From a virus, in IMG/VR virus record IMGVR_UViG_3300022407_006250, positions 1 to 64,000 of that record: a DNA stretch of 64,000 nt; one strand, written 5' to 3'. Within the stretch, counting starts at the first letter, position 1. Each line of letters begins with the position of its first letter. The notes beneath the pieces were generated by a model. That model was not told where the DNA came from. It worked only from the letters and a program-made list of their open reading frames with translations, and did no database searches. The translations under genes were made by a program, and so were the position numbers. This document shows positions 1-64,000 of this stretch, one piece after another.

Positions 1-8
1 ATTCACAC

Positions 9-377
9 ATGCCCAATCCCGATGCTGGTCTAAGATTAGTAAAAATTGGTGCAAGAGTAAATTTTAGAAAAGGTAATTTTAAACGGCCTGTGAGAGTTAG
101 AGGTCCTGAGGATTGGGTTGACCCTCAGACCAAAAGAGCCAAAATGAAGGATACTGATATTTGGCTTGTAACAATAGAATTACCAATCAAGTATATTAAT
201 CGCGGCCTAGACAGAATTGAAGATATTATTCAGAGTGACATTAGAAAAACTGAACAAGATTTAAATAACGCTTATAATCAGGATAACGCTCAAGCAGGTC
301 AGGTTCCAGAAGACATGGCTCAGTCCGTTGATGGTGGTGAAGATTTAAGTGGTATGCCTGCCGGGGATGAAATATGA
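9..377 (+). CDS. hypothetical phage protein, possibly 5'-truncated by the window edge
   Basis: ORF with acidic C-terminal tail; stop overlaps next start (ATGA). Confidence 0.6.
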   Translation: MPNPDAGLRLVKIGARVNFRKGNFKRPVRVRGPEDWVDPQTKRAKMKDTDIWLVTIELPIKYINRGLDRIEDIIQSDIRKTEQDLNNAYNQDNAQAGQVPEDMAQSVDGGEDLSGMPAGDEI

Positions 378-1126
378 GCTTAAAAAACGGAGATCTTTCA
401 GGTACCATACTGCCATATGTTTCAATTGACGAATATGAGCCCAAGGCCGGAAAAGAAAGAGATGTTATAGTAGTGGCATTTTATCTTAATGATCAAGGAC
501 CTGCAGAAGACTTGAATACGTTTATACAGAGAAGTTTTGTTGATACACTAGATGTTGAGGCAAGCCCAAACACAGATGAAGAGGGCAGATATCTTGTGTT
601 TGTTGAAATGACAAGGGATAAGGATTTTCCCGATAACTTGCGTGCATTATTGAAAGATGTTAAGAATTTATGCGAAAATATCAAATGGATCATTAGTACA
701 TATTACTCCAGGGGTAAATCATACAGTATAGACGATTCGGAATTATTCAACTATGTGATACTTGATCCAGCAAACTATGTTAGCAAGGAAAAATTTAAAG
801 TGCCAGAAATAAATGAACACATCAAGCAGTTCTTTAAAGATTCATTGATAACCAGCTTGACCATTAATGAAAAGACTGTTAAACTATCATACAACAAGCA
901 ACAAATTATTGCCGAAGTCGTTGATGTCGGTGACTATGATACTGTTATAGGTAGAAACTTTTTGAGTGAATCAGCATTTGGTGTAGGCCAAAATTCATAT
1001 GAAGCCAAGGTACTGCAAAGTATGCTAGGTAACTGTCAGATTCTACCGCTTGGGAAATATCTTTGCGTCAGTAGGGACGATAAGATAATGTTACTTAAAA
1101 ATACTCAACTCAATTACGGGAATTAA
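374..1126 (+). CDS. hypothetical phage protein
   Basis: 250-aa ORF translationally coupled to the previous one. Confidence 0.7.
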
Positions 1127-1130
1127 TAAC

Positions 1131-1346
1131 TTGGCTAAAGATGATATGATTGTTCTAAAGGGTGTTATTACAGATGCAAGCCCTGGTGCTCGATTCAAAG
1201 TAAAACTAGAAAACGGACATACATTAAATGCAGTTATTAGTGGTAAAATTAGAAAGAATAATATTCAAATTCTGCTAAATGATCAGGTAGAAGTTGAAAT
1301 GAGTGTTTATGACTTAAATTCGGGTCGCATTACATATCGATTTTAA
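1131..1346 (+). CDS. infA: translation initiation factor IF-1
   Basis: MAKDDMI..G.I....[12 protein letters not shown]...[27 protein letters not shown] matches IF-1 over its full length; TTG start. Confidence 0.95.
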
Positions 1347-1348
1347 AA

Positions 1349-2170
1349 ATGAGTAAACGGGACTACTATAAGATCCTTGGTGTTACAAAAACTGCTACCG
1401 ACGATGAGATAAAAAAATCTTATAGGTCCTTGGCCATGAAATTCCATCCGGACCGAAATAGTGATCCCGGCGCCGAAGATCAGTTTAAAGAAATTAAAGA
1501 AGCCTATGAGGCTCTTAGCGATGCTGATAAAAAGAGGCAGTATGATCAGTTCGGCCATGAATCCCCTTCCCCGAGCCGAAATCAGCAGCACAATACGCAC
1601 ACCTGGACATTTACCCAAGGTGCTGCACCCAATATTAATAACATGTTCCACAGTATGTTTGGAAACCACCCGGCATTTGCTGAGGGTGTCTTTGGTACTC
1701 AAAAACCGCAACAGGCAGTCACTATTGTAAATATTTCCCTTGTTGATGCTTATAAAGGTAGAACAGTCAATATAGATCAACACCACACTGTTAATATACC
1801 AAGAGGTGTAAGACCCGGGACAAAGTTCTTTATTGATGGCAGGCTTTATAGAATAGATATATATCTACACCATAAATTTAAACGTTCAAACGATGATCTA
1901 TTGGTTGATATTGAGATTACAGCAATTGAAGCTATGCTTGGTATGGAAGCTGTACTAGATCATTTAGATGATGTTAAACTACAGTTCAATATACCTGCCG
2001 GAATACAAAGCGGGCAAATAATAAGATTATCCAATAAAGGTATGCAAAATCCCGAAACAGATAAAAGTGGAGACATGCTAATTCGGCTAAATATCAAGAC
2101 ACCTGTAGTTTCTAGTGAAGAACAGGATATTTTAAGAACTCTTAACCATAGAAAAATTATTAATATTTGA
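1349..2170 (+). CDS. dnaJ: DnaJ-class (type II/CbpA-like) co-chaperone
   Basis: N-terminal J domain (DYYKILGV...KFHPDRN...[21 protein letters not shown]) and C-terminal DnaJ domain; no zinc finger. Confidence 0.9.
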
Positions 2171-2179
2171 GGATAATAC

Positions 2180-4399
2180 ATGAGTAATAATAAAATAGAA
2201 AAAATGATTGAAAGAGCAGTTGCCATTGCAAACGACAACAATCACGAGTATGTCACCCTAGAGCATGTTCTGCTTTCTATATTGCATGAAAAAGAAATAA
2301 ATGAACTTATTCTTTCAATTGGCGGCCAGCCTGCCAAAATTAAAACTGATGCAATTCAATTTTTGGGTGATCCTGCCCTAAGAAAACCCGATGCTTTAAA
2401 AGATGTTCCTGCAAAGCGCACACAAACTTTAAATAGAACGTTTCAGCGTGCTTTAACTCAACAAATTTTTAGTGGTCGTAATGAACTTACCAATGAGACA
2501 GTGCTGCTCAGTATGTTAAGTGAAGAAACCAGTCATGCATATTATTTTCTTACAAAAAATGGTGTAAGTAGAGAAAAAATTATTGCTCATTTGCGCAAGG
2601 CTGATGGAAAATCACCCCAAGGGGAAGATAGCCCACTTGATCTTTATGCAAGAAACCTAAACAACGATGCCACAGAAGGCACCATTGACCCTGTCATTGG
2701 ACGAGAAAAAGAAGTTGCTGACACAATTGAAATTCTTGCACGCCGTAAGAAAAACAACGTTATTTATGTTGGTGAGCCTGGTGTTGGTAAAACATGTTTG
2801 GCCGAAGGTCTAGCATTAAAGATTGTAAACAAGGAAGTGCCTAAAGCAATTCAAGACAAGGTTATTTACAGCTTAGATATGGGAGCATTGCTTGCAGGAA
2901 CAAAGTTCCGTGGAGACTTTGAGGAACGATTAAAGGGCATTCTTGATCAGGTCAAGAAACTTAAAAATTGCATCTTGTTCATTGACGAAATTCACATGAT
3001 CTTGGGTGCTGGTTCAACCACAGGCAGTCAAATGGATGCAGGTAACTTGCTAAAGCCCATGCTTGCCAAGGGAGAGTTGATGTGTGTTGGTGCAACCACA
3101 TACGATGAATTCCACGAACACTTTGAAAAAGACAAGGCACTGCTACGTCGTTTCCAAAAGTATGATATTAATCAGCCCTCAGCAGCAGAAACAAAACTTA
3201 TTTTGGCTGGCCTAACCAAGCACTATGAAAAGTTCCACGGTGTTGCATATGCTGAAGGTATGACAGATTTGTGTGTTGATCTAGCAGATCGATACTTAAA
3301 GTCTAAATTCTTCCCAGACAAGGCCATTGATATCATGGACTCGGCAGGTGCCAAAGCCAAACTCAATGAAGAGTTGCAAGTTACAGCAGATATAGTACTT
3401 CAACAAGCAGCTAAAATTGCACGTATTCCTGCACACACCATGGACATAAGGGAAAATGATTTGCTTGAAAATATTGCTCCAAGAATCAAAGACAAGGTGT
3501 ACGGGCAAGATGAAGCAATTGATAGGCTAGTAGAAGCAGTTTATCTTGCCAAGGCCGGCTTGCGTAATGCAACAAAACCAATTGGAAGTTTCTTGTTTAC
3601 TGGCCGAACAGGTACAGGTAAAACATATACCGCAAAGCAATTGGCAAAGCAGTTGGGTGTACACTTTGCTAGATTCGACATGAGCGAATACATGGAAAAG
3701 CACACTGTATCCAAGTTTATTGGTGCTCCTCCGGGCTATGTGGGTCACGGCGAGGGCAAGATGGGAGAAGGACAGCTCATTCAGGCAATTGATACACATC
3801 CCAACTGTGTTCTGTTGCTAGATGAAATTGAAAAGGCTCATCCGGATGTTATCACTGTGTTGCTACAATTAATGGATGATGCAAGATTGACTTCTAGCAA
3901 AGGTAAAACTGTTGATGCATCGAATACCATTATTATCATGTCGGCCAACTTGGGTGCTGCTGATTCTGAAAAATTAAAGATTGGTTTTGGAGATCAAGAT
4001 AATTCATCTGTGGTAGATAAAGAAATTAAAAAGTTCTTTAGCCCTGAATTTAGAAACAGAATTGATGCTATTGTCAAATTCAACAAGCTAACCATGAACG
4101 AAATGAGTCTAATTGTTAATGCTGAAATTGAAAAGACAGAAGTTATGTTGGCCCCTAAGAATATTATTATTAGAGTTACGCCAACAGCACGTGAATGGCT
4201 TGCAAACAAGGGATACGATCCAAAGATGGGTGCACGACCATTTGAGCGGTTGTTTGAAGAAAAAATTAAAAAGCCATTGGCTAAAGAAATTTTGTTTGGC
4301 AAACTAAAAGACGGTGGCCGGGCAGTTGTTAATTTGGACGAAGCTGGAGAAATCGTTATCTTTACAACCAGTTCAGTATCGGAAACAGTGCTAATATAA
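2180..4399 (+). CDS. clpA: ClpA-like Hsp100 AAA+ unfoldase
   Basis: Clp-N (HEYVTLEH), Walker A motifs GEPGVGKT and GRTGTGKT, LFIDEIH, RFDMSEY, GAPPGYVG, IGF ClpP-docking loop, GARP; no M-domain. Confidence 0.92.
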   Translation: MSNNKIEKMIERAVAIANDNNHEYVTLEHVLLSILHEKEINELILSIGGQPAKIKTDAIQFLGDPALRKPDALKDVPAKRTQTLNRTFQRALTQQIFSGRNELTNETVLLSMLSEETSHAYYFLTKNGVSREKIIAHLRKADGKSPQGEDSPLDLYARNLNNDATEGTIDPVIGREKEVADTIEILARRKKNNVIYVGEPGVGKTCLAEGLALKIVNKEVPKAIQDKVIYSLDMGALLAGTKFRGDFEERLKGILDQVKKLKNCILFIDEIHMILGAGSTTGSQMDAGNLLKPMLAKGELMCVGATTYDEFHEHFEKDKALLRRFQKYDINQPSAAETKLILAGLTKHYEKFHGVAYAEGMTDLCVDLADRYLKSKFFPDKAIDIMDSAGAKAKLNEELQVTADIVLQQAAKIARIPAHTMDIRENDLLENIAPRIKDKVYGQDEAIDRLVEAVYLAKAGLRNATKPIGSFLFTGRTGTGKTYTAKQLAKQLGVHFARFDMSEYMEKHTVSKFIGAPPGYVGHGEGKMGEGQLIQAIDTHPNCVLLLDEIEKAHPDVITVLLQLMDDARLTSSKGKTVDASNTIIIMSANLGAADSEKLKIGFGDQDNSSVVDKEIKKFFSPEFRNRIDAIVKFNKLTMNEMSLIVNAEIEKTEVMLAPKNIIIRVTPTAREWLANKGYDPKMGARPFERLFEEKIKKPLAKEILFGKLKDGGRAVVNLDEAGEIVIFTTSSVSETVLI

Positions 4400-4414
4400 A
4401 TTGTAACTGATATT

Positions 4415-4440
4415 AAAAATGCTCCTTCGGGGGCATTTTT
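4415..4440 (+). terminator. intrinsic terminator
   Basis: aaaaatgctcc-ttcg-ggggcattttt hairpin with U-tract. Confidence 0.8.
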
Positions 4441-4501
4441 ATTGACAAAAATTTCTGTTGTTGTATTTTGATAAATATAAAAATAAAATAGAGAAATATT
4501 T

Positions 4502-4906
4502 ATGTCAATTAACTTATCAGGTGTAAGAATATCTAGTTTAAATATAGGTGACAACGCCCTGCCACCACCGCCACCCGTAAATAATTTTCCAATTATACTA
4601 ACTGGTGGAATAAATAATTTTTTTGGAACTGTGACACATAACTTTCCAATAACACTATATGGTGGAATAAATAATTTTATTGGAACTGTGACACATAACT
4701 TTCCAATAACACTATATGGTGGAATAAATAATTTTATTGGAACTGTGACACATAACTTTCCAATAACACTATATGGTTCTACAAACAATTTCTTTGGTTA
4801 TAATGTAAATGAATTTCCAATTTCAATAACTAGTGGTTCTACAAACAATTTCTTTGGTTATAATGTAAATGCATTTCCAATTTCGTTAGTTGGTGGCGGA
4901 TCATAG
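4502..4906 (+). CDS. tandem-repeat protein (19-20-aa NFPI...G repeats) after a poly-Pro linker
   Basis: ORF preceded by a GATAAATA late-type promoter; about 5.5 repeat units. Confidence 0.7.
   Translation: MSINLSGVRISSLNIGDNALPPPPPVNNFPIILTGGINNFFGTVTHNFPITLYGGINNFIGTVTHNFPITLYGGINNFIGTVTHNFPITLYGSTNNFFGYNVNEFPISITSGSTNNFFGYNVNAFPISLVGGGS
4583..4894 (+). repeat. 57-60-bp in-frame tandem repeat
   Basis: aactttccaataacactatatggtggaataaataattttattggaactgtgacacat units, two exact copies plus diverged ones. Confidence 0.9.
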
Positions 4907-4943
4907 GTTAGATAAATAATACTAATAGTTAAAAAGGACACAT

Positions 4944-5456
4944 ATGACCGTAATTTATCAACAAAACATAAGAAACATGTATCTGGCAGCAGGTATAATG
5001 ACAAATCTCACAAACAACGGAGATCCCAGCACTGTTGTCGCTGCATCAATTACGCTTTACGGCGGAGTTCAGCCACTAGCTTCTGCAATTGAAGGAGATT
5101 GGACTAGTTACAATGCCTCGTACTTATTGCATTTGCCAAGTTTTAGTATTCAACAACCCAATGCAAACCTTACTGAAACTGGCATTGTTATCGTTAATTT
5201 TGGTTTACCCACAGAACAACTAGCTGCTAATACCGGAACTGCCACTTGGGCAATTTTATGGTTAGCAAATATAGCTGGAGGTACCGCTGACGGGCAAATT
5301 GGTGGAGGCACACTGCCAGCAACAAAATTTATTATTTTGCCAGTATCTGATTTGACAGACAGTTATCCTGTGAGATTGTCAAATACGTCACTCACAGCGG
5401 GCGATTCTTATAGCATTGGTGATCTAAACATTCTTGCCGTCGGCGGAATAGCTTAA
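4944..5456 (+). CDS. putative virion structural protein
   Basis: ITLYGG.QP...NTGTATW motif; paralogue of the next gene; late-type promoter at ~4911. Confidence 0.6.
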   Translation: MTVIYQQNIRNMYLAAGIMTNLTNNGDPSTVVAASITLYGGVQPLASAIEGDWTSYNASYLLHLPSFSIQQPNANLTETGIVIVNFGLPTEQLAANTGTATWAILWLANIAGGTADGQIGGGTLPATKFIILPVSDLTDSYPVRLSNTSLTAGDSYSIGDLNILAVGGIA

Positions 5457-5469
5457 AGGAAAATATAAA

Positions 5470-5982
5470 ATGGCAACAATACAATTAAGCACGGGATTGA
5501 AAAACGAACTTGCTAGCAAAATCTGGATCAGAACTTCAGGATATATTAATATATTATGGGGCGCCGCTATGCCACCCCTTGTATACAACAATAACTTCGG
5601 CTACGGCGGACTTGTTTATATTATGAAGGGTGCGGTACCTTCTAATTTTACAGGATTAACAATTGCCAGTCGCACTAGCGACATTCTTGTAACTTTTTCA
5701 GTTGCAAACAATGATCTCGGTAGTTCTGGCTATGTAAATAATGTGTTTACCATGAATACGTCATTGGTTCAGGCCACCAATACTGGTACAGCAACTTGGT
5801 TTTGGATTGTTCAACGTGGCATAGTCAATTCCAGCATTGCAGAAGTTCAGCAAATCATTGGCAATGTGGGCACTATTGGGTCTGGTGCAGATCTTGAGAT
5901 ACAGACCACTTCAATAGTTACCGGATCACCATATCGTATTTCAAATTTAGTATTTGTCATGCCCGATAGCTGGTCTGTTTAA
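5470..5982 (+). CDS. putative virion structural protein
   Basis: YIMKG..P...NTGTATWF...G.VG..GSGADL motif; AAGGA RBS. Confidence 0.6.
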   Translation: MATIQLSTGLKNELASKIWIRTSGYINILWGAAMPPLVYNNNFGYGGLVYIMKGAVPSNFTGLTIASRTSDILVTFSVANNDLGSSGYVNNVFTMNTSLVQATNTGTATWFWIVQRGIVNSSIAEVQQIIGNVGTIGSGADLEIQTTSIVTGSPYRISNLVFVMPDSWSV

Positions 5983-6009
5983 AGAACGCTTTAATAAATT
6001 AACAACTTC

Positions 6010-6037
6010 AAAAAGCACTCTACTTAGAGTGCTTTTT
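6010..6037 (+). terminator. intrinsic terminator
   Basis: aaaaagcactct-actt-agagtgcttttt. Confidence 0.8.
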
Positions 6038-6092
6038 CTTTGTAGAGAATAATTTCCCATTTGTGATAAATACATAAAACAAGGAAATTAAA

Positions 6093-6560
6093 ATGGCAAT
6101 TCGTAAAAGTGTAATCATGATGACCAATACCGGAACACGGTGGAATGTTATCGGTGAACCCATAAGAGCTGATGCATACTACGGGTACACTGACGGTATA
6201 CATACAGTTCAGGTAATTTATCAAAATTTTGTAGGTGGTTTTGGCCTACAAGGTACACTTGCATTAAAACCCGAGCCCGATGACTGGTTTTGGATTAGAT
6301 TAAATCCCAACGGGGATGTCAACACACCGTTTATTCCATTCCCAATGGGCTATAATAGTACAAATAACACAGCGCCTTGCGATCCTACCGGCGCCAATGG
6401 CGGAGACACAGGGTCTTTGGCAACCACATTTATTGGAAATTTTGTGTTTTTAAGAGCAGTACTATCAAGAGACTATATTCAGCCGCAGGTTCCACCAGTA
6501 CAGGCACAGTGGGAAACATGGCAATGGGGCCAAATTGACAAGGTAATGCTAAGTTTATAA
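6093..6560 (+). CDS. hypothetical, probably virion protein
   Basis: GATAAATA promoter, AAGGA RBS, within the structural block. Confidence 0.65.
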   Translation: MAIRKSVIMMTNTGTRWNVIGEPIRADAYYGYTDGIHTVQVIYQNFVGGFGLQGTLALKPEPDDWFWIRLNPNGDVNTPFIPFPMGYNSTNNTAPCDPTGANGGDTGSLATTFIGNFVFLRAVLSRDYIQPQVPPVQAQWETWQWGQIDKVMLSL

Positions 6561-6680
6561 AGTATAGTTTAAATATTTTACTATGACATTACAGCACTGA
6601 TAACAGATAATATAGTCAGTAATATATGATAAAGATATGATAAATAATATGAAGAAGAAATTTACTGGGGGATACTAACC

Positions 6681-8258
6681 ATGATCGTAGGACAAAATAC
6701 ACTTTTAAATCAATATGTACCTACCTTCTACATTAGAGATCTAAGAGATGGTCAGTCTGTCATCTATGACTCAGTAAGAAAAGCTTTTGTAAACTCCGAT
6801 GTTGTGGGTGGCAGCGGTGCAACTAGATTAGGCGAATTACTGGATGTTTCGTCAAATGTAGACAACCCGTTATCACTGCAAAATGGTCAAGCTCTAGTCT
6901 ATGATGCTGCGTGCCATATATGGGAAAACCAGTTTATAGATTTTAACACACTCATAAATAAGCCAACAAACGGGTCTTATAGTTTTGCCGCACTAAGTGA
7001 TACAGCAAAGCCATCGCTACCGAACGGATATGTAAAATGGAATTCTGATGGTACACAGTTAATCTATTCTACCACTATACCAGCTTCTAGCATAACGGGT
7101 CTTGCCACGGTTGCAACGACAGGCGACTATAATGATTTAATAAATAAACCCACGATTGGTACGGGTTCGGTAACAAGCATTGATGTATCAGGTGGCGTCA
7201 CCGGGCTAACAACAACAGGTGGCCCTGTTACTACCTCGGGTGTAATTACCTTAAGTGGTACACTATCGGCATTACACGGTGGCACTGGTGCAAATACATA
7301 TATTACTGGTGACATGCTATATTCATCGAGTGCCAATACACTAAGTAAAAGATCTATTGGTACCGAAGGACAAGTATTAACTGTGAGTGGCGGAGTACCG
7401 GTATGGTCCACAGTGACTGGCACTGGCTCTGTCACAAGTGTCGATGTTAGTGGCGGAACAACAGGACTAACAACCACGGGCGGGCCCGTTACCAGTTCAG
7501 GCACTATTACACTAGCCGGGACTTTGGCAACATCCAATGGTGGTACAGGTCTAACAGCATTTGCTGTTAACCAGGTGTTCTACGCCGGTTCAACAAGCAC
7601 AATGGATCAGAGTGCTAATTTCACATTTGATGGTACTAGTTTGTTGACAGTAGGCGGCGCACAGCCACTGACACTTGATGGTGCTAATGCTGCTGTTACT
7701 ACAACTGGTACAAACAGCAATCTAACACTTACCACTAACGGTTCTGGTGCAGTTGTTGTTACGGACGGCAAGATCAAGTCGGGTGCAAATACCGCAATGG
7801 CATTGACATCCACAGTAGGTGATTTAACAGTCAATCTTCAAACTGGTTCAGTTGTTAATGTTGCTGGTCCCACAGCAGCAGAGTATGCTCTTGCATTGAC
7901 CGACACTGGCTTGACCAACAAGTTGTATGTTGACGAAGCAGTTGCTGCTGCAATTCCTACCACGATCACATTAACCGGCGATGTTACTGGCACCGGTTCT
8001 GATACTATTGAAACAACATTAAAAACAGTTAATGACACACCGGGAACATATGCAGACGCACACTTTGTTCCAACAATAACTGTAAATGACAAGGGACTTG
8101 TAACATCAATTACCACTCAGCACGTTGACACTACTGTAAGAGATATAGTTGTTGATGAGCAAACAATAACTATTGATGCAAGGCATCAATACATAGTCAC
8201 AGGTACTATGGAAGTCGACGGACGACTTGAAAATAACGGGAGACTTGCAATATTATGA
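6681..8258 (+). CDS. Gly/Thr-rich fibre-like virion protein
   Basis: GSVTSVDVSGGTTGLTTTGGPVT repeats, ATVATTGDYNDLINKP motif, TITLTGDVTG motif. Confidence 0.75.
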   Translation: MIVGQNTLLNQYVPTFYIRDLRDGQSVIYDSVRKAFVNSDVVGGSGATRLGELLDVSSNVDNPLSLQNGQALVYDAACHIWENQFIDFNTLINKPTNGSYSFAALSDTAKPSLPNGYVKWNSDGTQLIYSTTIPASSITGLATVATTGDYNDLINKPTIGTGSVTSIDVSGGVTGLTTTGGPVTTSGVITLSGTLSALHGGTGANTYITGDMLYSSSANTLSKRSIGTEGQVLTVSGGVPVWSTVTGTGSVTSVDVSGGTTGLTTTGGPVTSSGTITLAGTLATSNGGTGLTAFAVNQVFYAGSTSTMDQSANFTFDGTSLLTVGGAQPLTLDGANAAVTTTGTNSNLTLTTNGSGAVVVTDGKIKSGANTAMALTSTVGDLTVNLQTGSVVNVAGPTAAEYALALTDTGLTNKLYVDEAVAAAIPTTITLTGDVTGTGSDTIETTLKTVNDTPGTYADAHFVPTITVNDKGLVTSITTQHVDTTVRDIVVDEQTITIDARHQYIVTGTMEVDGRLENNGRLAIL

Positions 8259-11200
8259 GCAGAGCAGCAGATATTTTACTTAGACTCGGTGATACAAATC
8301 CAATTGTACCAACATCCGGTCAAATTTCATTTTATGCCAAGGACAACGGTATTTTTTATTCACTGGATTCCAACGGGATTGAAACTCCTTTATTTGGAGG
8401 AACCGGAACTGTTACCAGTATTGATGTCGGTGGCGGCACAACAGGACTAACAACCATTGGCGGCCCAGTCACAACAAACGGAACTATTACACTAACTGGT
8501 ACACTGTTTGAAACTCACGGCGGTACCGGCGTAAATACATATATTACCGGTGACATGCTTTATGCATCAGCTGCCAATACACTAAGTAAAAGATCCATTG
8601 GCGCTGACGGACAAGTATTGACTGTCAGTGGTGGAGTACCAACATGGTCCACAGTATCCGGAACTGGCACAGTAACCAGTGTAGCAATGACTGTGCCCGA
8701 TTTCCTTTCTGTAACAGGAAGTCCAATTACGTCCAGTGGAACACTAGCAGTTTCTTTATCCGGAACAGCACTGCCTATTGCTAATGGCGGTACTGGTGCA
8801 AACACAGCCAATTCGGCATTTAATGCATTGGCACCTACACAGACTGGTAATGCCGGCAAGTTCTTAACCACAGACGGCACAGATACTAGCTGGGCCACAA
8901 TATCCGGAACTGGTACTGTAACATCAGTCGAAGTCAGTGGTGGCACAACTGGACTAACAACTACAGGTGGACCAGTTACTGAATCAGGTACAATTACACT
9001 AGCAGGGATACTCAATATTGCCAATGGCGGTACAGGTGCAAATACAGCACCCGAGGCAAGAACTAATCTTGGTGCAACCACTGTTGGTTCAAACTTTTTC
9101 ACATTAACAGACCCGGGTGCAGTTACTTTTACACGTATTAACGCAGATAATAGTGTTAGTGCACTTGACGCAGAATCATTTAGAACTGCCATTGGTGCAG
9201 GAACAAGTTCAACAACAGGTACTGTAACCAGCATTGAAGTCAGTGGCGGAACCACAGGACTAACAACAACAGGCGGCCCTGTCACTGGGTCAGGAACAAT
9301 TACACTAGCAGGAACACTTGCTGTTGCCAATGGCGGTACTGGTGCAACAGAACTAACCGGATACATTAAAGGTAACGGAACTAGTGCATTTACAGCAAAT
9401 AATAGTATTCCTTCAACAGATATTACCGGGCTTGGTGATCTTTCAACTATAAATAAAGACAATGTCGCAACGCATGTTTTACTTGGAACAGGAGTTTTTG
9501 GAAATGTTCCTATTGGCGGCAATGATACAGAAATACTTTTTAATAACTTGGGTGTATCCGATGGTTCAAATAACTTTGTTTATAATGATGCAACATCCAC
9601 AGTAAAGATTGGTGGCGATTTAAATTATGCCGATTCAACTAAGTTATCTGTGGTTGAAAATAAAGATGGCTTTGGACAGGTCCTATTCCAGAATAAAAAT
9701 GCTGGAAGCAATGCATCAATGAATTTAGCTATAGTTAATAACAGTGCCGGAACAGATTATATGGCAATTGGTATTAATTCAAGTGCATTTTCGGAAGTTT
9801 ATAATACATTATTTGAACTACCAAATGCAGGCTATATTAGTAATACAACCGATGTTATAATCGGTGCTCAAAGCGACCATTCAAGTGCATCTAGGACATA
9901 TTTTACATATGCTAGTGGTTCTAATGCATTAGAATTAAATGAATACGGTGCACTAGGTTGGGGCGCAAGCTATAACGGAACTCTTACACAGGCTAATTTT
10001 GGTACAGCTGGCCAGGTATTGGTATCTGCCGGTCCTAGTGCTCCACCAGCATGGACAAACATTAGTTCATCTGGTACTGTAACATCAGTCGAAGTCAGTG
10101 GTGGCACAACTGGACTAACAACAAGCGGCGGTCCTGTCACTGAGTCAGGTACAATTACACTAGCAGGAATACTTAATATTGCCAATGGCGGTACTGGTGC
10201 AAACACAGCCAATTCGGCTTTTAATGCATTGGCACCTACACAGACTGGTAACAGCGGTAAGTTTTTAACCACAGATGGCACAGATACTAGTTGGGCAACA
10301 ATATCTGGTACAGGTACTGTAACCAGCATTGAAGTCAGTGGTGGAACCACAGGACTAACAACTACAGGTGGCCCTGTCACTGGGTCAGGAACAATTACAC
10401 TATCTGGAACACTTGCTATTACCAATGGTGGTACTGGTGCAAACACAGCACCCGATGCAAGAACTAATCTTGGTGCATCCATCGTTGGTGGAAACATCTT
10501 TACGCTAGCAAATCCCGGTGCAGTAACATATTTGCGTGTCAATGCAGACAATAGTGTCAGCGCACTTGATGCAGATTCTTTTAGAACTGCAATTGGTGCA
10601 GGAACAAGTTCAACAACAGGTACTGTAACATCAGTCGACATCAGTGGTGGCACAACAGGACTAACAACAACAGGCGGCCCTGTTACTGGCAGCGGAATAA
10701 TTACCCTATCTGGGACACTTGCTATTGCCAATGGCGGAACTGGTGCAAATACAGCACCCGATGCAAGAACTAATCTTGGTGCAACCACTATTGGTGGCAA
10801 TTTATTCACATTAACTAATCCAGGTGCAATTACCTTCCCTCGCTTTAATGCAGACAATAGTGTCAGCGCACTTGATGCGGCTTCCTTTAGAACTGCAATT
10901 GGAGCAGGCACAAGTTCAACAACTGGTACAGTAACTAGTGTAGCAATGACTGTACCTGCTTTCCTTTCTGTAACAGGCAGCCCTGTTACATCCAGTGGAA
11001 CATTGGCAGTTTCTTTGTCTGGCACAGCATTGCCCATTGCCAATGGCGGTACAGGTGCAACTACAGCTAACACAGCGTTCAATGCTTTGGCACCTGCACA
11101 GACTGGTAACAGCGGCAAGTTCTTAACAACAGATGGTACAACAACAAGTTGGTCCACAGTTTCTGGAACTGGTACTGTAACAAGTGTTGATGTATCCGGT

Positions 11201-12160
11201 GGCACAACTGGACTAACAACAACAGGTGGTCCTGTTACTGGGTCGGGCACAATTACATTGGCTGGGACACTTGCTCTTGCCAATGGCGGTACTGGTGCTA
11301 CTACACAAAGTGGCGCAGCAAACGCAATATTACCCACCCAGACAGGAAATAGCGGTAAGGTTTTAACTACGGACGGTTCAACAGTTTCCTGGACTACTGT
11401 TTCCGGAACAGGCACGGTGACGTCAGTTGGTGCTACTGGAAACAACGGTGTTACAGTTTCTGGCTCACCTATCACTTCAAGTGGCACAATAACTATCGGG
11501 CTTGATAATATTACCCCAATTAACGTTGCGGCAACAGGTACTGTAACCGGTACTAACCTATCTGGTACAAATACAGGCGATCAAACAATTACATTAACAG
11601 GTGATGTTACTGGCACAGGCACAGGTTCTTTTGCTACAACTTTAGCAGACACAACTGTTACAGCTGGTGTATATGGCAGCTCAACACAAGTTCCGGTTAT
11701 TACTGTTGATTCAAAGGGAAGAATAACCAATGTTTCAAATACTGCAATTAGCGGATCGGGGTCTAGTGCACCGGAAGTGGTAGTTTGGCACTATAGCTCG
11801 GGAAATGGCGGCAATTTTTCAGCAGTTGACGCCTTATATTCAGCTACATCAGGTGTAACTCCTGCTATTACAGATGCAGCAAATTGTATTGCTACATATT
11901 CGTTCTCGGGAAAATCAAATCTGCCCAAGTCTATGACAATTTACGGACAGGTTTATTCAACAAATTCCTTCCAAATTAAAACAACCACAAGCTTGGCAAA
12001 AGCAGAGGTTGCAGGCGGCGGAACTGCTGCAACCCCAGATTTAGTTAGCGGAGTATTTAGTGCTTCAAATCTTGTTACATTACAAACAAGAATGTCGGAT
12101 GTCGGTGCTTCTGCCGGTCTCGGACAAAGAGCATGGTTAATAGTTGTTTTTGGATTCTAA
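8255..12160 (+). CDS. long repeat-rich tail fibre/adhesin-like protein
   Basis: 1301 aa with about 10 GTVTSV...GTITL.GTL.I.NGGTGA modules. Confidence 0.8.
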   Translation: MSRAADILLRLGDTNPIVPTSGQISFYAKDNGIFYSLDSNGIETPLFGGTGTVTSIDVGGGTTGLTTIGGPVTTNGTITLTGTLFETHGGTGVNTYITGDMLYASAANTLSKRSIGADGQVLTVSGGVPTWSTVSGTGTVTSVAMTVPDFLSVTGSPITSSGTLAVSLSGTALPIANGGTGANTANSAFNALAPTQTGNAGKFLTTDGTDTSWATISGTGTVTSVEVSGGTTGLTTTGGPVTESGTITLAGILNIANGGTGANTAPEARTNLGATTVGSNFFTLTDPGAVTFTRINADNSVSALDAESFRTAIGAGTSSTTGTVTSIEVSGGTTGLTTTGGPVTGSGTITLAGTLAVANGGTGATELTGYIKGNGTSAFTANNSIPSTDITGLGDLSTINKDNVATHVLLGTGVFGNVPIGGNDTEILFNNLGVSDGSNNFVYNDATSTVKIGGDLNYADSTKLSVVENKDGFGQVLFQNKNAGSNASMNLAIVNNSAGTDYMAIGINSSAFSEVYNTLFELPNAGYISNTTDVIIGAQSDHSSASRTYFTYASGSNALELNEYGALGWGASYNGTLTQANFGTAGQVLVSAGPSAPPAWTNISSSGTVTSVEVSGGTTGLTTSGGPVTESGTITLAGILNIANGGTGANTANSAFNALAPTQTGNSGKFLTTDGTDTSWATISGTGTVTSIEVSGGTTGLTTTGGPVTGSGTITLSGTLAITNGGTGANTAPDARTNLGASIVGGNIFTLANPGAVTYLRVNADNSVSALDADSFRTAIGAGTSSTTGTVTSVDISGGTTGLTTTGGPVTGSGIITLSGTLAIANGGTGANTAPDARTNLGATTIGGNLFTLTNPGAITFPRFNADNSVSALDAASFRTAIGAGTSSTTGTVTSVAMTVPAFLSVTGSPVTSSGTLAVSLSGTALPIANGGTGATTANTAFNALAPAQTGNSGKFLTTDGTTTSWSTVSGTGTVTSVDVSGGTTGLTTTGGPVTGSGTITLAGTLALANGGTGATTQSGAANAILPTQTGNSGKVLTTDGSTVSWTTVSGTGTVTSVGATGNNGVTVSGSPITSSGTITIGLDNITPINVAATGTVTGTNLSGTNTGDQTITLTGDVTGTGTGSFATTLADTTVTAGVYGSSTQVPVITVDSKGRITNVSNTAISGSGSSAPEVVVWHYSSGNGGNFSAVDALYSATSGVTPAITDAANCIATYSFSGKSNLPKSMTIYGQVYSTNSFQIKTTTSLAKAEVAGGGTAATPDLVSGVFSASNLVTLQTRMSDVGASAGLGQRAWLIVVFGF

Positions 12161-12163
12161 ATT

Positions 12164-14200
12164 ATGTCATTTTTAAATATTCCACTAAAGTCAATAGAAT
12201 TAGAACTTGTTTTGGTTGAAGGTATCGAGACAATGCCTTGGTATAACCCTTTGTTATACCCGGTTATACCTCCAAACCCGCAGCCAGCACCTGTGCAAAA
12301 AGACTTTAGATGGGAGGTTGTTTTAAATGTCAGTGAACAGCTACACAGTTCAAATATCACAAGAGACCCCGGCCAATATAACGGCCAAGACATTTCTGTG
12401 GGGCAGTGGATAGCTAATCTTACTACCGGGCAAGCCTGGTTAATTATTTCAATTGAATCTAAAACCACAACCAGTGTAACTGCTATTGTTCAAGACATTT
12501 ATCGGTATAATACATTTAGAAATTCTGAACAGGTTGGAAACGGTGCACCAGCAACAGGCTATTATGTGGCATTCAATATTGGCGACGACGGACTGCCACA
12601 AATTGATCCTATTCCGGCTGCTGGTATTTCGTCATCCTTTGCTCTTAATTTGCAGAGTAGATTTAACTATATTAATTTACAATACAATTATCCGTTATAT
12701 CAGTTAAATAACACATTTGCTGTTAATGACGCTATATCAGCTGACTCAGATACTAATTCTTTTGTATTGTCAGATTCTAATAATCGAGTTGTTATTGGTA
12801 GAGTGACTTCTATATCAGACACAATTCCGGGGTGGTTCACAATCAATCCTGTACAAAAAGTTGTTGACAATTTAAATTATTTGCCCGGTGATGTCAGCGA
12901 CATAATTTATACCTCACTTACTGTACCCGGCGAAATTACAATAACGCCCGGTGGATCTGAATTATATGTAAAATTAAGAAATGATACATCGTCTATATCC
13001 TACAGCACACTACTGGGGCCTACCGCGCCTGGTAGTATATTTCAGCTTAACGGTGTTGATGTCACAGTGGGTGGAACCGGGGTAGCTGCAGATGTTATAA
13101 CTGCGGTAAATTTAGTAGTCAATCAAACCGGTGTTGCTGCACAGTCGGTATTACTTGAGACTACAGTTTCTACCAATAACAGTTTAATTAGCACCACATA
13201 CGGTGAGCCTGCTCTATGGGCAAGCAGTTCTCCGGCTACAGCAACAATTAATGGAACAACAGTAACATTCAATATTACCTCAAGTGATCCCGGTTACGAA
13301 GATTATGCAAGACCCTTACAAATGGTTCAGTCTATTAATGATGCCAATATAACTAATATTGTAGCAACTACTATATCAAGTGATACAGTACTGGTTATCA
13401 CTAATACTGCCGGCGGCAGCATAACAATAGTAAATACAAACAATGATGTAAATGGAGTTCCTTTTGCAGGCACAAATTCGGGATCAGGCCTAGCTTTAGC
13501 AACTCCAGCATCAACTGATTATAGAATAAAATTTACAGCAATTGATGCAAGACCCATCAATTTCTTAGATGTTTCAGGCGCACCGGTACAAGATTTTGGC
13601 CTAATATCAGTTGAAAACGGTACCAAGGCCGCCGGATTATATATTGCAGAAGGCCTAAGAACAAGTACTTCTACAGTTGTTACAAACCTATCTGCACTGT
13701 ATGCACTATCACCGCTTATTGGCGATCAAGCATATGTCATTGACAGTGCTGATTCAGAGGGTAACAATGTAGGCGAATGGAGTTTGTGGTTATATGACGG
13801 GGCCGAATGGGTACAAACAAGTAATCAGGACAGTTCTACCACAGATGCAAAATCTTTGGAATATACTCTTATAACCACAGACCCGGCCAGTATAAATATT
13901 GGATCAATCAGTACAGGACGCAGAATAACATTGATTACAGTTAGTGTCACCGAATCATTTGATACTGAAGCGACATTGTCTATTGGATATCAAGTCATGA
14001 ATCCATCATTGCCAGCACCGGTTCCGGCCGGGCTAATGGTGACCGGATTGATTGACTTGACAGTAGCAGGAACCTATACAACACAAACAGAGGTACTTTT
14101 TGGAACAGACACAGAACAGGGAGATGTAGAAATTACGGGAACATTTGTGAATGCGGGGGCTACAGTGGGTAGTGCTCAAATCATAGTGTCTTACGTATAA
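12164..14200 (+). CDS. putative virion structural protein
   Basis: 678-aa Thr/Ser/Val-rich ORF in the structural block. Confidence 0.65.
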   Translation: MSFLNIPLKSIELELVLVEGIETMPWYNPLLYPVIPPNPQPAPVQKDFRWEVVLNVSEQLHSSNITRDPGQYNGQDISVGQWIANLTTGQAWLIISIESKTTTSVTAIVQDIYRYNTFRNSEQVGNGAPATGYYVAFNIGDDGLPQIDPIPAAGISSSFALNLQSRFNYINLQYNYPLYQLNNTFAVNDAISADSDTNSFVLSDSNNRVVIGRVTSISDTIPGWFTINPVQKVVDNLNYLPGDVSDIIYTSLTVPGEITITPGGSELYVKLRNDTSSISYSTLLGPTAPGSIFQLNGVDVTVGGTGVAADVITAVNLVVNQTGVAAQSVLLETTVSTNNSLISTTYGEPALWASSSPATATINGTTVTFNITSSDPGYEDYARPLQMVQSINDANITNIVATTISSDTVLVITNTAGGSITIVNTNNDVNGVPFAGTNSGSGLALATPASTDYRIKFTAIDARPINFLDVSGAPVQDFGLISVENGTKAAGLYIAEGLRTSTSTVVTNLSALYALSPLIGDQAYVIDSADSEGNNVGEWSLWLYDGAEWVQTSNQDSSTTDAKSLEYTLITTDPASINIGSISTGRRITLITVSVTESFDTEATLSIGYQVMNPSLPAPVPAGLMVTGLIDLTVAGTYTTQTEVLFGTDTEQGDVEITGTFVNAGATVGSAQIIVSYV

Positions 14201-14266
14201 AATAATTATTTTGTATAAATATTAACTGATGGCCAATTGTGGCCACACATATGGAGATTTTTAAAA

Positions 14267-17200
14267 ATGGCAAACGTAAAAAATTATGGTCTTGTTGGCG
14301 TAGGCTCAGCTCTACAGTTCAGCAAGGGCGGTTTAAACCTTTCAACGGAAGGCACAACATTCAGCTTCCAGAATGCAGCCGGTAATGCTGGTGCTTCACT
14401 AAGTGCTGCTGATTTCACAGCATCAACTGGTAACATCACAGCTACTCTAGGTAACATTGTAGCATCAGCTGGTAGCATTACAGCAAACACCGATATCACA
14501 GCATCAACTGGTAACCTTGTTGCTACACTTGGTGACTTAACACTAGGCTCAAACACAGCAGCTATTAGTATCGGTGGCGATACATCAATGAGTCGTAATC
14601 AAGCTGGTGTTTTCCAGTTTGATGGCACTGGTGCAATTGTTCTTCCTAAAGGATCAGATGCACAACATCCAGCAGCACCAGTATCTGGTATGTTCCGTTA
14701 CAACACAGATGCAGACTTGCTTGAGTACTACGGCCCAAATACATGGATCACACTTGCAACAAGCGCACAGGAAGATGTTTACAGCAGAATTACTGACGGC
14801 ACAACAACATCATTTGCTATTGACCCAAGTATTATCACTTTCACTGGTACAACTGGCGTAACAGCAACTGTTGGTGCTGCAAACACAAATACACTAACTC
14901 TAGCAACATCAATCAACGCTGATTCAGCTCTAAAGAACAACGTTGGTACTGGTTCAGCACAGTTAGGTATTCAAGGTACAAGCGGTTATGCACTAATTGG
15001 TGCAGGTGCTGGCGCTGAAGCTGCATTTGGACAGTTGAATATCGCTGGTGGCACAAATGTTACTGGTGTTTTAGCTACCCCTAACGGCGGTACTGGTCTA
15101 GCTTCATTCACTGCTAATGCAGTATTTTATGCTAGCAACACTTCAACAATGGCTCAAAGTTCAGGTCTTATCTTCAACGGTACAGACACACTAACAGTTG
15201 GTTCAGCTGGTTCTGGTACAATTGCTTCAGGTGCTGGCGAGTCACTAACCATCGCTTCTACAGCTGGTGCATTGACACTAAACGTAGCAAGCGGTTCAGT
15301 AGTTACAGTTGGTAACTCAACTGCTGCTCAGTATGCTGCTGCTCTTTCAGCCAACAATGACATTCCTAACTTGCTATATGTTAACACAGCAATTGCTACT
15401 GCTGTTGGTGCAGCATACACTGCTGGTCCAGGTCTATCACTATCAGCTGGTCGTGCATTCAGTGCTAACACAGATGCTGTCACAACATATATTGACGCAA
15501 GCAACAACATTGCTGTCAAGTCATCAACCACAGCTGGTCAAGTTCTAGTATCACAAGGTTCTGGTTCAGCAGCTTACGGCACAGTTAACCTAGCAAGCTC
15601 AAATGCAGTTAGCGGCGTTCTAGCTCCTGCAAACGGCGGTACAGGTATTAACAACACCAACACAATCACTTTAAGTGGTGATGTTTCAACTGGTGGCGCT
15701 TTGACCACAACAAGCACAGTTTCAATCACTGGCGCTTTCTCAACTGCTGCTGCTTTCTCAACAGACAGCACATTCTCAACAGTTGGTGCTTTCAGCACAA
15801 CCGGTGCTTTCACAACAGCCGGTGCTTTCACAACAACTGGCGCAAACAGCTTGTCAATTGCAACAACTGCTAACACATCAGTTACAATGCCAACAACTGG
15901 TACACTATTGTCAACAGACACTATTGCCAACAACGCAGTTACTTCAATCAACTTTGGTACAACTGGTCTAACACCAGCATCAGCAACAAACGGTGCTGTT
16001 ACAGTTGCAGGTACACTAGTACTAGCTAACGGTGGTACAAATGCAAGCTTGACAGCAGTTGAAGGCGGTATTGTTTACGGCAATGCTACATCAATGCAAT
16101 TCTCAACAGCTGGTACATCTGGTCAAGTATTGACATCAGCTGGCGGCCCAACTCCTACATGGACAAGCGTTACTGATCTAAACACACCAAACACCATTGT
16201 TTATCGTGACTCTACTGGCAGCTTCTTGGCTGGTACAGGTACATTTGCTGGTTCAGGCTCTGGTTCAGGTGTAACACTAAACGGTACAGTTACAAATGCA
16301 ACTGACGCTGTTACCAAGGCTTATGTTGACAACGCGATTGAAGGTCTTTCATGGAAGGATTCAGTTGCTGTTTATGCTCCAGTTGATATCAACACAAATT
16401 CAGCACCAGCTGCAATTGACGGTATTACACTAGCAAGCGGACAGCGTGTATTGTTAGCAGCTTATCAAACAGCCGCTGCTGAGCAAGGTATTTGGGTATT
16501 CAATGGCTCTGGTCAAGCAATGACACGTTCCAGCGATGCATCAACAGTTGCAGAATTGCAAAGTGCATCAGTATTCGTTGAGTCAGGTACACAAGCCAAC
16601 ACAGGTTGGGTACAGTCAACAAATCCGCTAGCAAGTTTTGCTGATCAAAACTGGGTTCAGTTCTCCGGTGGTGCAGTTTACGTAGGCGGTAACGGTATTG
16701 TAATCAACGGTGCCACAATTGCTACATCAATCAACGCTGGTTCAGCTCTAACAAACACAGCTAACACAAACCAATTGGGCATCCAGGGCACAAGCGGTTA
16801 CGCACTAATTGGTGCAGGTGCTGGCGTTGAAGCTGCATTTGGTCAATTGAATATTGCTAGCGGTACAAACGTTTCTGGTGTTTTAGCTGCTGCAAACGGC
16901 GGTACAGGTATTAACAACACCAACACAATCACATTAGGTGGCGATATCAGCACAGCTGGCGCGTTCACACTAACTGGTAACAACAGCTTGTCAATTGCAA
17001 CAACTGGTACAACATCAGTTACAATGCCAACAAGCGGCACATTGCTATCAACTGACACAATTGCTGCTAATGCAGTTACTTCAATCAACTTTGGTACAAC
17101 TGGTCTAACACCAGCTACCAGCGCAAACGGTGCTGTTACAGTTGCAGGTACATTGGCTACAACCAACGGTGGTACAGGTCTAACAGCATTTGTTGCTAAC

Positions 17201-17923
17201 CAAGTATTCTACGCTGGTACAACAAGCACAATGGATCAAAGTGCTAACTTGGCATTCAACGGCGCAAGCTTGTTGACAGTTGGTGGTGCAAAGCCTGTAA
17301 CAATCGACGGCGCTAATGCTGCTGTTACTGCTACTGGTACAAACAGCAACCTAACACTTACCTCTAATGGTTCTGGTGCAGTTGTTGTTACAGACGGCAA
17401 GATCAGCTCAGGTGCTAATACTGCAATGACATTGACAGTTACCGCAGGTGACTTATCAGTAAATCTTGCTAATACCGCAGCTATCAATGTTACTGGTGTT
17501 ACAGCAGCAGAGTATGCTGTTGCATTGACTGACACAAGCTTGACCAACAAGTTGTATGTTGACGAAGCAGTCGCTGCCGCAGCTGGTTCATCAAGCCTAG
17601 GTGCTGTTTATGCTCACACTGCATCAATTTCTGGTAACGGTACTGTAAACGTTGGTACTGTAATGCCAGCAGGTGCAACAGTTATGTCAGTTAAGGTTGT
17701 TGTTTCAACACCAGCTGCAGGCGGTTCACTAGTTGTTGGTAAGTCGGGTGCAACTTCTGCTTACATGACATCCGCTGAGAATGATGTTACTGTAACAGGT
17801 ATGTACATGGCTGAAGACTATGTTACAGAAGGTGCTGCAGAGCAGATTATTGTAACTACAGCAGGTGCTGCAGCCCTTGTTGGTAAGGTTATTGTTACAT
17901 TCCAGTTAAGCGAAATTCTTTAA
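14267..17923 (+). CDS. large Ala/Gly/Thr-rich fibre-like virion protein, probably abundant
   Basis: GGAG RBS before ATG 14267; TATAAATA upstream; strongly biased codons (GGT/GCT/ACA/AAC); DAVTKAYVD and NGGTG fibre motifs. Confidence 0.8.
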   Translation: MANVKNYGLVGVGSALQFSKGGLNLSTEGTTFSFQNAAGNAGASLSAADFTASTGNITATLGNIVASAGSITANTDITASTGNLVATLGDLTLGSNTAAISIGGDTSMSRNQAGVFQFDGTGAIVLPKGSDAQHPAAPVSGMFRYNTDADLLEYYGPNTWITLATSAQEDVYSRITDGTTTSFAIDPSIITFTGTTGVTATVGAANTNTLTLATSINADSALKNNVGTGSAQLGIQGTSGYALIGAGAGAEAAFGQLNIAGGTNVTGVLATPNGGTGLASFTANAVFYASNTSTMAQSSGLIFNGTDTLTVGSAGSGTIASGAGESLTIASTAGALTLNVASGSVVTVGNSTAAQYAAALSANNDIPNLLYVNTAIATAVGAAYTAGPGLSLSAGRAFSANTDAVTTYIDASNNIAVKSSTTAGQVLVSQGSGSAAYGTVNLASSNAVSGVLAPANGGTGINNTNTITLSGDVSTGGALTTTSTVSITGAFSTAAAFSTDSTFSTVGAFSTTGAFTTAGAFTTTGANSLSIATTANTSVTMPTTGTLLSTDTIANNAVTSINFGTTGLTPASATNGAVTVAGTLVLANGGTNASLTAVEGGIVYGNATSMQFSTAGTSGQVLTSAGGPTPTWTSVTDLNTPNTIVYRDSTGSFLAGTGTFAGSGSGSGVTLNGTVTNATDAVTKAYVDNAIEGLSWKDSVAVYAPVDINTNSAPAAIDGITLASGQRVLLAAYQTAAAEQGIWVFNGSGQAMTRSSDASTVAELQSASVFVESGTQANTGWVQSTNPLASFADQNWVQFSGGAVYVGGNGIVINGATIATSINAGSALTNTANTNQLGIQGTSGYALIGAGAGVEAAFGQLNIASGTNVSGVLAAANGGTGINNTNTITLGGDISTAGAFTLTGNNSLSIATTGTTSVTMPTSGTLLSTDTIAANAVTSINFGTTGLTPATSANGAVTVAGTLATTNGGTGLTAFVANQVFYAGTTSTMDQSANLAFNGASLLTVGGAKPVTIDGANAAVTATGTNSNLTLTSNGSGAVVVTDGKISSGANTAMTLTVTAGDLSVNLANTAAINVTGVTAAEYAVALTDTSLTNKLYVDEAVAAAAGSSSLGAVYAHTASISGNGTVNVGTVMPAGATVMSVKVVVSTPAAGGSLVVGKSGATSAYMTSAENDVTVTGMYMAEDYVTEGAAEQIIVTTAGAAALVGKVIVTFQLSEIL

Positions 17924-17966
17924 TAGTTAAACACTATTAATTGAACTAGTAACTTAGTTTGAAATG

Positions 17967-17993
17967 AGCCCCGGGTTTATCCCGGGGCTTTTT
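17967..17993 (+). terminator. intrinsic terminator
   Basis: agccccggg-ttta-t-cccggggct followed by T-run. Confidence 0.8.
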
Positions 17994-18017
17994 ATTGGCC
18001 GTTTGATAAATATATGC

Positions 18018-18302
18018 ATGAAAGGATACGTAGACTTTTTTAAACAAATATTACAAACCAGAGACGGACAGTACAGTCTTGCTAGAGTAATCTCTTTGTT
18101 GGTGGCAATTGCTGCCACAGCATTTGTTTGGAAGTTGATTCTCATGGGCGGTTTAACAGTTGATATTTTTATTGCTTACTTGGCTTATGGCACAGGCAAT
18201 CAAACCCTAAACAAATTGCTGGATATACGTGCCGGGGCGTTAACAGGGGCTGGACCTTATTCAAAGCCTGTAGATCCCGCAACAACAGAAACCGAAAAAT
18301 AA
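18018..18302 (+). CDS. small two-TM membrane protein (holin-like)
   Basis: DGQYSLARV followed by two hydrophobic helices; ATG 5 nt after ATAAATA. Confidence 0.55.
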   Translation: MKGYVDFFKQILQTRDGQYSLARVISLLVAIAATAFVWKLILMGGLTVDIFIAYLAYGTGNQTLNKLLDIRAGALTGAGPYSKPVDPATTETEK

Positions 18303-18314
18303 TTTATCAATAAA

Positions 18315-18344
18315 GTGCAGAAATGTTGCACTGCAAGGTAAATA
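18315..18344 (+). promoter_or_regulatory. TGCA-rich operator-like site (PhaR-box-like) abutting a GTAAATA promoter
   Basis: gTGCAgaaatgtTGCAcTGCAaggtaaata. Confidence 0.35.
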
Positions 18345-18421
18345 CAGTTACACTACAGATACTGTGCTCATGGTGAGACAGATCGTTATAGTGGCCTAAG
18401 GGCACTCAAAGGAGAAATACA

Positions 18422-18787
18422 ATGTTTAAATCACTTAATACCCCAGAAGATTACATCAAGATGTCAACCGAATATTTTTCAGCTTTTCCAAAGACTGTTG
18501 ATGAAGTTAAAGTTGTGCTTGAAAAGACAAAGAATGTGTACGAAACTGAAGCAGAAAATGCCAAGTCAGTAATTGCCACATACACCAAGGCTTCACGTGG
18601 TGACGCATCAATTAATGAAATTGCCGCTGCAAACAAGAAGGCACAGGAACTAATGGTCGCAGCACGTTTTGCTGCCATCATGTCAATGCCGGGCGCTGTT
18701 TTTGCACTACCGCTTCTTACAAAGATTTCTGACGAATATAGTTTTGATCTAGTTCCAGCATCTGTAAAGGCTGAGTTTGATCTCTAA
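18422..18787 (+). CDS. small helical protein, C-terminus reminiscent of LETM1-like domain
   Basis: strong AAGGAG RBS; ...MPGAVFALPLL.K....DLVPAS; own terminator. Confidence 0.6.
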   Translation: MFKSLNTPEDYIKMSTEYFSAFPKTVDEVKVVLEKTKNVYETEAENAKSVIATYTKASRGDASINEIAAANKKAQELMVAARFAAIMSMPGAVFALPLLTKISDEYSFDLVPASVKAEFDL

Positions 18788-18801
18788 AATATCAAACTTT
18801 T

Positions 18802-18828
18802 AAAAGGGCCTGTGGGCCCTTTTATTTT
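18802..18828 (+). terminator. intrinsic terminator
   Basis: aaaagggcc-tgtg-ggccctttt. Confidence 0.75.
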
Positions 18829-18855
18829 GACTAACAAAAGATGATAAATAGTATT

Positions 18856-19605
18856 ATGAAAATACTTGAACTGTTATTACCGCAATCACTTAAAGATCGT
18901 GATCTGTCTCCAAAAAGTACTAAAGAAATTGGTGTACTACAAACGCGCATGAGTACATATGTTGATAAAATAATGGATCCTGCAACATCATCAGCAGGTA
19001 AAGAATTTTTGAGAGGCAAGTTAAGAAGCGATTACGATAGTCTAAAGACTGCACTAAAACTTCAGGAAACTCCGGAAGAGGCTCCTGCTAAAAAATGGGA
19101 AGTATACGATCCTAAAACAAATAAAGTTGTAGGTGGCCCATATAGCAGCAGCTCAAGAGCTCGACTTGCCAGGGATAAAAAAGACATTGAATACGGTGCA
19201 ATTAGATATCGAGTTCGTGAAATTGGCGGCAACAGTATCATGGAAGCAGTCACAAAACTACCGTTAACAAATGCAGATTTTGATCTTGTTAAGACTGTTA
19301 TGCAACGACCTATTCCTGCTGTAATTGCATCAATATATATTTCCGATATTATTGAAGATGATGAACTAAATGACATGATAGCATCACTGGAAGATACTGA
19401 GCCCGATAGAGACATTAGGCCACTAATTGTTGATTGGTTTAAAAGAGTCATGCCCGATCAAATGCATCGTTTTGGTCAAGAGGTAGCTGGCGAACAACAA
19501 AGACAGGGTGTATTATCTGTTGTTCATGGTTATGATCCCAAAATGTACAAGGGCGGAACTGATACCGGTACGGAATCTTCGGGTAACGCATACGGCTACA
19601 GATAA
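18856..19605 (+). CDS. hypothetical late protein (MKILE N-terminus)
   Basis: ATG 5 nt after ATAAATA. Confidence 0.7.
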   Translation: MKILELLLPQSLKDRDLSPKSTKEIGVLQTRMSTYVDKIMDPATSSAGKEFLRGKLRSDYDSLKTALKLQETPEEAPAKKWEVYDPKTNKVVGGPYSSSSRARLARDKKDIEYGAIRYRVREIGGNSIMEAVTKLPLTNADFDLVKTVMQRPIPAVIASIYISDIIEDDELNDMIASLEDTEPDRDIRPLIVDWFKRVMPDQMHRFGQEVAGEQQRQGVLSVVHGYDPKMYKGGTDTGTESSGNAYGYR

Positions 19606-19688
19606 TTTAAGAATTCCTTAACTTTCAGAAAGTTTTTTGTTAAACTACTTGCTTTGCTAAGTATAGCAAACACAATCTGAGAGGTTAC

Positions 19689-19940
19689 ATGGCCAAATTA
19701 TCACAAGAAAACGTTCTAAGACTAAAACAACTAATCGCCGATGGCGTACAAGTATTACAAGAGTGCGAAGATTTAAAAGCAGGATTGAGCGATACAGTCA
19801 AAGCCATTTCCGAAGAGCTTGAAGTAAAACCAGCAATCTTAAATAAACTTATTAGAGCTTGTCAAAAAAATACAATGAACGATCAACGCGAAGCGTTTGA
19901 AGAACTCGAAGAGTTATACAAAGCCGGAGGGCTAGGTTAA
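19689..19940 (+). CDS. small dsDNA-binding protein (T4 DsbA/GapR-like)
   Basis: 83-aa helical LK..I......E.EDLK..L.D..K...EEL...P..L.KLIR pattern, directly upstream of the polymerase. Confidence 0.6.
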   Translation: MAKLSQENVLRLKQLIADGVQVLQECEDLKAGLSDTVKAISEELEVKPAILNKLIRACQKNTMNDQREAFEELEELYKAGGLG

Positions 19941-22892
19941 GTGTACGTTGACGCACTCTTCCGTCGCGGTGGCGATTCAGAAACAATCAAAATTGTAGAA
20001 CGAGTAAATGGCGAGCGCGTCTATCGCGAATTTACACCCGACTATCACTTTTATATCAATGATGCTCGAGGCACAAGCAAATCTATCTATGGCGACTATG
20101 TAAAGAAAGTTGTACCAAAAAGTTTTGGAGAAAAGCAAAAACTAGTAAAATCTATTTCTAGTAATGTTAAAAAGTGGGAAACTGACATTGACCCTATATT
20201 TCGCTGCCTTGAGCAAAACTATCAACACGCAGATGCACCCACACTAAACATTGCATTTTTTGACATTGAAACCAGTTTTGATAAAGAGGCAGGCTGGTCG
20301 GAAGCATCTGAAGCTAATAATTATATCACGTCAATATCTGTACACCTGCAGTGGATTGATGAAATTATTTGTTTGGCAATACCGCCGGAAACACTTACAG
20401 AAAGCGAAGCACAGGAATTGGCCGATGAAGTTGGCAATGTTGTGCTTTTTAAATCCGAAGGTACAATGCTTGAAGCATTCATGGATGTGATTGAAGACGC
20501 TGATATTCTTAGTGGCTGGAACAGCGAAGCATATGATATTCCGTATACTGTTAATCGTATCAAGAAAATTCTAGGAAAACAAGAAGCAAGACGCATGTGC
20601 TTGTGGGATCAGGAACCCAAAGTTCGAGAATTTGAACGCGGCGGTAAAACACAGCCCACATATGACTTAATTGGCAGGGTGCATGTTGATTATCTTCAAC
20701 TGTATAAAAAATATAACTATGAAGAACGACACAGTTATGCTCTGAACGCCATTGCTGAAATTGAACTAGGTGAAAACAAAATTCAGTATGCCGGTACACT
20801 TGATGAACTTTACAACGACGATTTTAAAAAATTCTTAGAGTATAACATTCAGGACACTCGACTGCTTGACCGTCTTGATAAAAAATTGCAATTTATCGAC
20901 TTGGCAAATTCTATTGCACATTCAAGTTGTGTGTTAATTCAGACAACAATGGGTGCTGTTGCAGTTACAGATCAAAATGTGTTGATGGAAGCACATAACC
21001 GAAATATGGTTTGCCCAGATAAGAAGCGCAATAAGGACGAAGATGCCAGCCGCGCAGCAGGTGGGTGGGTTGCAACACCCAGGAAAGGATTTCACAGATG
21101 GATTGCCAGCACTGACATGAAGTCACTGTATCCATCTGTGATCAGGACACTTAATATGAGTCCTGAAACAATTGTGGGACAAATTCGACTAGACAGAACT
21201 AATCAGGCAATTGCTGACTGGGAGGCAAAAGGTGGAAAATGTACTTTTGCATCTTGGTGGAATGATAGATTTAATGTACTAGAGATGGAAGATTTTTATA
21301 ACGAAGATATTGGTAACAAACTAATATTAGATATGGAAAATGGGGAACAATATGAACTTACCGGAAAAGAACTTAAAGAATTAATTTTTGATAGTAATCA
21401 GCCATGGTGTATTAGTGCAAATGGCACAATCTTTAAAACTGACATCGATGGTGTAATTCCGGGACTGTTAACTCGTTGGTACAGCGAACGTAAAACTTTG
21501 CAAAAAATCATGACTAATTATCAGGACATAGCAGATAATTCCAAAATTGAGGGTGTTAAAATACCCGAAGAATTATTTACAAATGAAGATATTAGTGATA
21601 CAGACACAAAAGCTAATCCTTATTCAGAATCAGAGTCTTATGATCCTAAAAAATTAAAAAAGCTTGTTACTAAAGGGCTGAAGGAAGATGTGGTTCAATA
21701 TATGAATCAACACAATCTAGAAGTTAAAGATGGCAAGGCCATATATCGGGACCAGTATGATCTAAAAAGAATTGTTGGGTTCTGGGATAAGCGTCAGTTA
21801 GTTAAGAAGATTAATCTAAACTCTGCATATGGTGCGTTGCTAAATGCAGGTAGTCGATTTTTTGATCAAAGGTTAGGCCAGTCAACTACATTAACGGGCA
21901 GAACAATTACCAAGCACATGGCTGCCAAGACCAATGAGATGATAACCGGCGAATATGACCACTACGGTAAGTCTATTGTATACGGGGATACCGATTCTTG
22001 TTTTTTCTCTGCTTACCCAATTATTAAGAAAGAAATTGAAAGAAATGAAATTGTATGGACCAAGGAAAGTATTGTAGAATTGTACAATGATTTAGCCAAA
22101 GCAGTTTCTAATACATTTCCGGACTTTTTATTAAACAAACTAAATGTGCCAGTTAAGAGATCAACGGGAATTATTGCAAGCTCAAGAGAAACAGTTTCCG
22201 AAACTGGTATCTGGATGGTTAAAAAGCGTTATGCTTGTTTGATGTATGACAAGGATGGTATTAGACTTGATGTTAATGGCAAACCCGGTAAAGTCAAGGC
22301 AATGGGCCTGGACTTAAAGCGAGCAGATACACCCAAGTTTGTACAAGAGTTTTTATCTGAAATTTTGCTTGACACATTACGAGACAAAGGCGAAAACACA
22401 GTTATTGAAAAAATTAGAACTTTTAAAGAAAAGTTCGAAGATATGAAGCCGTGGCAGCAAGGCACTCCACGAGCAGTTAATAAATTATCCCATTATAGGG
22501 ATAAATTAGAGGATGCTGGAATTAAAAAGATGAAAGGCATTGAGGTCGGTAATCTTCACGTACCCGGGCATGTTACAGCAAGTTTGGCGTGGAACAGATT
22601 AAAAGAAATAAATCAAGATCAACATGCAATGCGTATTATTGATGGACAAAAAATTATTGTGTGTAAACTTAAACCCAATAATGATTACAATATTGATAAC
22701 ATAGCATTTCCGGTAGATATTGCACACTTGCCCGATTGGTTTACTGCATTGCCGTTTGATAGCGATGCTATGAGCGCCGGTATTGTAGACAAGAAAGTAG
22801 AGAATTTACTTTCAGTTCTATCCTGGGACTTATCTAGAACAAATAAAGATCATAAGCATTTGGAAACTTTATTTGATTTTAGTGGCATGTAA
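19941..22892 (+). CDS. family B DNA polymerase
   Basis: ExoI FFDIET, ExoII GWNS..YD, ExoIII YNIQD; motif A D..SLYPS, motif B K...NSAYG, motif C YGDTDS, KKRYA. Confidence 0.97.
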   Translation: MYVDALFRRGGDSETIKIVERVNGERVYREFTPDYHFYINDARGTSKSIYGDYVKKVVPKSFGEKQKLVKSISSNVKKWETDIDPIFRCLEQNYQHADAPTLNIAFFDIETSFDKEAGWSEASEANNYITSISVHLQWIDEIICLAIPPETLTESEAQELADEVGNVVLFKSEGTMLEAFMDVIEDADILSGWNSEAYDIPYTVNRIKKILGKQEARRMCLWDQEPKVREFERGGKTQPTYDLIGRVHVDYLQLYKKYNYEERHSYALNAIAEIELGENKIQYAGTLDELYNDDFKKFLEYNIQDTRLLDRLDKKLQFIDLANSIAHSSCVLIQTTMGAVAVTDQNVLMEAHNRNMVCPDKKRNKDEDASRAAGGWVATPRKGFHRWIASTDMKSLYPSVIRTLNMSPETIVGQIRLDRTNQAIADWEAKGGKCTFASWWNDRFNVLEMEDFYNEDIGNKLILDMENGEQYELTGKELKELIFDSNQPWCISANGTIFKTDIDGVIPGLLTRWYSERKTLQKIMTNYQDIADNSKIEGVKIPEELFTNEDISDTDTKANPYSESESYDPKKLKKLVTKGLKEDVVQYMNQHNLEVKDGKAIYRDQYDLKRIVGFWDKRQLVKKINLNSAYGALLNAGSRFFDQRLGQSTTLTGRTITKHMAAKTNEMITGEYDHYGKSIVYGDTDSCFFSAYPIIKKEIERNEIVWTKESIVELYNDLAKAVSNTFPDFLLNKLNVPVKRSTGIIASSRETVSETGIWMVKKRYACLMYDKDGIRLDVNGKPGKVKAMGLDLKRADTPKFVQEFLSEILLDTLRDKGENTVIEKIRTFKEKFEDMKPWQQGTPRAVNKLSHYRDKLEDAGIKKMKGIEVGNLHVPGHVTASLAWNRLKEINQDQHAMRIIDGQKIIVCKLKPNNDYNIDNIAFPVDIAHLPDWFTALPFDSDAMSAGIVDKKVENLLSVLSWDLSRTNKDHKHLETLFDFSGM

Positions 22893-23012
22893 TCATCTGC
22901 AACTATAAAGAAACGTTTGACTTTTGTCAGCAAGTATAATATACTTGTCATGACTAATAGTTGAAGAAACTAAACATACTACAGTATTTAAATTAAGAAA
23001 AGGAAAATACAA

Positions 23013-23759
23013 ATGAATATTCTTGACGGACTAAAAGACATTGTTAAACATACACATTCACTAGGATTTATTGAAATGGTAAAGATTGTTGGTACCGATA
23101 CGGAAACCAAAATTGAAGCCATTGATGCTGACAAGACTGTTGTTCTTTTTGGTAGTTTATCTCAACCAATTTCTGGGATTGATTCTACTGTGGGAATTTC
23201 TCGTATTTCAGTTCTAAAAGGCTTTATTGATTTCCCACTCTATTCTGAAGCTAGTGCTAGTATAGATGTTGTCAGCGAAACACGAGAGGGTGTGAATGTT
23301 CCGTCGGGTATTGATTTTGTTACAGGATCTGGGCATCTTTCGCACTATCGCTTTATGAGTGAAACAATGGTAAATGAACAGATCAAAGTTCCACCATTTA
23401 AAGGTGCAACATGGGATATAACCATTGAGCCAGAAAAGAAAAAGATTTCGGAGCTGGGTTATTTTCTTGGTGTGTTGGGCGGCTTTGAAAAACGATTTAC
23501 TGTAAGTGTTGACAAGGGTACACTCAATTTTAACATTGGCTCTGGTCCAACAGACAGGACCACATATCCTTTTGCTAAAAATGTAACAGGTACACTAAAG
23601 CATCAGTGGTCATGGCCATTGGGACAGGTTCTTAGTATTCTGAAGTTGAGTGAGACATCTTCAACAACCACAATGAAGTTTTCGGATATGGGTGCTCTAA
23701 TGATTGAGATTGATAGTGTCACTGGAAAATATTCCTATATTTTACCGGCCGGCAAGTAA
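23013..23759 (+). CDS. DNA polymerase sliding clamp (gp45-like), putative
   Basis: 248 aa, follows polB, beta-rich, C-terminal G...I.......YSYILPA. Confidence 0.65.
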   Translation: MNILDGLKDIVKHTHSLGFIEMVKIVGTDTETKIEAIDADKTVVLFGSLSQPISGIDSTVGISRISVLKGFIDFPLYSEASASIDVVSETREGVNVPSGIDFVTGSGHLSHYRFMSETMVNEQIKVPPFKGATWDITIEPEKKKISELGYFLGVLGGFEKRFTVSVDKGTLNFNIGSGPTDRTTYPFAKNVTGTLKHQWSWPLGQVLSILKLSETSSTTTMKFSDMGALMIEIDSVTGKYSYILPAGK

Positions 23760-23776
23760 CAAGACCTAAATACAAG

Positions 23777-25342
23777 ATGACAAACAAAGTAAACTTTACA
23801 GAACGACATATTGCAGGCGGGTATGCTAAATATCTTCCTGCAATCAGCGGTTTTTACACTACTCACTTGGGTAAGGATCTTAGTGATCCAACATTTGTCC
23901 CGCAGGAACGCTTACCTAAGAAATTTGAATTTGGGCTGCAAGGGCTTAATTTTCTCGATGAAGAGTACAGTTACTTTAATTATAAATACGGGCTATATTC
24001 GGCAGGTCACGCTGAAAGAAATCTAACCAAGTGTAATGACCGAGAACCCATGATCCATAAGCGTGATCGTAGTAAAACAATACTTGTTGGTGACTCGGGT
24101 GGATTCCAGATTGCCACCGGAGTTATTAAACTTGACTGGGCTACAGTAAAAACACCAGCAGGAGATAAACTAAGAGAAGAAATCTTACGTTATCTTGAAC
24201 ATACTGCCGATTGGTCAATGACGCTGGATGTTCCTGCTTTTGCAGCATTGCCGCCGCTTAGTGAAAAAACTGGACTAACCAAGTTCTCTGATTGCTTGGA
24301 AGTCACCGAATATAATCTTAAATATTTTATGGAACATCGTGTTCCGGGTAAAACTAAATTTTTAAATGTTTTATCCGGAAGCGATAATATAAATTCTAAA
24401 GAATGGTATGATATTGTAAAAAAATATAGTATCTCTTCGGAAGTTGTTGAAATGGGATACTCAAAAGACCGGACTTTAGAGGGCTGGGCATTTGCAGGTA
24501 TCAATATGAAAAACATGAGAACTGTTCTTGAAAGATTGCTTGACCTGAGGAGAGACGGTCTCCTTAAAGACAAAGACTGGATTCACTTTTTGGGAATTGG
24601 GCGGCTTGATTGGGCTTGTTACCTAACATCAATTGAGCGATTATTAAAGAAGCATGATAACCCTAATATAAACATTAGTTTTGATGCTGCATCACCATTT
24701 GTTGCAGCAGGCGGTTATGCGCTATCATACAATTACAATAAATTTAATTCAGACCAACTTACCTATGCAATGGGCCGCGGCATTGATGACAAGAGTTTGA
24801 AAAATAGTACACTTGCAATGCCTTTCCAGGGACCAATTATGGAACGCTTAACTGTCGGAGATGTTTGTGTCATGGGCCCCGGTGACTTAAACAAGCACGG
24901 TAAGGAAGGCAAAACTAGCTGGGATACAACTACATATGCATTGATTATGGCGCATAATGTGCATAATCATATTGAGGCTGTTCAGGAAATCAATAGACTT
25001 GCTGATGTTGAATATGCTACCAGAAAGAATGTAGATTATCTCGACTGGTATCAAATGCGAAATAAAAAGAAGAATACCAGTCTAAGTGATTTTGTTCCAA
25101 ATTCTATTTTGTTTTTTAATGACTTTGCTGAAAAGTTATTAGATCCTGCTAATCCAGCCCCGTATAATATGATTAAGGATAATCAATTATTTCTTGATTT
25201 TGTTAGCTTTGGAGACAAAAAGGTTACAACTACATTAGGAAACGACAATATGTGGGGAGAAATTGCTGATGAAAAGACTATACCTTCTATCGAAGATATG
25301 GCAAGCCTTGATAAAGAAGATTTAATTGATTTGTGCGAATAG
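23777..25342 (+). CDS. dpdA: TGT-fold 7-deazaguanine DNA transglycosylase (DpdA-like)
   Basis: GDSGGFQ, MTLDVP, LNVLSG, GWAFAG, IHFLG and SFDAASPF TGT motifs; clustered with queE and a T-fold gene. Confidence 0.75.
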   Translation: MTNKVNFTERHIAGGYAKYLPAISGFYTTHLGKDLSDPTFVPQERLPKKFEFGLQGLNFLDEEYSYFNYKYGLYSAGHAERNLTKCNDREPMIHKRDRSKTILVGDSGGFQIATGVIKLDWATVKTPAGDKLREEILRYLEHTADWSMTLDVPAFAALPPLSEKTGLTKFSDCLEVTEYNLKYFMEHRVPGKTKFLNVLSGSDNINSKEWYDIVKKYSISSEVVEMGYSKDRTLEGWAFAGINMKNMRTVLERLLDLRRDGLLKDKDWIHFLGIGRLDWACYLTSIERLLKKHDNPNINISFDAASPFVAAGGYALSYNYNKFNSDQLTYAMGRGIDDKSLKNSTLAMPFQGPIMERLTVGDVCVMGPGDLNKHGKEGKTSWDTTTYALIMAHNVHNHIEAVQEINRLADVEYATRKNVDYLDWYQMRNKKKNTSLSDFVPNSILFFNDFAEKLLDPANPAPYNMIKDNQLFLDFVSFGDKKVTTTLGNDNMWGEIADEKTIPSIEDMASLDKEDLIDLCE

Positions 25343-25376
25343 TCAGTATACAATTATACAAATTTAAGGAACTACA

Positions 25377-25694
25377 ATGAGTAAAAAGAAACTGTTTGTT
25401 GTTGACACAATTTCATCATTTCGTATGCGTTATGTGATAGAAGCTGATGAGCTTGAACATGCATACGACGAGGTTCTTATGCGAAATTCCGGAGATAATA
25501 AAGACGCGTTTGAAGAAATGACGCAACGGTATCTTGGAGAAACTATTCTAGATGGTAGAGAAATTACCAAGGAAGAATTTAACTCCATGCTAACACAATA
25601 TGAAAGTGATAAAAATGAACTATCATCCTACTGGATGGGAGAAAAATTGATTCGAGTCGTTGATTATGATGAAAAAAGTAAGACCAGTGCCTGA
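25377..25694 (+). CDS. hypothetical protein
   Basis: AAGGA RBS, 105 aa. Confidence 0.7.
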   Translation: MSKKKLFVVDTISSFRMRYVIEADELEHAYDEVLMRNSGDNKDAFEEMTQRYLGETILDGREITKEEFNSMLTQYESDKNELSSYWMGEKLIRVVDYDEKSKTSA

Positions 25695-25923
25695 GCACAA
25701 AGACAAACTTGGACAGGTTATAAACGAAGGAACCAAGGTTGCTGTTTCAAGACTTAATCAATTAAGAATATGCTCTGTTATAAAATTGACTCCGAAGATG
25801 ATACGTGTTGTTCCAGTCAACGACGGTTATCCATCATCGGGATTTCAGATATTTGGCCATCAAGCAGTTGTTGTTGATACCACAGATGTACTTTCATATA
25901 TACTACAGGGCCATACAGGCTAA
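25666..25923 (+). CDS. hypothetical protein
   Basis: overlaps previous gene; KDKLGQ.I..G..VA pattern. Confidence 0.6.
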   Translation: MMKKVRPVPEHKDKLGQVINEGTKVAVSRLNQLRICSVIKLTPKMIRVVPVNDGYPSSGFQIFGHQAVVVDTTDVLSYILQGHTG

Positions 25924-25990
25924 TAATAAAATTATACTGTGTTTACAAAAAACTATATAAATATTCACCACATAATCGGAAATATATAAA

Positions 25991-27169
25991 ATGCGAAAAT
26001 TATTTTACATGGGGCTTGAAAGTTACGAAAGTCGTTACACTCTACAACTGCAAGACTGGAATGAACAAGTTTTTAAACGTCGCGGTGTTGATTACGAACT
26101 TGTTACAGGACAGGAACTAACAGCAGATAAGAATATTGTTACTGGTAGTGTACTTGATGCACACGGGCGTACATATTACAGTATGACACAAACTGCCAAT
26201 CTTGTTAAGCTCATGAAAGAAGGCAAGATAACAAGCCAGGATGTTATTTTTTACGAAGATATGTTCACTCCCGGTATTGAAAGTTTACCATATATTCTTG
26301 ATCAAGTGCCCAAGAAGTTCCGCCCAAAGGTTTATGTACGATGTCTAGCACAAAGTATCGACCCTGATGATTTTGTGAATCGCGAAGGAATGGCACGCTG
26401 GATGCGACACTTTGAAAAGATGGTTGACGAATTTGTAACAGGGATTCTTGTTGCTAGCGAAGAGATGGTGGCCCATTTACGCATTGCCGGACTAAAGGCA
26501 CCTATCTATGTTACTGGATTACCCTTTGGCAAAAAAGAAGTTGCAAGTCGAGTATCTTATGTTAAACCAATTACAGCTCGTGAACAACGAGTGGCATTTG
26601 CTGCAAGATGGGACGATGAAAAGCAGCCAGAATTTTACATGCAATTGGCACAAAGGTTTTATAAAACTCGCCCCGAAGTAGAGTTTGCTGTCTTTAGTGG
26701 ACACCCTGCACTAAAAAGTAATAATAAGAATCATTTAGAATTTGCAAAATATCTAGAAAATAGTGGGACTGCAAATTTTAAAGTGTATACCGGACTAAAG
26801 AAGAATGACTATTATGAACTCTTGGCAGACAGTGTTGTGCTATTTAATTGTGCATTGCAAGACTGGGTCAGTAACACAGTGAGTGAAGCTGATACATTTG
26901 GTACTCTTACTTTATATCCGGCTTATCGTAGCTTCCCGGAAGTGTTTGCCAATAATGCAAAAAATATGTATATTCCGTGGAGCGTGGATGATGCTGCTGA
27001 ACGTCTTGAAAAAATGTTTATGCAACCGGCCGGTTATAGTACGGGTGCAGTAAGTGACTGGCAAGATGGCACTATTGATCGTACGCTTGATGTATTTGAA
27101 GGCGAGGGTGATGAGTGGGCGAGAAACAGTAATGATTACAGAAAACATGTAGCCAAAGCAAAATATTAA
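25991..27169 (+). CDS. GT-B fold glycosyltransferase
   Basis: VAFAARWDDEKQP and LFNCALQDWVSNTVSEA nucleotide-sugar-binding motifs; TATAAATA promoter at ~25956. Confidence 0.75.
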   Translation: MRKLFYMGLESYESRYTLQLQDWNEQVFKRRGVDYELVTGQELTADKNIVTGSVLDAHGRTYYSMTQTANLVKLMKEGKITSQDVIFYEDMFTPGIESLPYILDQVPKKFRPKVYVRCLAQSIDPDDFVNREGMARWMRHFEKMVDEFVTGILVASEEMVAHLRIAGLKAPIYVTGLPFGKKEVASRVSYVKPITAREQRVAFAARWDDEKQPEFYMQLAQRFYKTRPEVEFAVFSGHPALKSNNKNHLEFAKYLENSGTANFKVYTGLKKNDYYELLADSVVLFNCALQDWVSNTVSEADTFGTLTLYPAYRSFPEVFANNAKNMYIPWSVDDAAERLEKMFMQPAGYSTGAVSDWQDGTIDRTLDVFEGEGDEWARNSNDYRKHVAKAKY

Positions 27170-27184
27170 TTTAAAGGAAATATC

Positions 27185-27997
27185 ATGAATAGAGATGGGC
27201 ATAATAACGTAAAATTTTTCGTAGGATCAGAAGTTGAACATACACCAGCATATGCAAAAAGAACACTTTTTGTAGTTGATATTCAGGATGCGGCGGAAAT
27301 TGAGCAACTGGCCAGGGAACAGAAAACACCACATATCTTTTTGGGTGCAAATCATTCTTTCGAGGGCGAAATCGAATCTGCTAAACAACATGAAAAAATT
27401 ATTCATACATTGCTGGATCGTGGTTTTTGGGTTACAATAGAATATCCAGCCCACAAACATGATGTTATGCTAAAAGTATTGAATGCCGGCATTTGGCAAA
27501 GTAGAAACTTTGTACCATTGCTTCGGGTGCAAATACCCAAGATTGAAAACTCAAGTATCAATCTAACAGTCAAGATTGATGATATTGATTTTAATGCAAC
27601 TAATCCGGGTGTATGGTGTATGCATTATCGTGAATTAACCGATAGCAATCGGTTTACCGGATGGGTTGATTACGAAGCCGATTCGGTAATAGGCGATGAA
27701 GTTACCGAAGATAGTGAACAGACTATTGATATTGTTGAAAATGAGCCTATTACTGATGTTGAAACTGTTGTGCAGGAAGATTTAAATAATACCGAATTGG
27801 GCTTAGATATTAATCCAACTACATCGCTAAAACCTGATCCAGAAGAAGATGATGCTTATACCAGACAACTCAAAGGTACACCTGTTGTAAATTCGCCCGA
27901 TGAAGCTGCTGCGCTTTATGCTGCTGATGCAACCACAGACTCACTCGGCAAAAATGCTCCAAAGAAAACTAAAGTGACCAAGAAGGCCGAAGCGTGA
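27185..27997 (+). CDS. hypothetical protein in the deazaguanine cluster
   Basis: globular N-terminal domain (HIFLGANHSF, KIDD.DF.ATNPGVWC) and acidic disordered tail. Confidence 0.7.
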   Translation: MNRDGHNNVKFFVGSEVEHTPAYAKRTLFVVDIQDAAEIEQLAREQKTPHIFLGANHSFEGEIESAKQHEKIIHTLLDRGFWVTIEYPAHKHDVMLKVLNAGIWQSRNFVPLLRVQIPKIENSSINLTVKIDDIDFNATNPGVWCMHYRELTDSNRFTGWVDYEADSVIGDEVTEDSEQTIDIVENEPITDVETVVQEDLNNTELGLDINPTTSLKPDPEEDDAYTRQLKGTPVVNSPDEAAALYAADATTDSLGKNAPKKTKVTKKAEA

Positions 27998-28386
27998 TAA
28001 ACGAACATAATGTAAAGCGTTGGATTTGGGTAAAGTTTACCAAGGAGGGTATTCACAAATATCCTGCTGCACTTACAGATCCCAACTTGGCCACTGGTGA
28101 CGAGTATGATGTAAGTTTCTTAGGATATCCTCACCGCCACACCTTTCATTTTAAAGTAGCAATTACAGTTGAACACTCCGATCGCGCAATTGAATTTATA
28201 CAATTCAAGCGTTGGTTAGAAAATTTGTATAAAAGTGATACCTTGCAACTGGACTATAAGTCCTGTGAAATGATTGCTGAAGATTTATATCTACAAATTT
28301 CCACCAAGTATCCGGGTAGAGAAGTCAAAATTGATGTCAGCGAAGATGATGAGAACGGCGCCTATATGGAATTTGTCCCCGATTAA
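27994..28386 (+). CDS. T-fold QueD paralogue, probably CDG decarboxylase (DpdL-like)
   Basis: LGYPHRHTF (LxxxHRHxF rather than QueD CxxxHGH), IEF..FKRWL, SCEMIA, VSED.ENGA. Confidence 0.65.
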   Translation: MINEHNVKRWIWVKFTKEGIHKYPAALTDPNLATGDEYDVSFLGYPHRHTFHFKVAITVEHSDRAIEFIQFKRWLENLYKSDTLQLDYKSCEMIAEDLYLQISTKYPGREVKIDVSEDDENGAYMEFVPD

Positions 28387-28389
28387 TAA

Positions 28390-28623
28390 ATGGCAGAAAC
28401 AGTAGAGAACCATAATGAATCAATGTTGTTTGATAAAAAATATAAAATTATCATTGAATATAATTATGGTTTTGATTATACAGAGATGCTTGGTTGGGTA
28501 AATAAAAACTCTAAGGGATCAGTTGATATAAAATTTGATAGCAATTCACTTAAAAGTTTATTATACCTAGGCTTTGAAGAATTAGATGACGCGTTAGTAT
28601 TTAAAATAAAATATTCAGTATAA
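28390..28623 (+). CDS. small protein of the ...DA..FKLK(W/F/Y) family
   Basis: C-terminal GFEELDDALVFKIKY. Confidence 0.65.
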   Translation: MAETVENHNESMLFDKKYKIIIEYNYGFDYTEMLGWVNKNSKGSVDIKFDSNSLKSLLYLGFEELDDALVFKIKYSV

Positions 28624-28633
28624 AAGGAAAAAT

Positions 28634-29128
28634 ATGGCATTTTGGGGGAACAATCATTCAGTAGCCAATACAGTAAACACTGCCGTCTTTGGCCCTATAC
28701 CATATGCTAGCGGAGGGCCTGGGTCAATAGGTTACCCAGGCACCATCAGCGCGGCCAACACTAGTACCAGTAATATTATGACTAATTATACGACAAGTGC
28801 TATGAACAGTATCTTTATATCACAACCGCCCAATGTAATGTCTATTAGAGCTCCAAATGGTAAAGATATTGTTACAATAGAGAATGATGGTACTATTACT
28901 TGGGCTGATACTATTGACGTTGATGCAGCAGCCGAATCCTTTGGGCAAGTTCTTGCACTGAGTGTTGAAATGCGGGCAGGCATTACAAGTGCTATTAAAT
29001 CCAAAATTCGTGACAGTGTGTTTGAAGATTTAATAAGTATTGCTCAAGACAAAGGATCACTGACAGCAGAGGATTTGACTTATTTGCTGAGATCAAGTAA
29101 AATTATAGAAAATTTAAAAGGAATATAA
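28634..29128 (+). CDS. hypothetical protein
   Basis: AAGGA RBS, 164 aa. Confidence 0.65.
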   Translation: MAFWGNNHSVANTVNTAVFGPIPYASGGPGSIGYPGTISAANTSTSNIMTNYTTSAMNSIFISQPPNVMSIRAPNGKDIVTIENDGTITWADTIDVDAAAESFGQVLALSVEMRAGITSAIKSKIRDSVFEDLISIAQDKGSLTAEDLTYLLRSSKIIENLKGI

Positions 29129-29129
29129 C

Positions 29130-30011
29130 ATGTTTGGTACTAATGAAATTGTGGGCAAGAAGTTTTTTAAAGATGCAGCTGAAGATAGTTTGTTTGTTAC
29201 TAGCATGTTTTTTACATTGCAGGGCGAGGGACCTTATGCTGGAATGCCCGCACTTTTTATTCGACTAACTAAATGCAATTTAGACTGTAGTTTTTGTGAC
29301 ACTTTCTTTGATGATGGCGATTGGATGACATTTGAAGAAATTGAAGCAAAGGCATATCATACAATTTGTGATTACTGGAATTCAAAAGGGCAGAGTGCGC
29401 CGCTATGGGCAGTACCCAACGGTGTAGGCACCGTAAGCTATCCAAATATTGTGCTTGTAATTACCGGTGGCGAACCCATGCTGCAAAGCAACCTAACTGC
29501 TTTCTTGCAAAAGCAATTGCCAATGTACAAGCATATTCAAATTGAAAGCAACGGCACAGTTGATCAACCTATCCCGGGAGATGTTACCCTGGTATGCAGC
29601 CCAAAGTGTGCAGAAAAAGAAGGCAAGGCCATCAAGTATCTTGCACCAACCAAACTAATTTTAGAACGTGCTGATTGCTTAAAGTTTGTAATGAGTGCAG
29701 AAGAAGATAATCCTTATAGCTCTATTCCGCAGTGGGCGCATGAGTGGAAAGAACGTACCGGTAAAGAAATTTATGTTAGCCCAATGAATGTCTATAATAC
29801 TCTGCCACAGAAGATCAAACTACTTCGTGCAGAGGACGGTAAAATCACGATGGCAGAACGGTCCACAGTAGATGAAGTTATTTCATTTTTTGAGCCGGGC
29901 CTTTTAGATTACGACGCAATTAGGAAAAACTATGAATATACAGCACGTTACTGTATGTCATATGGCTGTAGACTAAACTTGCAACAACATCTTTTCTGTA
30001 ATATTGCCTAA
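29130..30011 (+). CDS. queE: 7-carboxy-7-deazaguanine synthase (radical SAM)
   Basis: F.TLQGEG...G.PA.FIRL..CNL.C.FCDT, VITGGEP, IESNGT, SPK, LKFV, RLNLQQH. Confidence 0.9.
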   Translation: MFGTNEIVGKKFFKDAAEDSLFVTSMFFTLQGEGPYAGMPALFIRLTKCNLDCSFCDTFFDDGDWMTFEEIEAKAYHTICDYWNSKGQSAPLWAVPNGVGTVSYPNIVLVITGGEPMLQSNLTAFLQKQLPMYKHIQIESNGTVDQPIPGDVTLVCSPKCAEKEGKAIKYLAPTKLILERADCLKFVMSAEEDNPYSSIPQWAHEWKERTGKEIYVSPMNVYNTLPQKIKLLRAEDGKITMAERSTVDEVISFFEPGLLDYDAIRKNYEYTARYCMSYGCRLNLQQHLFCNIA

Positions 30012-30026
30012 TGCCTCGAGTAACAT

Positions 30027-30239
30027 GTGATTCAGATTAGAAATAAAAAACATGACAATGTAACATTGTGGACAAGAGTGGCACCACCAGACTCACATTT
30101 CTTAGATGATGATGCAGTAGCCTGGTGCCGCGATAACGGATCTGATGATAAATTTTTTTACTGTTTTGGATATTTTCTTTTTGAAAATCCCGTAGATGCC
30201 CTGGCATTTAAAATTAAATGGAGCAATGGCATTAGGTAA
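30027..30239 (+). CDS. small protein of the ...DA..FKLKW family
   Basis: C-terminal FLFENPVDALAFKIKW. Confidence 0.6.
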   Translation: MIQIRNKKHDNVTLWTRVAPPDSHFLDDDAVAWCRDNGSDDKFFYCFGYFLFENPVDALAFKIKWSNGIR

Positions 30240-30452
30240 CACTGGTACTATTCTAAATTCTAATGATGAAACTAAATTTTTTGTTAAATACAGTAAGCGT
30301 AGTTTTAAACTCACTTTTTAAAACAAGATTCATAATCTCAAATCTTAATCTGGGTTTGATCTTGCAGCAAAATTATCAAAATCAGATTTCGAAATAATTT
30401 TTGGAATCTTAAAAAAATATCTCACTTTTACATTTAAAATACGGAAATAAAT

Positions 30453-31079
30453 ATGTTCAAAATAAAGTATGGTCTACTTCCCGGACACTGGGGTTTGAAG
30501 GGTAAAACAAGAGACATTGCACAGGCCGAGTATGAATTAACAGGTGCTGCATTAGAGAAGCGTCTACTTGATATCAAAAAAGATGAACTAACAGACGAAG
30601 AATATAATAGAAAACTTTGGGACATTGAACTAAAGTACAAAGAGATTGATGAAAATACATATCATACCAGACTAATTGGGTTGATCAAAGACGACAAGCA
30701 ACGCGCAATTGCTACGCTTGAACTTGATTTTCGTAATGGTGGCATGACTAAACTCGAGTATGAAAAAGCAACTGCCACTGTGAACGGGGAACCTTGGGTA
30801 ACAGTTCTTAATATGGATTTTAATAAGAAGACATCGCTCGAAGGTAGCTTTGAACTTGATTGGAATGATCTTTTTGTTGATAAACTACGATCAGAAGGCT
30901 ACTCGGCCACATCACCAGACCTTATTGTCAACCAGTGGTTCATGGAAGTCTGCAGAAACATTGCACTAGAGGAATTCGACGGAACGGGAAATTTCACTGC
31001 TGACTCGGAAGCCAATCTGGAATCCTTTAAGCGTTGGAATTCGGAATCTGTCCCTGCAGGCAAGAAAGCCTACGGCTGA
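30453..31079 (+). CDS. hypothetical phage protein
   Basis: 208 aa; EPWV...FELDWN..F...L. Confidence 0.7.
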   Translation: MFKIKYGLLPGHWGLKGKTRDIAQAEYELTGAALEKRLLDIKKDELTDEEYNRKLWDIELKYKEIDENTYHTRLIGLIKDDKQRAIATLELDFRNGGMTKLEYEKATATVNGEPWVTVLNMDFNKKTSLEGSFELDWNDLFVDKLRSEGYSATSPDLIVNQWFMEVCRNIALEEFDGTGNFTADSEANLESFKRWNSESVPAGKKAYG

Positions 31080-31170
31080 AATCCTGCTTAAACATATATC
31101 TTAAGATCAATCGTTCTAAGTTGCCAAGCTTACACTAAGATTAAAAAATGTAAAGTCTTCGGCAATTTAG

Positions 31171-31199
31171 TTGACATTTCCAGTCCGAACATATATAAT
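31171..31199 (+). promoter_or_regulatory. sigma70-type promoter
   Basis: TTGACA-17 nt-TATAAT; ATG 6 nt downstream. Confidence 0.85.
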
Positions 31200-31205
31200 T
31201 GTTAT

Positions 31206-32243
31206 ATGAACACTTATATCCTTACAGACTCTCATAATCTCTTTCATCGCCAAATTAACATGACCAACCCTGCCCTGGGTATAGACAGCATGATTGGCAT
31301 GGCATTGCATTTAATTCTTAACAGCATGAAAAAAGAATACAACAAGTGGAACGGCACTCATGTTGTATTTTTTATGGAGGGACGTAGCTGGCGTAAGGAT
31401 GTATATCCAGAATACAAAGCAAATCGCAAGGTAGCCTTTACGCAACAAACAGAAAAAGAACAAGAAGATCATAAGATTCTAATGGAATCCTTTAATGACT
31501 TTGCAGAATATCTAGATAAGAAAACAAATGTTACTGTAATTAGAAATCCAAAGGCCGAAGCGGATGACATGATTGCTGTGTGGATTGACGCACATCCAGA
31601 CGATCAGCACATTCTTATTAGTTCCGATTCAGACTTCTTTCAATTGCTTAGTTACAAGAATGTCACGCTTTATGATCCTGTTAAAGATATCCTTATCAAG
31701 CAGGACGGCATCTTCGACAGCGACGGAAACCGACTGGCATTTGAAATTAATTCAACTGCAAAGATTAAAGTGGGGAAGGCTGATCCCGACTTTGCTTGCG
31801 AAGAAAACTGGTTTGAATATGCACTTTTTCTCAAATGCATTCGTGGAGATGGTACTGATAATATTTTTAGTGCCTACCCGGGTGTACGAGAAAAAGGCAC
31901 AAAGAAAACAATTGGCATTAGGGAAGCATACGAAGACAGGAATGGTAAAGGTTATTCCTGGAATAATTTTATGTTGCAAAAGTGGGTAGATCATGACGAA
32001 CAAGAACAACGTGTAAAAGATCGTTATGAATTTAATAGAGGACTCATTGATCTAAAACAAATTCCCGATGATGTAAAGATGTCTTGCCTAAACATCATCG
32101 CTGAAGAAACAGAAAAAGAAAATGTGCCCGCAGTAGAAATTGGCCATTCATTTCTTAAATTTTGCAGTAAGTGGGATTTGAAAAAAATTGGAGATAACTC
32201 AACTGCATTTATGCCCATGCTCAAGGCTAAATATAAAATCTAA
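31206..32243 (+). CDS. rnh: T4 RNase H-like 5'-3' flap exonuclease
   Basis: D..NL, SWRK..YPEYKANR, EADD.I, SSDSDF.QL, GD..DNI. Confidence 0.85.
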   Translation: MNTYILTDSHNLFHRQINMTNPALGIDSMIGMALHLILNSMKKEYNKWNGTHVVFFMEGRSWRKDVYPEYKANRKVAFTQQTEKEQEDHKILMESFNDFAEYLDKKTNVTVIRNPKAEADDMIAVWIDAHPDDQHILISSDSDFFQLLSYKNVTLYDPVKDILIKQDGIFDSDGNRLAFEINSTAKIKVGKADPDFACEENWFEYALFLKCIRGDGTDNIFSAYPGVREKGTKKTIGIREAYEDRNGKGYSWNNFMLQKWVDHDEQEQRVKDRYEFNRGLIDLKQIPDDVKMSCLNIIAEETEKENVPAVEIGHSFLKFCSKWDLKKIGDNSTAFMPMLKAKYKI

Positions 32244-32275
32244 GTTATTAACACTACAGTAAATAAGGAACATAA

Positions 32276-32773
32276 ATGTCAGTCAAACTAAAAACAATTA
32301 CCGAAACAAGCTGGCTTGTTATTGGTGACACGGAAGATATGCGTATTGGCTTACTAACAGAAGCTAGAGATAGGTATGTGTTAATGGTTAAAGGCGAAAA
32401 GAAACAATTTTTAAATAGAAAAGAAGTTAACGGATACTTTAAAGAAGATATTTTTAGGAATACTAGTAATATAGAGGAACCCAAGGACATCAAGAAGGAT
32501 TACTATGTCAGCGGTTATCCAGTGGATTTTGATAATCCACACGAAGTCATATTGAAAGGGAATACATTACCTTTATTCAGCAAAAAATCAACAAGTGATG
32601 TTTATTACAGTGCTGGATATTATTGCTTGCATTTTCCAAAGAACTGGATGCCTGCATACTGCCCCAAATTATCAACTTTAGAAAATTACAAATATGCTGG
32701 CCCATTTAAATCAGAAGTAGAAATGCGTGCCCATCTAGTTAAGTTACGCAAAGAAAAGAATTCAAAGAAATAG
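32276..32773 (+). CDS. hypothetical phage protein
   Basis: YYSAGYY...W....CPK..TL..Y.Y.GPFK. Confidence 0.7.
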   Translation: MSVKLKTITETSWLVIGDTEDMRIGLLTEARDRYVLMVKGEKKQFLNRKEVNGYFKEDIFRNTSNIEEPKDIKKDYYVSGYPVDFDNPHEVILKGNTLPLFSKKSTSDVYYSAGYYCLHFPKNWMPAYCPKLSTLENYKYAGPFKSEVEMRAHLVKLRKEKNSKK

Positions 32774-32774
32774 T

Positions 32775-32975
32775 ATGGAAATTAATAAACTTCGGCAGAG
32801 ACTTAAAAACGCAGGTAGAAATGCTACAGAATATAGAATGACTGTGGTTGAGGCTAGAGCACTATTAAAAGAGTTTGAAGAACTTGAACAAAAATTAGCA
32901 GAAAAACCAATTACTGTAAATGTTATCAGTGCTGCCAAGCCTCAAAGTCAAATCTTTGATGGCGGCACTTTTTAA
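32775..32975 (+). CDS. hypothetical protein
   Basis: 66 aa ending DGGTF. Confidence 0.6.
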   Translation: MEINKLRQRLKNAGRNATEYRMTVVEARALLKEFEELEQKLAEKPITVNVISAAKPQSQIFDGGTF

Positions 32976-33160
32976 TCGGATAATTCGTCTCGATGTGCGT
33001 TTAAATAAGATGTTGCAAGTTCCTTGCTCATTCCTGTTTTAATAGTCTCTCCGCGTGAATTAAGTACTTCATAAGTAACAGATGTACTACCATCGGGATT
33101 TTCTTTTTTTACTTGTCTAATTCGTGGAGCATCTTCATTTAAAATTTCTCGTATATTCAT
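32972..33160 (-). CDS. small late protein (MNIREIL N-terminus)
   Basis: minus-strand AAGGA RBS and GATAAATA at ~33213-33220. Confidence 0.65.
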   Translation of the reverse strand: MNIREILNEDAPRIRQVKKENPDGSTSVTYEVLNSRGETIKTGMSKELATSYLNAHRDELSD

Positions 33161-33233
33161 AATATTCCTTTTTGAAATCCTGTAGCAAGTTGGTTTTTAG
33201 ATAAATATAGTATATTTATCGGAGGCTCAACAA

Positions 33234-33530
33234 ATGGCAAGACCAAAACCTACCATTGTGCTAGAAAATGTTAATCCTAAAACTTACAAGGCTGAGCAAG
33301 TGCTTGATGCTATAGCTATTTATGCTGTATTCTATCAAGGTAAACCTATCAATCTCCGTACACTAAGTCACCTCATTTCCTATCCCGGCCCAAAATACAA
33401 GAAGGTGAGTTTTTCTAATTCTGGACATGCTTTTAATTTAGCTGATAGATTGAATAAACTTTTTAAGACAGCCGACTTTGCAGTATTTAAACTTACAACC
33501 GGTGTACCTTGTGTTGAGGGCGAAGAATAA
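33234..33530 (+). CDS. conserved hypothetical phage protein
   Basis: MARPKP...YPGPKYKKVSFSN.GHA.NLA..LN; GGAGG RBS. Confidence 0.75.
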   Translation: MARPKPTIVLENVNPKTYKAEQVLDAIAIYAVFYQGKPINLRTLSHLISYPGPKYKKVSFSNSGHAFNLADRLNKLFKTADFAVFKLTTGVPCVEGEE

Positions 33531-33539
33531 CTAAGTCAG

Positions 33540-33902
33540 TTATAAAACAAAACACTCTGGGTTAAGCGTTGAGAACTTACGCATTATTTGGCCGGCAACT
33601 GCATTAGCAGCATTTTCAGTATCACTTCCGTCTGACCCATCTAATTCTTGCCCGGCCAACTGTTGCTTCCAGTGTACCAGTTCGTGAGCCAAGGTTCTCA
33701 TGACATCAACTGGGTGTCTATCTCGAGTTATTACTTTGATGGACCTGCCATTAAATTCTCCAAATGTTTTTTTATTACCGGACTGAATAAAAGGTTCGTC
33801 TAATAAGATTATAGGTGGTAGCTCAGATAATTCTAATTCATCCTGACATAACTTGAGAAAGTTATCTGTTATATTTTCAAGGACTGCTTCTCTAAGTCTC
33901 AT
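33540..33902 (-). CDS. zincin-like metallopeptidase domain protein
   Basis: RTLAHELVHWKQ (HExxH) with downstream E..AN; minus-strand GATAAATA upstream. Confidence 0.7.
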   Translation of the reverse strand: MRLREAVLENITDNFLKLCQDELELSELPPIILLDEPFIQSGNKKTFGEFNGRSIKVITRDRHPVDVMRTLAHELVHWKQQLAGQELDGSDGSDTENAANAVAGQIMRKFSTLNPECFVL

Positions 33903-33989
33903 TGTATTCTCTTTTAAAATGTTGTGGTACACTATTTATCAATTTTCTACTTGCAAGTTTATCATTTGTGCTCTATACTAAATAACAGC

Positions 33990-34337
33990 ATGAGCCCACT
34001 TAAGAAAACAATCTTTGCGGAAATTAGGAAAATTGATAAAGAACTCAATTTGCTTAATGATGATTCCTTAAACAAGATTGTATTCTATCACCCAAATAAC
34101 CTAAGACTTTCTCCGGAAGGGTATGGTGTGGTCAGGCGTATATTTACACCATACAGTTTTGAAATACCCATAACAATAAAAACCAAACATCAATTGGGAA
34201 TGTCTAGATTACAATTCCCTTACTACTTTACCAAAAGACGTTTGGTGCTATTTTCCGAAGTAGATGCCATGGTAGTTAAACTGCAAGGCGGCATTGAACA
34301 ATTTTTAGAAAGTTGTCTTTCCTTTTCGCAAGTATAA
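33990..34337 (+). CDS. hypothetical phage protein
   Basis: LRL...G...PYY....L.LF pattern; TTGCAA-17-TATACT promoter upstream. Confidence 0.65.
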   Translation: MSPLKKTIFAEIRKIDKELNLLNDDSLNKIVFYHPNNLRLSPEGYGVVRRIFTPYSFEIPITIKTKHQLGMSRLQFPYYFTKRRLVLFSEVDAMVVKLQGGIEQFLESCLSFSQV

Positions 34338-34383
34338 TTTTTGTTAAACTTGACTTTTACTCAACATTGCTTTATACTAACAC

Positions 34384-35397
34384 ATGATTAAACGTATCGG
34401 ATTTGCTTGTAAATGGCTCAATGATTCTAGCGAAGTTGGCGGCATGAAAGTCAACGCTGCAGATCGAGATATCAACGGACGTAGCACCACTATGCGATGG
34501 TTGCGTGAACATCCTGCCGAAGCAGAGCAGCGGCAGTGGGATATCATGAATCACAACACAGCGGCTGCTTTACGCATGATTGAGCGGGTGGCCACACTAC
34601 CGCCTGAGCGACGTATGGTACGCCTGGGCAGCGAAATGCTGCAAGGTTACACCGAAAAAGATTGGGTCGATTGGTGGCAGCGTGCTGAAATTCAGTCGCA
34701 TTGTGAAAGAATTTTTGCCACTATTGGTGAAACAGCACGTAGATTAGATGTACGCTTGAGTTTTCATCCTGGACAGTTTTGTGTATTGGCCAGCGAAAAT
34801 CCCGGAATTGTTGATCGTAGTATTGAGGAGTTTGAATATCATGCAGACATGGTACGGTGGATGGGATATGGTAAGACCTTCCAAGATTTTAAAATCAATG
34901 TCCACATTTCCGGTAAAAAAGGTCCAGCCGGTATCCAGGCTGCTCTTCGACGACTCTCCCCCGAAGCCCGTAATTGTATTGCAATTGAAAATGACGAAAT
35001 GTCCTGGGGCATCGACTCCAGCCTTGAACTTGCCAACGACTGTGCACTCACCCTTGACATACACCATAACTGGATTCGTACAGGTGAATACATTCAGGCC
35101 ACAGATGATAGATGTAAGCGTATAATTGACAGCTGGCGTGGTGTACGCCCCACCTTGCATTATTCGGTAAGTAGGGAAGATTGTCTTGTTGATCATGACG
35201 TAAATACTTTGCCCAATCTAGATCAGCTGTTGGCACAGGGTTATAAAAAGCAAAAGCTTCGTGCTCATAGCGATTTCTTTTGGAATCGTGCAGCAAATGA
35301 ATGGGCACTGACTTTTAATGACAACTTTGATATCATGTGCGAAGCAAAGGGTAAAAATATGGCCAGTGCTACACTCTATGAGCAATCCAAACTTTGA
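34384..35397 (+). CDS. uvsE: UV damage endonuclease
   Basis: RIGFACK, RLSFHPGQF.VLAS, INVHISG, IENDE, LDIHH, HYS, AHSD, DIMCEAK.KN. Confidence 0.92.
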   Translation: MIKRIGFACKWLNDSSEVGGMKVNAADRDINGRSTTMRWLREHPAEAEQRQWDIMNHNTAAALRMIERVATLPPERRMVRLGSEMLQGYTEKDWVDWWQRAEIQSHCERIFATIGETARRLDVRLSFHPGQFCVLASENPGIVDRSIEEFEYHADMVRWMGYGKTFQDFKINVHISGKKGPAGIQAALRRLSPEARNCIAIENDEMSWGIDSSLELANDCALTLDIHHNWIRTGEYIQATDDRCKRIIDSWRGVRPTLHYSVSREDCLVDHDVNTLPNLDQLLAQGYKKQKLRAHSDFFWNRAANEWALTFNDNFDIMCEAKGKNMASATLYEQSKL

Positions 35398-35400
35398 GTC

Positions 35401-35847
35401 ATGGAACAAGATAAAGAACTAGATAGACTATTTGAAACTCTGTCTATTGAAAAAGTATTAGTACCTGCACTAACACCCCCACCGGGTGGCTACACTGGCC
35501 GCCAACTCAAATGGATGGGTTACCAATGGAATGCCAACGGCCATGACGTTTGCTATTTCAATGACCAAAATCAAAAACATCGGCTATTTGGTCCTGCATA
35601 TATTAGCACAATCTATGATATTGAAATATGGTATAAAGACGGTCTGTATCATAGACTGGATGGTCCAGCAATTCGCCATAAAAACAATTTCCTATGGTAC
35701 AAAGAGGGCAAACTACATCGTCTAGATGGGCCTGCTGTGGTAGAACTGGGCGGCCCTAAACAATTTTGGATTGATGGCGTAAAGTATCCTCCAAAAGAAT
35801 ATAAAAAAGAAATTGCAAGAAGACATCGCAAAGGCTCAATAAAATAA
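35401..35847 (+). CDS. HRLDGPA-repeat protein
   Basis: three W/Y...G..HR..GPA repeats. Confidence 0.75.
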   Translation: MEQDKELDRLFETLSIEKVLVPALTPPPGGYTGRQLKWMGYQWNANGHDVCYFNDQNQKHRLFGPAYISTIYDIEIWYKDGLYHRLDGPAIRHKNNFLWYKEGKLHRLDGPAVVELGGPKQFWIDGVKYPPKEYKKEIARRHRKGSIK

Positions 35848-35912
35848 ACACATTTATCAGTTGACTTATTATAAACTATCGCGTATTATTGCCTAAACCA
35901 AGGAGCCTTATC

Positions 35913-36431
35913 ATGATCACAATTAAAGAATTTTTAGAATGTATTAACTATAGAATTACTGATGGCGAAGAATTTCAATGGAGCTGCTACGGCCCAAATG
36001 CTCGTTATCTCGAGTACTGGAACAACAAGCACGACGATTCCATTACTGTTTTGGCAATTTTTGACACTGTTGATCAAACAGTATACCAGATTGAAGCCTG
36101 GGACGGCGGCAGGGACCGGGAGTATCGCTGGATTGATCCTGATTATAGAGAGGCACATCGGCTTGAGGCTGTCAAGCGAAATATTGATCCCGACGAATCT
36201 TACGATGATAGGAAGTTCATTGAAATTGAAGTTGAGGAAGATATTATCGAAAAAGCAACTGCTGTATTTAGTGGCACAGACTATGACAGTCGAATTACTA
36301 TCAGCATAGAACTAACAGATGAAGAAAAACTGCTGTTAATGGAACAGGCTCACGAACGTGATATCACTGTCAATCAATATGTAGAATATATTCTGCAACA
36401 AGAAATTGACAGGCGCACAGACGTTGCTTAA
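35913..36431 (+). CDS. hypothetical phage protein with C-terminal RHH-like segment
   Basis: AAGGAG RBS; AHERDITVNQYVE. Confidence 0.7.
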   Translation: MITIKEFLECINYRITDGEEFQWSCYGPNARYLEYWNNKHDDSITVLAIFDTVDQTVYQIEAWDGGRDREYRWIDPDYREAHRLEAVKRNIDPDESYDDRKFIEIEVEEDIIEKATAVFSGTDYDSRITISIELTDEEKLLLMEQAHERDITVNQYVEYILQQEIDRRTDVA

Positions 36432-36447
36432 ATAAACCTTAAAATTT

Positions 36448-36487
36448 AATAAGGGGGAGACTTTATAATCTCTCCCTTATTTTTTTT
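36448..36487 (+). terminator. intrinsic terminator
   Basis: aataagggggaga...tctctcccttatt plus T-run. Confidence 0.7.
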
Positions 36488-36518
36488 GATAAATAAAAAC
36501 ATGCTTTAAAGGTCGTAA

Positions 36519-37307
36519 ATGAAAAACTTGCTTATGTGTCGCCCTGATCATTTTGAAGTAATTTATGATATCAATCATTGGATGCATAATCAGGCAGGGC
36601 ATGTGGATGTTGCCAAGGCAAATGGTCAATGGTATAATTTATTTGATGCAGTGAGTCGCCATTGTGTAATACACTTGATTGACGGGGTTAAAAATTTACC
36701 CGATTTGGTGTTTACTGCCAATGCAGGATTTGTTCAAGGCAATAATGTGATACTTTCCAAATTTGCCACTCGTGAGCGACAGCCTGAAGAACAAATTTTT
36801 AGAGAATGGTTTGAACGTAAAGAATTTTCCGTTTATCAACCCACAGCCAATTACGAAGGTGAAGGCGATCATTTGGTAGATAATAAAGGCAGACACTGGA
36901 TGGGCCATGGATTTAGAACCAGCTTAACCGCAGCAGCGGAAATTCAGACGATTCTCAAAACCATCATCAACCCACTTGAGCTGATAGACCCTCGTTGGTA
37001 CCATTTGGATACATGCTTTTGTCCATTACCAAATCACGATGCTGTATTTTGGTATCCCGGTGCATTTGGTCAAGCAAGTCAAAGTAAAATTAGAGCAAGT
37101 TTTTCCAACAGTATTGAAATTTCTCTAAGTGATGCCTTGCTATTCTCATGTAATTGCATCTGCATTGGCAACAACTTGTTCATGCCAACCGGATCAACTG
37201 TGGCTAACAAACTTCAAACGCTAGGCTACTGTGTCACCGAAGTTGAGTTGAGCGAGTTCTTAAAAGCAGGTGGCGCTGCCAAGTGTTTGGTACTTCATAC
37301 TAACTAA
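36519..37307 (+). CDS. amidinotransferase/pentein-family hydrolase (DDAH or arginine dihydrolase-like)
   Basis: LMC.P..F.V.Y.IN.WM, PDLVFTANAG, EGEGD, YHLDTCF, EF.KAGG.AKCL. Confidence 0.85.
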   Translation: MKNLLMCRPDHFEVIYDINHWMHNQAGHVDVAKANGQWYNLFDAVSRHCVIHLIDGVKNLPDLVFTANAGFVQGNNVILSKFATRERQPEEQIFREWFERKEFSVYQPTANYEGEGDHLVDNKGRHWMGHGFRTSLTAAAEIQTILKTIINPLELIDPRWYHLDTCFCPLPNHDAVFWYPGAFGQASQSKIRASFSNSIEISLSDALLFSCNCICIGNNLFMPTGSTVANKLQTLGYCVTEVELSEFLKAGGAAKCLVLHTN

Positions 37308-37409
37308 ATTTTTAATTTCCTTGTAGTCAACTTGAAATAACCAGTTGACAAGAAATCGGTTCTATAACATAATACATGTATAGCAACTTTTAACCCTAAA
37401 GGAAATAAA

Positions 37410-38504
37410 ATGGCAATTGATACACACCGCGTTGAACGTCCACGTGATATTCGAACCCTACTTGAGCGCACTATGAAAGTGGGTCGCCCAGCAATGATCT
37501 GGGGGCCGCCCGGAATTGGTAAGAGCGAACTGATTGCGGAGATCGGTCAAGAGCAGAATCGGCCTGTAATTGATATGCGTTTGCTACTGCTTGATCCCAC
37601 TGACATCAAAGGCATTCCTTACTTTGATCCAGCAACCAAGACCATGAAGTGGGCACAACCAGCAGACTTGCCTACAGATGATTATTTTGCCAATGCTATT
37701 TTGTTCTTGGATGAAATTAACGCAGCACCGCCAAGTGTGCAGGCTGCTGCATATCAGCTGATTCTCAATCGCCGAGTTGGTGAATATCGCTTGCCTAAGG
37801 GTGTATCAATGGTGTGTGCAGGCAACCGCGATAGTGATAAGGGTGTTACTTATCGTATGCCCAGTCCGCTTGCTAATCGACTGATCCACTTTGAAATGGG
37901 TACTAACTTTGAAGACTGGCAAAAGTGGGCAATTGGCAATCGCATCCATGCTGATGTGGTTGGCTTCTTGTCTTACCACAAGCAAAAGCTCTTTAACTTT
38001 GATCCCAAGAGCCCAGACAAGGCATTTGCTACTCCGCGTTCGTGGGTGTTTGTATCTCAGTTGATTACAGACGACTTGTCAGACTCCATGAATACTGCAC
38101 TGGTATGCGGTGCAGTTGGGGAAGGGCTTGCCAGTGAATTTGCACAACACCGTAAGGTTGCAGCACGTATGCCCAAGGCAGATGATGTGTTGTTGGGCAA
38201 GGAGAAGGCACTGAATGTCAAAGACTTGAGTGCCATGTATTCGCTGACTATTTCCATGTGCTACACACTTCAGGAATGGGTTGGTAAGGCCAAGGTCAAA
38301 GAAGAAGGGTTTGGCATGGAAGAGTGGCACGAATGTGTTGACAACTTCTTTACATTCATGATGGACAACTTCCAAACTGAAATGATTGTGCTTGGTGCTA
38401 AGACTGCGCTACGCGATTATGCATTGCCGATCAATCATCGTCAGTTGAAGACGTTCAAGACCTTCCATGACAAGTACGGCAAGTATATTTTGGAAGATCA
38501 TTAA
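37410..38504 (+). CDS. MoxR-like AAA+ ATPase
   Basis: GPPGIGKS, LFLDEIN.A, AGNR, PLANR, TPRSW. Confidence 0.88.
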   Translation: MAIDTHRVERPRDIRTLLERTMKVGRPAMIWGPPGIGKSELIAEIGQEQNRPVIDMRLLLLDPTDIKGIPYFDPATKTMKWAQPADLPTDDYFANAILFLDEINAAPPSVQAAAYQLILNRRVGEYRLPKGVSMVCAGNRDSDKGVTYRMPSPLANRLIHFEMGTNFEDWQKWAIGNRIHADVVGFLSYHKQKLFNFDPKSPDKAFATPRSWVFVSQLITDDLSDSMNTALVCGAVGEGLASEFAQHRKVAARMPKADDVLLGKEKALNVKDLSAMYSLTISMCYTLQEWVGKAKVKEEGFGMEEWHECVDNFFTFMMDNFQTEMIVLGAKTALRDYALPINHRQLKTFKTFHDKYGKYILEDH

Positions 38505-38516
38505 TATAGGAGCCGT

Positions 38517-38759
38517 ATGTCCCGCTATACGTTAAAAAGCTTCTGTGATGACAAGCAAATGGAACGCTTTGATCACAGAAGTAAATCAAAACTATTGGGA
38601 CTTCTTGATCAACCCAAGCACCATGAAGAAAGTGTTGTTGGTGCATGGGGAGATGTTGAAGTAAGGGCAAATAGATTTGAAATCTTTGATTCTCAAATGA
38701 CCAAAGTGTTTAATGGCTCTATCACAGACGCTATGATATTTGCAAGGAAATTAAAATGA
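38517..38759 (+). CDS. hypothetical protein
   Basis: AGGAG RBS. Confidence 0.6.
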   Translation: MSRYTLKSFCDDKQMERFDHRSKSKLLGLLDQPKHHEESVVGAWGDVEVRANRFEIFDSQMTKVFNGSITDAMIFARKLK

Positions 38760-38929
38760 TCGAATATAAAATTGTCAGCGGTGGTAACAAAGATATTGTC
38801 GCAATTGAAGTTAACGGTCTGTTAAGTGAAAATTGGAAGTTATATGGATCTTTGTGTATTGCGCCCTCGGGTCAATATGTAAATTATGCTCAGGCACTGA
38901 TTCGGGAATTTGAGATTCGACCAAATTAA
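38756..38929 (+). CDS. small protein (DUF1737-like), below the ORF-track cutoff
   Basis: MIEYKIV...VN.LL...WKLYG....YAQALIR, 57 aa, ATGA overlap with previous gene. Confidence 0.55.
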   Translation: MIEYKIVSGGNKDIVAIEVNGLLSENWKLYGSLCIAPSGQYVNYAQALIREFEIRPN

Positions 38930-39017
38930 ATTTTATCCTTCGCGCCTTCAAACGTACGGTATCAGCAGAGCAAAATAATCACTTGCTCTACTTATTAACT
39001 TGTTGTATAATAAATAC

Positions 39018-40217
39018 ATGAACAAACAGGAAACAAAGATGAATGATAAAGATGCAGTTCTGGAACAACTGACTAGGGCTCGAATTTCTTTACTACTTCA
39101 ACAACCATTTTGGGGCACACTTGCCACACGTCTTATTCTAAAGGATGCTACAGACGATGCATGGTGTAAAACTGCTGCCACTGATGGTCGATATTTTTAT
39201 TACAATTGTGACTTTATTAAAAAGCTTACCAAGGCCGAAACTATCTTTTTAGTTGCACACGAAGTTGAACATTGTGTTTATGATCATATGAGCCGTCGAG
39301 GCAGCCGCAAGCCCAAAATGTGGAATGCCGCTGCCGACTTTGTTATCAATTGGGAACTATCCGAAAACAATATTGGCAAAATGCCAGATCCAAAGACATC
39401 TGGTGTGCAGGCATGTTTTGATGCAAAGTATGCAGGCATGTTTGCTGAAGAAGTTTATGAAAATCTTCTCAACGACCCAGATGCTGTCTATCCCGAATTT
39501 GATGTACATCTTGAACCCGGCGACGGCAATGGCGAGCCAATGACCGAAGAAGAACGTAGAGCTCTTTCAGACGAGATTCGTGCTGCCATTATGCAAGCTG
39601 CTAAAGCAGCTGGTGCAGGACATATTCCGGGTGGTGTTCAGCGTATGTTGAAGGATCTTATCGAACCGCAAATGGATTGGCGAGAAATTCTAAACATGAA
39701 ATTGCAATCCATGATCAAGAATGACTATACATGGTCACGCTGTTCAAAGAAGGCTCAATCAAATGGATATTATCTGCCGGGCACAAAAGAAGATGTACGC
39801 ATTGAAGCTGCTGTTTCTATTGACTGCTCCGGATCCATGTCAGACGAAATGCTGCGAGATTTGTTGAGCGAAGTAAAAGGCATTATGTCGCAATTTACTG
39901 ACTTCAAACTTCGCTTGTGGTGCTTTGATACGGCTGTTTACAATGAAATTGAGCTTACACCCGACACGCTAGATGAAATTGATAATTATGAAATAAAAGG
40001 TGGCGGTGGCACTGATTTTATGTGTAACTGGAATTACATGAAAGAAAATAGCATTGAGCCTGAGCGATTCATCATGATGACCGACGGATATCCGTATGGC
40101 AGCTGGGGTGATGAAAATTACTGCGACACACTGTTCTTAATTCACGGAGACACACATCGTAAACTGGTTGCACCGTTTGGTATGACCGCATGGTATGAGC
40201 CTAGCGATAAAAAATAA
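39018..40217 (+). CDS. metallopeptidase + VWA domain protein (MoxR partner)
   Basis: TAATDG, AHEVEH (HExxH), WN.A.D..IN; MIDAS D.SGS, GGGGTDF, TDG. Confidence 0.85.
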   Translation: MNKQETKMNDKDAVLEQLTRARISLLLQQPFWGTLATRLILKDATDDAWCKTAATDGRYFYYNCDFIKKLTKAETIFLVAHEVEHCVYDHMSRRGSRKPKMWNAAADFVINWELSENNIGKMPDPKTSGVQACFDAKYAGMFAEEVYENLLNDPDAVYPEFDVHLEPGDGNGEPMTEEERRALSDEIRAAIMQAAKAAGAGHIPGGVQRMLKDLIEPQMDWREILNMKLQSMIKNDYTWSRCSKKAQSNGYYLPGTKEDVRIEAAVSIDCSGSMSDEMLRDLLSEVKGIMSQFTDFKLRLWCFDTAVYNEIELTPDTLDEIDNYEIKGGGGTDFMCNWNYMKENSIEPERFIMMTDGYPYGSWGDENYCDTLFLIHGDTHRKLVAPFGMTAWYEPSDKK

Positions 40218-40237
40218 TAATTAAAAAGATACTGTAA

Positions 40238-40822
40238 ATGTCCGATGTACTGGTTCTTAATGCCGACGGAATGCCTCTTTCTCATATCCCTTTATCCGTA
40301 GTAACGTGGCAAACTGCTATACGTTTGGTTTTTTTGGAAAAAGTGCGAGTATTGAAGGAATACAACAACTGGTATATTAGATCACAGCACTTAGAGATAA
40401 AGGTCCCTTCTATTATAATCATGACGGAACAGGTCAAGTGGGGTAAACATTTAAGATATACTAGATCAAATGTTTATCTTAGAGACGACTTTACATGTCA
40501 GTTGCAATTTACGAATCGCTGTCGAGAAAAAGCAGGCAAAGTAAGAACATCAGAGTTAACCCTAGACCATGTAATACCAAAATCACAAGGTGGCAAGACA
40601 ACATGGGCCAATGTGTGTGCATGTTGTAAGGAATGTAATAGTAAAAAGGGTAATGATCATACTGTTGTGCCAAAGAAAACACCGCATAAACCATCTTACT
40701 ATGAAATTTTATCAAAGCGTAAAAATTTACCAATCCATGTTAGAGACGAAGATTGGAAATTTTACTTAGATTGGCCCGAAGATTTAATAAATGTAATTCC
40801 AAAATCAAAGGAAATTGACTAA
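40238..40822 (+). CDS. HNH endonuclease
   Basis: VLVLNAD, R.NVYLRD...CQ, TLDHVIP.S.GG...W.N....C..CN..K. Confidence 0.88.
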   Translation: MSDVLVLNADGMPLSHIPLSVVTWQTAIRLVFLEKVRVLKEYNNWYIRSQHLEIKVPSIIIMTEQVKWGKHLRYTRSNVYLRDDFTCQLQFTNRCREKAGKVRTSELTLDHVIPKSQGGKTTWANVCACCKECNSKKGNDHTVVPKKTPHKPSYYEILSKRKNLPIHVRDEDWKFYLDWPEDLINVIPKSKEID

Positions 40823-41012
40823 AGGAGCTGCATTTATATATAATTTTAGTAAGAGTATTTTTAAATACTCTTATTATTATAACTTTACTTAACTCAATAA
40901 AAATTTAAAAAATTGTCCAGGAAAATATCAATATTCTGTACGTTTTTTATTTTTTATGATAAGTAATGTAGGTAGATAATATTTAACCAAACCTTAACAA
41001 ACGGAGATTACA

Positions 41013-41342
41013 ATGGCAAAATCATCAAAGAAGGCTGCTTCAGCAGTTGAAGAAACTCAAGTACCTGCACAAGCAGAAACCGAGACCACACAAGAACCAG
41101 TTCAGCTAACTATCGCTGATCTACAACTTTTGGCTCGTATTGTTGATCTAGCATCACGTCGCGGTGCTTTCCAGGCTGCTGAACTTTCACAAGTTGGCGA
41201 ATCATTCAACAAGCTATCAAGCTTCTTGAACTATGTCGAAAGTGTTCAGAAAAAGGAAGCCGAAGCAGCTGGTGAAACAGCAGCTGAAGCTGAAGCTGAA
41301 GTTGAAACAGAGACAGAAGCTGCTGAAGCTACAGCAGAGTGA
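41013..41342 (+). CDS. small acidic hypothetical protein
   Basis: LTIADL......D.AS.RGAF.A.E; GGAG RBS; highly biased codons. Confidence 0.75.
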   Translation: MAKSSKKAASAVEETQVPAQAETETTQEPVQLTIADLQLLARIVDLASRRGAFQAAELSQVGESFNKLSSFLNYVESVQKKEAEAAGETAAEAEAEVETETEAAEATAE

Positions 41343-41381
41343 GCAAGAAAAAGGGCGAAAGCCCTTTAAGGAGAATAATTT

Positions 41382-42134
41382 ATGGCTATTGAAAATTTAA
41401 AAAAACATTCAGGACAACTTGCAAATACAGGAGTTCGCGTCGCTGTAGTTTTTAGAAAACTTCCAAATGACGAAACAAACTGCTTAATAGTTGAAACGGA
41501 AAGACTTCCCGATAGTTATCATGACTACATAATTCAGTGTCTCAACAGCAAAGAATCGGCCGAAACTAATGATTTCTACGAGGTTTTAAATCGCAGAACA
41601 TTTCCGGATGGTTCAAATTGCTTGACATCATTGCATCAACGTGGATTTTTAAGAAAGGAACCTGTTACTAACATAGTGATGCTTCCGCTACCGGGGCAGG
41701 CAGTTCCTCTTGCACTTATCAATGCAACAATTGATAAGAAAGTTGATCAATATGTTGCCCAACAAAATGCAGCAAAAACTGCACTAGAGAACACAGAAGT
41801 TCCAGCAGTTCCTGCTATTAGTGTAACAACTGATGATCCAGTGGCAGTTGCAAAAGGGCTTATCTTGCAAGCCGAGTTGCTAGAACAAGATGCTCTTGCC
41901 AAGAGAGAAGAAGCGTATGGCTTGGCTCCCGATCTAAGGCCCGGAAGAGGCCGTCCGTCTTTACCCGAAGATCTCAAGAACGAAAAACTTGAAGAGCGAA
42001 AGATAAAACGGCGAGAAAGAGATCAGAAAAAAGCAGCCGAATCTAAGATTGCAGCAAAAACAGCAGCATTAGATTCTAAAGTTGCAGCAAAGATAGAGCG
42101 TGATCGAACCCGATTAGAAGAATCTGTTAAATAA
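41382..42134 (+). CDS. hypothetical phage protein
   Basis: AAGGAG RBS, 250 aa, basic C-terminus with GRGRP. Confidence 0.75.
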   Translation: MAIENLKKHSGQLANTGVRVAVVFRKLPNDETNCLIVETERLPDSYHDYIIQCLNSKESAETNDFYEVLNRRTFPDGSNCLTSLHQRGFLRKEPVTNIVMLPLPGQAVPLALINATIDKKVDQYVAQQNAAKTALENTEVPAVPAISVTTDDPVAVAKGLILQAELLEQDALAKREEAYGLAPDLRPGRGRPSLPEDLKNEKLEERKIKRRERDQKKAAESKIAAKTAALDSKVAAKIERDRTRLEESVK

Positions 42135-42147
42135 TAGTATTTTTCAT

Positions 42148-42173
42148 AAAATAGCCCTTCGGGGCTATTTTTT
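42148..42173 (+). terminator. intrinsic terminator
   Basis: aaaatagccc-ttcg-gggctatttt. Confidence 0.8.
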
Positions 42174-42260
42174 AATTGATTAGAGCTTTTGCCCCTGTTA
42201 GTAAAGGGTTAGAATAGTATGAGGTTTGCCGATAAATAATACGTAGTTGGAGATACTCAT

Positions 42261-42593
42261 ATGACAAGAAAAATTACAAGTTTCAATCTTGATAAGTCTG
42301 TTGGTAAACTTGCCAAAACATCAGTTTTTGATCAAATTGTAAAAGAAATTGATGCGACAGAAATACCAGCCAAGTATGTGGAGCAGATACTTGTTCAGTA
42401 TCATGACGGAAATATTGTTGAACTAAACAAAGCAGAAATATCCCAACCCATTCCCCTAAACAAGGATGCATCCTGGGAATCAATGGAAGACGAATTTAAA
42501 AAAATGAAAGATGTAAAAGTCTTTATTAATATTGATGATTTAGAAAAAGATATCAATGTATTGGTAGAAAATATTTTAGGAAATCATTGCTAA
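42261..42593 (+). CDS. hypothetical protein
   Basis: GATAAATA promoter, GGAG RBS. Confidence 0.7.
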   Translation: MTRKITSFNLDKSVGKLAKTSVFDQIVKEIDATEIPAKYVEQILVQYHDGNIVELNKAEISQPIPLNKDASWESMEDEFKKMKDVKVFINIDDLEKDINVLVENILGNHC

Positions 42594-42626
42594 TAAGAGT
42601 CAGCAGACTTTGACGATAAATAGTTG

Positions 42627-43022
42627 ATGCCATTACCAACTGTTACCATTGCATCTATCACAAGCCTGCCTTCAGGTCCTTATAACGGATCAAACATAGT
42701 GGGTGTTATTATAACCAGCGGTGTTCCAAGTTATTTTAAAATTCAAGGATCAAATCTAGATAGAATCGTATCGGTTAATTGGTATCCGCGCAATGCAGCA
42801 AGTGTGTTACAAGAATCTAGAAATATCATATTAGTTGATAATACTATAGGAACCTTCATGATTAGAGTCCTAGACAACTATCTAGATATAAATGATCGTG
42901 GCGGGCATATTAGTTTTAGGCTGGATGATGGCACAACATTACAGGCTCCGGTAAAAACATATGGGCCAATTTCACTCATGCCATTATGGGCTGCACCAAG
43001 CGCGGGATTAAATACCGGCTAA
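42627..43022 (+). CDS. hypothetical beta-rich protein
   Basis: ATG 4 nt after ATAAATA. Confidence 0.6.
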   Translation: MPLPTVTIASITSLPSGPYNGSNIVGVIITSGVPSYFKIQGSNLDRIVSVNWYPRNAASVLQESRNIILVDNTIGTFMIRVLDNYLDINDRGGHISFRLDDGTTLQAPVKTYGPISLMPLWAAPSAGLNTG

Positions 43023-43042
43023 ACTTAACCAAGCACGTTAAT

Positions 43043-43807
43043 ATGAAAAAACTATTGATTGGTATATTTATATCAATACTGTGCTCAACTGCGCACAGTT
43101 ATAACACACCTGCACCTAAATATTCATTTAGTGCAAAAAGCTATTTGATAGCTGATATGGATGGACAAATTTTAAAAGAGCAACAAAGCGAAGTTGTTCG
43201 CCCTGTTGCTTCAATAAGTAAATTGATGATTGCATTGATTTCAGTTGACCACGATCTAGAAGAACAACTGCCTATAACCAAACCCAGAAAGGTACAAAGT
43301 AGTATCCCGCCCAGCGTCAAGTATCTTACCAGACGAGAATTATTGACACTTGCACTTGTTAAATCGGATAATCTAGCTGCTCAAACTTTATGTGACAATT
43401 TGGTAAATTGTGTAGATATCATGAATAGCACAGCACAGGGCCTGGGTATGGAAAATACCTACTATGCAGAGCCCACGGGGCTTGATCGTGAAAATGTCAG
43501 TACCGCACAAGATTTACTGAAGTTGTTGATGGCAGCTTCTACCAATGAAACTATTAAAGAAATATCCAGCATGAGTTCCGCCAAAATTTACACTGATAAA
43601 AAAGTAATTAAAATAAACAACACCAACCCACTTACATCAAGGTTTGATGTGACATTATCTAAAACAGGATTCACAGTCCCTGCAGGAGGTTGTTTGGTCA
43701 TGATTATAAATTCTCAAGTTGGACAAAGAATACTTATACTGCTTGGTAGTAAAAATGCTCGTACTCGTATACCCGATATGATAACACTGGTCAAGGGAAT
43801 TCAATAA
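43043..43807 (+). CDS. secreted D-Ala-D-Ala carboxy/endopeptidase (peptidase S11, PBP7-like)
   Basis: signal peptide; SxxK (ASISKL), SxN (SDN), EPTGL...NVSTA.DL, KTG.T..AG.CL. Confidence 0.88.
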   Translation: MKKLLIGIFISILCSTAHSYNTPAPKYSFSAKSYLIADMDGQILKEQQSEVVRPVASISKLMIALISVDHDLEEQLPITKPRKVQSSIPPSVKYLTRRELLTLALVKSDNLAAQTLCDNLVNCVDIMNSTAQGLGMENTYYAEPTGLDRENVSTAQDLLKLLMAASTNETIKEISSMSSAKIYTDKKVIKINNTNPLTSRFDVTLSKTGFTVPAGGCLVMIINSQVGQRILILLGSKNARTRIPDMITLVKGIQ

Positions 43808-43866
43808 ATCACTTGCTATTTTAATATAATTGTAGTACACTAACTGTACATCAGTACATTAACAGC

Positions 43867-44079
43867 ATGATTTCACTAATTTACACCGTTAATCCGGAAC
43901 AAAAAGATAGCGAACTGGAATGGCTTCGAGATCAAAAAATTTATCCGGGCATTGAAGAATTTTATAGTTATCAAGATAACAAGATGCGCGTTAGATTTGG
44001 AGTGATTGTTTCACCCGAAGCCGCACTTTCAATTAAACTAAGGCATAGGCTAGATTTGCAAATGGAGTACAGCAAATGA
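43867..44079 (+). CDS. small protein, ...EAAL.IKLR family
   Basis: first of four coupled small ORFs. Confidence 0.65.
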   Translation: MISLIYTVNPEQKDSELEWLRDQKIYPGIEEFYSYQDNKMRVRFGVIVSPEAALSIKLRHRLDLQMEYSK

Positions 44080-44306
44080 AAATGATGTCTATAAAGGCCA
44101 ATATAGAAGATGTAGATAACATCAGGAAATTGTTGGCTGAACACAATGCGTCTGTTTTTCGAGTAATTGAACTCAGCGAAGGTACACCAGATATGGGAAT
44201 TCAGGTTGTTCAGTGTCAAATACTTTTTCATATCATGAGTGACGATGCTGAAACTTTTCTCAAATTAAAATTTCCCGCAAATACATTTCAATCTGTTAGT
44301 GCATGA
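44076..44306 (+). CDS. small protein, ...DDAETFLKLKF family
   Basis: ATGA overlap with previous gene. Confidence 0.65.
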   Translation: MKMMSIKANIEDVDNIRKLLAEHNASVFRVIELSEGTPDMGIQVVQCQILFHIMSDDAETFLKLKFPANTFQSVSA

Positions 44307-44309
44307 TAT

Positions 44310-44558
44310 ATGATGACTGCTACCAGATATTACGTCAGTGTACGAACCGACCTGCTTAAAGAATTTGAGAATTATCTTATTCAAAATAAATATGAGTTTA
44401 GTTTATTATCCACAAATTTTACACCTAAAAGCACAGTTTTAATGTATGCTATAGATATGGATGATCAAGATGCAGTTAGATTAAAACTGACGTTTGATAT
44501 AACAGGTATACTGGATGAAAAAATTCTATTTCCCAAAGTAAATAAAGGCAATATATGA
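44310..44558 (+). CDS. small protein, ...DQDAVRLKLTF family
   Basis: coupled ORF. Confidence 0.65.
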   Translation: MMTATRYYVSVRTDLLKEFENYLIQNKYEFSLLSTNFTPKSTVLMYAIDMDDQDAVRLKLTFDITGILDEKILFPKVNKGNI

Positions 44559-44863
44559 CAAAATACACACTTACATTTGACTATAAAGAAGAAAATAAAT
44601 TTCGACAAGTTCTCAGTAGACTTGATACTGCCGAATACGTCATACTTGAAGATGTAAAGTCCGTTGATGAATCAAGTAGGTATTCCGATAAACAGGTCAT
44701 AATGGAAATTGATCCCGAAGCTTGCTTGACATTTCGCATGGGCATGAGTAAAGTTATGATTCGTCGTGAAAAAACTGAACAAGAACTTGCAGCTGAAAAA
44801 GAGCGAGACGAGCGTCATAAAATTCACATCAATGTGACCGTTCCCAAAGACGATTTGGAATAA
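44555..44863 (+). CDS. small protein, ...PEACLTFRM family
   Basis: ATGA overlap with previous gene. Confidence 0.65.
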   Translation: MTKYTLTFDYKEENKFRQVLSRLDTAEYVILEDVKSVDESSRYSDKQVIMEIDPEACLTFRMGMSKVMIRREKTEQELAAEKERDERHKIHINVTVPKDDLE

Positions 44864-44896
44864 ATACATATGTAAAGATTCATTCAGGATGGCGCA

Positions 44897-45361
44897 GTGA
44901 GATTATCGATATTTTTAATTTTTTTATTATTGGTAACATTTTCAGCATTAACACTATGCAGTGAACCTAAAAAAGTATTGAAGGAATTTAAGTGGGTACC
45001 ACTGACCCAACTTGATACTGCCTCTGAAAAATTATATTACGATCGTAATAATAATATTTCTTTATTATCTACTGATACCAAAGTATACAATCTCGGACTT
45101 ATACTAACTGCTTCTAAAAATCCATTTCCTGTAGAAACCGAAACTGGTCCAATGATGGCTCGAAGTTTGGTTACATATGTGATAATAGAGTGTAATTCGG
45201 GTAATTTGGTAATGGGTTATAGAATGTTTTACGATGTTGCTATGCCGCCCTCTATAGGAAGACCCCTTTCTATAAAGAAGTACCCATCACTTGAAGACAG
45301 CACAACACTTGTTGACAAGTCATCCGTGTTGTATGATTCCTTGTGTCCAAAAACCATCTGA
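44897..45361 (+). CDS. secreted/surface protein (adhesin-E-like pattern)
   Basis: signal peptide; W..L......YYD...I, I.C, terminal LC. Confidence 0.55.
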   Translation: MRLSIFLIFLLLVTFSALTLCSEPKKVLKEFKWVPLTQLDTASEKLYYDRNNNISLLSTDTKVYNLGLILTASKNPFPVETETGPMMARSLVTYVIIECNSGNLVMGYRMFYDVAMPPSIGRPLSIKKYPSLEDSTTLVDKSSVLYDSLCPKTI

Positions 45362-45506
45362 AAAAAGCAATTTAAAAAGTCAATTTAAAATTTTTATCTT
45401 GGATTTTTAAATAAGAATAAAATTCTTAAATAGAAAAGTAACATTCAATTCCTATTGACAACAGCACTGCATTCAGTTAAAATCTAATCATTGTAATAAA
45501 ATCAAG

Positions 45507-46016
45507 ATGAAAACTCTCAAGGACTATATCAACATGCTTACTAATATCATAGATCAGGTAGATGAACCGTACAGTTATATCGACGAAGATTGGTTCAAAA
45601 TTGACGGGTTTGAAACCTTCAAGCTGGGTGCCGTTGAGCACTACGAAAAAGCCACACAGGCAGGCAGCATAGACACACTGGAAAGTAATGGCAAGCCACA
45701 ACAGTATGAAGCGGGCTGGTATATCGTGACTGGGCCTGCTGGTGAAAAATACAGCATGCCTCCCGAAACTTTTGCCTCACTCAAAGACGATAATGGTGAC
45801 GGTACTTGCACACCAAAGAAAATTATCAAAACAGCCAAACTGGCAGATCATAACGGCGTGGTCAATACCAGTTGGGGTGATGCCTTGTATTATACAGCAC
45901 AAAATGATTTTATTGTTCGACATGGTGCAAAAGACTATGGTGTTGTTAAGGCACACATTTTCCGTCAAACATATGATACATCAAATTTGGTTGACAACAT
46001 AAAGCCTGCACCTTGA
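45507..46016 (+). CDS. PGDYG-like duplicated-domain protein
   Basis: two copies of I.T..G......G(D/W)(Y/F)IV.G..G..Y......F. Confidence 0.6.
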   Translation: MKTLKDYINMLTNIIDQVDEPYSYIDEDWFKIDGFETFKLGAVEHYEKATQAGSIDTLESNGKPQQYEAGWYIVTGPAGEKYSMPPETFASLKDDNGDGTCTPKKIIKTAKLADHNGVVNTSWGDALYYTAQNDFIVRHGAKDYGVVKAHIFRQTYDTSNLVDNIKPAP

Positions 46017-46045
46017 AATCCTTTTAACCCGAGAAATCCTTTAAA

Positions 46046-46429
46046 ATGAAACAAGTATTTAAAACCCAAGAAGAAACTGAAAAGTTTGTTAATTCTTTGT
46101 TTGCTGAAGACAAGTATGTTGTTGACATTTACGAGTTGCCAGCCAGTAAGGGTTATGAAGTCCAGTGGATCGAAAAGAAAACCTATATGTCCTATAACGG
46201 TGATGTATTTCCCGACGAAGTATGGGTCACTGAATCGGGCGATATGAAATTCATTCAAGACCTCGAAACCGAACATGCCAAAAATATCATTCGTATGATA
46301 ATCAGGGAGCAGCGAAAAGAGCAATTGCTCATGCAGCGACTATCTGAAAAAATTGAGGAAGTAATGAACGAGGAACCAAAATCCGACGAGCATAACATCT
46401 CGGTTGCTACGCCCTATACATTGCACTAA
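46046..46429 (+). CDS. hypothetical protein
   Basis: W.T..G....I.DL...H..NII.M. Confidence 0.65.
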   Translation: MKQVFKTQEETEKFVNSLFAEDKYVVDIYELPASKGYEVQWIEKKTYMSYNGDVFPDEVWVTESGDMKFIQDLETEHAKNIIRMIIREQRKEQLLMQRLSEKIEEVMNEEPKSDEHNISVATPYTLH

Positions 46430-46788
46430 ACTTAAAATACAGCGAGATTTATCACAGTCTTGCTGAATTTGTGTGTCAGTGCCGCAGATAATCAAAATAA
46501 CGAAGAAATGCACTTTTTTCCTCTTTGTAATCAACAGGTTACAACACCATTTCTTGAAATTTCACCAAACCCAATACCAAACAACATCAACTGTGTTTTG
46601 GCAAAATTAATCAAGTTAATCTTCCAATTGACTTCATTTGTACTTTTTGCTATACTGTAGTTGTTAAGGAGATGTACATGCGGATGCTTAAAAAAGTTAT
46701 TTTTAGCCTACTTGTAAACACGGCAAATGCCTGGCAATGGTCAGCATACATTTATATTCCAATTTGCACCAGTAACTAACAGAATTTT

Positions 46789-46865
46789 GCGGCCTTAGCT
46801 CAGCTGGATAGAGCAAGCGGCTTCTACCCGCTAGGCCGGGGGTTCGAATCCCTCAGGCCGCACCA
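46789..46865 (+). tRNA. tRNA-Arg(TCT)
   Basis: canonical cloverleaf: GCGGCCT/AGGCCGC acceptor, AGCGG-CTTCTAC-CCGCT anticodon arm, TTCGAAT T-loop, encoded CCA. Confidence 0.95.
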
Positions 46866-46888
46866 ATTAACCTAAATGAAAGATTAAA

Positions 46889-47116
46889 ATGATTCTTCAA
46901 CATTCGGCCACTACTGATTTTGATCCATCAAACAAAGAGCATAGACAAGCAGTAAAAGATTTCCTAAAGCGCAAGGCTTGGGCAGATGCCAAATTTCGAT
47001 TTACACACGATCCTGTCTATGGTAGTGTTGCCAGTCAAGTACAAGGCAAATTGCTGGATTGGTATCTCGAGCAAGAAGATGCTCGTACCAAGCGAGTTCA
47101 AGTAGTTAAAAATTAA
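46889..47116 (+). CDS. hypothetical protein
   Basis: FDPSNKEHR...W motif. Confidence 0.65.
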   Translation: MILQHSATTDFDPSNKEHRQAVKDFLKRKAWADAKFRFTHDPVYGSVASQVQGKLLDWYLEQEDARTKRVQVVKN

Positions 47117-47131
47117 AATATTGGAGTAATC

Positions 47132-47470
47132 ATGTTCAATTTGTTTAAAAAGCAACCCACTGTCGATACGCTCGAGCTGTTTCGGCAGCTGAACGACTCA
47201 CCCGAATCTGAAACTAATACCTATAATAAGCTGTCTAAGAATCCTGCTTATCCTACTTACGCAGCGGGTGTACCTGTACCGGAAGCTGAAAACAATGATG
47301 CTGTTTACACAGTCGGTGTCAACCAAGCAGGTGAGACTCAGCTGAGAATTAACAACAACGGATCTGCCAGCATGACACTCACAATGAGTCCTCAATCAGT
47401 TGCCATGTTGATCAAGCAATTGGCTGTCACCATCGAAGATGAATATGATGTTGATGTTGACAAGATTTAA
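47132..47470 (+). CDS. hypothetical protein
   Basis: GGAG RBS; YTVG....G.T.L......TLTM....V..LI.QL. Confidence 0.7.
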   Translation: MFNLFKKQPTVDTLELFRQLNDSPESETNTYNKLSKNPAYPTYAAGVPVPEAENNDAVYTVGVNQAGETQLRINNNGSASMTLTMSPQSVAMLIKQLAVTIEDEYDVDVDKI

Positions 47471-47546
47471 ATAAAACAATTGACTACATACAAAGTATAC
47501 AGTGTATTACATGCATAGGTTAGAAAGATTTAGTTTTAAAATTATC

Positions 47547-47626
47547 GGCTCTGAAGCTTAAGGCCTTGTATAAGCACACGACTCATAATCGTAAGATAGC
47601 GGGGACGATGCCCGCGGGAGCCACCA
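47547..47626 (+). tRNA. non-canonical tRNA-Ile2(CAT, lysidine-type)
   Basis: GGCTCT/GGAGCC acceptor, ACGA-CTCATAA-TCGT anticodon arm as in bacterial Ile2, GCGGG/CCCGC T-stem with aberrant GACGATG loop, ACCA end; adjacent to tilS. Confidence 0.75.
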
Positions 47627-47632
47627 GTACCC

Positions 47633-47664
47633 TGCTCGACTACTAAAAAGTAGTCGAGCATTTT
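47633..47664 (+). terminator. hairpin/terminator after tRNA-Ile2
   Basis: perfect 12-bp stem tgctcgactact-aaaa-agtagtcgagca plus tttt. Confidence 0.7.
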
Positions 47665-47702
47665 GGTTAACAGATAACTTACTTTAAAAGATAATCCTCA
47701 TC

Positions 47703-48305
47703 ATGCAAGTACTAAAAACCTTACACGATCATGTGGCAGTAGCAGTATCGGGCGGAGTCGATAGTTTAGTGCTGTTGCATTGGTTAAGCCAGCGAAGACA
47801 AGTCACAGCCGTGCACTACCAGCATGATAGTGATTTTGCAGAACAAGAGTACGTGTTTGTGGCTGAGTTTTGCCAAATTCGCGGCATCAACCTAATTACA
47901 CAAACTCAACGACCCACACCACGACCGGGTCTTAGTCAGGAAGAATACTGGCGGCGTGGCCGCTATGAGTTTTTTAAAAGTGTTTCTCTGCCGGTATGCA
48001 CTGGTCACACACTGGATGATGCAGTAGAGTGGTATTTGTTTTCTGCTCTTAACGGGCAGGGGCATTACATGGAATATAGCCATGCTAATGTGGTTAGACC
48101 ATTTCTTATCACAAGAAAATCCAAACTAGTCGAATACGCCATTTCTAATCATGTTGAATGGTTAGAAGATACTTCAAACAGCAATGTTGATTTTGCTGTG
48201 AGAAATCGTATTAGGCATGAAATCATGCCAGCCGCACTCAAGGTCAATCCAGGCTTGTATAACATGGTTAGAAAACGAATTGTTAAAAAGGTAAACAGTG
48301 TTTAA
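47703..48305 (+). CDS. tilS: minimal tRNA(Ile)-lysidine synthetase
   Basis: AVSGGVDS PP-loop, R..RY.F, TGH..DD..E, RPFL, W.ED.SN, RNRIRH. Confidence 0.85.
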   Translation: MQVLKTLHDHVAVAVSGGVDSLVLLHWLSQRRQVTAVHYQHDSDFAEQEYVFVAEFCQIRGINLITQTQRPTPRPGLSQEEYWRRGRYEFFKSVSLPVCTGHTLDDAVEWYLFSALNGQGHYMEYSHANVVRPFLITRKSKLVEYAISNHVEWLEDTSNSNVDFAVRNRIRHEIMPAALKVNPGLYNMVRKRIVKKVNSV

Positions 48306-48365
48306 CATTAATCAACCCGCTATCCGCCGTTGACAACAAATAAAAATTTTGTTATAATATTAATT

Positions 48366-48566
48366 ATGGTAATTAACAAAGACCAAAATCTCTCCCAAGA
48401 AAGTTCACTTGTATTCAATCTTATCTGTGACAGGATTGAATCTTTGGTAGCCAGTGGGGTAACTGCGGAACGAACAAACGATATAGTTGTTGACTCCTTA
48501 ATGTTAGAATACTATTCAAACTATTATCTCAATATTGTCAAAACATCTATTAAAGAACCAAAGTAA
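48366..48566 (+). CDS. hypothetical protein
   Basis: ATG 7 nt after TTGACA-17-TATAAT (48330-48358). Confidence 0.5.
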   Translation: MVINKDQNLSQESSLVFNLICDRIESLVASGVTAERTNDIVVDSLMLEYYSNYYLNIVKTSIKEPK

Positions 48567-48587
48567 CTGTTATTGGTCAATGAGTAA

Positions 48588-48869
48588 ATGTATTACATAT
48601 TGTTGCACCCACTGCGAAAAGAAGATTTTGACTTCTTAAACTCAACCAGTATTGAACTCAATATCTGCAATACTTTTACAGCAGATGCCGATGATAGCGT
48701 AGCAGATAGTGGTTGGTGCAACACGGTACCTAGCGCACGCCGGATTGGCACAGATAATATGATAGTATTCATGCCGGCCAATGATGAGGAGCATACCTTG
48801 CTGTTGTTAAAATTTGGCGATAGATTGATTCCCAGCAATCTACGTAAAACAAATAAACTCACATCTTGA
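48588..48869 (+). CDS. small protein, ...EE..LLLLKF family
   Basis: C-terminal NDEEHTLLLLKFG. Confidence 0.55.
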   Translation: MYYILLHPLRKEDFDFLNSTSIELNICNTFTADADDSVADSGWCNTVPSARRIGTDNMIVFMPANDEEHTLLLLKFGDRLIPSNLRKTNKLTS

Positions 48870-48876
48870 GCGATCT

Positions 48877-49626
48877 ATGATTCCAAAAATTATACATCAG
48901 ACCTTTCCTACCAAACAAATTGCAGTTCCCGTTTTTGAAAACATTACACGATTAAAAAACTCGAACCCGGGATGGGAATATCGATTCTATGATGATGCAG
49001 CAATAGAAAAGTTTATTGCTGAAAACTACGACGCTACGGTTTTGTCTGCGTACAGCAGTATCAATCCACTCTACGGTGCTGCTAGGGCCGACTTGTTTAG
49101 GTACCTGCTGATGTACAAGGCGGGCGGTGTATACTTGGATATCAAAAGCACTTGCGAACAGCCGTTTGATAATTTTATACGTGATAGCGATGAATACATC
49201 CTATCACACTGGTCAAGTTTAAACTGTAAAAATGCATTACGTCACCCGTACTGGGGCGCAGGGCATCATCCAGATATTGATCACTTGATACATGGTGAAT
49301 TTGTACAGTGGATGATAATTGCCGCACCCGGGCATCCATTCCTAAAAGCCGTGATTGATCAGACATTAAAGAATATTGACGCTTATACATCAGCATCAGG
49401 GACAGGAAAGGTAGCAGTTTTAAAGCTGACTGGGCCAATCATGTATACATTAACAATTGAAAAATTATTGTCCACTGCACCATATCGAATGATTGAATCA
49501 TATGATGAGGGCATTCGATACAGCATCTTTGACAAAAAGGTATCCCGCGTGCACAAAGATCATTTGACCCTTTTTTCCAATCATTACTCAGTACAAACCG
49601 CACCCATCGTCTTGACAGCAACGTAA
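48877..49626 (+). CDS. GT32/OCH1-like glycosyltransferase
   Basis: IPKIIHQT, NP.WEY.FYDD, ADLFRY..MY..GGVYLD, PGHPFL, TGP. Confidence 0.88.
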   Translation: MIPKIIHQTFPTKQIAVPVFENITRLKNSNPGWEYRFYDDAAIEKFIAENYDATVLSAYSSINPLYGAARADLFRYLLMYKAGGVYLDIKSTCEQPFDNFIRDSDEYILSHWSSLNCKNALRHPYWGAGHHPDIDHLIHGEFVQWMIIAAPGHPFLKAVIDQTLKNIDAYTSASGTGKVAVLKLTGPIMYTLTIEKLLSTAPYRMIESYDEGIRYSIFDKKVSRVHKDHLTLFSNHYSVQTAPIVLTAT

Positions 49627-49640
49627 TTTTGTACTATAAT
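49612..49640 (+). promoter_or_regulatory. perfect sigma70 promoter
   Basis: TTGACA-17 nt-TATAAT. Confidence 0.88.
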
Positions 49641-49747
49641 TACCGTACCGTGTGAAGGTGCGCGAGTGCAGGCAATGCCAATAAGACCTGCCCCGTTTTT
49701 AATCCCGGGAGTGTTTTATGAAATACAATCCAAAACGGAGTTGACAA

Positions 49748-49987
49748 ATGAATCAACGAACCAAAAGACAAAAAATTAATGACCTCAGAAAAGAACTCAT
49801 GCAAAAATATGAGTATATGCGTTGTGCCAATTTGATAGAATTTAATCAACGGATAGTATGGCTTAGTGAAGGTATGTTAAAAAATCACATAAAAACAGGC
49901 GGTCATATAATTAATATGGACGAAATTGAACTGTATCAAGATTTTAAAGAAAAAGAAAAGAATATAAAAAACGGTGTTGATGTATGA
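49748..49987 (+). CDS. hypothetical protein
   Basis: GGAG RBS after a structured leader. Confidence 0.6.
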   Translation: MNQRTKRQKINDLRKELMQKYEYMRCANLIEFNQRIVWLSEGMLKNHIKTGGHIINMDEIELYQDFKEKEKNIKNGVDV

Positions 49988-50220
49988 ACTCACTCAAAAT
50001 TACTCAAATTATAACAGCAACTGATGCTTGGTGTGATCAAAATTTACCAGCCAATTGGTGTGATCAAGTGGATCAATATCTTCCGGTTTGGAATGAAAAG
50101 TTTGCAGAATTAATTGTTCGGGAATGTGCTGATGTGGCCGCTGACGTTGTTGTTGAACGTGAAGGTGTAGAGTTTGGTTTGGTAGCAGCCTGTTATCAAC
50201 ATTTTGGAATTGAGCAATGA
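49984..50220 (+). CDS. FAELIVREC...HFG family protein
   Basis: EKFAELIVREC...QHFGI. Confidence 0.7.
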   Translation: MNSLKITQIITATDAWCDQNLPANWCDQVDQYLPVWNEKFAELIVRECADVAADVVVEREGVEFGLVAACYQHFGIEQ

Positions 50221-50420
50221 TCAAACAGGCCGACAGGCAACAATCAACAGTATGGCATATAGGCACTGCACCCATTGGTGAAGATTTAGTAGTTAAACTA
50301 ACTTGCGGTTCCGTTCTTGTAGATGCTGTTCGTCAGTATGATGGCAGCTGGTGGTGGTGTCCGCCCAGGGCCAAAGGTGTTTTCTTCAATCAAGAGCAAG
50401 TGTTGTGCTGGCACAAGTAA
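50217..50420 (+). CDS. hypothetical protein
   Basis: ATGA overlap; W..I.TAP. Confidence 0.55.
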   Translation: MIKQADRQQSTVWHIGTAPIGEDLVVKLTCGSVLVDAVRQYDGSWWWCPPRAKGVFFNQEQVLCWHK

Positions 50421-50428
50421 GGATCAAA

Positions 50429-50878
50429 ATGTATAATCATAAAAAAGTAATGCAAGATGCACTAGAGTTTTTAAATTCTATTGATAACACACTAACAAAC
50501 ACGCAGTGGCATCGAGCACAAGACGTAAAAGATTCTCTTGAAGAGCTGCTAAAGCAGCCCGATACGGAACAGTTTTGCGATGACAACTGTGTTTGGACCG
50601 ATCACCATCCCGATTGCGATCTTGCAAAGACCGAGACTGACAGTGTGAATAATCATCTCAATGACCTAATGTATCTTTCGGGGCTTACTGCACAGGGCTC
50701 ATGGGATGCCATGGATTCTTATGATAAGGAATGCGTTCAACGATTTGCCAAACTAATTATTGACAAATGCCTAGACCAATGTTACTATAATGGCATGAAT
50801 GATGAATTGTATGAGGGTCAGCTAAGGGCTGCGTATTACATAAGAAATCACTTTGGAGTCGACGATGGGGTGTTATAA
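50429..50878 (+). CDS. hypothetical protein with C-terminal FAELIVREC-family domain
   Basis: AAGGA RBS; RFAKLIIDKC...NHFGV. Confidence 0.65.
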   Translation: MYNHKKVMQDALEFLNSIDNTLTNTQWHRAQDVKDSLEELLKQPDTEQFCDDNCVWTDHHPDCDLAKTETDSVNNHLNDLMYLSGLTAQGSWDAMDSYDKECVQRFAKLIIDKCLDQCYYNGMNDELYEGQLRAAYYIRNHFGVDDGVL

Positions 50879-51192
50879 TGTATAATGTTGACCTAAAGAA
50901 AAAGTTTCAAGATTACTTGCATGATCTAGAAGGGTACTCTTTTCGAATTGAAAGATTTGACGCTGAGTGTGACTCCGGTATTATGAACAACAAGAGAGTT
51001 TTAGAATGGATGGAGGCAGCATTTTTTGCAGGTGCTAACACAATGGCACAAGATACGCTGGACACGCTGGGCGATTACGGCACATCACTTGCTGGAATTA
51101 ATGAAGTTTGTTATACTCGTACGCAGGCATTTGATATTGCTGCGGATAATTTAAAGATGTACTACAATATAGTGCTAAAGGATGAAGAATGA
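50878..51192 (+). CDS. hypothetical protein
   Basis: TAATG overlap; LEGYS.R.ERF. Confidence 0.65.
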   Translation: MYNVDLKKKFQDYLHDLEGYSFRIERFDAECDSGIMNNKRVLEWMEAAFFAGANTMAQDTLDTLGDYGTSLAGINEVCYTRTQAFDIAADNLKMYYNIVLKDEE

Positions 51193-51371
51193 AACCAACC
51201 AAAGTATCAATACAGCAGGTGTTGAGTGATGACATGACCAATCCCTTCTGGAGTTCAATTCTGAACAGTCCCAACTACGCCGGGTTTGAGCAGGAAATCA
51301 ACCACATAATTGATCAGAGTCAACAGCATGGTAAACCCTATGCGGATATTGACGCGGACAAACTCAAATGA
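51189..51371 (+). CDS. hypothetical protein
   Basis: coupled ORF. Confidence 0.55.
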   Translation: MKPTKVSIQQVLSDDMTNPFWSSILNSPNYAGFEQEINHIIDQSQQHGKPYADIDADKLK

Positions 51372-51571
51372 ATGAACGAATCCTAGAATTGGCCAAACAA
51401 GCGGGTCTCAAGAAAGAACACGGTGCTGATCGTGAGTATATGGGTGACTTTGATTGGCGTGAGTTTGCTGAGTTGATTGTGAAAGAATGTGTTGTGGTTG
51501 CCGATCATTCAAATGTAACTGGTAAAAGTATTATTGGTGAACGGATTCGAGAACATTTCGGAGTCAAATAA
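51368..51571 (+). CDS. FAELIVREC...HFG family protein
   Basis: MNERILELA...EFAELIVKEC...EHFGV. Confidence 0.7.
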   Translation: MNERILELAKQAGLKKEHGADREYMGDFDWREFAELIVKECVVVADHSNVTGKSIIGERIREHFGVK

Positions 51572-51759
51572 TGATCTATTGTAAAGACTGTAAATACTTT
51601 GATCAATATCGCTGGCCGCCAAATGAGTGGATGGGTGTCTGCGAGCTTGTTCTTCCGCCGTGGGTACCTATATCGGAAACTAATAGTCGCTGTGTAAGTG
51701 ACGACGACGGGTGCAGTTTAGGCGCGCCCCGTGTACCAATATTGTTATCTCCTATTTAA
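51571..51759 (+). CDS. small Cys-rich (CKDCKYF) protein
   Basis: CxxC...C...C pattern. Confidence 0.55.
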   Translation: MIYCKDCKYFDQYRWPPNEWMGVCELVLPPWVPISETNSRCVSDDDGCSLGAPRVPILLSPI

Positions 51760-51805
51760 ACAGATATTCTTGACTTTGTAATGTGCGGCCTGTTATAATA
51801 ATAGA

Positions 51806-52636
51806 ATGTTGACTACGCCTCTCAAAATTTCGCTGTGTTCAGACCTCCATCTAGAGTTTGACTATCAAGAACTTCCGGGTGGAGAAGTATTGATCCTTGC
51901 TGGTGATATTGCCGAAGCTCGCAGCATCCGAAAGGATCATCACAGCACCAAACTCGTTCAAGATACCCCGAACACTGTCTATCGTTGTTCAGAGTTCTTC
52001 AAATGGGAATGTGCCAAGTATGAAAAAGTGTTTTATGTTTTAGGAAATCACGAATTTTATCACGGCCGGTTTGATAAGACGTACAATGAACTCAAAGCAT
52101 TGATGCCGGCCAATGTCACTGTGCTGGAGGACCAGGTTGAGGAATATCGTGGTGTCATGTTTATGGGCAGTACCTTGTGGACTGATCTAAACAAGAATGA
52201 CAATCTAACAGCATTTCATCTCAAACAATGTATGAATGATTATAAAGTCATTCAAAACCATTATGTGACTAGAGATGTTTATCACAAGCTAATTCCGGAG
52301 CATACTGCAGGTGTACACCGCAAAACTCGTCAATACTTTGAATTCATACTCCGGGAACATCGGCACAAACCATTTGTAGTAATCACACATCATGCACCCA
52401 CTTATGAGAGCATTAGCAAAAAATACAAGTATGATTACTTGATGAATGGTGGTTATGCTAGCGATCTCAGTGACTTAATTTTAGATAACGAAAATATCAA
52501 ATTTTGGGTCCATGGGCACATCCATGATGCGGTTGATTATATGGTAGGTTCAACAAGGGTGTTATCTAATCCTCGAGGTTATTCGGGGCACGAAGATATG
52601 ACAAAATTTAATCCAGCTTTTACATTTGAGGTATAA
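51806..52636 (+). CDS. calcineurin-like metallophosphoesterase
   Basis: SDLHLE, LAGDI, GNHE, THHAP, HGHIH, NPRGY. Confidence 0.9.
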   Translation: MLTTPLKISLCSDLHLEFDYQELPGGEVLILAGDIAEARSIRKDHHSTKLVQDTPNTVYRCSEFFKWECAKYEKVFYVLGNHEFYHGRFDKTYNELKALMPANVTVLEDQVEEYRGVMFMGSTLWTDLNKNDNLTAFHLKQCMNDYKVIQNHYVTRDVYHKLIPEHTAGVHRKTRQYFEFILREHRHKPFVVITHHAPTYESISKKYKYDYLMNGGYASDLSDLILDNENIKFWVHGHIHDAVDYMVGSTRVLSNPRGYSGHEDMTKFNPAFTFEV

Positions 52637-52638
52637 TT

Positions 52639-52782
52639 ATGACAAATGCAGAACTGGTTGAAAATTTAAAAATTGCTAGCGAGCAATACAAAGACGATGT
52701 TCCTCTATCAATTTTATTGGCTACGGCAGCTGACAAAATTGAAAATATAATTATTGATCTTGACGACGAAGTATATCAGTGA
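52639..52782 (+). CDS. small hypothetical protein (47 aa)
   Basis: GAGG RBS; MTNAELVENL...; fills the gap between genes. Confidence 0.5.
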   Translation: MTNAELVENLKIASEQYKDDVPLSILLATAADKIENIIIDLDDEVYQ

Positions 52783-52815
52783 AGTATTGTAATTATTGGA
52801 CTAGGAAAGATAAAC

Positions 52816-53010
52816 ATGATTGAAATGCGATGGCTTGTCAAGCGTAATATAACTACACAGACAGGCAATATTGATAATAGCAAGAGAGTATTGCAATATC
52901 GCGAGCAATACCATTTATCCGAACGTGTGGACTCACAATTATACAGGGTGTCGGCATGGAGCGACTGGAAAGATGTGCCCGAGTATATGGAGGAAACTGA
53001 ATATGAATAG
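52816..53010 (+). CDS. hypothetical protein
   Basis: E.RW......VLQYR....WSDW.DVP. Confidence 0.65.
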   Translation: MIEMRWLVKRNITTQTGNIDNSKRVLQYREQYHLSERVDSQLYRVSAWSDWKDVPEYMEETEYE

Positions 53011-53209
53011 TAAAATTTCTGCGGATAAGATTGACTATGTTGACGAATACGACACAATTAAATACGGCACATTGAATACTTCCACAACTATAGAAAATTG
53101 CGCCTATTGTCTTGACGAAGCCTTGCATTGCTGTTATAATTACTTGTGTTCGGGCTGTGGTACACGACTATTAGATCGTGTCAATGAATTCAAGAATAAA
53201 GAAGTCTAG
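53003..53209 (+). CDS. small Cys-rich protein
   Basis: GGAGG RBS; CxxC...CC...CxxC. Confidence 0.5.
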   Translation: MNSKISADKIDYVDEYDTIKYGTLNTSTTIENCAYCLDEALHCCYNYLCSGCGTRLLDRVNEFKNKEV

Positions 53210-53210
53210 C

Positions 53211-53423
53211 ATGAAAAAATTAAGAACTGTTCCGGCCCACAAGACTGTGGCAGATGGATTTTGTAGCATGTGCGAGCAACCAGTGCTAACTGATCCCAGT
53301 TTTCAATATTGCGATGATGAATGTAGAATGTTTGCATTTCGATATTATTTCGATCTTAAAGATAAGAGCGAAGATAATCACAACAATGACTGGGTGCCCA
53401 ATAGTATCCCGGATGATATTTAA
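53211..53423 (+). CDS. small zinc-finger-like protein
   Basis: CSMC...YCDDEC. Confidence 0.5.
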   Translation: MKKLRTVPAHKTVADGFCSMCEQPVLTDPSFQYCDDECRMFAFRYYFDLKDKSEDNHNNDWVPNSIPDDI

Positions 53424-53444
53424 CTCACGTACTCAAAAGCAAAA

Positions 53445-53747
53445 ATGGCTTATCCAACTCTAGTGGCTACAGTATTTGATCGCCGCGGTCGAGTTTTGAG
53501 TTCAGGAACTAATTTTCCTAAAAAAACTCATCCTGTCCAGGCCGCTCATGCACTTCGGGCCGGGCTACCTGATAAACTTTTCCTACATGCTGAAATTTCA
53601 GCTCTGGTCAAGATTCGAAACGGCATTCCTTTTAAGATTAAAATTGAACGTTATGGCAAGGATGGTCGACCATTGCTGGCCAAACCATGTCCAATTTGCC
53701 AATTGGCTATTATGGAAGCTGGCATTAAACACGTGGAGCATACATGA
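53445..53747 (+). CDS. cytidine/deoxycytidylate deaminase-fold protein
   Basis: HAE...KPCPIC...AGIK. Confidence 0.8.
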   Translation: MAYPTLVATVFDRRGRVLSSGTNFPKKTHPVQAAHALRAGLPDKLFLHAEISALVKIRNGIPFKIKIERYGKDGRPLLAKPCPICQLAIMEAGIKHVEHT

Positions 53748-53911
53748 ACATGGCAGACCTAGAACAGGCAGCACGTCTTGCACGATATGCACTAGATTGG
53801 ATTCGGGATGATATTGTGAATGAAAGCGATTATGATCTTGTAGACAATGCTATCCAGTCTCTTGATGCTGCACTTGATGGCAACAAAACGGAGTTTAACA
53901 ATGTTGAATGA
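53744..53911 (+). CDS. small hypothetical protein (55 aa)
   Basis: GGAG RBS, ATGA overlap. Confidence 0.5.
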   Translation: MNMADLEQAARLARYALDWIRDDIVNESDYDLVDNAIQSLDAALDGNKTEFNNVE

Positions 53912-54134
53912 AAATGCACTTAGGATTCTCAATCAAGCATGTGAATTTGCCTATATGAATTGTGATAGAGATGTGACCCCGGGTGTATGGGATAGTCTCT
54001 TTGCTGGTAAATTTTTTGAGTTAACTGTGCGAGAGTGTATGAGCATTGCTGACCTACCACTCAGCCCTTGTGGCAATTGGAAGCACCTGACATCGTCTGA
54101 AGTTATTGCTGCACATTTCGGAGTTGACAAATGA
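53901..54134 (+). CDS. FAELIVREC...HFG family protein
   Basis: KFFELTVREC...AHFGV; GGAG RBS. Confidence 0.65.
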   Translation: MLNENALRILNQACEFAYMNCDRDVTPGVWDSLFAGKFFELTVRECMSIADLPLSPCGNWKHLTSSEVIAAHFGVDK

Positions 54135-54355
54135 ACGAACATATTCGAGCAGCATTTGAAGAAATTACTGCTCCCAGTTTTGGTCACGAGGTAAGTTACC
54201 CTAGAAAAAAGAATGGTAAATACGAAGACGACACAATTGAAGATCATTGGCAAACCTTTCAGGAAGGCTGGGAGGCCGGCGTTGAGTATTTAAAGAATAA
54301 ACACAATCCAAAATACAGTGATATTATCAGCGATGGCGGATTTGATCCAAGGTGA
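54131..54355 (+). CDS. hypothetical protein
   Basis: R..FE...G.Y......W..FQ.G. Confidence 0.6.
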   Translation: MNEHIRAAFEEITAPSFGHEVSYPRKKNGKYEDDTIEDHWQTFQEGWEAGVEYLKNKHNPKYSDIISDGGFDPR

Positions 54356-54372
54356 AATGCCGAAGAAAAACT

Positions 54373-55167
54373 ATGACAAAAATTTTAAATGATAAAGACT
54401 GGAAGAGTCTACAACAACAATTTCAATCAAGTAAACCATTCAATCATGTAGTAATCGATGATTTTTTTACACATGATACACTAAATGCACTAATTACTGA
54501 ATTTCCTGCATACAACTCCGATGTTTGGAACGCCTATTACAACAATGCAATTGAAAATAAAAAAGCCTGTAACAGCTGGGATAAGTTTCCGGATACCACT
54601 TACTCTGTTTTTTATTACCTTTGCAGTGATGTGTTCAAAGACATTGTTTCAGATATTACCGGTAATAATGAAATACAAGCAGATTTTGGATTGCACGGAG
54701 GTGGGTGGCATGCCCATGCTACCAACGGTAAACTAAACATACATCTTGATTACAGCATACACCCCAAACTACAACTTGAGCGGCATTACAATCTTATTGT
54801 GTATCTTACACCAGATTGGCTTCCCGAATGGAATGGTGGTTTGGAATTGTGGAGTCACGATGAAGCGACAGGCTGTGCAAAAGATCAAGAAGTTTTGATT
54901 GAAAATAAATTTAATCGTGCTGTGCTATTTGATACGACACAAAATTCCTGGCATGGCCTTCCGGGAAATCTTTCTTGTCCACAGGGTATTGAGAGACATA
55001 GTTTAGCAGTTTATTATGTTACTGAGCCTGCTCCCAACGCTGACCAGCGTGGTAAGGCATTGTTTGTACCGTACGGAGAACAGGCCAATGATCCTGCGGT
55101 GTTAGAATTAATTCAAAAACGTAGCCAGATATCAACTGCCAAACAAGTATATAGAGATCAAACATGA
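54373..55167 (+). CDS. 2OG-Fe(II) oxygenase
   Basis: PF.HVVIDDF, GGG.H, L.IHLD (HxD), GGLELW, FNRAVLF, SWHG, R.S.A.YY. Confidence 0.88.
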   Translation: MTKILNDKDWKSLQQQFQSSKPFNHVVIDDFFTHDTLNALITEFPAYNSDVWNAYYNNAIENKKACNSWDKFPDTTYSVFYYLCSDVFKDIVSDITGNNEIQADFGLHGGGWHAHATNGKLNIHLDYSIHPKLQLERHYNLIVYLTPDWLPEWNGGLELWSHDEATGCAKDQEVLIENKFNRAVLFDTTQNSWHGLPGNLSCPQGIERHSLAVYYVTEPAPNADQRGKALFVPYGEQANDPAVLELIQKRSQISTAKQVYRDQT

Positions 55168-55424
55168 ATGAAATTAAGGTTCTTTGTAAAGATTGCAAGT
55201 ATTTTAAGGAAGGCAAGACCTCTAGTTCCGATCTTTGCGTTCATCCATCATCCGAACTTGAAACATGCCCGGTATATGGTACCGTCAGCTTTCATACTGC
55301 AATTGCCATGAGAACAGCTCTTTCAAAATGCCGCAGTACAGGTAAATATTTTGAACCAAAGACATCCTGGTTTAATAAACTATTCGGGAGAACATTATGC
55401 AAGATAAGAAAACTTTTGAATTGA
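55164..55424 (+). CDS. Cys-rich (CKDCKYF) protein
   Basis: CKDCKYF...C..P...C...GKYFEPK. Confidence 0.65.
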   Translation: MNEIKVLCKDCKYFKEGKTSSSDLCVHPSSELETCPVYGTVSFHTAIAMRTALSKCRSTGKYFEPKTSWFNKLFGRTLCKIRKLLN

Positions 55425-55597
55425 CGCAAGATCAAATCAACGTTATAATTATACAAGATCTTAAAGAGCAATTGATCTTGGAAGCGTCTTTGAGATTACA
55501 TCATGATCAATCAGAATTTTTTGATTCATATTCGTTTGTATTAAAACAATACATGACTGAACGCGAATATAAAGCCTTTATCAAACAACTTAAATAA
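55397..55597 (+). CDS. hypothetical protein
   Basis: GGAG RBS. Confidence 0.55.
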   Translation: MQDKKTFELTQDQINVIIIQDLKEQLILEASLRLHHDQSEFFDSYSFVLKQYMTEREYKAFIKQLK

Positions 55598-55600
55598 ATC

Positions 55601-56212
55601 ATGAATATTCACTCGCAAAAGAAACATTGCTTTGGTGCTGAGACCCTGGACGAAGTAGCTGAAACAGTAATTGCGATTCTTAATAAAAAATCAAATAATT
55701 GTGTTTTGGGATTTTCCTGGGACCTAAAGCGAGAAGAAAAAATAAATAACAGTCACTCTGCACCATTGAGTGGTGTTATCAATTGGTCAAGGCGTGATCC
55801 ACATGCACCCGCTGGTTATCCGGGTTGGCAAGGCAGAGTTTGGGTCCGTTATAAGGTTGAACCTAGATATTCCGGTTGGGAAACTTTTGCTGGTACTCGA
55901 ACACACGTAGGGACTGGCGGATTTGGATCTTATGCAGGGCCTTGGGCAGCAGTAGGCCAAAAAAGATACGATATGCATGTTCGTAAAAAATCTGCAAACA
56001 TACCAAAAATTTGTTACTATTCGTGGGATTATCGTATTTTTGAATCTGATTGGCCTGAGCTTGCATTAAATTATCAAAGAGAGAAAATGTGGCAACGACT
56101 GGGTGGGCCACCCAGTTTGTTAAAATCGCACCGTTACCTCTTTGAAGATGCTGCTACCAAAAAGCAAGATGATGTTTTTCTCAAAACTGAGATTGAATGT
56201 TTGACTGTTTAA
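55601..56212 (+). CDS. hypothetical phage protein
   Basis: NSHSAP..G..NW, GYPGW.GRVW, GTGG, F..DWP. Confidence 0.7.
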   Translation: MNIHSQKKHCFGAETLDEVAETVIAILNKKSNNCVLGFSWDLKREEKINNSHSAPLSGVINWSRRDPHAPAGYPGWQGRVWVRYKVEPRYSGWETFAGTRTHVGTGGFGSYAGPWAAVGQKRYDMHVRKKSANIPKICYYSWDYRIFESDWPELALNYQREKMWQRLGGPPSLLKSHRYLFEDAATKKQDDVFLKTEIECLTV

Positions 56213-56233
56213 AAAGATATAAGGGGAAATTAA

Positions 56234-56590
56234 ATGACAGATGATTTAGACGAAGATGGACATCCTACCGACGCTGCACTAGCAAAAATTGAATCTTTCT
56301 CATATAAGGATGATTATAATGACCTAATGCAATATATTAAGAGTATGTGGTGGATGCCTTCATTTGGATGGAGGCAGAGTGAGCCTGTTGTAGATTTTTA
56401 TACGCCTCTCAGTGGCAAAATGTCTAAAAGAACCAAAACTCGATATACTCTTTCTACCGGTGGATGGAGCGGTAACGAAAGTATCATGCATAGTTTACAG
56501 CAAAATAAATTGTTTTGGTCCACGTGTTGGGTAAGCAGTTGCCGCGGCGGACATTACGAATTAGAAATTGTAAATGTAATAATTATGTAA
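56234..56590 (+). CDS. hypothetical phage protein
   Basis: STGGWSGNE.I...L.....W...W....RGGHY. Confidence 0.7.
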   Translation: MTDDLDEDGHPTDAALAKIESFSYKDDYNDLMQYIKSMWWMPSFGWRQSEPVVDFYTPLSGKMSKRTKTRYTLSTGGWSGNESIMHSLQQNKLFWSTCWVSSCRGGHYELEIVNVIIM

Positions 56591-56591
56591 T
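56574..56591 (+). promoter_or_regulatory. Pho-box-like direct repeat
   Basis: ATGTAAT-aatt-ATGTAAT with 11-bp period, 34 nt upstream of the plcP-like start. Confidence 0.5.
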
Positions 56592-56625
56592 TTTTAAAAA
56601 ACCATAGAACGGTAAATACTAGAGC

Positions 56626-57411
56626 ATGAAAGCAACTAATAATTATCGTAGTATATTTATTTCAGATTGTCACCTAGGCTCGCGTGATTGCAAGGCCGAA
56701 TCACTTATTAATTTTCTTAAAAATAATTCCTGTGATACACTTTATTTGGTAGGTGATATCATAGATGGCTGGAAAATTACACAGAACAAGTGGAAGTGGA
56801 AACAGAGTCATACCAATGTAATTCAACGAATACTTGGTCATGCTAAAAAAGGTACCAGAGTGGTATATGTGGCAGGAAATCATGATGAATTTTTACGTCC
56901 AATGATACCTTACAGTGTTACTTTTGGATTGATAGAAATTCATAATCAAATTGAACATATGGGTGCCGATGGTAGACGATATCTTGTTACACACGGAGAT
57001 TTATTTGATGGCATTACACGAATAGCACCCTGGATCAGTTTCCTCGGGGATAAGGCCTATGATTTTGTACTGTCACTCAATAATAAGTTCAATTGGGTAC
57101 GTCGTCGATTTGGATTTGGCTACTGGTCTCTAAGTAGATATCTCAAAGGTCGTATAAAAAAAGCTGTAGATTTTATATTTCAATTTGAAAAAAATCTAGC
57201 CGGCTATTGTAAGAAACGCGGTTTTGATGGTGTGATTTGTGGTCATATACACTCGGCCGAAATAAAACTAATAGACGGTGTTACCTACATGAATGATGGT
57301 GACTGGGTGGAAAGTTGCACAGCCCTTGTGGAGCATTACAACGGGCATTGGGAAATAGTAACCTGGACAATCGAAGAAGATGAAAAAAAAGATATTAATA
57401 ATAACAGATAA
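56626..57411 (+). CDS. plcP: PlcP-like phospholipase C (LpxH-like metallophosphoesterase family)
   Basis: RSIFISD.HLG, YLVGDIIDGW, GNHDE, HGDLFD, GYWSLS.YLK, CGHIH, YMNDGDWVES.TAL.E. Confidence 0.75.
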   Translation: MKATNNYRSIFISDCHLGSRDCKAESLINFLKNNSCDTLYLVGDIIDGWKITQNKWKWKQSHTNVIQRILGHAKKGTRVVYVAGNHDEFLRPMIPYSVTFGLIEIHNQIEHMGADGRRYLVTHGDLFDGITRIAPWISFLGDKAYDFVLSLNNKFNWVRRRFGFGYWSLSRYLKGRIKKAVDFIFQFEKNLAGYCKKRGFDGVICGHIHSAEIKLIDGVTYMNDGDWVESCTALVEHYNGHWEIVTWTIEEDEKKDINNNR

Positions 57412-58375
57412 TCTTAAAAATCAAATTAATGGTGTCGTCACAACGTTCAAAAATATCGAGATACACGCAAGTGATGACGGGTACGATATTGTTTATATTG
57501 ATCCCGGGCAGTTCCCTTATATTAATGCTCCTGGTTATCCTGAAGTTAAACTCAGTTGGCCACGCGGCATTGGCAAGAAGATTGAAGCGGTGGGGGCTGA
57601 TCACATACATATTGCTACGGAGGGGCCTATTGGCCTTGCTGCGCGTATTTGGCTAGACCGTCGCGGTCTTGAGTATAATACTTCTTATCATACCAAGTTT
57701 CCTGAGTTCTTAAAAAAGATTTATAAGGTGCCCATGTGGGCAACTTACTGGTATGTGAGATGGTTCCACAAGCATAGTGGTCGTGTGCTAACCACCACAG
57801 ACACAATGGTTGACGATCTTAAAGCGCATGGCTTTAAAGGAGATATTATTCCGTGGACTCGCGGTGTAGATCGAGACATATTTCAAAGTGACCTACGTGG
57901 AACCACTGTGGCTGGTCGCCCCATATTGCTCAGTGTAGGTCGAATTAGTAAAGAAAAAGGGCTCGATGACTTTTGTAATTTGAACTATCCCGGAGCCACC
58001 AAAATTGTAGTTGGAGATGGACCGTACTTGAATGATTTAAAAAAGCGATATCCAGATATTGTTTTTACTGGAGCTAAGACGGGTACAAATCTAGCAAGAT
58101 ACTTTGCACAAGCAGACGTATTTGTTTTTACCAGCCGAAACGATACATTCGGTGTAGTAATTATTGAAGCACTGGCAGTGGGAACACCGGTAGCTGCATA
58201 TCCTGTTCCCGGTCCGTTAGATATTATTACCCAAGGCGTAACCGGATATCTAGATCAGGACTTGATCCAAGCTATCAATCAATGTTTGTTGTTGGACAGA
58301 CAACAAGTAGAAGAACATAGCCAGGAATGGAGTTGGGGCAACTGCTGGAATATCTTTAAAGAAAATCTTATATAA
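57380..58375 (+). CDS. GT4 glycosyltransferase (Agt-like glycolipid synthase)
   Basis: ITD....QINGVVTT, IHIATEGPIGL, YHTKFPE, RGVD, VGRI..EK, VGDGP, DTFG.V..EA.A.G.PVAAYPVPGP. Confidence 0.8.
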   Translation: MKKKILIITDNLKNQINGVVTTFKNIEIHASDDGYDIVYIDPGQFPYINAPGYPEVKLSWPRGIGKKIEAVGADHIHIATEGPIGLAARIWLDRRGLEYNTSYHTKFPEFLKKIYKVPMWATYWYVRWFHKHSGRVLTTTDTMVDDLKAHGFKGDIIPWTRGVDRDIFQSDLRGTTVAGRPILLSVGRISKEKGLDDFCNLNYPGATKIVVGDGPYLNDLKKRYPDIVFTGAKTGTNLARYFAQADVFVFTSRNDTFGVVIIEALAVGTPVAAYPVPGPLDIITQGVTGYLDQDLIQAINQCLLLDRQQVEEHSQEWSWGNCWNIFKENLI

Positions 58376-58447
58376 TATTTTGCATTAATCACTTGACTCT
58401 TGATTACGGCTCTAATATAATTTATTCTATAAGTATTGGAGCAGTCA

Positions 58448-58930
58448 ATGATTAACTGTATTGTTGCAGTAGAAAAAAATCAAGGCATAGGATTTGAGGG
58501 TTCCATGCCTTGGCCTCATCTCAAACACGACATGAAATGGTTCAAGCAATTGTCCATGGGCCATATTATCATTATGGGCTCAACTACATGGCTTGGATTG
58601 GGGCGATCACTGCCCGGGCGTGTTAACATTGTGCTTTCCAAAAATCACAGTTGTGCAGGTGCAGATCATGTATTTTTTGATACAGAGACTGCACTTGATT
58701 TTTGTGAAATTGAATATCCAGATCTAGAAATTTTTATTATTGGCGGGCAAGCAATTTACGAACAGTACATGGGCATAATTGACACATTCTATGTTACAGA
58801 AATTGATGCCGATTACGAATGTGATAAATTTTTCAATCTAGATTATGTTCGTAAAAATTGTCGCAAGACTGTGGTGCATGAAACACACATGGACACAGTC
58901 AACTACAAGATGGTCGAATATTCCTACTAA
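58448..58930 (+). CDS. folA: dihydrofolate reductase
   Basis: IVA....GIG....MPW....DM.WF, IMG..TW, LPGR.NIVLS, IIGG..IY, CD.FF. Confidence 0.92.
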   Translation: MINCIVAVEKNQGIGFEGSMPWPHLKHDMKWFKQLSMGHIIIMGSTTWLGLGRSLPGRVNIVLSKNHSCAGADHVFFDTETALDFCEIEYPDLEIFIIGGQAIYEQYMGIIDTFYVTEIDADYECDKFFNLDYVRKNCRKTVVHETHMDTVNYKMVEYSY

Positions 58931-58936
58931 AATCAA

Positions 58937-59398
58937 ATGAAAAAAATTTACTACGAAAAAGTTGGGCGGCGGTATGTGCCTGTTGCCGAGTATAATAGTG
59001 ATTTTATGGATAGCTATAAAAAAGGTACACACCTAATACACAGTTACCCCGGTGGAACCAGTCGTCGATTTAACATTGAACCTGCATTTGCTCCCATGAT
59101 TGCCGCGGGTATATATGCAGAAGATGCCATAACTTCAGCTATGGCCAAAGCCAGCAGTCTGCGACCTCAAAAAACACCTATCACAGAACGCCAAAAAAAG
59201 GCATGGAATAATTTTTCCAAAGAAATGGGTGAAGAAATGTCAACTTTATATGGCACATCTGTTCGTGATTGTGCGGAAGCAGGTGTAAAAGCCATGCAAC
59301 AAGAAGTAGAAAAAACCATGAAGCATCCCGCGGTTCAAGCCGCTTACGAAGAATTCATGTTGGTTTACAAACTATGTCACGAAGGCGGTGTCAAGTAG
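58937..59398 (+). CDS. hypothetical phage protein
   Basis: YYEK.GRRYVPV.EY, 153 aa. Confidence 0.7.
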   Translation: MKKIYYEKVGRRYVPVAEYNSDFMDSYKKGTHLIHSYPGGTSRRFNIEPAFAPMIAAGIYAEDAITSAMAKASSLRPQKTPITERQKKAWNNFSKEMGEEMSTLYGTSVRDCAEAGVKAMQQEVEKTMKHPAVQAAYEEFMLVYKLCHEGGVK

Positions 59399-59446
59399 TT
59401 GACTATGCTTGGACATGGTGTTATAATATCTGTATTGGAGAAATTG

Positions 59447-59644
59447 ATGGATGATGAACTAAAAATTGCGGTTCGAGAACTTTTTGAAAAGTACCTAAAC
59501 CATGCCGAAGAATCCGATTCCGGTCGCTTGTACAAGCCGGTTCAAATTTCTTGTTCAAGAGCCTTGATGACTGAACCACTAAATATTCTAATAGAAAAAA
59601 TTAGAAAACTATCAGGTGCTGCACATGCACCACGAACATTTTAG
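59447..59644 (+). CDS. hypothetical protein
   Basis: GGAG RBS after sigma70 promoter at 59399-59427; EESDSG..Y.P..ISC.R. Confidence 0.6.
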   Translation: MDDELKIAVRELFEKYLNHAEESDSGRLYKPVQISCSRALMTEPLNILIEKIRKLSGAAHAPRTF

Positions 59645-59651
59645 GTGTAAA

Positions 59652-60170
59652 ATGAACATTGTGGAACGTGCTAAAGAATTTGCCATGGCTGCACATAATT
59701 CAGCCCAGCAGGTAAGAAAGTATACCAACGAACCATATTGGGTGCATCCGGCTGAGGTCGCTGCCATTGTGGCCACTGTGCCACATACAGATGAGATGTT
59801 GGCTGCTGCGTGGCTTCACGATACAGTGGAAGATACAGCCATTACTAACCAAGACATTGCTCGAGAGTTTGGCGAAGAAGTTGCTAAACTTGTGGGGTGG
59901 CTTACTGATGTTTCTCAACCCGGGGACGGTAATAGATCTCACAGAAAACAATTGGATCGGGAACATATCGCAAATGCACCTGCTGAGGTGCACACAATTA
60001 AATTGGCCGACTTGATTAGCAATACCAAAAGTATTGTGGAACATGATCCCGAGTTTGCAAAAGTTTACCTTGAAGAAAAACGATTGCTACTTGAGGTCCT
60101 GGTCAAAGGCAACTTGTCGCTGCGTATCTCTGCAAGAAGTCAAATTAGTGAACGGGAATTTTTATTCTAA
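59652..60170 (+). CDS. HD-domain small alarmone hydrolase (SpoT/Mesh1-like)
   Basis: A..AH..Q.RK....PY..HP.EVA, AA.LHDTVEDT, FG..VA.LV..LTD, KLAD...N. Confidence 0.82.
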   Translation: MNIVERAKEFAMAAHNSAQQVRKYTNEPYWVHPAEVAAIVATVPHTDEMLAAAWLHDTVEDTAITNQDIAREFGEEVAKLVGWLTDVSQPGDGNRSHRKQLDREHIANAPAEVHTIKLADLISNTKSIVEHDPEFAKVYLEEKRLLLEVLVKGNLSLRISARSQISEREFLF

Positions 60171-60613
60171 TGGATGACCACGATATTGCAATTGTTTGTA
60201 ATCGCATACGGACACCCGATGGCACAGTCATCATAAGTCGCCACGGTCACGACTATGTACGCTATCAAGATGCAAATGGATTTGAATATTCTGTAGACGG
60301 TGGCACAAATTATCTTCGTCGTGGATGGTCGCCCGGTGCACCACCTGCAGAAGAAATTAGCGTATACTCAAATAATATCCACGAAGAAATTAGGGGAGCA
60401 TTTGCCTGGGGCACTCGAGGTCGTGACGGTGATCAACCACTTGCTTGGATAACACTTGATCAAATGAGCACCGAACATATCACAGCCGTTTTGGAAACTC
60501 AGAATCAAATCAGCAAACAGGTTCGTAAAATTTTTGAGGATGAAATCAAATTCCGAAAACTAATTCAAGTTAATAAACAAATTCAAAAAATTTATAAAAA
60601 TACAACAGAATGA
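60170..60613 (+). CDS. hypothetical phage protein
   Basis: TPDGT...S.H.HDY, VDGG..YLRR, WGT.G.DG. Confidence 0.7.
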   Translation: MDDHDIAIVCNRIRTPDGTVIISRHGHDYVRYQDANGFEYSVDGGTNYLRRGWSPGAPPAEEISVYSNNIHEEIRGAFAWGTRGRDGDQPLAWITLDQMSTEHITAVLETQNQISKQVRKIFEDEIKFRKLIQVNKQIQKIYKNTTE

Positions 60614-61116
60614 AAAAACTTGTTATCGATGATGCGCTGTTTCGATCCTTGATGTCAGACATTTGCAGGCAAATCTCGTTGTCTGGCTGGCAGCCCGATT
60701 ATGTGGTTGGTATTACCCGAGGCGGCCTGTTGGCTGCTACAATGATTAGCCATTACTTTGAAATTCCCATGCATACACTAAATGTAAGTATGCGAGATGG
60801 GGTTGGAAGAGAAAGTAATGTTCAAATGGCCAATGAAGCATTTGGTCATAATTGTCTAGCTAAAAATATTCTCATCGTAGATGACATCAACGACTCCGGT
60901 GCTACTCTAAACTGGATCATGCATGACTGGCACAGTAACTGTCATCTAGGAGAAAGCCAATGGGAAAATATTTGGGGCAACAATGTTCGTTTTGCTGTGG
61001 TTGTTGATAACCTAGCCAGCAGGTGCAGCATGGGAATGAACTTTGTGGGTATAGAAATTAACAAGGATGAGGAAAATGTTTGGGTTCATTTTCCTTACGA
61101 AGAATGGTGGAAATAA
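60610..61116 (+). CDS. type I purine phosphoribosyltransferase (Gpt-like)
   Basis: VGITRGGL, ILIVDDINDSGAT PRPP loop, WV.FP.E. Confidence 0.85.
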   Translation: MKKLVIDDALFRSLMSDICRQISLSGWQPDYVVGITRGGLLAATMISHYFEIPMHTLNVSMRDGVGRESNVQMANEAFGHNCLAKNILIVDDINDSGATLNWIMHDWHSNCHLGESQWENIWGNNVRFAVVVDNLASRCSMGMNFVGIEINKDEENVWVHFPYEEWWK

Positions 61117-61445
61117 TGGAAAATCGAGTAATACGAGATGGATGTGTTGCGGTACTGTACTCGCCGGGTTTTGGCGCAGGCTGGAGTACCTGGGTACATA
61201 CCGAGGGGTCTGATATTAAATGCATGTATGATCCCGAAGTGGTACAATGGGTTCTGGATGGAAAACCAAAAAATCACTTTGATGATAACTACTTTAAAGT
61301 CAAATACGATGGATATTTTTATACCGGCGGTTTGTTGCAACTAGAAATAGCCTGGATCCCGCTAGGACAAAAATTTATTATTAGAGAATATGATGGATCG
61401 GAAGATATTGAAACTGTTGACAGCATCGACTGGTATATAGCATAG
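61116..61445 (+). CDS. hypothetical phage protein
   Basis: VAVLYSPGFGAGWSTW...EYDGSE. Confidence 0.7.
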   Translation: MENRVIRDGCVAVLYSPGFGAGWSTWVHTEGSDIKCMYDPEVVQWVLDGKPKNHFDDNYFKVKYDGYFYTGGLLQLEIAWIPLGQKFIIREYDGSEDIETVDSIDWYIA

Positions 61446-61456
61446 GAAAAAAGATC

Positions 61457-61783
61457 ATGACTGTGTGGCACGCGACGGATATTACATCTACACCCGAGAT
61501 TGTTTTAGCCAATTGGAAAATTTACGAAGTATGTTCCGAGTTGTGGCCAAAAAAGACCCTGCACTTTGTGGGTTATAATGTAACCGAGCGAGAAGGTCGC
61601 GTGTCCAGTGCAATAGAGGAATTTGACTCACGCACCATGTGTGGACGCACCGGTAGTGGAAGGGTCTATAAACTGCAGGGCTCGCGTGGTTCAGATTCTG
61701 ATTCATCATATGTATTTGCCAGATGGTGTAATTTGAATAAAATTACCGAACTATCAGAGTTCAAGATTGATCAAATAGCATGA
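61457..61783 (+). CDS. hypothetical protein
   Basis: L..W..YE....HFVG......GRVSS.I......RT.SGRVY.L.G. Confidence 0.7.
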   Translation: MTVWHATDITSTPEIVLANWKIYEVCSELWPKKTLHFVGYNVTEREGRVSSAIEEFDSRTMCGRTGSGRVYKLQGSRGSDSDSSYVFARWCNLNKITELSEFKIDQIA

Positions 61784-62034
61784 ATCCCAGTTCAATCAAA
61801 ACTTGGTTTCGTCGAAATGGTTTTGAGCCGCACGGCGTTCCAGGCAACTGGCGCGATGCTATGAAGTACGGCGTATTTAAACGTAAAGACAGGCTGTATC
61901 GTGTGAGACAGAATCAAGGTGTATGGGTCATTGACGTTTCCGAACCATTGTGCCAATTTGATCGCTGGGCAAACTCACGTGAAGTGGATGGTGCAAGTTT
62001 AGAAACATTCACCAAATCATTCTCGACCAAATGA
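61780..62034 (+). CDS. hypothetical protein
   Basis: ATGA overlap; FDRWANS. Confidence 0.6.
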   Translation: MNPSSIKTWFRRNGFEPHGVPGNWRDAMKYGVFKRKDRLYRVRQNQGVWVIDVSEPLCQFDRWANSREVDGASLETFTKSFSTK

Positions 62035-62118
62035 TGATAGCTGGAAAATGTGTTTCAGAAGAAATATGTTGACATCTTGCAAAAGATACAGTAACATACA
62101 TTGAGTTAGAAAATTATT

Positions 62119-62202
62119 GCCCCGGTGGCGAAATGGTATACGCAAGAGACTTAAAATCTCTCGTCGAGAGGCATGCCGGTTCGAGTCCGGCCCGGGGCAC
62201 CA
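62119..62202 (+). tRNA. tRNA-Leu(TAA)
   Basis: GCCCCGG/CCGGGGC acceptor, AGAGA-CTTAAAA-TCTCT anticodon arm, long variable arm, TTCGAGT, ACCA. Confidence 0.93.
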
Positions 62203-62285
62203 TATTGAAGCATATTGGTGTAAGATGGAGTCGCTCTCCCATTATTCAGTAGCACTGATAAAATCTAGTATATTTCAATATGGTG
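62198..62285 (+). ncRNA. stem-enclosed structured element 1
   Basis: caccatattgaa...ttcaatatggtg perfect 12-bp inverted repeat extending to ~20 bp, with inner hairpins. Confidence 0.5.
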
Positions 62286-62295
62286 TACGAAAGTC

Positions 62296-62411
62296 ACTAT
62301 ATTAAAACGCATTCAACGGCAAACAGGATACCTAGCAACTGGACGCAGGGGCTATCCAAATAGTAGGGCACTACAGCCGAAAGCTAGGAAAAGAGTGTGT
62401 TTCAATATGGT
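62296..62411 (+). ncRNA. stem-enclosed structured element 2
   Basis: actatattaaaacgcattc/gagtgtgtttcaatatggt 19-bp stem with G-U pairs; inner cctagc/gctagg and gtag-ggca-ctac. Confidence 0.5.
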
Positions 62412-62421
62412 AATGAAGTCT

Positions 62422-62506
62422 GGAGAAGAAGCATCAATGGTGATGCAGTGGACTGTAAATCCGCCACCCTCGGGTATGACTGGTTCGATCCCAGTATTCT
62501 CCACCA
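62422..62506 (+). tRNA. tRNA-Tyr(GTA)
   Basis: GGAGAA/TTCTCC acceptor, GTGGA-CTGTAAA-TCCGC anticodon arm, variable arm, TTCGATC, ACCA. Confidence 0.9.
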
Positions 62507-62516
62507 AACAATCTAT

Positions 62517-62589
62517 CGCGGGGAGGGTCTGGTCACCAGCGAGGTCTCATAAGCCTTTGCCATCCTTGGTTCAAATCCAGGTCCCGCAA
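62517..62589 (+). tRNA. initiator-type tRNA-Met(CAT)
   Basis: CGCGGGG/TCCCGCA with C1:A72 mismatch, GAGGT-CTCATAA-GCCTT, TTCAAAT; short D arm; CCA not encoded. Confidence 0.75.
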
Positions 62590-62605
62590 CCCAATTATAA
62601 ACAGT

Positions 62606-62701
62606 CATGGTGTAATGTAAGGGAAACATACGAGAAGTCCGAGAGTCGCAAGATGTTAGGCAACCCATGCTCAAATGGTTGGTTTGATTCCAACCCACCA
62701 G
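62606..62701 (+). pseudogene. tRNA-like element with expanded anticodon arm
   Basis: TGGTG/CACCA partial acceptor, ATGT/ACAT D-stem, GTTGG-TTTGATT-CCAAC T-arm, ~35-nt insert in place of the anticodon loop. Confidence 0.35.
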
Positions 62702-62722
62702 TTTTAAATAAAAAGGATTTAA

Positions 62723-62929
62723 ATGAACTCTCAGTATCGTGAACGAGCTGTGGCCATGCTACAGCAAATTAAAACTTTTCCTGCTGGATCAGGCATTAAA
62801 CACATAAAGACCGGGCGGGTGTATACAGTAGACCATGTGCATATCCAAGATTATAATTTATTGATTCATACAGCTGACAAACAGGTTTTTCAAGCAAAGA
62901 AATATACTGTATTAAAGAATATTAAGTAA
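62723..62929 (+). CDS. hypothetical protein
   Basis: AAGGA RBS; KHIKTG..Y.V. Confidence 0.6.
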   Translation: MNSQYRERAVAMLQQIKTFPAGSGIKHIKTGRVYTVDHVHIQDYNLLIHTADKQVFQAKKYTVLKNIK

Positions 62930-62950
62930 TAAATACTAAATACATCGAGT

Positions 62951-63045
62951 ACATAACTGATGAGCCTGGAAGGGCGAAACGATATTGGAACTTGTAGAGT
63001 CGTTCGGGAACCGTAAAGGGGACTCTCGTTCCAATCGTATTATGT
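62951..63045 (+). ncRNA. type I hammerhead ribozyme
   Basis: stem I ACATAA/TTATGT, core CTGATGA, stem II GCCT-GGAA-GGGC, core GAAA, stem III CGAT..TGGAAC/GTTCCAATCG, GUA cleavage triplet at 63037-63039. Confidence 0.88.
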
Positions 63046-63252
63046 TAAATATATTGCAATAAGGTGACTATCCAAAGAACTTAAAAATAAAACCAAATAT
63101 ATTGTTAAAGGGTGTAAAGCCCTTGTCACTTTCTATTATGCGTAATAGAAATACTCTTATAAGTCTAAAAAATGTTAGATGAATAATTGCATGTTTATCA
63201 TGCAATGGAGATTGATACTCTTATATATGGTGTCAACAATGTGAAAACAATG

Positions 63253-63279
63253 AAGCCCACCATGGTGGGCTTTCTCTTT
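63253..63279 (+). terminator. intrinsic terminator
   Basis: 20-bp palindrome aagcccaccatggtgggctt followed by a pyrimidine tract. Confidence 0.7.
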
Positions 63280-63290
63280 GGAAGTTTTTT

Positions 63291-63344
63291 ATTGACACAG
63301 TCGGAACATGACGTTATACTGAAGGCTAAGTTAAACACAAAGGA
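63291..63344 (+). repeat. promoter+RBS cassette, copy 1
   Basis: TTGACA-17-TATACT...AAGGA; 50/54 identical to 63711-63764. Confidence 0.9.
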
Positions 63345-63351
63345 GCACAGC

Positions 63352-63711
63352 ATGAAAGTTTTTGTATACTTTAATCTTCATAAGAAAGTTTTTAGTGTTC
63401 GCGCAATGGAAGGCGAAAACAAAGGCCGTGTGATTGCTCACACCACAACTGTTGAACTGCGCGATGCTGTGTTCAAAGTATCCCAGGCAGGGCGTGAACG
63501 AGTGCTCAAAGAAAAGCGTAAAAATGTACACGCTGGTGTACAAGGGCAATGGGTTGCATGGTCGGGCGACAATGTGGATGACCTTGATGCTGTCACATAT
63601 AACCCCTACAAGTATAGCAGCTTTGTTACTGTTGCTGACCAAACACCGGTTCGAACTGCTGCTCGTGCTGTGTTGAACAATCGCAAAATACAAGCTCAAC
63701 TCACAAATTAA
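63352..63711 (+). CDS. hypothetical early protein
   Basis: AAGGAG RBS; VYFNLHK..FSV, F.VS.AGRERVL.EKRKNVHA, YNPYK. Confidence 0.8.
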   Translation: MKVFVYFNLHKKVFSVRAMEGENKGRVIAHTTTVELRDAVFKVSQAGRERVLKEKRKNVHAGVQGQWVAWSGDNVDDLDAVTYNPYKYSSFVTVADQTPVRTAARAVLNNRKIQAQLTN

Positions 63712-63764
63712 TTGACACAGTTGGAACATGATGTTATACTAAGGGCTAAGTTAAACACAAAGGA
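63711..63764 (+). repeat. promoter+RBS cassette, copy 2
   Basis: direct repeat 420 bp downstream of copy 1. Confidence 0.9.
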
Positions 63765-63769
63765 ACAAA

Positions 63770-64000
63770 ATGTCTTCGTTCAAACTGTTAAGCACTGGTA
63801 ATCCAAAAACGCTCAAAGGTCAAAAGCAAGGTTACATCACGTTTATCTTGCACCTTGCTCCTGCTGATCTTAGCGGGTTTGAAGTGTGCCCAAAGCGTAC
63901 TGCAGGTTGCACCAGCGGATGCCTTAACCGGGCAGGACACGGTGGCATGTTCAAGCGCGGCGAAACAACCAATCGAGTACAGCAGGCACGCATCCGCAAG
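63770..64000 (+). CDS. Gp88-like Cys-motif protein, 3'-truncated by the window edge
   Basis: NPKT.KG...L.LAPA..SG.EVCP....GC...CLN.AG.G; runs off the window. Confidence 0.6.
   Translation, partial: MSSFKLLSTGNPKTLKGQKQGYITFILHLAPADLSGFEVCPKRTAGCTSGCLNRAGHGGMFKRGETTNRVQQARIRK

Follow-up and report, generated by a model that had tools for sequence, protein, structure and literature searches.

A tRNA(CAU) with a non-canonical core beside a one-domain TilS in a giant phage: a likely AUA-decoding module and exchange of its tRNA body

Can a TilS reduced to its catalytic domain form an AUA-decoding module with the aberrant tRNA(CAU) encoded just upstream of it? TilS converts C34 to lysidine, and the tRNA then reads the isoleucine codon AUA. 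As tRNA-Ile2 and tRNA-Met have the same anticodon, this textbook wobble-modifying enzyme requires additional domains to distinguish them. In this study, the question was addressed in the window, the whole 64,000-nucleotide stretch of DNA analysed, which is the first 64 kb of the 100.8-kb IMG/VR record IMGVR_UViG_3300022407_006250. CheckV estimated the record to be 28% complete, which points to a jumbo phage; the source of the window is a giant phage from a lake. One relative, whose TilS is 76% identical, has a complete genome of 322.5 kb that carries terminal repeats. The G+C content of the window's phage genome was 42%. Megablast of the region against GenBank phages gave no match.

The features of the window are listed in Table 1. 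At the putative promoter upstream of the tRNA gene, a consensus promoter scan gave no call. Sigma-70-type boxes were found at the matching site of three related loci, TTGACA-17-TATACT in L003 and TTGACA...TATAAT in L089 and L091. The distance from the CCA end to the ATG of tilS was 76 nt. The hairpin in this gap may be an intrinsic terminator, or a processing or stabilising hairpin. Hairpins of different sequence were found at the same position in L003 and in L089/L091.

Table 1. Positions of the features in the window
Feature	Position	Strand	Evidence or remark
Putative promoter, TTGACT-17 nt-TGTATT	47480..47508	+	read by eye; ~40 nt 5' of tRNA
Non-canonical tRNA(CAU)	47547..47623, encoded CCA to 47626	+	Rfam RF00005, covariation
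12-bp hairpin then TTTTGG	47633..47666	+	terminator scan; between tRNA and tilS
Mini-TilS ORF, 200 aa	47703..48305	+	PF01171, TIGR02432, AF2/Foldseek
Perfect sigma-70 consensus promoter	48330-48358	+	TTGACA, 17 nt, TATAAT, TG extension
Glycosyltransferase with DXD motif	48877-49626	+	PF04488, E = 2e-11
Class II Tyr-type tRNA (GUA)	62422-62506	+	Rfam 35.4 bits and own model; missed by ARAGORN
Initiator-like tRNA(CAU)	62516-62593	+	ARAGORN; own model 24 bits; Rfam tRNA model none
T-arm-like hairpin, then CCACCA	~62640-62700	+	no tool call

The 200-aa ORF was matched by Pfam PF01171 (E = 8e-30) and by NCBIfam TIGR02432, the TilS N-domain model (113.4 bits; cut-off 93.6). The LarE, MnmA and TtcA models scored this protein far under their cut-offs. 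The PP-loop SGGVDS occupies residues 16-21, with S16, G17, G18, D20 and S21 invariant in 38 homologues, and the LDDxxE, EDxSN and RNRIRH motifs were also conserved. A PDB sequence search matched only the three TilS proteins; residues 10-191 aligned with residues 26-225 of the 317-aa Aquifex TilS. The AlphaFold (AF2) model from 38 homologues had a pLDDT of 94.5. Its six best Foldseek matches were TilS structures (query TM 0.78-0.85; target TM 0.36-0.56), and TtuA-type thiolases ranked lower. The target TM values indicate that the model spans the N-terminal domain alone of TilS. CTD1 (PF09179) and CTD2 (PF11734) had no match in the 200-aa protein or in the 100.8-kb record, which covers about 28% of the genome. 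A split TilS with separately encoded C-terminal domains was sought and not found in this part of the genome: the record holds neither domain, and the neighbouring small ORFs had no Pfam match. Nor was a phage IleRS found in the 100.8-kb record. By motifs and predicted fold, the product is assigned as the TilS catalytic domain without appended domains, and lysidine-forming activity is predicted for it.

Described TilS enzymes carry either CTD1 (type II) or CTD1 and CTD2 (type I), and without CTD2 activity falls sharply and the acceptor stem is discriminated less strictly (PMC11947777). The bare catalytic domain thus lies outside the two described architectures. The type II enzyme of Aquifex aeolicus (317 aa; PDB 1wy5, 2e21, 2e89) has the same N-terminal PP-loop domain, including SGGxDS and the conserved motifs that follow. 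The type I enzymes (E. coli 1ni5; Geobacillus 3a2k, with tRNA) have the same catalytic domain, and the best structural matches include these. Unlike the bacterial enzymes, the window protein has no CTD1 or CTD2 and ends about 25 residues past the catalytic domain.

The protein search gave 572 matches of about 200 aa at E ≤ 0.001. In IMG/VR, more than 559 stretches encoded TilS relatives, as did 122 stretches from metagenomes; the closest were P0002 (91% identical) and P0003 (84% identical). A putative phage TilS with no assigned role was reported in 2019 in the Pseudomonas jumbo phages MIJ3 and PA5oct (PMC6892783). The MIJ3/PA5oct protein is likewise one-domain, with about 203 aa, is 42% identical to the window's and belongs to the same large viral family. 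PA5oct has no tRNA within 4 kb of its TilS gene, whereas in the window the tRNA(CAU) lies 76 nt upstream. The missing domains and a tRNA partner were not discussed for these proteins (PMC6892783).

The window tRNA was aligned end to end by the Rfam tRNA model RF00005 at 30.9 bits (gathering threshold 29; E = 1e-4), with 7:66 and 27:43 marked as non-pairs. ARAGORN called no tRNA at 47547-47626 in the window. The covariance model built from its own family, R1, scored it at 74.6 bits. Read directly, the core has A8 and A9, G7 opposite G66, U6:G67, and C27 opposite A43. The T-loop is GACGAUG, inside a GCGGG/CCCGC stem, where the usual loop is UUCRANY. U8, U54 (T) and U55 (pseudouridine) are thus replaced by A8, G54 and A55, with C56, G57 and A58 kept. 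The anticodon loop CUCAUAA has 7 nt, with the CAU anticodon, U33, A37 and A38. The minimum-energy fold was a cloverleaf with a 12-nt D-loop and a 5-bp D-stem, which includes an A14-U21 pair; the fold z-score of -1.6 is alone not significant.

The features given in the earlier note for this tRNA (A8, G7:G66, a 5-bp D-stem and T-loop GACGATG in a CAT tRNA) were all read at their place. Its expectation that tRNA finders may miss the gene agreed with the missing ARAGORN call, and its description of a 200-aa TilS with the catalytic PP-loop domain only, 76 nt after the tRNA, was borne out by the TIGR02432 score and by the missing CTD1 and CTD2.

The E. coli IleRS identity elements outside the anticodon are reportedly A73, U12-A23, C29-G41 and C4-G69, in an account attributed to Nureki et al. 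from 1994. By these rules, taken from a single bacterium, the window tRNA has A73, U12-A23 and C29-G41, but its 4:69 pair is U-A. The Ile2-like anticodon-stem pair C29-G41 was not conserved across the family. Blastn of the window tRNA against E. coli genomes gave no match, so similarity gave no assignment to Ile2 or Met. Taken by its sequence, it is probably of the tRNA-Ile2 type and a candidate substrate for lysidine at C34.

Selection was examined in a family of tRNA(CAU) genes that adjoin short TilS genes in related contigs. They were gathered by ARAGORN, by eye and by covariance model, and gave 22 distinct sequences. Over these sequences the cloverleaf was 96.3% paired. Both sides were altered in 19 of the 21 stem pairs, and all four helices were supported. 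This level of covariation was reached by 0 of 500 shuffles, and no slid register approached it. The tertiary triple 8-14-21 occurred in three states only, without mixtures: A-A-U, the commonest and the window's state (12 sequences), the canonical U-A-A (7 sequences) and C-G-G (3 sequences). This is as expected of a folded tRNA core under selection, and the A-A-U state explains A8 and the 5-bp D-stem of the window tRNA. An open 7:66 pair (G:A; G:G in the window) was present in 10 of 22 members, only with A8 or C8. The anticodon loop was CUCAUAA in 21 members and UUCAUAA in one; U12-A23 was kept in 18 of 22. A73 and the encoded CCA were conserved, and pairs 29:41 and 4:69 varied.

The T-loop was fully canonical in most family members. 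Two loci from independent samples, L089 and L090, with TilS 64% identical to the window's, had the T-loop GACAAUG and the same T-stem as the window. Their 12-nt D-loop was homologous to that of the window tRNA. Three anticodon-stem pairs were changed on both sides between these loci and the window, yet stayed paired. The GAC[GA]AUG loop is therefore no accident, as it is common to the window and L089/L090 across 64% TilS identity. IMG/VR was scanned for further CAU tRNAs with this loop; none of the 86 pattern matches had flanking anticodon or T stems. All 86 are thus chance matches, and the variant is known from the window and L089/L090 only. A second T-loop allele, UGCGAAU, was found in L003, L084, L085, L091 and L096, and L009 had UUUGAGU. 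These loops indicate that the elbow loop is unusually free in this tRNA lineage.

No other member of the family deviates as far as the window's allele. The copy in the window could be decaying within a functional family, with TilS acting on host tRNA-Ile2 or on nothing. G7:G66, U6:G67 and C27:A43 together with G54 and A55, an Rfam score of just 30.9 bits and the blindness of ARAGORN to this copy are what such decay would give, and they are also the weak points of the window copy as part of a decoding module. Moreover, the nearest allele, L089, has the stem pairs 6:67, 7:66 and 27:43 intact. Against decay, the T-loop variant is the one held in common with L089/L090, the 7:66 mismatch recurs in nearly half of the family, A-A-U is its commonest triple, and the encoded CCA, the anticodon loop, the terminator and an intact tilS have all been kept. 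Decay of the window copy is therefore considered improbable. The comparison indicates that the window tRNA is genuine and under selection, and we propose that its unusual core (A8 with A14-U21, open 7:66 and variant elbow) is a heritable alternative architecture.

The linkage of tRNA(CAU) and tilS was then compared among relatives. Among loci with TilS at least 58% identical to the window's, 14 of 15 had a tRNA(CAU) within about 100 nt upstream; overall, a tRNA(CAU) stood beside TilS at 34 of 160 loci, counts that include some duplicate contigs common to several collections. The TilS tree was made with FastTree, has long branches and was relied on for one well-supported group alone, the window clade (13 rows, support 98), in which a tRNA lay at most about 100 nt upstream at each locus. 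A second, related clade also had mostly the order tRNA then TilS. In other clades adjacency was sporadic, with canonical tRNA(CAU) upstream or downstream. No tRNA(CAU) was found within about 400 nt at 126 of 160 short-TilS loci, which makes the linkage clade-specific.

The tRNA could instead be an elongator tRNA-Met whose place beside tilS is the legacy of a tRNA cluster, with the mini-TilS serving host or other phage tRNAs. All genes of this kind are labelled tRNA-Met by ARAGORN, and at many short-TilS loci no neighbouring tRNA is present. At 4:69 in the acceptor stem, E. coli tRNA-Met has U-A, unlike E. coli tRNA-Ile2, and the window tRNA resembles the former at this pair. However, close linkage is found repeatedly, in several clades and with the tRNA on either side of tilS. 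Of the twelve tRNA-like genes in the complete 322.5-kb relative, the single one with CAU adjoins tilS, and the window encodes a separate initiator-like CAU tRNA. The conserved U12-A23 and A73, both counted among the E. coli IleRS identity elements, also weigh against tRNA-Met. A tRNA-Met identity is thus regarded as quite unlikely.

In the same 322.5-kb relative, ARAGORN called a Leu(UAA) tRNA of 76 nt at L252/L253 (G001:C1:303152-303227) with no long variable arm. It would be unusual for a leucine anticodon to sit in a class I tRNA body.

The relation between tRNA and enzyme was further seen at L089 and L091, which are almost the same phage at this locus but carry sharply different tRNA bodies. 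The promoter, leader, downstream hairpin and tilS were conserved between them around the tRNA (L089:1372-1451; L091:970-1046), and the identity broke two to five bases from the mature tRNA ends. TilS DNA was 97.8% identical, the spacer 100% and the tRNA 55.6%. The reverse was found for L003 and L091, with 63.5% for TilS DNA, 46% for the spacer and 91.9% for the tRNA. Each allele was present in at least two independent assemblies, so the exchange is no assembly chimera. The window locus had the same mosaic pattern: identities for TilS DNA, spacer and tRNA were 67%, 44% and 78% with L089, and 73%, 66% and 58% with L003.

Because of this body exchange, tRNA and TilS are no strictly co-diverging, mutually exclusive pair. 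TilS genes that are 97.8% identical stand behind 56%-identical tRNAs, so nearly the same mini-TilS must accept both bodies. The two alleles have in common mainly the anticodon loop, A26, U12-A23, G53-C61, C56, A58 and A73. Acceptance of diverse tRNA bodies fits an enzyme without all body-reading domains. This tolerance of TilS is a concrete, testable clue to its recognition mode.

The core of the window tRNA was also found apart from mini-TilS. The Tyr-type tRNA of the window has G7:A66, A8 and a 5-bp D-stem, like the CAU tRNA, and certain tRNAs for Lys and Gly in related clusters have A8 alone. A T5-like Vibrio phage tRNA(CAU) (D419, OZ195672.1, 69946-70025; L164:1497-1576) has G7:G66, A8 A9 and the 5-bp D-stem GCUUA...UAAGC. 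It is 86% identical to the window tRNA over 49 nt and has the same core, but unlike the window's its T-loop is canonical (UUCGAGU). It has a T-stem mismatch, is missed by ARAGORN and is annotated in its record as a tRNA without a product name. D419 is a cultured phage, one of 286 matching Vibrio phage records. Tblastn found no TilS in T5-like Vibrio phages, D419 included, and the core is thus not dependent on a phage TilS. A8 and the 7:66 mismatch were considered as identity marks for TilS and rejected, since they also occur in the Tyr-type tRNA, in the TilS-less vibriophages and, for A8 only, in the Lys and Gly tRNAs. The core in the Tyr-type and vibriophage tRNAs is accordingly a trait of a phage tRNA lineage and no private handshake with the mini-TilS.

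The earlier note had proposed a co-evolved, possibly orthogonal pair. Two findings argue against this, the opposite identities of tRNA and TilS genes in the exchanged loci (56% against 97.8%, and 92% against 64%) and the same core in the Tyr-type tRNA and in a vibriophage tRNA(CAU) without TilS.

As to why the bodies vary, a tentative suggestion, to which we give a low probability, is a balanced and exchangeable tRNA(CAU) cassette, in which circulating phage populations maintain at least two deeply diverged alleles and exchange them precisely between backgrounds, with diversification driven by a host factor that senses tRNA shape. Each allele would then combine its own non-canonical elbow (GAC[GA]AUG or UGCGAAU) with an altered 8-14-21 core, a part of the suggestion that is equally doubtful. 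Just as speculatively, a domain-less TilS that reads the anticodon loop alone would permit free variation of the body. Candidates for the host factor are a defence nuclease directed at tRNAs, or an enzyme of modification or repair. The allele polymorphism would also suit an escape from tRNA-targeting defences of the host, but does not establish it.

That the RNA is a non-decoding tRNA look-alike, serving as a decoy or sponge that occupies a host nuclease directed at tRNAs, or as a processing or regulatory element of tilS, is very improbable, for although the non-canonical elbow (G54, A55), the open 7:66 pair and two very different alleles at one locus might suit such an arms race, the full cloverleaf, the 7-nt anticodon loop with U33 and A37, A73 and the encoded CCA have all been conserved, the tertiary triple shows the covariation of a folded tRNA, and most family members have a fully canonical T-loop.

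We therefore consider it likely that the locus is a phage AUA-decoding module, made of a tRNA(CAU) of the Ile2 kind and its lysidine-forming enzyme. The linkage of tRNA and tilS in many related phages fits the self-contained module that had been put forward for this DNA. We infer the following working of the module. The tRNA gene would be transcribed from its own upstream promoter and processed to a CCA-ending tRNA(CAU), and transcription would be partly terminated at the hairpin. The 200-aa TilS may be made from read-through or from weak signals of its own. Its catalytic domain would adenylate C34 and add lysine to give lysidine; the modified tRNA would be charged by the host IleRS and would read AUA. 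Without the domains that bind the acceptor stem and body, the mini-TilS probably recognises little beyond the anticodon loop and the adjacent stem. A phage that supplies both tRNA and enzyme would make AUA decoding independent of the host's small tRNA-Ile2 pool and of host TilS.

Codon usage was examined for the demand on such a tRNA. ATA made up 22% of the phage Ile codons (13.4 per 1000), a share well above that of E. coli, yet not extreme. Of the claim of an ATA-rich genome, the excess over the E. coli level thus stood, but the richness is only moderate. The tilS gene itself had 0 ATA among its 8 Ile codons, which is not significant (chance about 0.14). Other tRNAs of the window called by ARAGORN were Arg(UCU) and Leu(UAA), readers of A-ending codons.

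The components of the module are already known, as a phage tRNA-Ile2 and as the phage TilS of MIJ3/PA5oct. T4-like phages all encode an Ile2-type tRNA(CAU) (PMC1524935), and for a vibriophage tRNA(CAU), PMC13191261 cites a report of k2C34. Like the window's, these are CAU tRNAs, and according to these sources they are thought or shown to be lysidine-modified for AUA. They are described there as canonical and dependent on host TilS, the vibriophage one with s4U8 and so with U8. The window tRNA differs from them in having no U8, an open 7:66 pair, G54 and A55 in the T-loop, and a phage TilS partner. In the part of the literature that our search covered, no paper was found on one-domain TilS as a class, on its conserved wiring to a tRNA, or on a non-canonical core and elbow with precise allele exchange. 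The variant T-loops and the allele swapping appear to be undescribed.

The one-domain TilS proteins form a large viral family, in some clades of which the gene is wired to its likely substrate. With them, nature provides a minimal system in which to ask what the catalytic domain can recognise on its own. Among the linked tRNAs, natural replacements are seen at the 'universal' nucleotides U8, U54 and U55, and the 8-14-21 triple changes as one unit. Such tRNAs escape standard gene finders, and phage tRNA counts are therefore underestimates.

Minor observations were made elsewhere in the window. The acceptor stem of the initiator-like tRNA opens with CGCGGGG and, like bacterial tRNA-fMet, has C1 facing A72; its D-arm is odd and its 3' end is ACCC, not ACCA. 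The T-arm-like hairpin that follows it has the loop UUUGAUU and may belong to a degenerate or unusual tRNA. Directly 3' of tilS lies the perfect sigma-70 consensus promoter, followed by two small ORFs with no assigned function and then the glycosyltransferase gene.

Follow-up and report, generated by a model that had tools for sequence, protein, structure and literature searches.

The window analysed, 64,000 nt of the viral record IMGVR_UViG_3300022407_006250, is part of a 100,785-bp contig with a completeness of 28%, which gives an estimated genome size of about 360 kb. It derives from a freshwater phage of very large genome, of which it represents a part. Two genes lie in tandem on its plus strand: gene A (plcP-like; 56626..57411, 261 aa), assigned to the Mn-type metallophosphoesterases of the PlcP (phospholipase C) family, and gene B (agt-like; 57380..58375, 331 aa), a candidate GT4 diacylglycerol glycosyltransferase. 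Both open reading frames were confirmed as the overlapping phosphoesterase-then-GT4 pair described in the first-pass annotation, with 32 nt shared by the 3' end of A and the start of B. Upstream, on the same strand, the sequence contains a Pho-box-like direct repeat read directly as ATGTAAT-AATT-ATGTAAT (56574..56591), made of two 7-mers with an 11-bp period, and a GTAAATA element (56612..56618, with TAAATA at 56613-56618) located 7 nt 5' of the ATG of gene A; the same two elements had been reported in this layout before. Between them, 11-13 nt past the repeat, CATAGA / TAGAAC (56603..56610, plus strand) may act as a weak -10 element. The repeat overlaps the final codons of a 118-aa open reading frame (56234..56590) upstream of A.

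A megablast search of the locus against isolated phages gave no match, and relatives of gene A, used as the single query, were found on at least 510 IMG/VR contigs. The A-then-B order was adjacent in 30 of 80 viral loci and in 34 of 79 bacterial ones, and this linkage is kept in both bacteria and phages, often with overlap of the stop and start of the two genes. Synonymous divergence of A and B from their relatives is saturated, and dN/dS was about 0.05 for gene A, whose family is under strong purifying selection, and about 0.16 for gene B. Each gene falls within a phage-only clade (tree support 99 and 100). PHROG matches carried only the generic labels "metallo-phosphoesterase" and "glycosyltransferase".

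Assignment of gene A to the PlcP family

Gene A matches the Pfam Metallophos domain (6e-11), and among 46 family members none of the residues D14, H16, D44, D47, N85, H86, H123, H207 and H209 varies; by sequence, all of its metal-binding motifs are intact. The PlcP family signature YMNDGDWVESCTALVEH is present. Identity was 58% to the orthologue of P. aeruginosa PlcP (PA3219; E 2e-96) and 47% to the sole S. meliloti homologue, the PlcP orthologue there (E 2e-85). Both references were taken from PLSDB records with chromosomal DNA and are orthologues from strains other than those of the assayed proteins. For comparison, characterised PlcPs are 46-47% identical among themselves (PMC8528852), and the published operational cut-off for the family is a BLASTP E < 1e-40 to MED193_17359. 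The P. aeruginosa match is encoded directly 5' of a glycosyltransferase gene, with an adenylate cyclase gene alongside, a neighbourhood that identifies it as the PA3219-PA3218 arrangement described by Jones et al. 2021 (PMC8528852). In addition, Hirschia maritima DSM 19733, listed as a PlcP-bearing strain in Table S2 of Sebastian et al. 2016, has a single LpxH-like gene, to which gene A is 60% identical. As in the type 2 arrangement, in which plcP is linked to a gene for a non-phosphorus lipid (agt), a GT4 gene overlaps the 3' end of A. In the AF2 model of the protein (pLDDT 82), the core is LpxH-like and residues 124-197 form a helical cap.

In an alternative reading, gene A would be the lipid A enzyme LpxH and, together with the glycosyltransferase, would modify lipopolysaccharide, for example in serotype conversion. 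Relatives of A carry the label "UDP-2,3-diacylglucosamine pyrophosphatase LpxH" in the sources, and the nearest solved fold is indeed LpxH, which shares the calcineurin-like core and, at the corresponding insertion point, a helical cap that binds lipid (Foldseek E ~3e-11, TM 0.52-0.60). Sequence identity to LpxH is, however, just about 20%, and the NCBIfam models for the enzyme scored far below their cut-offs (NF003743, 41.4 against 134; TIGR01854, 35.1 against 190). Gene A and all 165 relatives have the motif GNHDE, whereas the LpxH proteins of E. coli and Ruthturnera have GNRD with the phosphate-binding Arg. Moreover, in one Ruthturnera genome a true LpxH (249 bits) coexists with a separate paralogue, an A homologue adjoining a GT4 gene. 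In the tree, the phage A clade and the bacterial clade with the orthologues from P. aeruginosa and S. meliloti are sisters, and the branch between A and LpxH has a length above 5 with support of 100. Model scores, motif, tree and co-occurrence with a true LpxH thus largely refute this identity, which we regard as exceedingly improbable, and the phylogeny bears out the earlier proposal of a PlcP-type rather than an LpxH-type enzyme. By sequence, gene A belongs to the PlcP family and is predicted to encode a phospholipase C; the reaction that defines such enzymes is the Mn-dependent hydrolysis of PE, PG or PC to diacylglycerol.

The substrate of gene A could also be a phosphoester other than a lipid, for instance a nucleotide or a signalling molecule, the link with the GT4 gene being coincidental. 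The calcineurin-like fold serves many substrates, and nuclease-type phosphoesterases are among the PHROG matches of A. This is nevertheless very unlikely given the identity of 47-58% to orthologues of characterised PlcPs, the possession of YMNDGDWVESCTALVEH and the A-then-B linkage maintained across bacteria and phages.

The LpxH label is also found on PlcP-family genes of isolated phages. Mosig_00120 of Pelagibacter phage Mosig EXVC030M and a homologue in Synechococcus phage S-SRM01, 50% and 36% identical to A, respectively, are so labelled; both are without an adjacent GT4 gene and outside the freshwater phage clade, and the Mosig homologue is divergent from a putative pstS. No mention of Mosig_00120 was found in the papers on Mosig that were consulted. 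The virus surveys consulted place "lpxH" under lipopolysaccharide synthesis (PMC9611531, PMC10653327), and if those entries correspond to the family of gene A, phosphate-related viral functions have been undercounted.

Gene B as an Agt-type glycosyltransferase

Gene B contains the GT-B GT4 domains Glycos_transf_1 (Pfam, 3.6e-21) and Glyco_transf_4 (4.2e-14), and the top GT4 match in the PDB (E 2e-10) covers the C-terminal half alone. It is 41% identical over 318 residues to the P. aeruginosa Agt1 orthologue (E 3e-84) and 37-46% identical to plcP-adjacent GT4s, including those of Kordiimonas; members of the Agt clade share 41-58% identity, while other GT4 enzymes fall below 25%.

The residues essential for the SAR11 enzyme GTcp were established by Wei et al. 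2021 (PMC8231724), and its hallmarks are a His104-Asp256 dyad, the sequence motifs GRVAXEKN plus FPSXTDTFG, as well as a Gly-rich motif. Gene B has H104, R188, K193, D255-T256-F257-G258, E263, G18, G82 and G85. The corresponding motifs read GRISKEKG (with R188 and K193) and FTSRNDTFG (with D255-G258), with one deviation, FTS in place of the family FPS. With the identity to Agt1 and the GTcp key residues retained, the suggestion of an Agt-like GT4 was upheld: by sequence, gene B is an Agt-type GT4 for which the synthesis of glycosyl-diacylglycerol (MGDG or GADG) from diacylglycerol and a UDP-sugar is predicted. MGDG and/or GADG were the products obtained with PA3218 and PB7211_960.

The upstream repeat and promoter elements

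Pho boxes have CTGTCAT-like 7-mers with an 11-bp period (PMC8528852). Such a box stands some 10 bp upstream of the -10 element and substitutes for a -35. Each 7-mer of the repeat matches CTGTCAT at 5 of 7 positions, with A instead of C at position 5. The window contains a single copy of the core TGTNAT-N5-TGTNAT against 0.65 expected, and 40 of 100 shuffles had one or more; by window count alone the repeat is not significant. Its weight comes instead from being the sole site in the contig, from its rarity in random windows and from the position kept in relatives. The pattern TGT[AC]A[CT]-N5-TGT[AC]A[CT] has a single site in the whole 100,785 bp, which is this repeat, and when 100-nt windows were drawn at random from the DNA of related phages, just 0.16% had an exact site. 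With up to one mismatch allowed, 29 of the 52 distinct plcP genes from phages have the motif upstream, compared with 0.4% of random windows. The motif recurs upstream of phage pstS genes, and the 11-bp repeat is conserved among homologous phage loci, a check suggested in the first-pass annotation. The shared promoter design offers a means of finding further phosphate-regulated phage genes. The spacer within the repeat differs among relatives while the 7-mers are kept, which is the pattern expected of a protein-binding site.

The distance from the repeat to TAAATA is 21 nt in the window, one helical turn farther upstream than the canonical 10-11 nt. Two spacing classes were seen in relatives, 11 nt (13 loci) and 21-22 nt (16 loci). 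For 20 relatives with the 21-22 nt layout, the hexamer located 11 nt past the box is mostly AATACT, GATACT, TATGCT or AAAACT; in the window, CATAGA occupies this place, lacks the final T and is a weak -10. The repeat of the proposed Pho-box-like site stands, but its spacing from TAAATA departs from the canonical one. No canonical sigma-70 promoter or -35 element was found upstream of gene A. The next gene, encoding DHFR, is preceded by an 11/12 sigma-70 match (TTGACT-17-TATAAT) at 58393-58421.

In 36 of 52 distinct phage loci, the plcP ATG has a TAAATA no more than 12 nt away, and many further genes on the contig have (G/A)ATAAATA 20-34 nt upstream. The GTAAATA element proposed as a phage promoter is present, and it may serve as a late promoter, as the -10 of a Pho promoter or as both. 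The repeat could be a phage-regulator site or a promoter relic instead of a PhoB site, with the pair expressed constitutively or late from TAAATA. The proximity of TAAATA to the ATG and its likeness to the contig motif favour such an origin, as do the 21-nt spacing and weak -10, which are non-canonical. In cyanophage S-PM2d, furthermore, predicted Pho boxes proved an unreliable guide to PhoB binding or induction (PMC10976474). Against this, 71 of the 76 pstS promoters from Comamonadaceae contain the repeat, followed after about 11 nt by a TA[AG]A[GT]T hexamer; phage PstS proteins are 71-81% identical to Comamonadaceae PstS, the closest found; and the 7-mers persist while the inner spacer varies. 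On balance, we consider a role independent of PhoB unlikely.

Phosphate economy and the proposed function of the pair

Phosphorus is often limiting for lake and ocean bacteria, and the DNA of a large phage needs much of it. The explanation favoured here, with somewhat better than even confidence, is that the pair is a phage copy of the PlcP-Agt lipid-renovation operon, switched by PhoB and supplying the phage with phosphorus from the host membrane. Gene A would remove the phosphorylated head groups of host glycerophospholipids (PE, PG), and the remaining diacylglycerol would receive the sugar of a UDP-sugar through gene B, whose translation is coupled to that of A. The product would be a phosphorus-free glycolipid, so that the membrane would stay intact, while the freed phospho-head groups would enter the phosphate pool for phage DNA synthesis. 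Since the pair stands behind a Pho-box-type repeat, host PhoB would switch it on in a phosphate-starved host, as for cyanophage pstS. The enzyme activities of A and B, the binding by PhoB and any gain for the phage are inferred. The lipid-renovation reading given in the first-pass annotation came through each computational test that was run (the PlcP-versus-LpxH tree, the identity to Agt and the conservation of the repeat), and on this sequence basis the phage probably draws phosphorus from the host membrane.

The phage pair resembles the bacterial PlcP-Agt operons (P. aeruginosa PA3219-PA3218, S. meliloti SMc00171, Phaeobacter MED193_17359 and SAR11 HTCC7211 PB7211_983/PB7211_960) in both families, in gene order, in translational coupling and in the Pho-box-type repeat 5' of the genes. 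Unlike them, it is phage-borne, falls in phage-only clades, and has an AT-rich variant of the box (TGTAAT) as well as TAAATA 7 nt from the ATG with no clear ribosome-binding site. The cyanophage pstS and phoA genes under host PhoBR control (S-PM2d, PMC10976474) are similar in being host-derived phosphate-economy genes with a putative PhoB site, and phages related to the present one carry pstS behind the motif shared with plcP. However, lipid renovation instead of phosphate uptake is predicted for the pair, and its box is of the proteobacterial CTGTCAT type, whereas the cyanophage box is of the cyanobacterial PyTTAAPyPy type. No description of a phage-encoded PlcP-Agt pair was found in the literature searched, in agreement with the earlier remark that it had not been characterised in a phage. 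Known phage phosphate genes (pstS, phoA) act on uptake; if the proposal is true, phage PlcP-Agt would be a different route, in which the phosphorus of the host membrane is recycled and the membrane is kept intact.

The 100,785-bp contig, which represents 28% of the genome, yielded neither pstS nor a true phoH, and no phosphatase was identified near the gene pair. PlcP releases phospho-head groups and not free phosphate, so that a phosphatase would also be needed. The likely host group, Comamonadaceae/Limnohabitans, already has its own plcP-agt, and the phage copy therefore adds no new capability. No box was found directly upstream of the Limnohabitans plcP, since another gene precedes plcP in the operon.

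With plcP-agt already present in the likely host group, additional supply may not be the whole reason for the phage to retain the pair. The enzymes might work as proposed with the benefit lying in a changed cell envelope and not in phosphorus supply: altered receptors or membranes could give phage exclusion, protection from grazers or antimicrobial peptides, or membrane stability until lysis. In P. aeruginosa, lipid renovation alters the membrane protein make-up, and an effect on phage receptors has been discussed (PMC9804370); glycolipids also change antibiotic sensitivity (PMC8528852). The control motif is, however, common to phage pstS, a phosphate-uptake gene, which ties the pair to the phosphate economy, and the locus is without anything suggesting exclusion functions. 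An envelope benefit in place of phosphorus supply thus appears improbable, and the supply of membrane phosphorus is retained as the preferred function.

A broader version of the phosphorus-supply proposal is put forward only tentatively, and we hold it to be somewhat less probable than not: large freshwater phages of Comamonadaceae hosts (e.g., Limnohabitans) would have a Pho regulon of their own, a plcP promoter read in two ways and the host membrane as phosphorus store. Read in this manner, the regulon would comprise pstS, plcP-agt and a gene for a 215-residue coiled-coil protein, each behind a promoter of the form box-11 nt-TAAATA, its design taken over from host pstS. At plcP, the regulon promoter would be fused to a late-type TAAATA located 4-7 nt from the ATG, so that two systems could transcribe the gene, host PhoB with sigma-70 and the late machinery of the phage, and the mRNA might be leaderless. 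As for the size of the store, a cell of E. coli size has about 2e7 phospholipids and a 360-kb genome contains 7.2e5 P, which corresponds, in a rough calculation, to phosphorus for some tens of genomes.

Assignment of the two enzymes

The pair consists of a metallophosphoesterase gene of 261 aa (gene A, 56626-57411) and a GT4 glycosyltransferase gene of 331 aa (gene B, 57380-58375), which share 32 nt. Gene A had been annotated at first pass as an LpxH/PlcP-type metallophosphoesterase, with PlcP to be told apart from LpxH. It scored only 41 and 35 bits against the NCBIfam LpxH equivalogs, far below their cut-offs of 134 and 190, and its matches to LpxH chains in the PDB were weak (E about 1e-3). 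The sole homologue in the 3.7-Mb record of S. meliloti, the species in which PlcP was first discovered, is 47% identical (E 2e-85). Identity rises to 58% (E 2e-96) with the P. aeruginosa orthologue, which has a glycosyltransferase gene directly downstream and an adenylate cyclase gene alongside. The lipid-renovation pathway of P. aeruginosa is formed by PA3219 (PlcP) and the glycosyltransferase immediately downstream, PA3218 (Agt1) (Jones et al. 2021, PMC8528852). Since characterised PlcPs share 46-47% pairwise identity (PMC8528852), gene A falls well inside the range of the family. Hirschia maritima DSM 19733, a strain listed as PlcP-bearing (Sebastian et al. 2016), has one LpxH-like gene, whose product shares 60% identity with A.

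All metal-binding motifs are intact in gene A, the PlcP family signature YMNDGDWVESCTALVEH is present, and GNHDE is found where LpxH shows GNRD. In a single Ruthturnera genome, a true LpxH (249 bits) occurs alongside a homologue of A (45 bits) whose neighbour is a GT4, indicating that the two are distinct paralogues. An LpxH identity was rejected on the sub-cut-off scores, the GNHDE motif and this separate paralogue, and membership of gene A in the PlcP family is well supported by sequence comparison. The nearest solved fold to its AlphaFold model (pLDDT 82) is LpxH, with a modelled helical cap (residues 124-197) at the site of the LpxH lipid-binding cap, which would fit a lipid substrate.

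For gene B, the proposed Agt-like identity is supported by comparison with the GTcp/Agt clade, defined by a His104-Asp256 dyad, GRVAXEKN, FPSXTDTFG, a Gly-rich motif and essential residues (Wei et al. 2021, PMC8231724). Its counterparts are H104, GRISKEKG, FTSRNDTFG, E263, G82 and G85. Identity to the P. aeruginosa Agt1 orthologue is 41% (E 3e-84), which matches the published identity of Agt1 to the MED193 Agt (PMC8528852), and it is 37-46% to GT4s downstream of plcP in Alphaproteobacteria. Assignment as an Agt-type GT4 is well supported at this level.

Some PLSDB reference records deserve comment. The S. meliloti record is 3.72 Mb long and labelled pSymB. The P. aeruginosa 'plasmids' of 96-167 kb carry an apparently chromosomal plcP-like gene with the downstream GT gene and the adjacent adenylate cyclase gene, and the 'plasmid' records CP090106.1 (L294) and NZ_CP137508.1 (L295) appear to carry chromosomal DNA.

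The upstream repeat and its promoter layout

Upstream of gene A, the annotated repeat with an 11-bp period, ATGTAAT-AATT-ATGTAAT, was confirmed at 56574-56591. Its count in the window is unremarkable by itself, and it is the sole site in the contig matching TGT[AC]A[CT]-N5-TGT[AC]A[CT]. When 52 distinct phage plcP upstream regions were compared, 18 had an exact site, against 0.16% of random 100-nt windows from the same loci; with up to one mismatch allowed, the number was 29 (0.38% of random windows). The 7-mers are kept in phage relatives while the spacer inside the repeat varies. That the repeat is real and conserved is well supported.

The few further sites in related loci lie 5' of phage pstS (PF12849; loci L094, L108, L127 and L139) and of an unknown coiled-coil ORF of 215 aa. 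The PstS proteins of Comamonadaceae such as Limnohabitans, Polaromonas and Acidovorax share 71-81% identity with phage PstS, and 71 of the 76 upstream regions of those bacterial pstS genes contain the same repeat as TGTCAY-N5-TGTCAY, about 11 nt 5' of TA[AG]A[GT]T in the examples listed. Because this design is shared, the phage arrangement (TGTAAY, 11 nt, TAAATA) is a putative AT-rich copy of a host Pho promoter. The coiled-coil ORF (about 215 aa, no Pfam match; L090:5189-5833, L117:7532-8173 and L144:7701-8144 in related phages) shares the box-11 nt-TAAATA promoter of phage pstS and plcP, and could make a third phage gene regulated by phosphate.

Only a few spacings separate the box from TAAATA: 11 nt (13 loci) and 21-22 nt (16 loci). 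In the 21-nt class, to which the window belongs, a -10-like AATACT or GATACT stands 11 nt past the box in most relatives, where the window has only CATAGA. Upstream of plcP in one relative (L126) the order is box-11 nt-TGAATA-5 nt-TAAATA, which looks like a duplicated -10 region and may represent a step between the two classes.

The GTAAATA element read at first pass as a phage-type promoter is present (56612-56618); its TAAATA may be a late promoter, the -10 of the Pho promoter, or both. In 36 of the 52 distinct phage loci (56613-56628 in the window; relatives L084-L163), a gap of 4-7 nt separates TAAATA from the plcP start codon, and no clear ribosome-binding site is seen, suggesting that the plcP mRNA leader is very short or absent. 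Elsewhere in the contig, (G/A)ATAAATA stands 20-34 nt 5' of genes. Under the box-TAAATA promoter that it shares with plcP, phage pstS keeps an ordinary leader of 25-35 nt that includes AGGA.

Phosphate scavenging under PhoB control, as originally proposed, is the most likely reading of the locus, and we infer it with moderate confidence; predicted Pho boxes of cyanophage S-PM2d were unreliable predictors of PhoB binding (PMC10976474).

Ancestry, spread and copies in a possible host group

In a tree of 84-89 sequences with LpxH as root, 34 viral homologues and one 4.5-kb MAG contig group together in a single clade (SH-aLRT 99), with the window's copy as the earliest branch. Bacterial PlcPs, including those of P. 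aeruginosa, S. meliloti, Hirschia and Limnohabitans, are its sister (support 84). A single clade (support 100) also unites the 19 viral GT4s, and within it the window's copy again branches early; this repeated pattern fits inheritance of plcP and agt as a unit. Synonymous sites are saturated between the window and its relatives, with dN/dS near 0.05 for A and 0.16 for B; both are long-standing phage genes under constraint.

Relatives of A are encoded by at least 510 IMG/VR contigs; the best 80 are 77-83% identical to it, and a GT4 adjoins plcP in 30 of these 80. Among isolated phages, homologues were found only in Pelagibacter phage Mosig (50%), where the gene is divergently oriented from a putative pstS, and Synechococcus phage S-SRM01 (36%). 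Phage-type plcP also occurs on short contigs binned in bacterial MAGs (L004, L165, L167): a 4.5-kb Gammaproteobacteria contig with a gene 78% identical to A, a Rickettsiales MAG with one 93% identical to that of Mosig, and a Crocinitomicaceae MAG with plcP behind a phage-style box-TAAATA promoter. These are probably phage DNA in bins.

Each of five Limnohabitans genomes encodes a PlcP (52-53% identity to A), with an adjacent agt at four of the five loci (38-41% identical to B). If this group is the host, the phage pair duplicates a host function and adds none.

The literature search found no report of phage-encoded plcP or of lipid renovation as a viral auxiliary function, in line with the earlier statement that the pair was uncharacterised in phages, and the Mosig papers do not mention its plcP homologue. 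Viral surveys file 'lpxH' (K03269) under lipopolysaccharide synthesis (PMC9611531, PMC10653327), and some of these entries may belong to the present gene family.

The carrying phage and the surrounding genes

The window covers the first 64 kb of an IMG/VR contig of 100,785 bp, rated 28% complete by CheckV, which puts the whole genome at about 360 kb. The best matches to its family-B DNA polymerase (19941-22892), at 41-43% identity, come from Sinorhizobium phage Phosso (469 kb) and Agrobacterium phage Atu_ph07 (490 kb); Rak2-like phages (345-385 kb) come next. The contig is therefore a piece of a jumbo phage genome.

Neighbours of the pair include a 2OG-Fe(II) oxygenase gene (54352-55167) and two unknown ORFs; the plcP homologue of Mosig is likewise adjoined by a 2OG-Fe(II) oxygenase gene. 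A near-consensus sigma-70 promoter (TTGACT-17-TATAAT, 11/12 match, 58393-58421) lies between the GT4 stop and the DHFR gene (58436-58930), which, being directly preceded by it, likely forms a separate early transcription unit. Just downstream are an HD_4-domain protein (59616-60170), whose HD family also occurs in RelA/SpoT-type hydrolases, and a phosphoribosyltransferase (60610-61116). The phage also encodes a Lon-like ATP-dependent protease of 739 aa at 2180-4399 (phrog_4871, E 4.5e-244).

Follow-up and report, generated by a model that had tools for sequence, protein, structure and literature searches.

Until now, hammerhead ribozymes in phages have been interpreted as devices that cleave polycistronic mRNA, and why phages carry them is still largely unexplained. 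The known examples lie beside genes, and their presumed role is to divide polycistronic transcripts into gene-length segments; the candidates were required to have intact closing pairs 1.1-2.1, 10.1-11.1 and 15.1-16.1 (Perreault et al. 2011, PMC3088659). GOLLD and ROOL are structured non-coding RNAs of phages and prophages, often found near tRNA genes, for which a ribozyme cap is not described in Weinberg et al. 2017 (PMC5737381). Theta ribozymes, which are minimal and HDV-like, are self-cleaving phage elements near tRNA genes, according to Kienbeck et al. 2024 (PMC10879173).

We analysed a 64,000-nt stretch of a large uncultured freshwater phage (positions 1 to 64,000 of IMG/VR record IMGVR_UViG_3300022407_006250; hereafter the window). 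The whole record comprises 100,785 nt (100.8 kb), or 28% of the genome. The sequence supports a short transcription unit consisting of a promoter, a hammerhead ribozyme, a folded RNA that codes for no protein, and a terminator (Table 1). It is probably, and we say so with considerable confidence, best explained as a non-coding RNA gene that is complete in itself and begins with a ribozyme. All elements listed in the original prediction are present, and its reading of the locus as a self-processing unit (promoter, ribozyme, predicted RNA release, terminator) is supported by 16 related units.

The ribozyme resembles the type I hammerheads of phages and prophages (RF00163, clan CL00010) in its catalytic core, three-helix topology, open stem I and intergenic location. 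Unlike the known phage hammerheads, it heads a terminator-bounded non-coding RNA with its own predicted promoter, and its long stem III (41-134 nt across the family), conserved internal loop and score below the Rfam thresholds set it further apart. The unit shares with GOLLD and ROOL that it encodes a phage-borne structured non-coding RNA near tRNA genes, but its family is much smaller (242-513 nt). Compared with theta ribozymes, we again see a small phage ribozyme, predicted to be self-cleaving, in a tRNA neighbourhood. It has a different fold, however, the nearest tRNA is ~360 nt away with an ORF between, and the RNA to be matured is not a tRNA.

Table 1. Features of the unit and its immediate neighbours, in window coordinates.
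Feature	Position	Strand	Details or basis
ORF A, 68 aa, upstream neighbour outside the RNA unit	62723-62929	+	AAGGA ribosome-binding site
Two overlapping T4-late-like promoter motifs	62929-62942	+	ATAAATA 62929-62935; CTAAATA 62936-62942
Type I hammerhead ribozyme, 95 nt	62951-63045	+	descriptor scan, fold, model R1, family covariation
Stem I	62951-62956 (ACAUAA) with 63040-63045 (UUAUGU)	+	six pairs
Core CUGAUGA	62957-62963	+	
Stem II	62964-62975	+	four pairs, GGAA loop
GAAA	62976-62979	+	
Extended stem III, 58 nt	62980-63037	+	folds; family alignment
Cleavage triplet GUA	63037-63039	+	
Predicted self-cleavage site	63039/63040	+	from hammerhead architecture
Non-coding RNA, predicted 3' cleavage product, 242 nt	63040-63281	+	no ORF led by a ribosome-binding site, fold, model R2, alignment
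Conserved single-stranded block, AAGGUGACUAUCCAAAGAAC in the window	63062-63081	+	UAUYCAA(A/G) core invariant across 14 aligned sequences
Hairpin Hb (AGGGU / GCCCU)	63109-63123	+	homologous hairpin in 14 of 14 sequences, mean z -2.65
GYCACUU motif between Hb and Hc	63125-63131	+	near-invariant alignment columns
Hairpin Hc (UUUCUAUUA / UAAUAGAAA, loop UGCG)	63130-63151	+	formed in 14 of 14 sequences, stem sequences differ
Diverged 3' domain	63162-63236	+	AGUCU...UGUUAGAUGAA and two hairpins
3'-domain hairpin UUGCAUG/CAUGCAA	63187-63205	+	predicted fold
3'-domain hairpin UUGAUAC/GUGUCAA	63212-63218 with 63230-63236	+	predicted fold
Intrinsic terminator	63253-63281	+	8-bp GC-rich hairpin 63253-63272, then UCUCUUUGG
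Sigma-70 promoter (TTGACA-17-TATACT) and ribosome-binding-site cassette for the next gene, outside the unit	63288-63347	+	

A type I hammerhead with an extended stem III

The ribozyme was the single match to hammerhead descriptors of any type, on both strands, in the window and in the 100,785-nt record. The scan bears out the earlier claim of a complete type I hammerhead with all core nucleotides, a GUA site and a predicted cut after 63039. The catalytic core nucleotides C3 U4 G5 A6 N7 G8 A9 and G12 A13 A14 are all present (the latter being GAA 62976-78), the A15.1-U16.1 pair corresponds to A62979/U63038, and H17 is A63039. The core is flanked by three helices; stem I is the open one, and none of the closing pairs 1.1-2.1, 10.1-11.1 and 15.1-16.1 is disrupted. 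Among 200 Markov-shuffled genomes, relaxed hammerhead matches occurred at a rate of 0.01 per genome, and not one genome contained a match as good as the real one. The minimum-energy structure of the isolated 95-nt element (-26.9 kcal/mol) is the three-way junction. Hammerhead cleavage leaves a 2',3'-cyclic phosphate on the 5' product, which here would be A63039, and a 5'-OH on the 3' product, here U63040.

Stem III had been described as long and branched, with an agagtc/gactct helix. Its length and the helix are as described, but the predicted fold is one long irregular hairpin with an internal loop instead of a branched structure. From the core outward it consists of four to five pairs, a 2-nt bulge, six pairs, an asymmetric internal loop, the AGAGUC/GACUCU helix and an apical hairpin. 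The internal loop (UUGU opposite C) is conserved, and a CUUGUAG ... CUCG loop and a GUUYGGGA motif recur across the family alignment. Stem I is short (six pairs, most of them A-U) and uninterrupted by an internal loop. Fast natural hammerheads have a tertiary contact between stem I and loop II; the sole candidate for one here is UCCA at 63071-74, a 4-nt complement to loop II that is within chance expectation. When the fold is extended by the 9 nt upstream, a competing hairpin (62943-62962) takes up the CUGAUG core and exceeds the active fold in stability by 3 kcal/mol, so that transcripts starting upstream may cleave slowly or only under certain conditions.

An Infernal search with the Rfam hammerhead models, suggested as a check in the original prediction, did not reach the thresholds at this site. 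RF00008 scored 17.3 bits against a threshold of 48.5, over a partial stretch only, and RF00163 gave no match at the hammerhead. The length of stem III, together with a stem I that is short and open, probably accounts for both results. Canonical-looking phage hammerheads in contigs L068, L030 and L054 likewise escape Rfam, which makes its silence on the window hammerhead uninformative.

Pattern scans of uncultured phage and metagenome contigs uncovered 16 further distinct copies of the hammerhead, so that with the window there are 17 units. An exact 24-mer of the ribozyme core is absent from IMG/VR. A covariance model built from 15 relatives with the window excluded (R1) matched the window copy over its full length (70.4 bits, E = 2e-13). 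Paired cells make up 97.6% in alignment A7, compared with 77.5 +/- 1.4 in shuffles (0 of 500 as high) and 30-45% with the partners slid; as A7 and the RNA alignment A9 (below) were fitted to the structures of the models, these pairing percentages are inflated. Changes on both sides are seen in 13 of the 20 helix pairs of A7, and an anchored per-stem table made without the model gives the same picture of covariation. Because the search patterns prescribed the hammerhead core and the 5' strand of stem I, the identity of the core in 17 of 17 units is partly forced. Stems II and III, which the patterns left unconstrained, show three to five pair types per position. Loop II is nearly always GNRA, and H17 is A in all 17 units. 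The comparative sequence data confirm the motif as a genuine type I hammerhead, for which self-cleavage is predicted.

The downstream RNA and its relatives

The predicted 3' cleavage product is the smallest of a conserved family of 242-513-nt RNAs. As had been noted before, the region lacks an ORF led by a ribosome-binding site (none lies within 62930-63351), and the four hairpins named at that time can all be found. A 246-nt downstream stretch folds better than its shuffles (z = -4.3). Model R2, a covariance model of the core built from six relatives with the window excluded, gives a single match in the window (63013-63159; 25.9 bits, E = 5e-4) and also recovers all other members. Homologous blocks and hairpins are present in 14 sequences (the window and 13 relatives). 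Covariation of the 3' product across related phages had been proposed as a check: the product is conserved and covarying, with changes on both sides in 21 of 23 core pairs. In A9, 82.1% of cells pair, compared with 59.9 +/- 1.8 in shuffles, the former value being inflated as explained for A7. Hb covaries in four of its five pairs and Hc in 11 of 12, with 87% of the Hc cells paired in the family alignment. AGGUGAC (63062-68) can pair with GUCACUU (63125-31), and this long-range helix is seen in the predicted fold. MAFFT alignments of the core were inconsistent in helix register, and covariance-model alignments were used instead; RNAalifold returned no structure for the gappy full-length alignment.

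The 3' domain is more diverged. MAFFT sets that of the window against a AGUCUCUGAGAACACUGGAGGGAA - hairpin - GGAACAUUGAAGG domain of the relatives, with weaker homology than in the core. Features of the relatives that are missing from the window RNA are block A, hairpin Ha and most of the 3' domain. Given these missing domains and the R2 score of just 25.9 bits, it could be a decaying copy.

Several assignments of the RNA were considered and dropped. A GAUAUAUC palindrome occurs in the conserved block of many relatives, and dimerisation through it was rejected as a family-wide feature because it is missing in the window and in L198. The only hint of a cobalamin-riboswitch B12 box was GCCACU. 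GGA motifs showed, on informal inspection, no clear enrichment that would suggest a CsrA sponge, ARAGORN found no tmRNA, and the drum RNA motif gave no Rfam match, the drum paper reporting no association with a ribozyme.

The ribozyme recurs in at least 16 other phage contigs, 13-14 of which also have the RNA; in L182 and L187 the two occur apart. The phages that carry the family are large and uncultured, and their DNA polymerase is a distant relative of the enzymes of Atu_ph07 and the Rak2-type jumbo phages. Searches with R1 and R2 gave no convincing match in Phosso, Atu_ph07, Vibrio phage 2.275.O or Escherichia phage UE-S1 (best E = 0.05). A blastn search of GenBank phages with the region gave nothing, as did one with the larger L175 unit, and blastn revealed no paralogue of the RNA elsewhere in the genome. 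Rfam 15 contains no match to the RNA unit, and permissive cmscan runs (E <= 10 for the window, E <= 0.1 for five relatives) returned neither GOLLD, ROOL nor any other non-coding RNA family for the unit. Our literature search found no paper describing a hammerhead-RNA unit of this kind.

Transcription signals and genomic setting

A T4-type late promoter is a TATAAATA-like element located ~6 nt upstream of the transcription start and is served by a phage-encoded late sigma factor (gp55-like) and a co-activator. The candidate promoter sequence in the window reads AATAAATA, then ACTAAATA, and the ATAAATA of the original prediction is indeed present. From the T4 late-promoter geometry, transcription starts are predicted near 62941 and 62948. 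The window motif has A and not the preferred G at position -1, and there is no T-rich stretch upstream of it. By a rough estimate, about one in four AT-rich 440-nt spacers would contain an ATAAATA-like motif by chance. Across the window, 25 [AG]TAAATA sites lie at most 70 nt upstream of ORF starts, compared with 7.3 +/- 2.7 in shuffled windows (3.4-fold), and four sites on the opposite strand; in the genome, the enriched sites are those on the coding strand that precede ORF starts by 15-35 nt. Judged by its distribution, [AG]TAAATA is a genuine promoter-like element in the genome to which the window belongs.

In 11 of the 17 units a promoter is found directly upstream, of the ATAAATA type in the window and eight relatives and of the sigma-70 type in two. 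The distance from the end of the ATAAATA-type motif to stem I is 4-15 nt in the window and five relatives, and 86 nt in the other three; the two sigma-70 promoters (11/12) lie where the nearer motifs do. The placement supports a transcription start that would coincide with the beginning of stem I or precede it by a few bases. The TAATAAATAC junction of ORF A is also found in L095, at the end of a small ORF unrelated to it. The TAATAAATA/ATAAATA junction is preceded by unrelated ORFs (window, L095) or by no ORF at all (L170, L173).

At the other end of the unit, the predicted terminator is present as a hairpin and a U-rich tail. The stem has five G-C pairs and is palindromic (the program listed it on the minus strand). 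The interrupted U-tract leaves the efficiency of termination uncertain. The GCCCA...UGGGCUUUCU(C/U)UU end is conserved in the family, with equivalent ends in 13 relatives. The promoter and ribosome-binding-site cassette that follows is repeated at 63708-63767, and a sigma-70 promoter directly after the terminator is a feature of the relatives as well. An upstream promoter in 11 of 17 units, a conserved terminator and then a separate sigma-70 promoter support an independent transcription unit.

Genes for tRNA-Leu, tRNA-Tyr and tRNA-Met are situated 360-830 nt upstream of the unit, the nearest ending ~360 nt away with ORF A in between; tRNA genes or T-arm-like elements are also found near the unit in L169, L178 and L198. 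The tRNA-Tyr shares 92% identity with its counterpart in a Limnohabitans phage. The TAA stop codon of ORF A overlaps the ATAAATA motif. ORF A has five homologues (74-95% identity, with a variable C-terminus) in a protein collection, but none was found in IMG/VR or the JGI metagenomes, nor by tblastn in GenBank phages. Homologues of the genes at 64541-65498 are located downstream of the unit in seven relatives. Relatives of ORF B (L003-L082) are at most 62% identical; their contigs do not contain the unit, and other hammerheads are seen in them.

Alternative readings and proposed function

Could the hammerhead merely trim the tRNA-ORF A transcript, giving it a structured 3' end with a cyclic phosphate, and be followed by 240 nt of non-functional AT-rich spacer? 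No terminator was found between ORF A and the ribozyme, and read-through transcripts must therefore contain it. Most type I hammerheads recovered from IMG/VR directly follow a stop codon, with the cut 15-40 nt ahead of the next start codon, in line with the gene-flanking phage hammerheads of Perreault et al. 2011 (PMC3088659), and in one family member, L182, the ribozyme is directly followed by a ribosome-binding site and an ORF. Against this stand the downstream RNA, conserved and covarying in 14 units, and the presence of a promoter, and not an ORF, directly before the ribozyme in L170, L173, L183 and L193. We consider this reading unlikely. Trimming and RNA release can coexist; what the comparative data exclude is that the 3' part is a mere spacer.

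The position of the unit upstream of ORF B (63352 onward), with a terminator at its end, might suggest a cis-acting leader or attenuator controlling the downstream early genes, and in Rfam the stretch 63178-63279 weakly matches a Phe-leader-like model (23 bits, threshold 55). This match is due solely to the terminator hairpin, however; an 11/12 sigma-70 promoter and a separate ribosome-binding site intervene between the terminator and ORF B, and the genes after the unit vary among relatives, all of which makes such control very unlikely. Even less credible is a small protein encoded in the 3' region. A 21-aa hydrophobic ORF (63179-63244) and a 45-aa ORF on the minus strand (63068-63205) do exist, but both lack a ribosome-binding site, a search of 5.8 billion proteins returned no homologue of the 45-aa ORF, the indels of the relatives are not multiples of three, and substitutions preserve base pairs and not codons. 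Finally, a chance match to the hammerhead pattern in AT-rich spacer DNA, for which one could cite the sub-threshold Rfam scores and the very large sequence total scanned, in which rare chance matches are expected somewhere, has a negligible probability and is refuted by the compensatory changes in 16 homologous copies, the E-value of 2e-13 from an independent model and the failure of all 200 shuffled genomes to yield an equally good match.

For the reading as a self-contained non-coding RNA gene, we propose the following mechanism. Transcription, of which we infer both the promoter and the timing, would start from ATAAATA/CTAAATA (T4-late type) just upstream of stem I, and transcripts running on from the tRNA-ORF A region would likewise cover the unit. 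In vivo, the first ~95 nt would fold as a type I hammerhead and cut themselves between A63039 and U63040, which would remove the 5' triphosphate leader and free a 242-nt RNA with a fixed 5'-OH end (UUAUGUU...) and a 3' end set by the terminator. The ribozyme would thus be a built-in device for 5'-end maturation, providing an identical 5' end whichever promoter feeds the RNA. The 5'-OH end would presumably be a poor substrate for 5'-end-dependent decay and may stabilise the RNA. In the larger relatives, the freed 5' end (UUGUGU) could re-pair with a downstream ACACAA and close the first RNA domain, whereby the cut would become irreversible. The freed RNA most likely acts in trans as a folded RNA during infection, for example by binding proteins or as a scaffold.

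We are evenly divided over a broader proposal, namely that the unit represents a previously undescribed class in which a hammerhead with a conserved, elaborated stem III and a conserved structured 240-510-nt RNA are expressed from host- or phage-type promoters and act in trans during infection in a jumbo-phage lineage, serving, for instance, as a decoy or scaffold for proteins or, in the manner of GOLLD and ROOL, as an ornate RNA that associates with itself, with both cleavage products possibly being functional.

The 242-nt copy in the window marks the minimal core of the RNA, namely the UAUCCAAAG block, Hb, the GYCACUU motif and Hc. Being the smallest copy, it offers a convenient start for structure probing and the search for binding partners. 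The family adds a new structured RNA with strong covariation to the few phage-borne RNAs known near tRNA genes. The job proposed for its ribozyme is clear and testable: it would give a conserved non-coding RNA, equipped with a promoter and a terminator of its own, its mature 5' end, and would thereby be a natural counterpart to the ribozyme insulators of synthetic biology.

Hammerhead at 62951-63045

The sequence features listed in the original prediction of a promoter, a type I hammerhead, a non-coding RNA of about 235 nt and a terminator were all found where they had been placed. A descriptor search covering all three topologies on both strands of the entire record found no other hammerhead. 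In 200 Markov-shuffled genomes, a relaxed descriptor gave 0.01 matches per genome, and none of the quality of the real site. The minimum-energy structure of the isolated 95-nt element is the active three-way junction; when nine further upstream bases are included, a rival hairpin (62943-62962) that occludes the CUGAUG core is favoured by 3 kcal/mol. The Rfam hammerhead models returned nothing at gathering score (RF00008, 17.3 bits on a partial stretch; RF00163, no match). Given that Rfam likewise misses canonical-looking type I hammerheads at other phage loci, this silence reflects a limit of sensitivity and does not count against the ribozyme. On all the sequence and structure criteria that could be tested, the predicted ribozyme belongs to the hammerhead class; it falls short only of the Rfam score cut-offs.

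Features of the unit and its surroundings
Feature	Position	Detail
tRNA-Leu	62119-62202	
tRNA, GUA (Tyr) anticodon	62422-62503	Rfam, 35 bits; missed by ARAGORN
tRNA-Met	62516-62593	
ORF A (68 aa)	62723-62929	after tRNA-Met, before the unit
Stem I	62951-62956, 63040-63045	ACAUAA pairs with UUAUGU
Core CUGAUGA	62957-62963	
Stem II	62964-62975	GCCU-GGAA-GGGC
GAAA	62976-62979	
Stem III	62980-63037	58 nt
GUA triplet	63037-63039	predicted cleavage after A63039
Hairpin Ha		first shared element of the RNA; absent from the window
Near-invariant single-stranded block	63062-63078	AAGGAGAUAUAUCCAAAG in most units; AAGGUGACUAUCCAAAG in the window
Hairpin Hb	63109-63123	
GYCACUU motif	63125-63131	
Hairpin Hc	63130-63151	
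AAUGCA-like and AU-rich stretches		between Hc and the 3' domain
3' domain	63162-63236	GAGAACACUGGAGGGAA, hairpin, GGAACAUUGAAGG; only faintly recognisable in the window
Terminator	63253-63281	last shared element
Sigma-70 promoter/RBS cassettes, two, near-identical	63288-63347, 63708-63767	3' of the unit; drive early-type genes
[AG]TAAATA, example sites from the whole record	4471, 4912, 6066, 14215, 33201, 36489, 39010, 42232	

Stems were compared across 17 units by anchoring on the invariant core. Positions 2-4 of stem II show 4, 3 and 3 pair types (Watson-Crick or G-U) and positions 2-8 of stem III up to 5; loop II is GNRA in 13/17 units and H17 is A in all 17. Relative to the common ACACAA/UUGUGU, stem I of the window carries one compensatory change, for which the relative L189 has the U-G intermediate. 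A covariance model built from 15 relatives, with the window left out, matched the window element over the full model length (70.4 bits, E 2e-13), its sole match in the window. In the alignment, which was fitted to the model and in which the search patterns fixed the core and the 5' strand of stem I and left stems II and III unconstrained, 97.6% of cells are paired, compared with 77.5 ± 1.4% in shuffles (0/500 reach it) and 30-45% with partners slid, and 13 of 20 pairs show changes on both sides. Stem III has an asymmetric internal loop that is conserved (CUUGUAG facing CUCG), as well as a GUUYGGGA motif, an elaboration that to our knowledge is not required for ordinary hammerhead catalysis.

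Relatives and promoter

Direct DNA searches (blastn against GenBank phages; an exact 24-mer of the ribozyme core in IMG/VR) and flanking-protein searches recovered no relatives of the unit. Relatives came to light when IMG/VR was scanned for a pattern joining the promoter motif to a downstream hammerhead core. About half of the 80 loci listed have complete type I hammerheads. Contigs often hold several of them, and most lie right after a stop codon, with the cut 15-40 nt ahead of the following start codon, which is the arrangement in Perreault et al. 2011 (PMC3088659). Five of the IMG/VR loci (L095, L140, L169, L170 and L173) differ from that layout. They have stem I, the promoter junction and the long stem III in common with the window and, like it, continue downstream with a long segment free of ORFs, then a terminator resembling that of the window and a sigma-70 promoter. 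Two promoter-free pattern scans (viral contigs; metagenomes) brought the total to 17 distinct units including the window; one contig, TBL_comb47_HYPODRAFT, may, to judge by its name, come from a lake hypolimnion sample. Three genes 3' of the window's unit (64541-65498) have homologues 3' of the unit in seven relatives' contigs, so the units represent one phage lineage and one genomic position. The four nearest cultured jumbo phages contain no convincing copy.

In the 70 nt preceding each of 173 crude ORF starts in this genome, the motif [AG]TAAATA is found 25 times on the coding strand, usually at a distance of 15-35 nt from the start codon; shuffled windows gave 7.3 ± 2.7 and the opposite strand 4. 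Such enrichment marks it as a genuine promoter-like element resembling T4 late promoters. The genome-wide consensus is a T-rich stretch, then G, then [AG]TAAATA, before many start codons. Sigma-70-type promoters are also present in the 62-64-kb stretch that was scanned for them. The distance from the end of the motif to stem I is 4-15 nt in the window and in the five relatives obtained with the motif-requiring pattern, four of which (L095, L169, L170, L173) were found again by a motif-free pattern. In L175, L178 and L189 the distance is 86 nt and the leader is conserved; L183 and L193 have an 11/12 sigma-70 promoter whose end lies 7-11 nt before stem I. The ORF before the junction TAATAAATAC differs between the window and L095 and is missing from L170 and L173; the motif is therefore part of the RNA unit and not of the ORF. 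By T4 geometry, the transcription start would coincide with the ribozyme's first base or lie just ahead of it, and we assume transcription to be late.

Several contigs show hammerheads in other settings. L089, L106, L115, L122, L141, L146 and L162 (IMG/VR) carry three to six type I hammerheads each, with near-identical stem I among copies, placed between consecutive genes, which fits serial processing of polycistronic RNA. In L068 (2900-3500), an unrelated phage contig, a homologue of the phrog_586 gene that follows the unit in the window lies between hammerhead sites: a complete type I hammerhead (3436-3484, a descriptor match missed by Rfam) cuts ~35 nt before the next start codon, and an apparent 3' half of a second lies 5' of the homologue. 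L182 carries a hammerhead of the window family's subtype (minus strand, 1299-1376; ACACAA stem I, CUUGUAG loop) with AAGGAG and an ORF directly after it in place of the non-coding RNA, indicating that the ribozyme module can be recombined onto mRNAs. L186 has, 5' of its unit (~920-1080), an 18-bp helix (GUUGUAUGUUUCUGUGUG / CACACAGAAACAUACAAC) around core-like sequence CUGACGAG; a second ribozyme is one possible reading, a long hairpin another.

The released RNA family

The four hairpins and the terminator hairpin predicted downstream are real. The 246-nt downstream stretch has a fold z of -4.3 and contains no ORF with a ribosome-binding site. We aligned 14 units from cleavage site to terminator, with lengths from 242 nt (window) to 513 nt. 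A ~130-nt 5' domain is also absent from the window, where the RNA resembles the larger form after loss of an internal segment that has brought AAGGUAACU next to AUCCAAAG; this copy, the most reduced member, might be degenerating. Hb and Hc occupy the homologous place in every sequence with differing stem sequences (mean z ~ -2.6 relative to shuffles). A core model (Ha, Hb, Hc) from six large relatives recovers all other members, with one window match (63013-63159; 25.9 bits, E 5e-4). It also matches L187, ~660 nt past the family hammerhead of that unit; the sequence between them is unrelated (8270-9189, minus strand), apparently an insertion.

The 3' product covaries across relatives: in the model-fitted core alignment, 82.1% of cells pair, compared with 59.9 ± 1.8% in shuffles (0/500) and 37-47% with partners slid, with changes on both sides in 21 of 23 pairs and covariation in 11 of the 12 pairs of Hc. 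Indels among relatives are not multiples of three and there is no common reading frame; a 45-aa minus-strand ORF had no homologue in a protein search. Scanned against Rfam 15, neither the window RNA (at E up to 10) nor five relatives (at E up to 0.1) matched any family. Within the near-invariant block, a perfect palindrome, GAUAUAUC, is found in L173, L170, L178, L140, L183, L193 and others; in L169 and L175 it holds if G-U pairs are allowed, and the window and L198 lack it. The palindrome could mediate RNA-RNA dimerisation.

Genomic setting and proposed processing

CheckV estimates the record (100,785 nt, of which the window is the first 64 kb) to be 28% complete, so the source phage is probably of jumbo size. 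Its GC content is 42%, and its family-B DNA polymerase is nearest those of Sinorhizobium phage Phosso, Agrobacterium phage Atu_ph07 and Rak2-type Escherichia phages (39-43% identity). The unit is located at the end of the tRNA region. The GUA-anticodon tRNA is 92% identical to tRNA-Tyr of Limnohabitans phage DC31, a likeness that hints at a freshwater betaproteobacterial host.

The phrog_586 gene is flanked on both sides by a 60-nt promoter-plus-RBS cassette (TTGACA-17-TATACT; copies 90% identical). Between tRNA-Leu and tRNA-Tyr (62198-62412) are two long hairpin cassettes with related arms (CACCAUAUUGAAGCAUA... pairing with ...UAUAUUUCAAUAUGGUG) and unrelated interiors, the first arm beginning at the CCA end of tRNA-Leu; 18-20-mers weakly similar to the arms also occur at 63047 and 63095, within the non-coding RNA. 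Just 5' of the unit in L170, L173, L175, L178 and L095 is a conserved ~95-nt element (GGGGAUGC ... CCGGUUCAAGACCGG) with a T-arm-like hairpin, itself preceded by the T-arm-like hairpin GGGGUUUCGAGUCCCC. The window stretch 62594-62722, ending in GGUUGGUUUGAUUCCAACC, is possibly homologous to this element. ARAGORN and Rfam called no tRNA in the T-arm-like elements or in the window stretch.

Our literature search found no published description of such a ribozyme and RNA unit. GOLLD and ROOL RNAs have a similar phage-and-tRNA context but differ in sequence, size and presence of a ribozyme. Theta ribozymes have in common the idea that a ribozyme matures RNA in phages but differ in fold and substrate. 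Two aspects are new: the RNA family itself is undescribed, and the ribozyme appears to cap the 5' end of a gene devoted to a non-coding RNA.

We propose that transcription begins from a promoter placed just ahead of the ribozyme; transcripts of the tRNA/ORF A region could also run on into the unit, as there is no terminator between ORF A and the ribozyme. The hammerhead would then fold and cut after A63039, yielding a 5' piece of ~90-100 nt with a triphosphate end, a cyclic phosphate and the conserved stem III, and a 3' piece that would be a fixed-sequence 5'-OH RNA up to the terminator. RNA decay in bacteria can depend on the 5' end, and a 5'-OH should slow degradation. The ribozyme would give the RNA one 5' end whichever promoter is used, which would account for the tolerance of different promoter types in the family. 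For nine larger relatives, the alignment indicates that the freshly exposed 5' end (UUGUGU) could pair with a downstream ACACAA-like stretch, which would lock the product fold; the window has no such partner. The conserved single-stranded blocks and covarying hairpins suggest that the released RNA is structured and acts in trans, and speak against a role as an antisense regulator.
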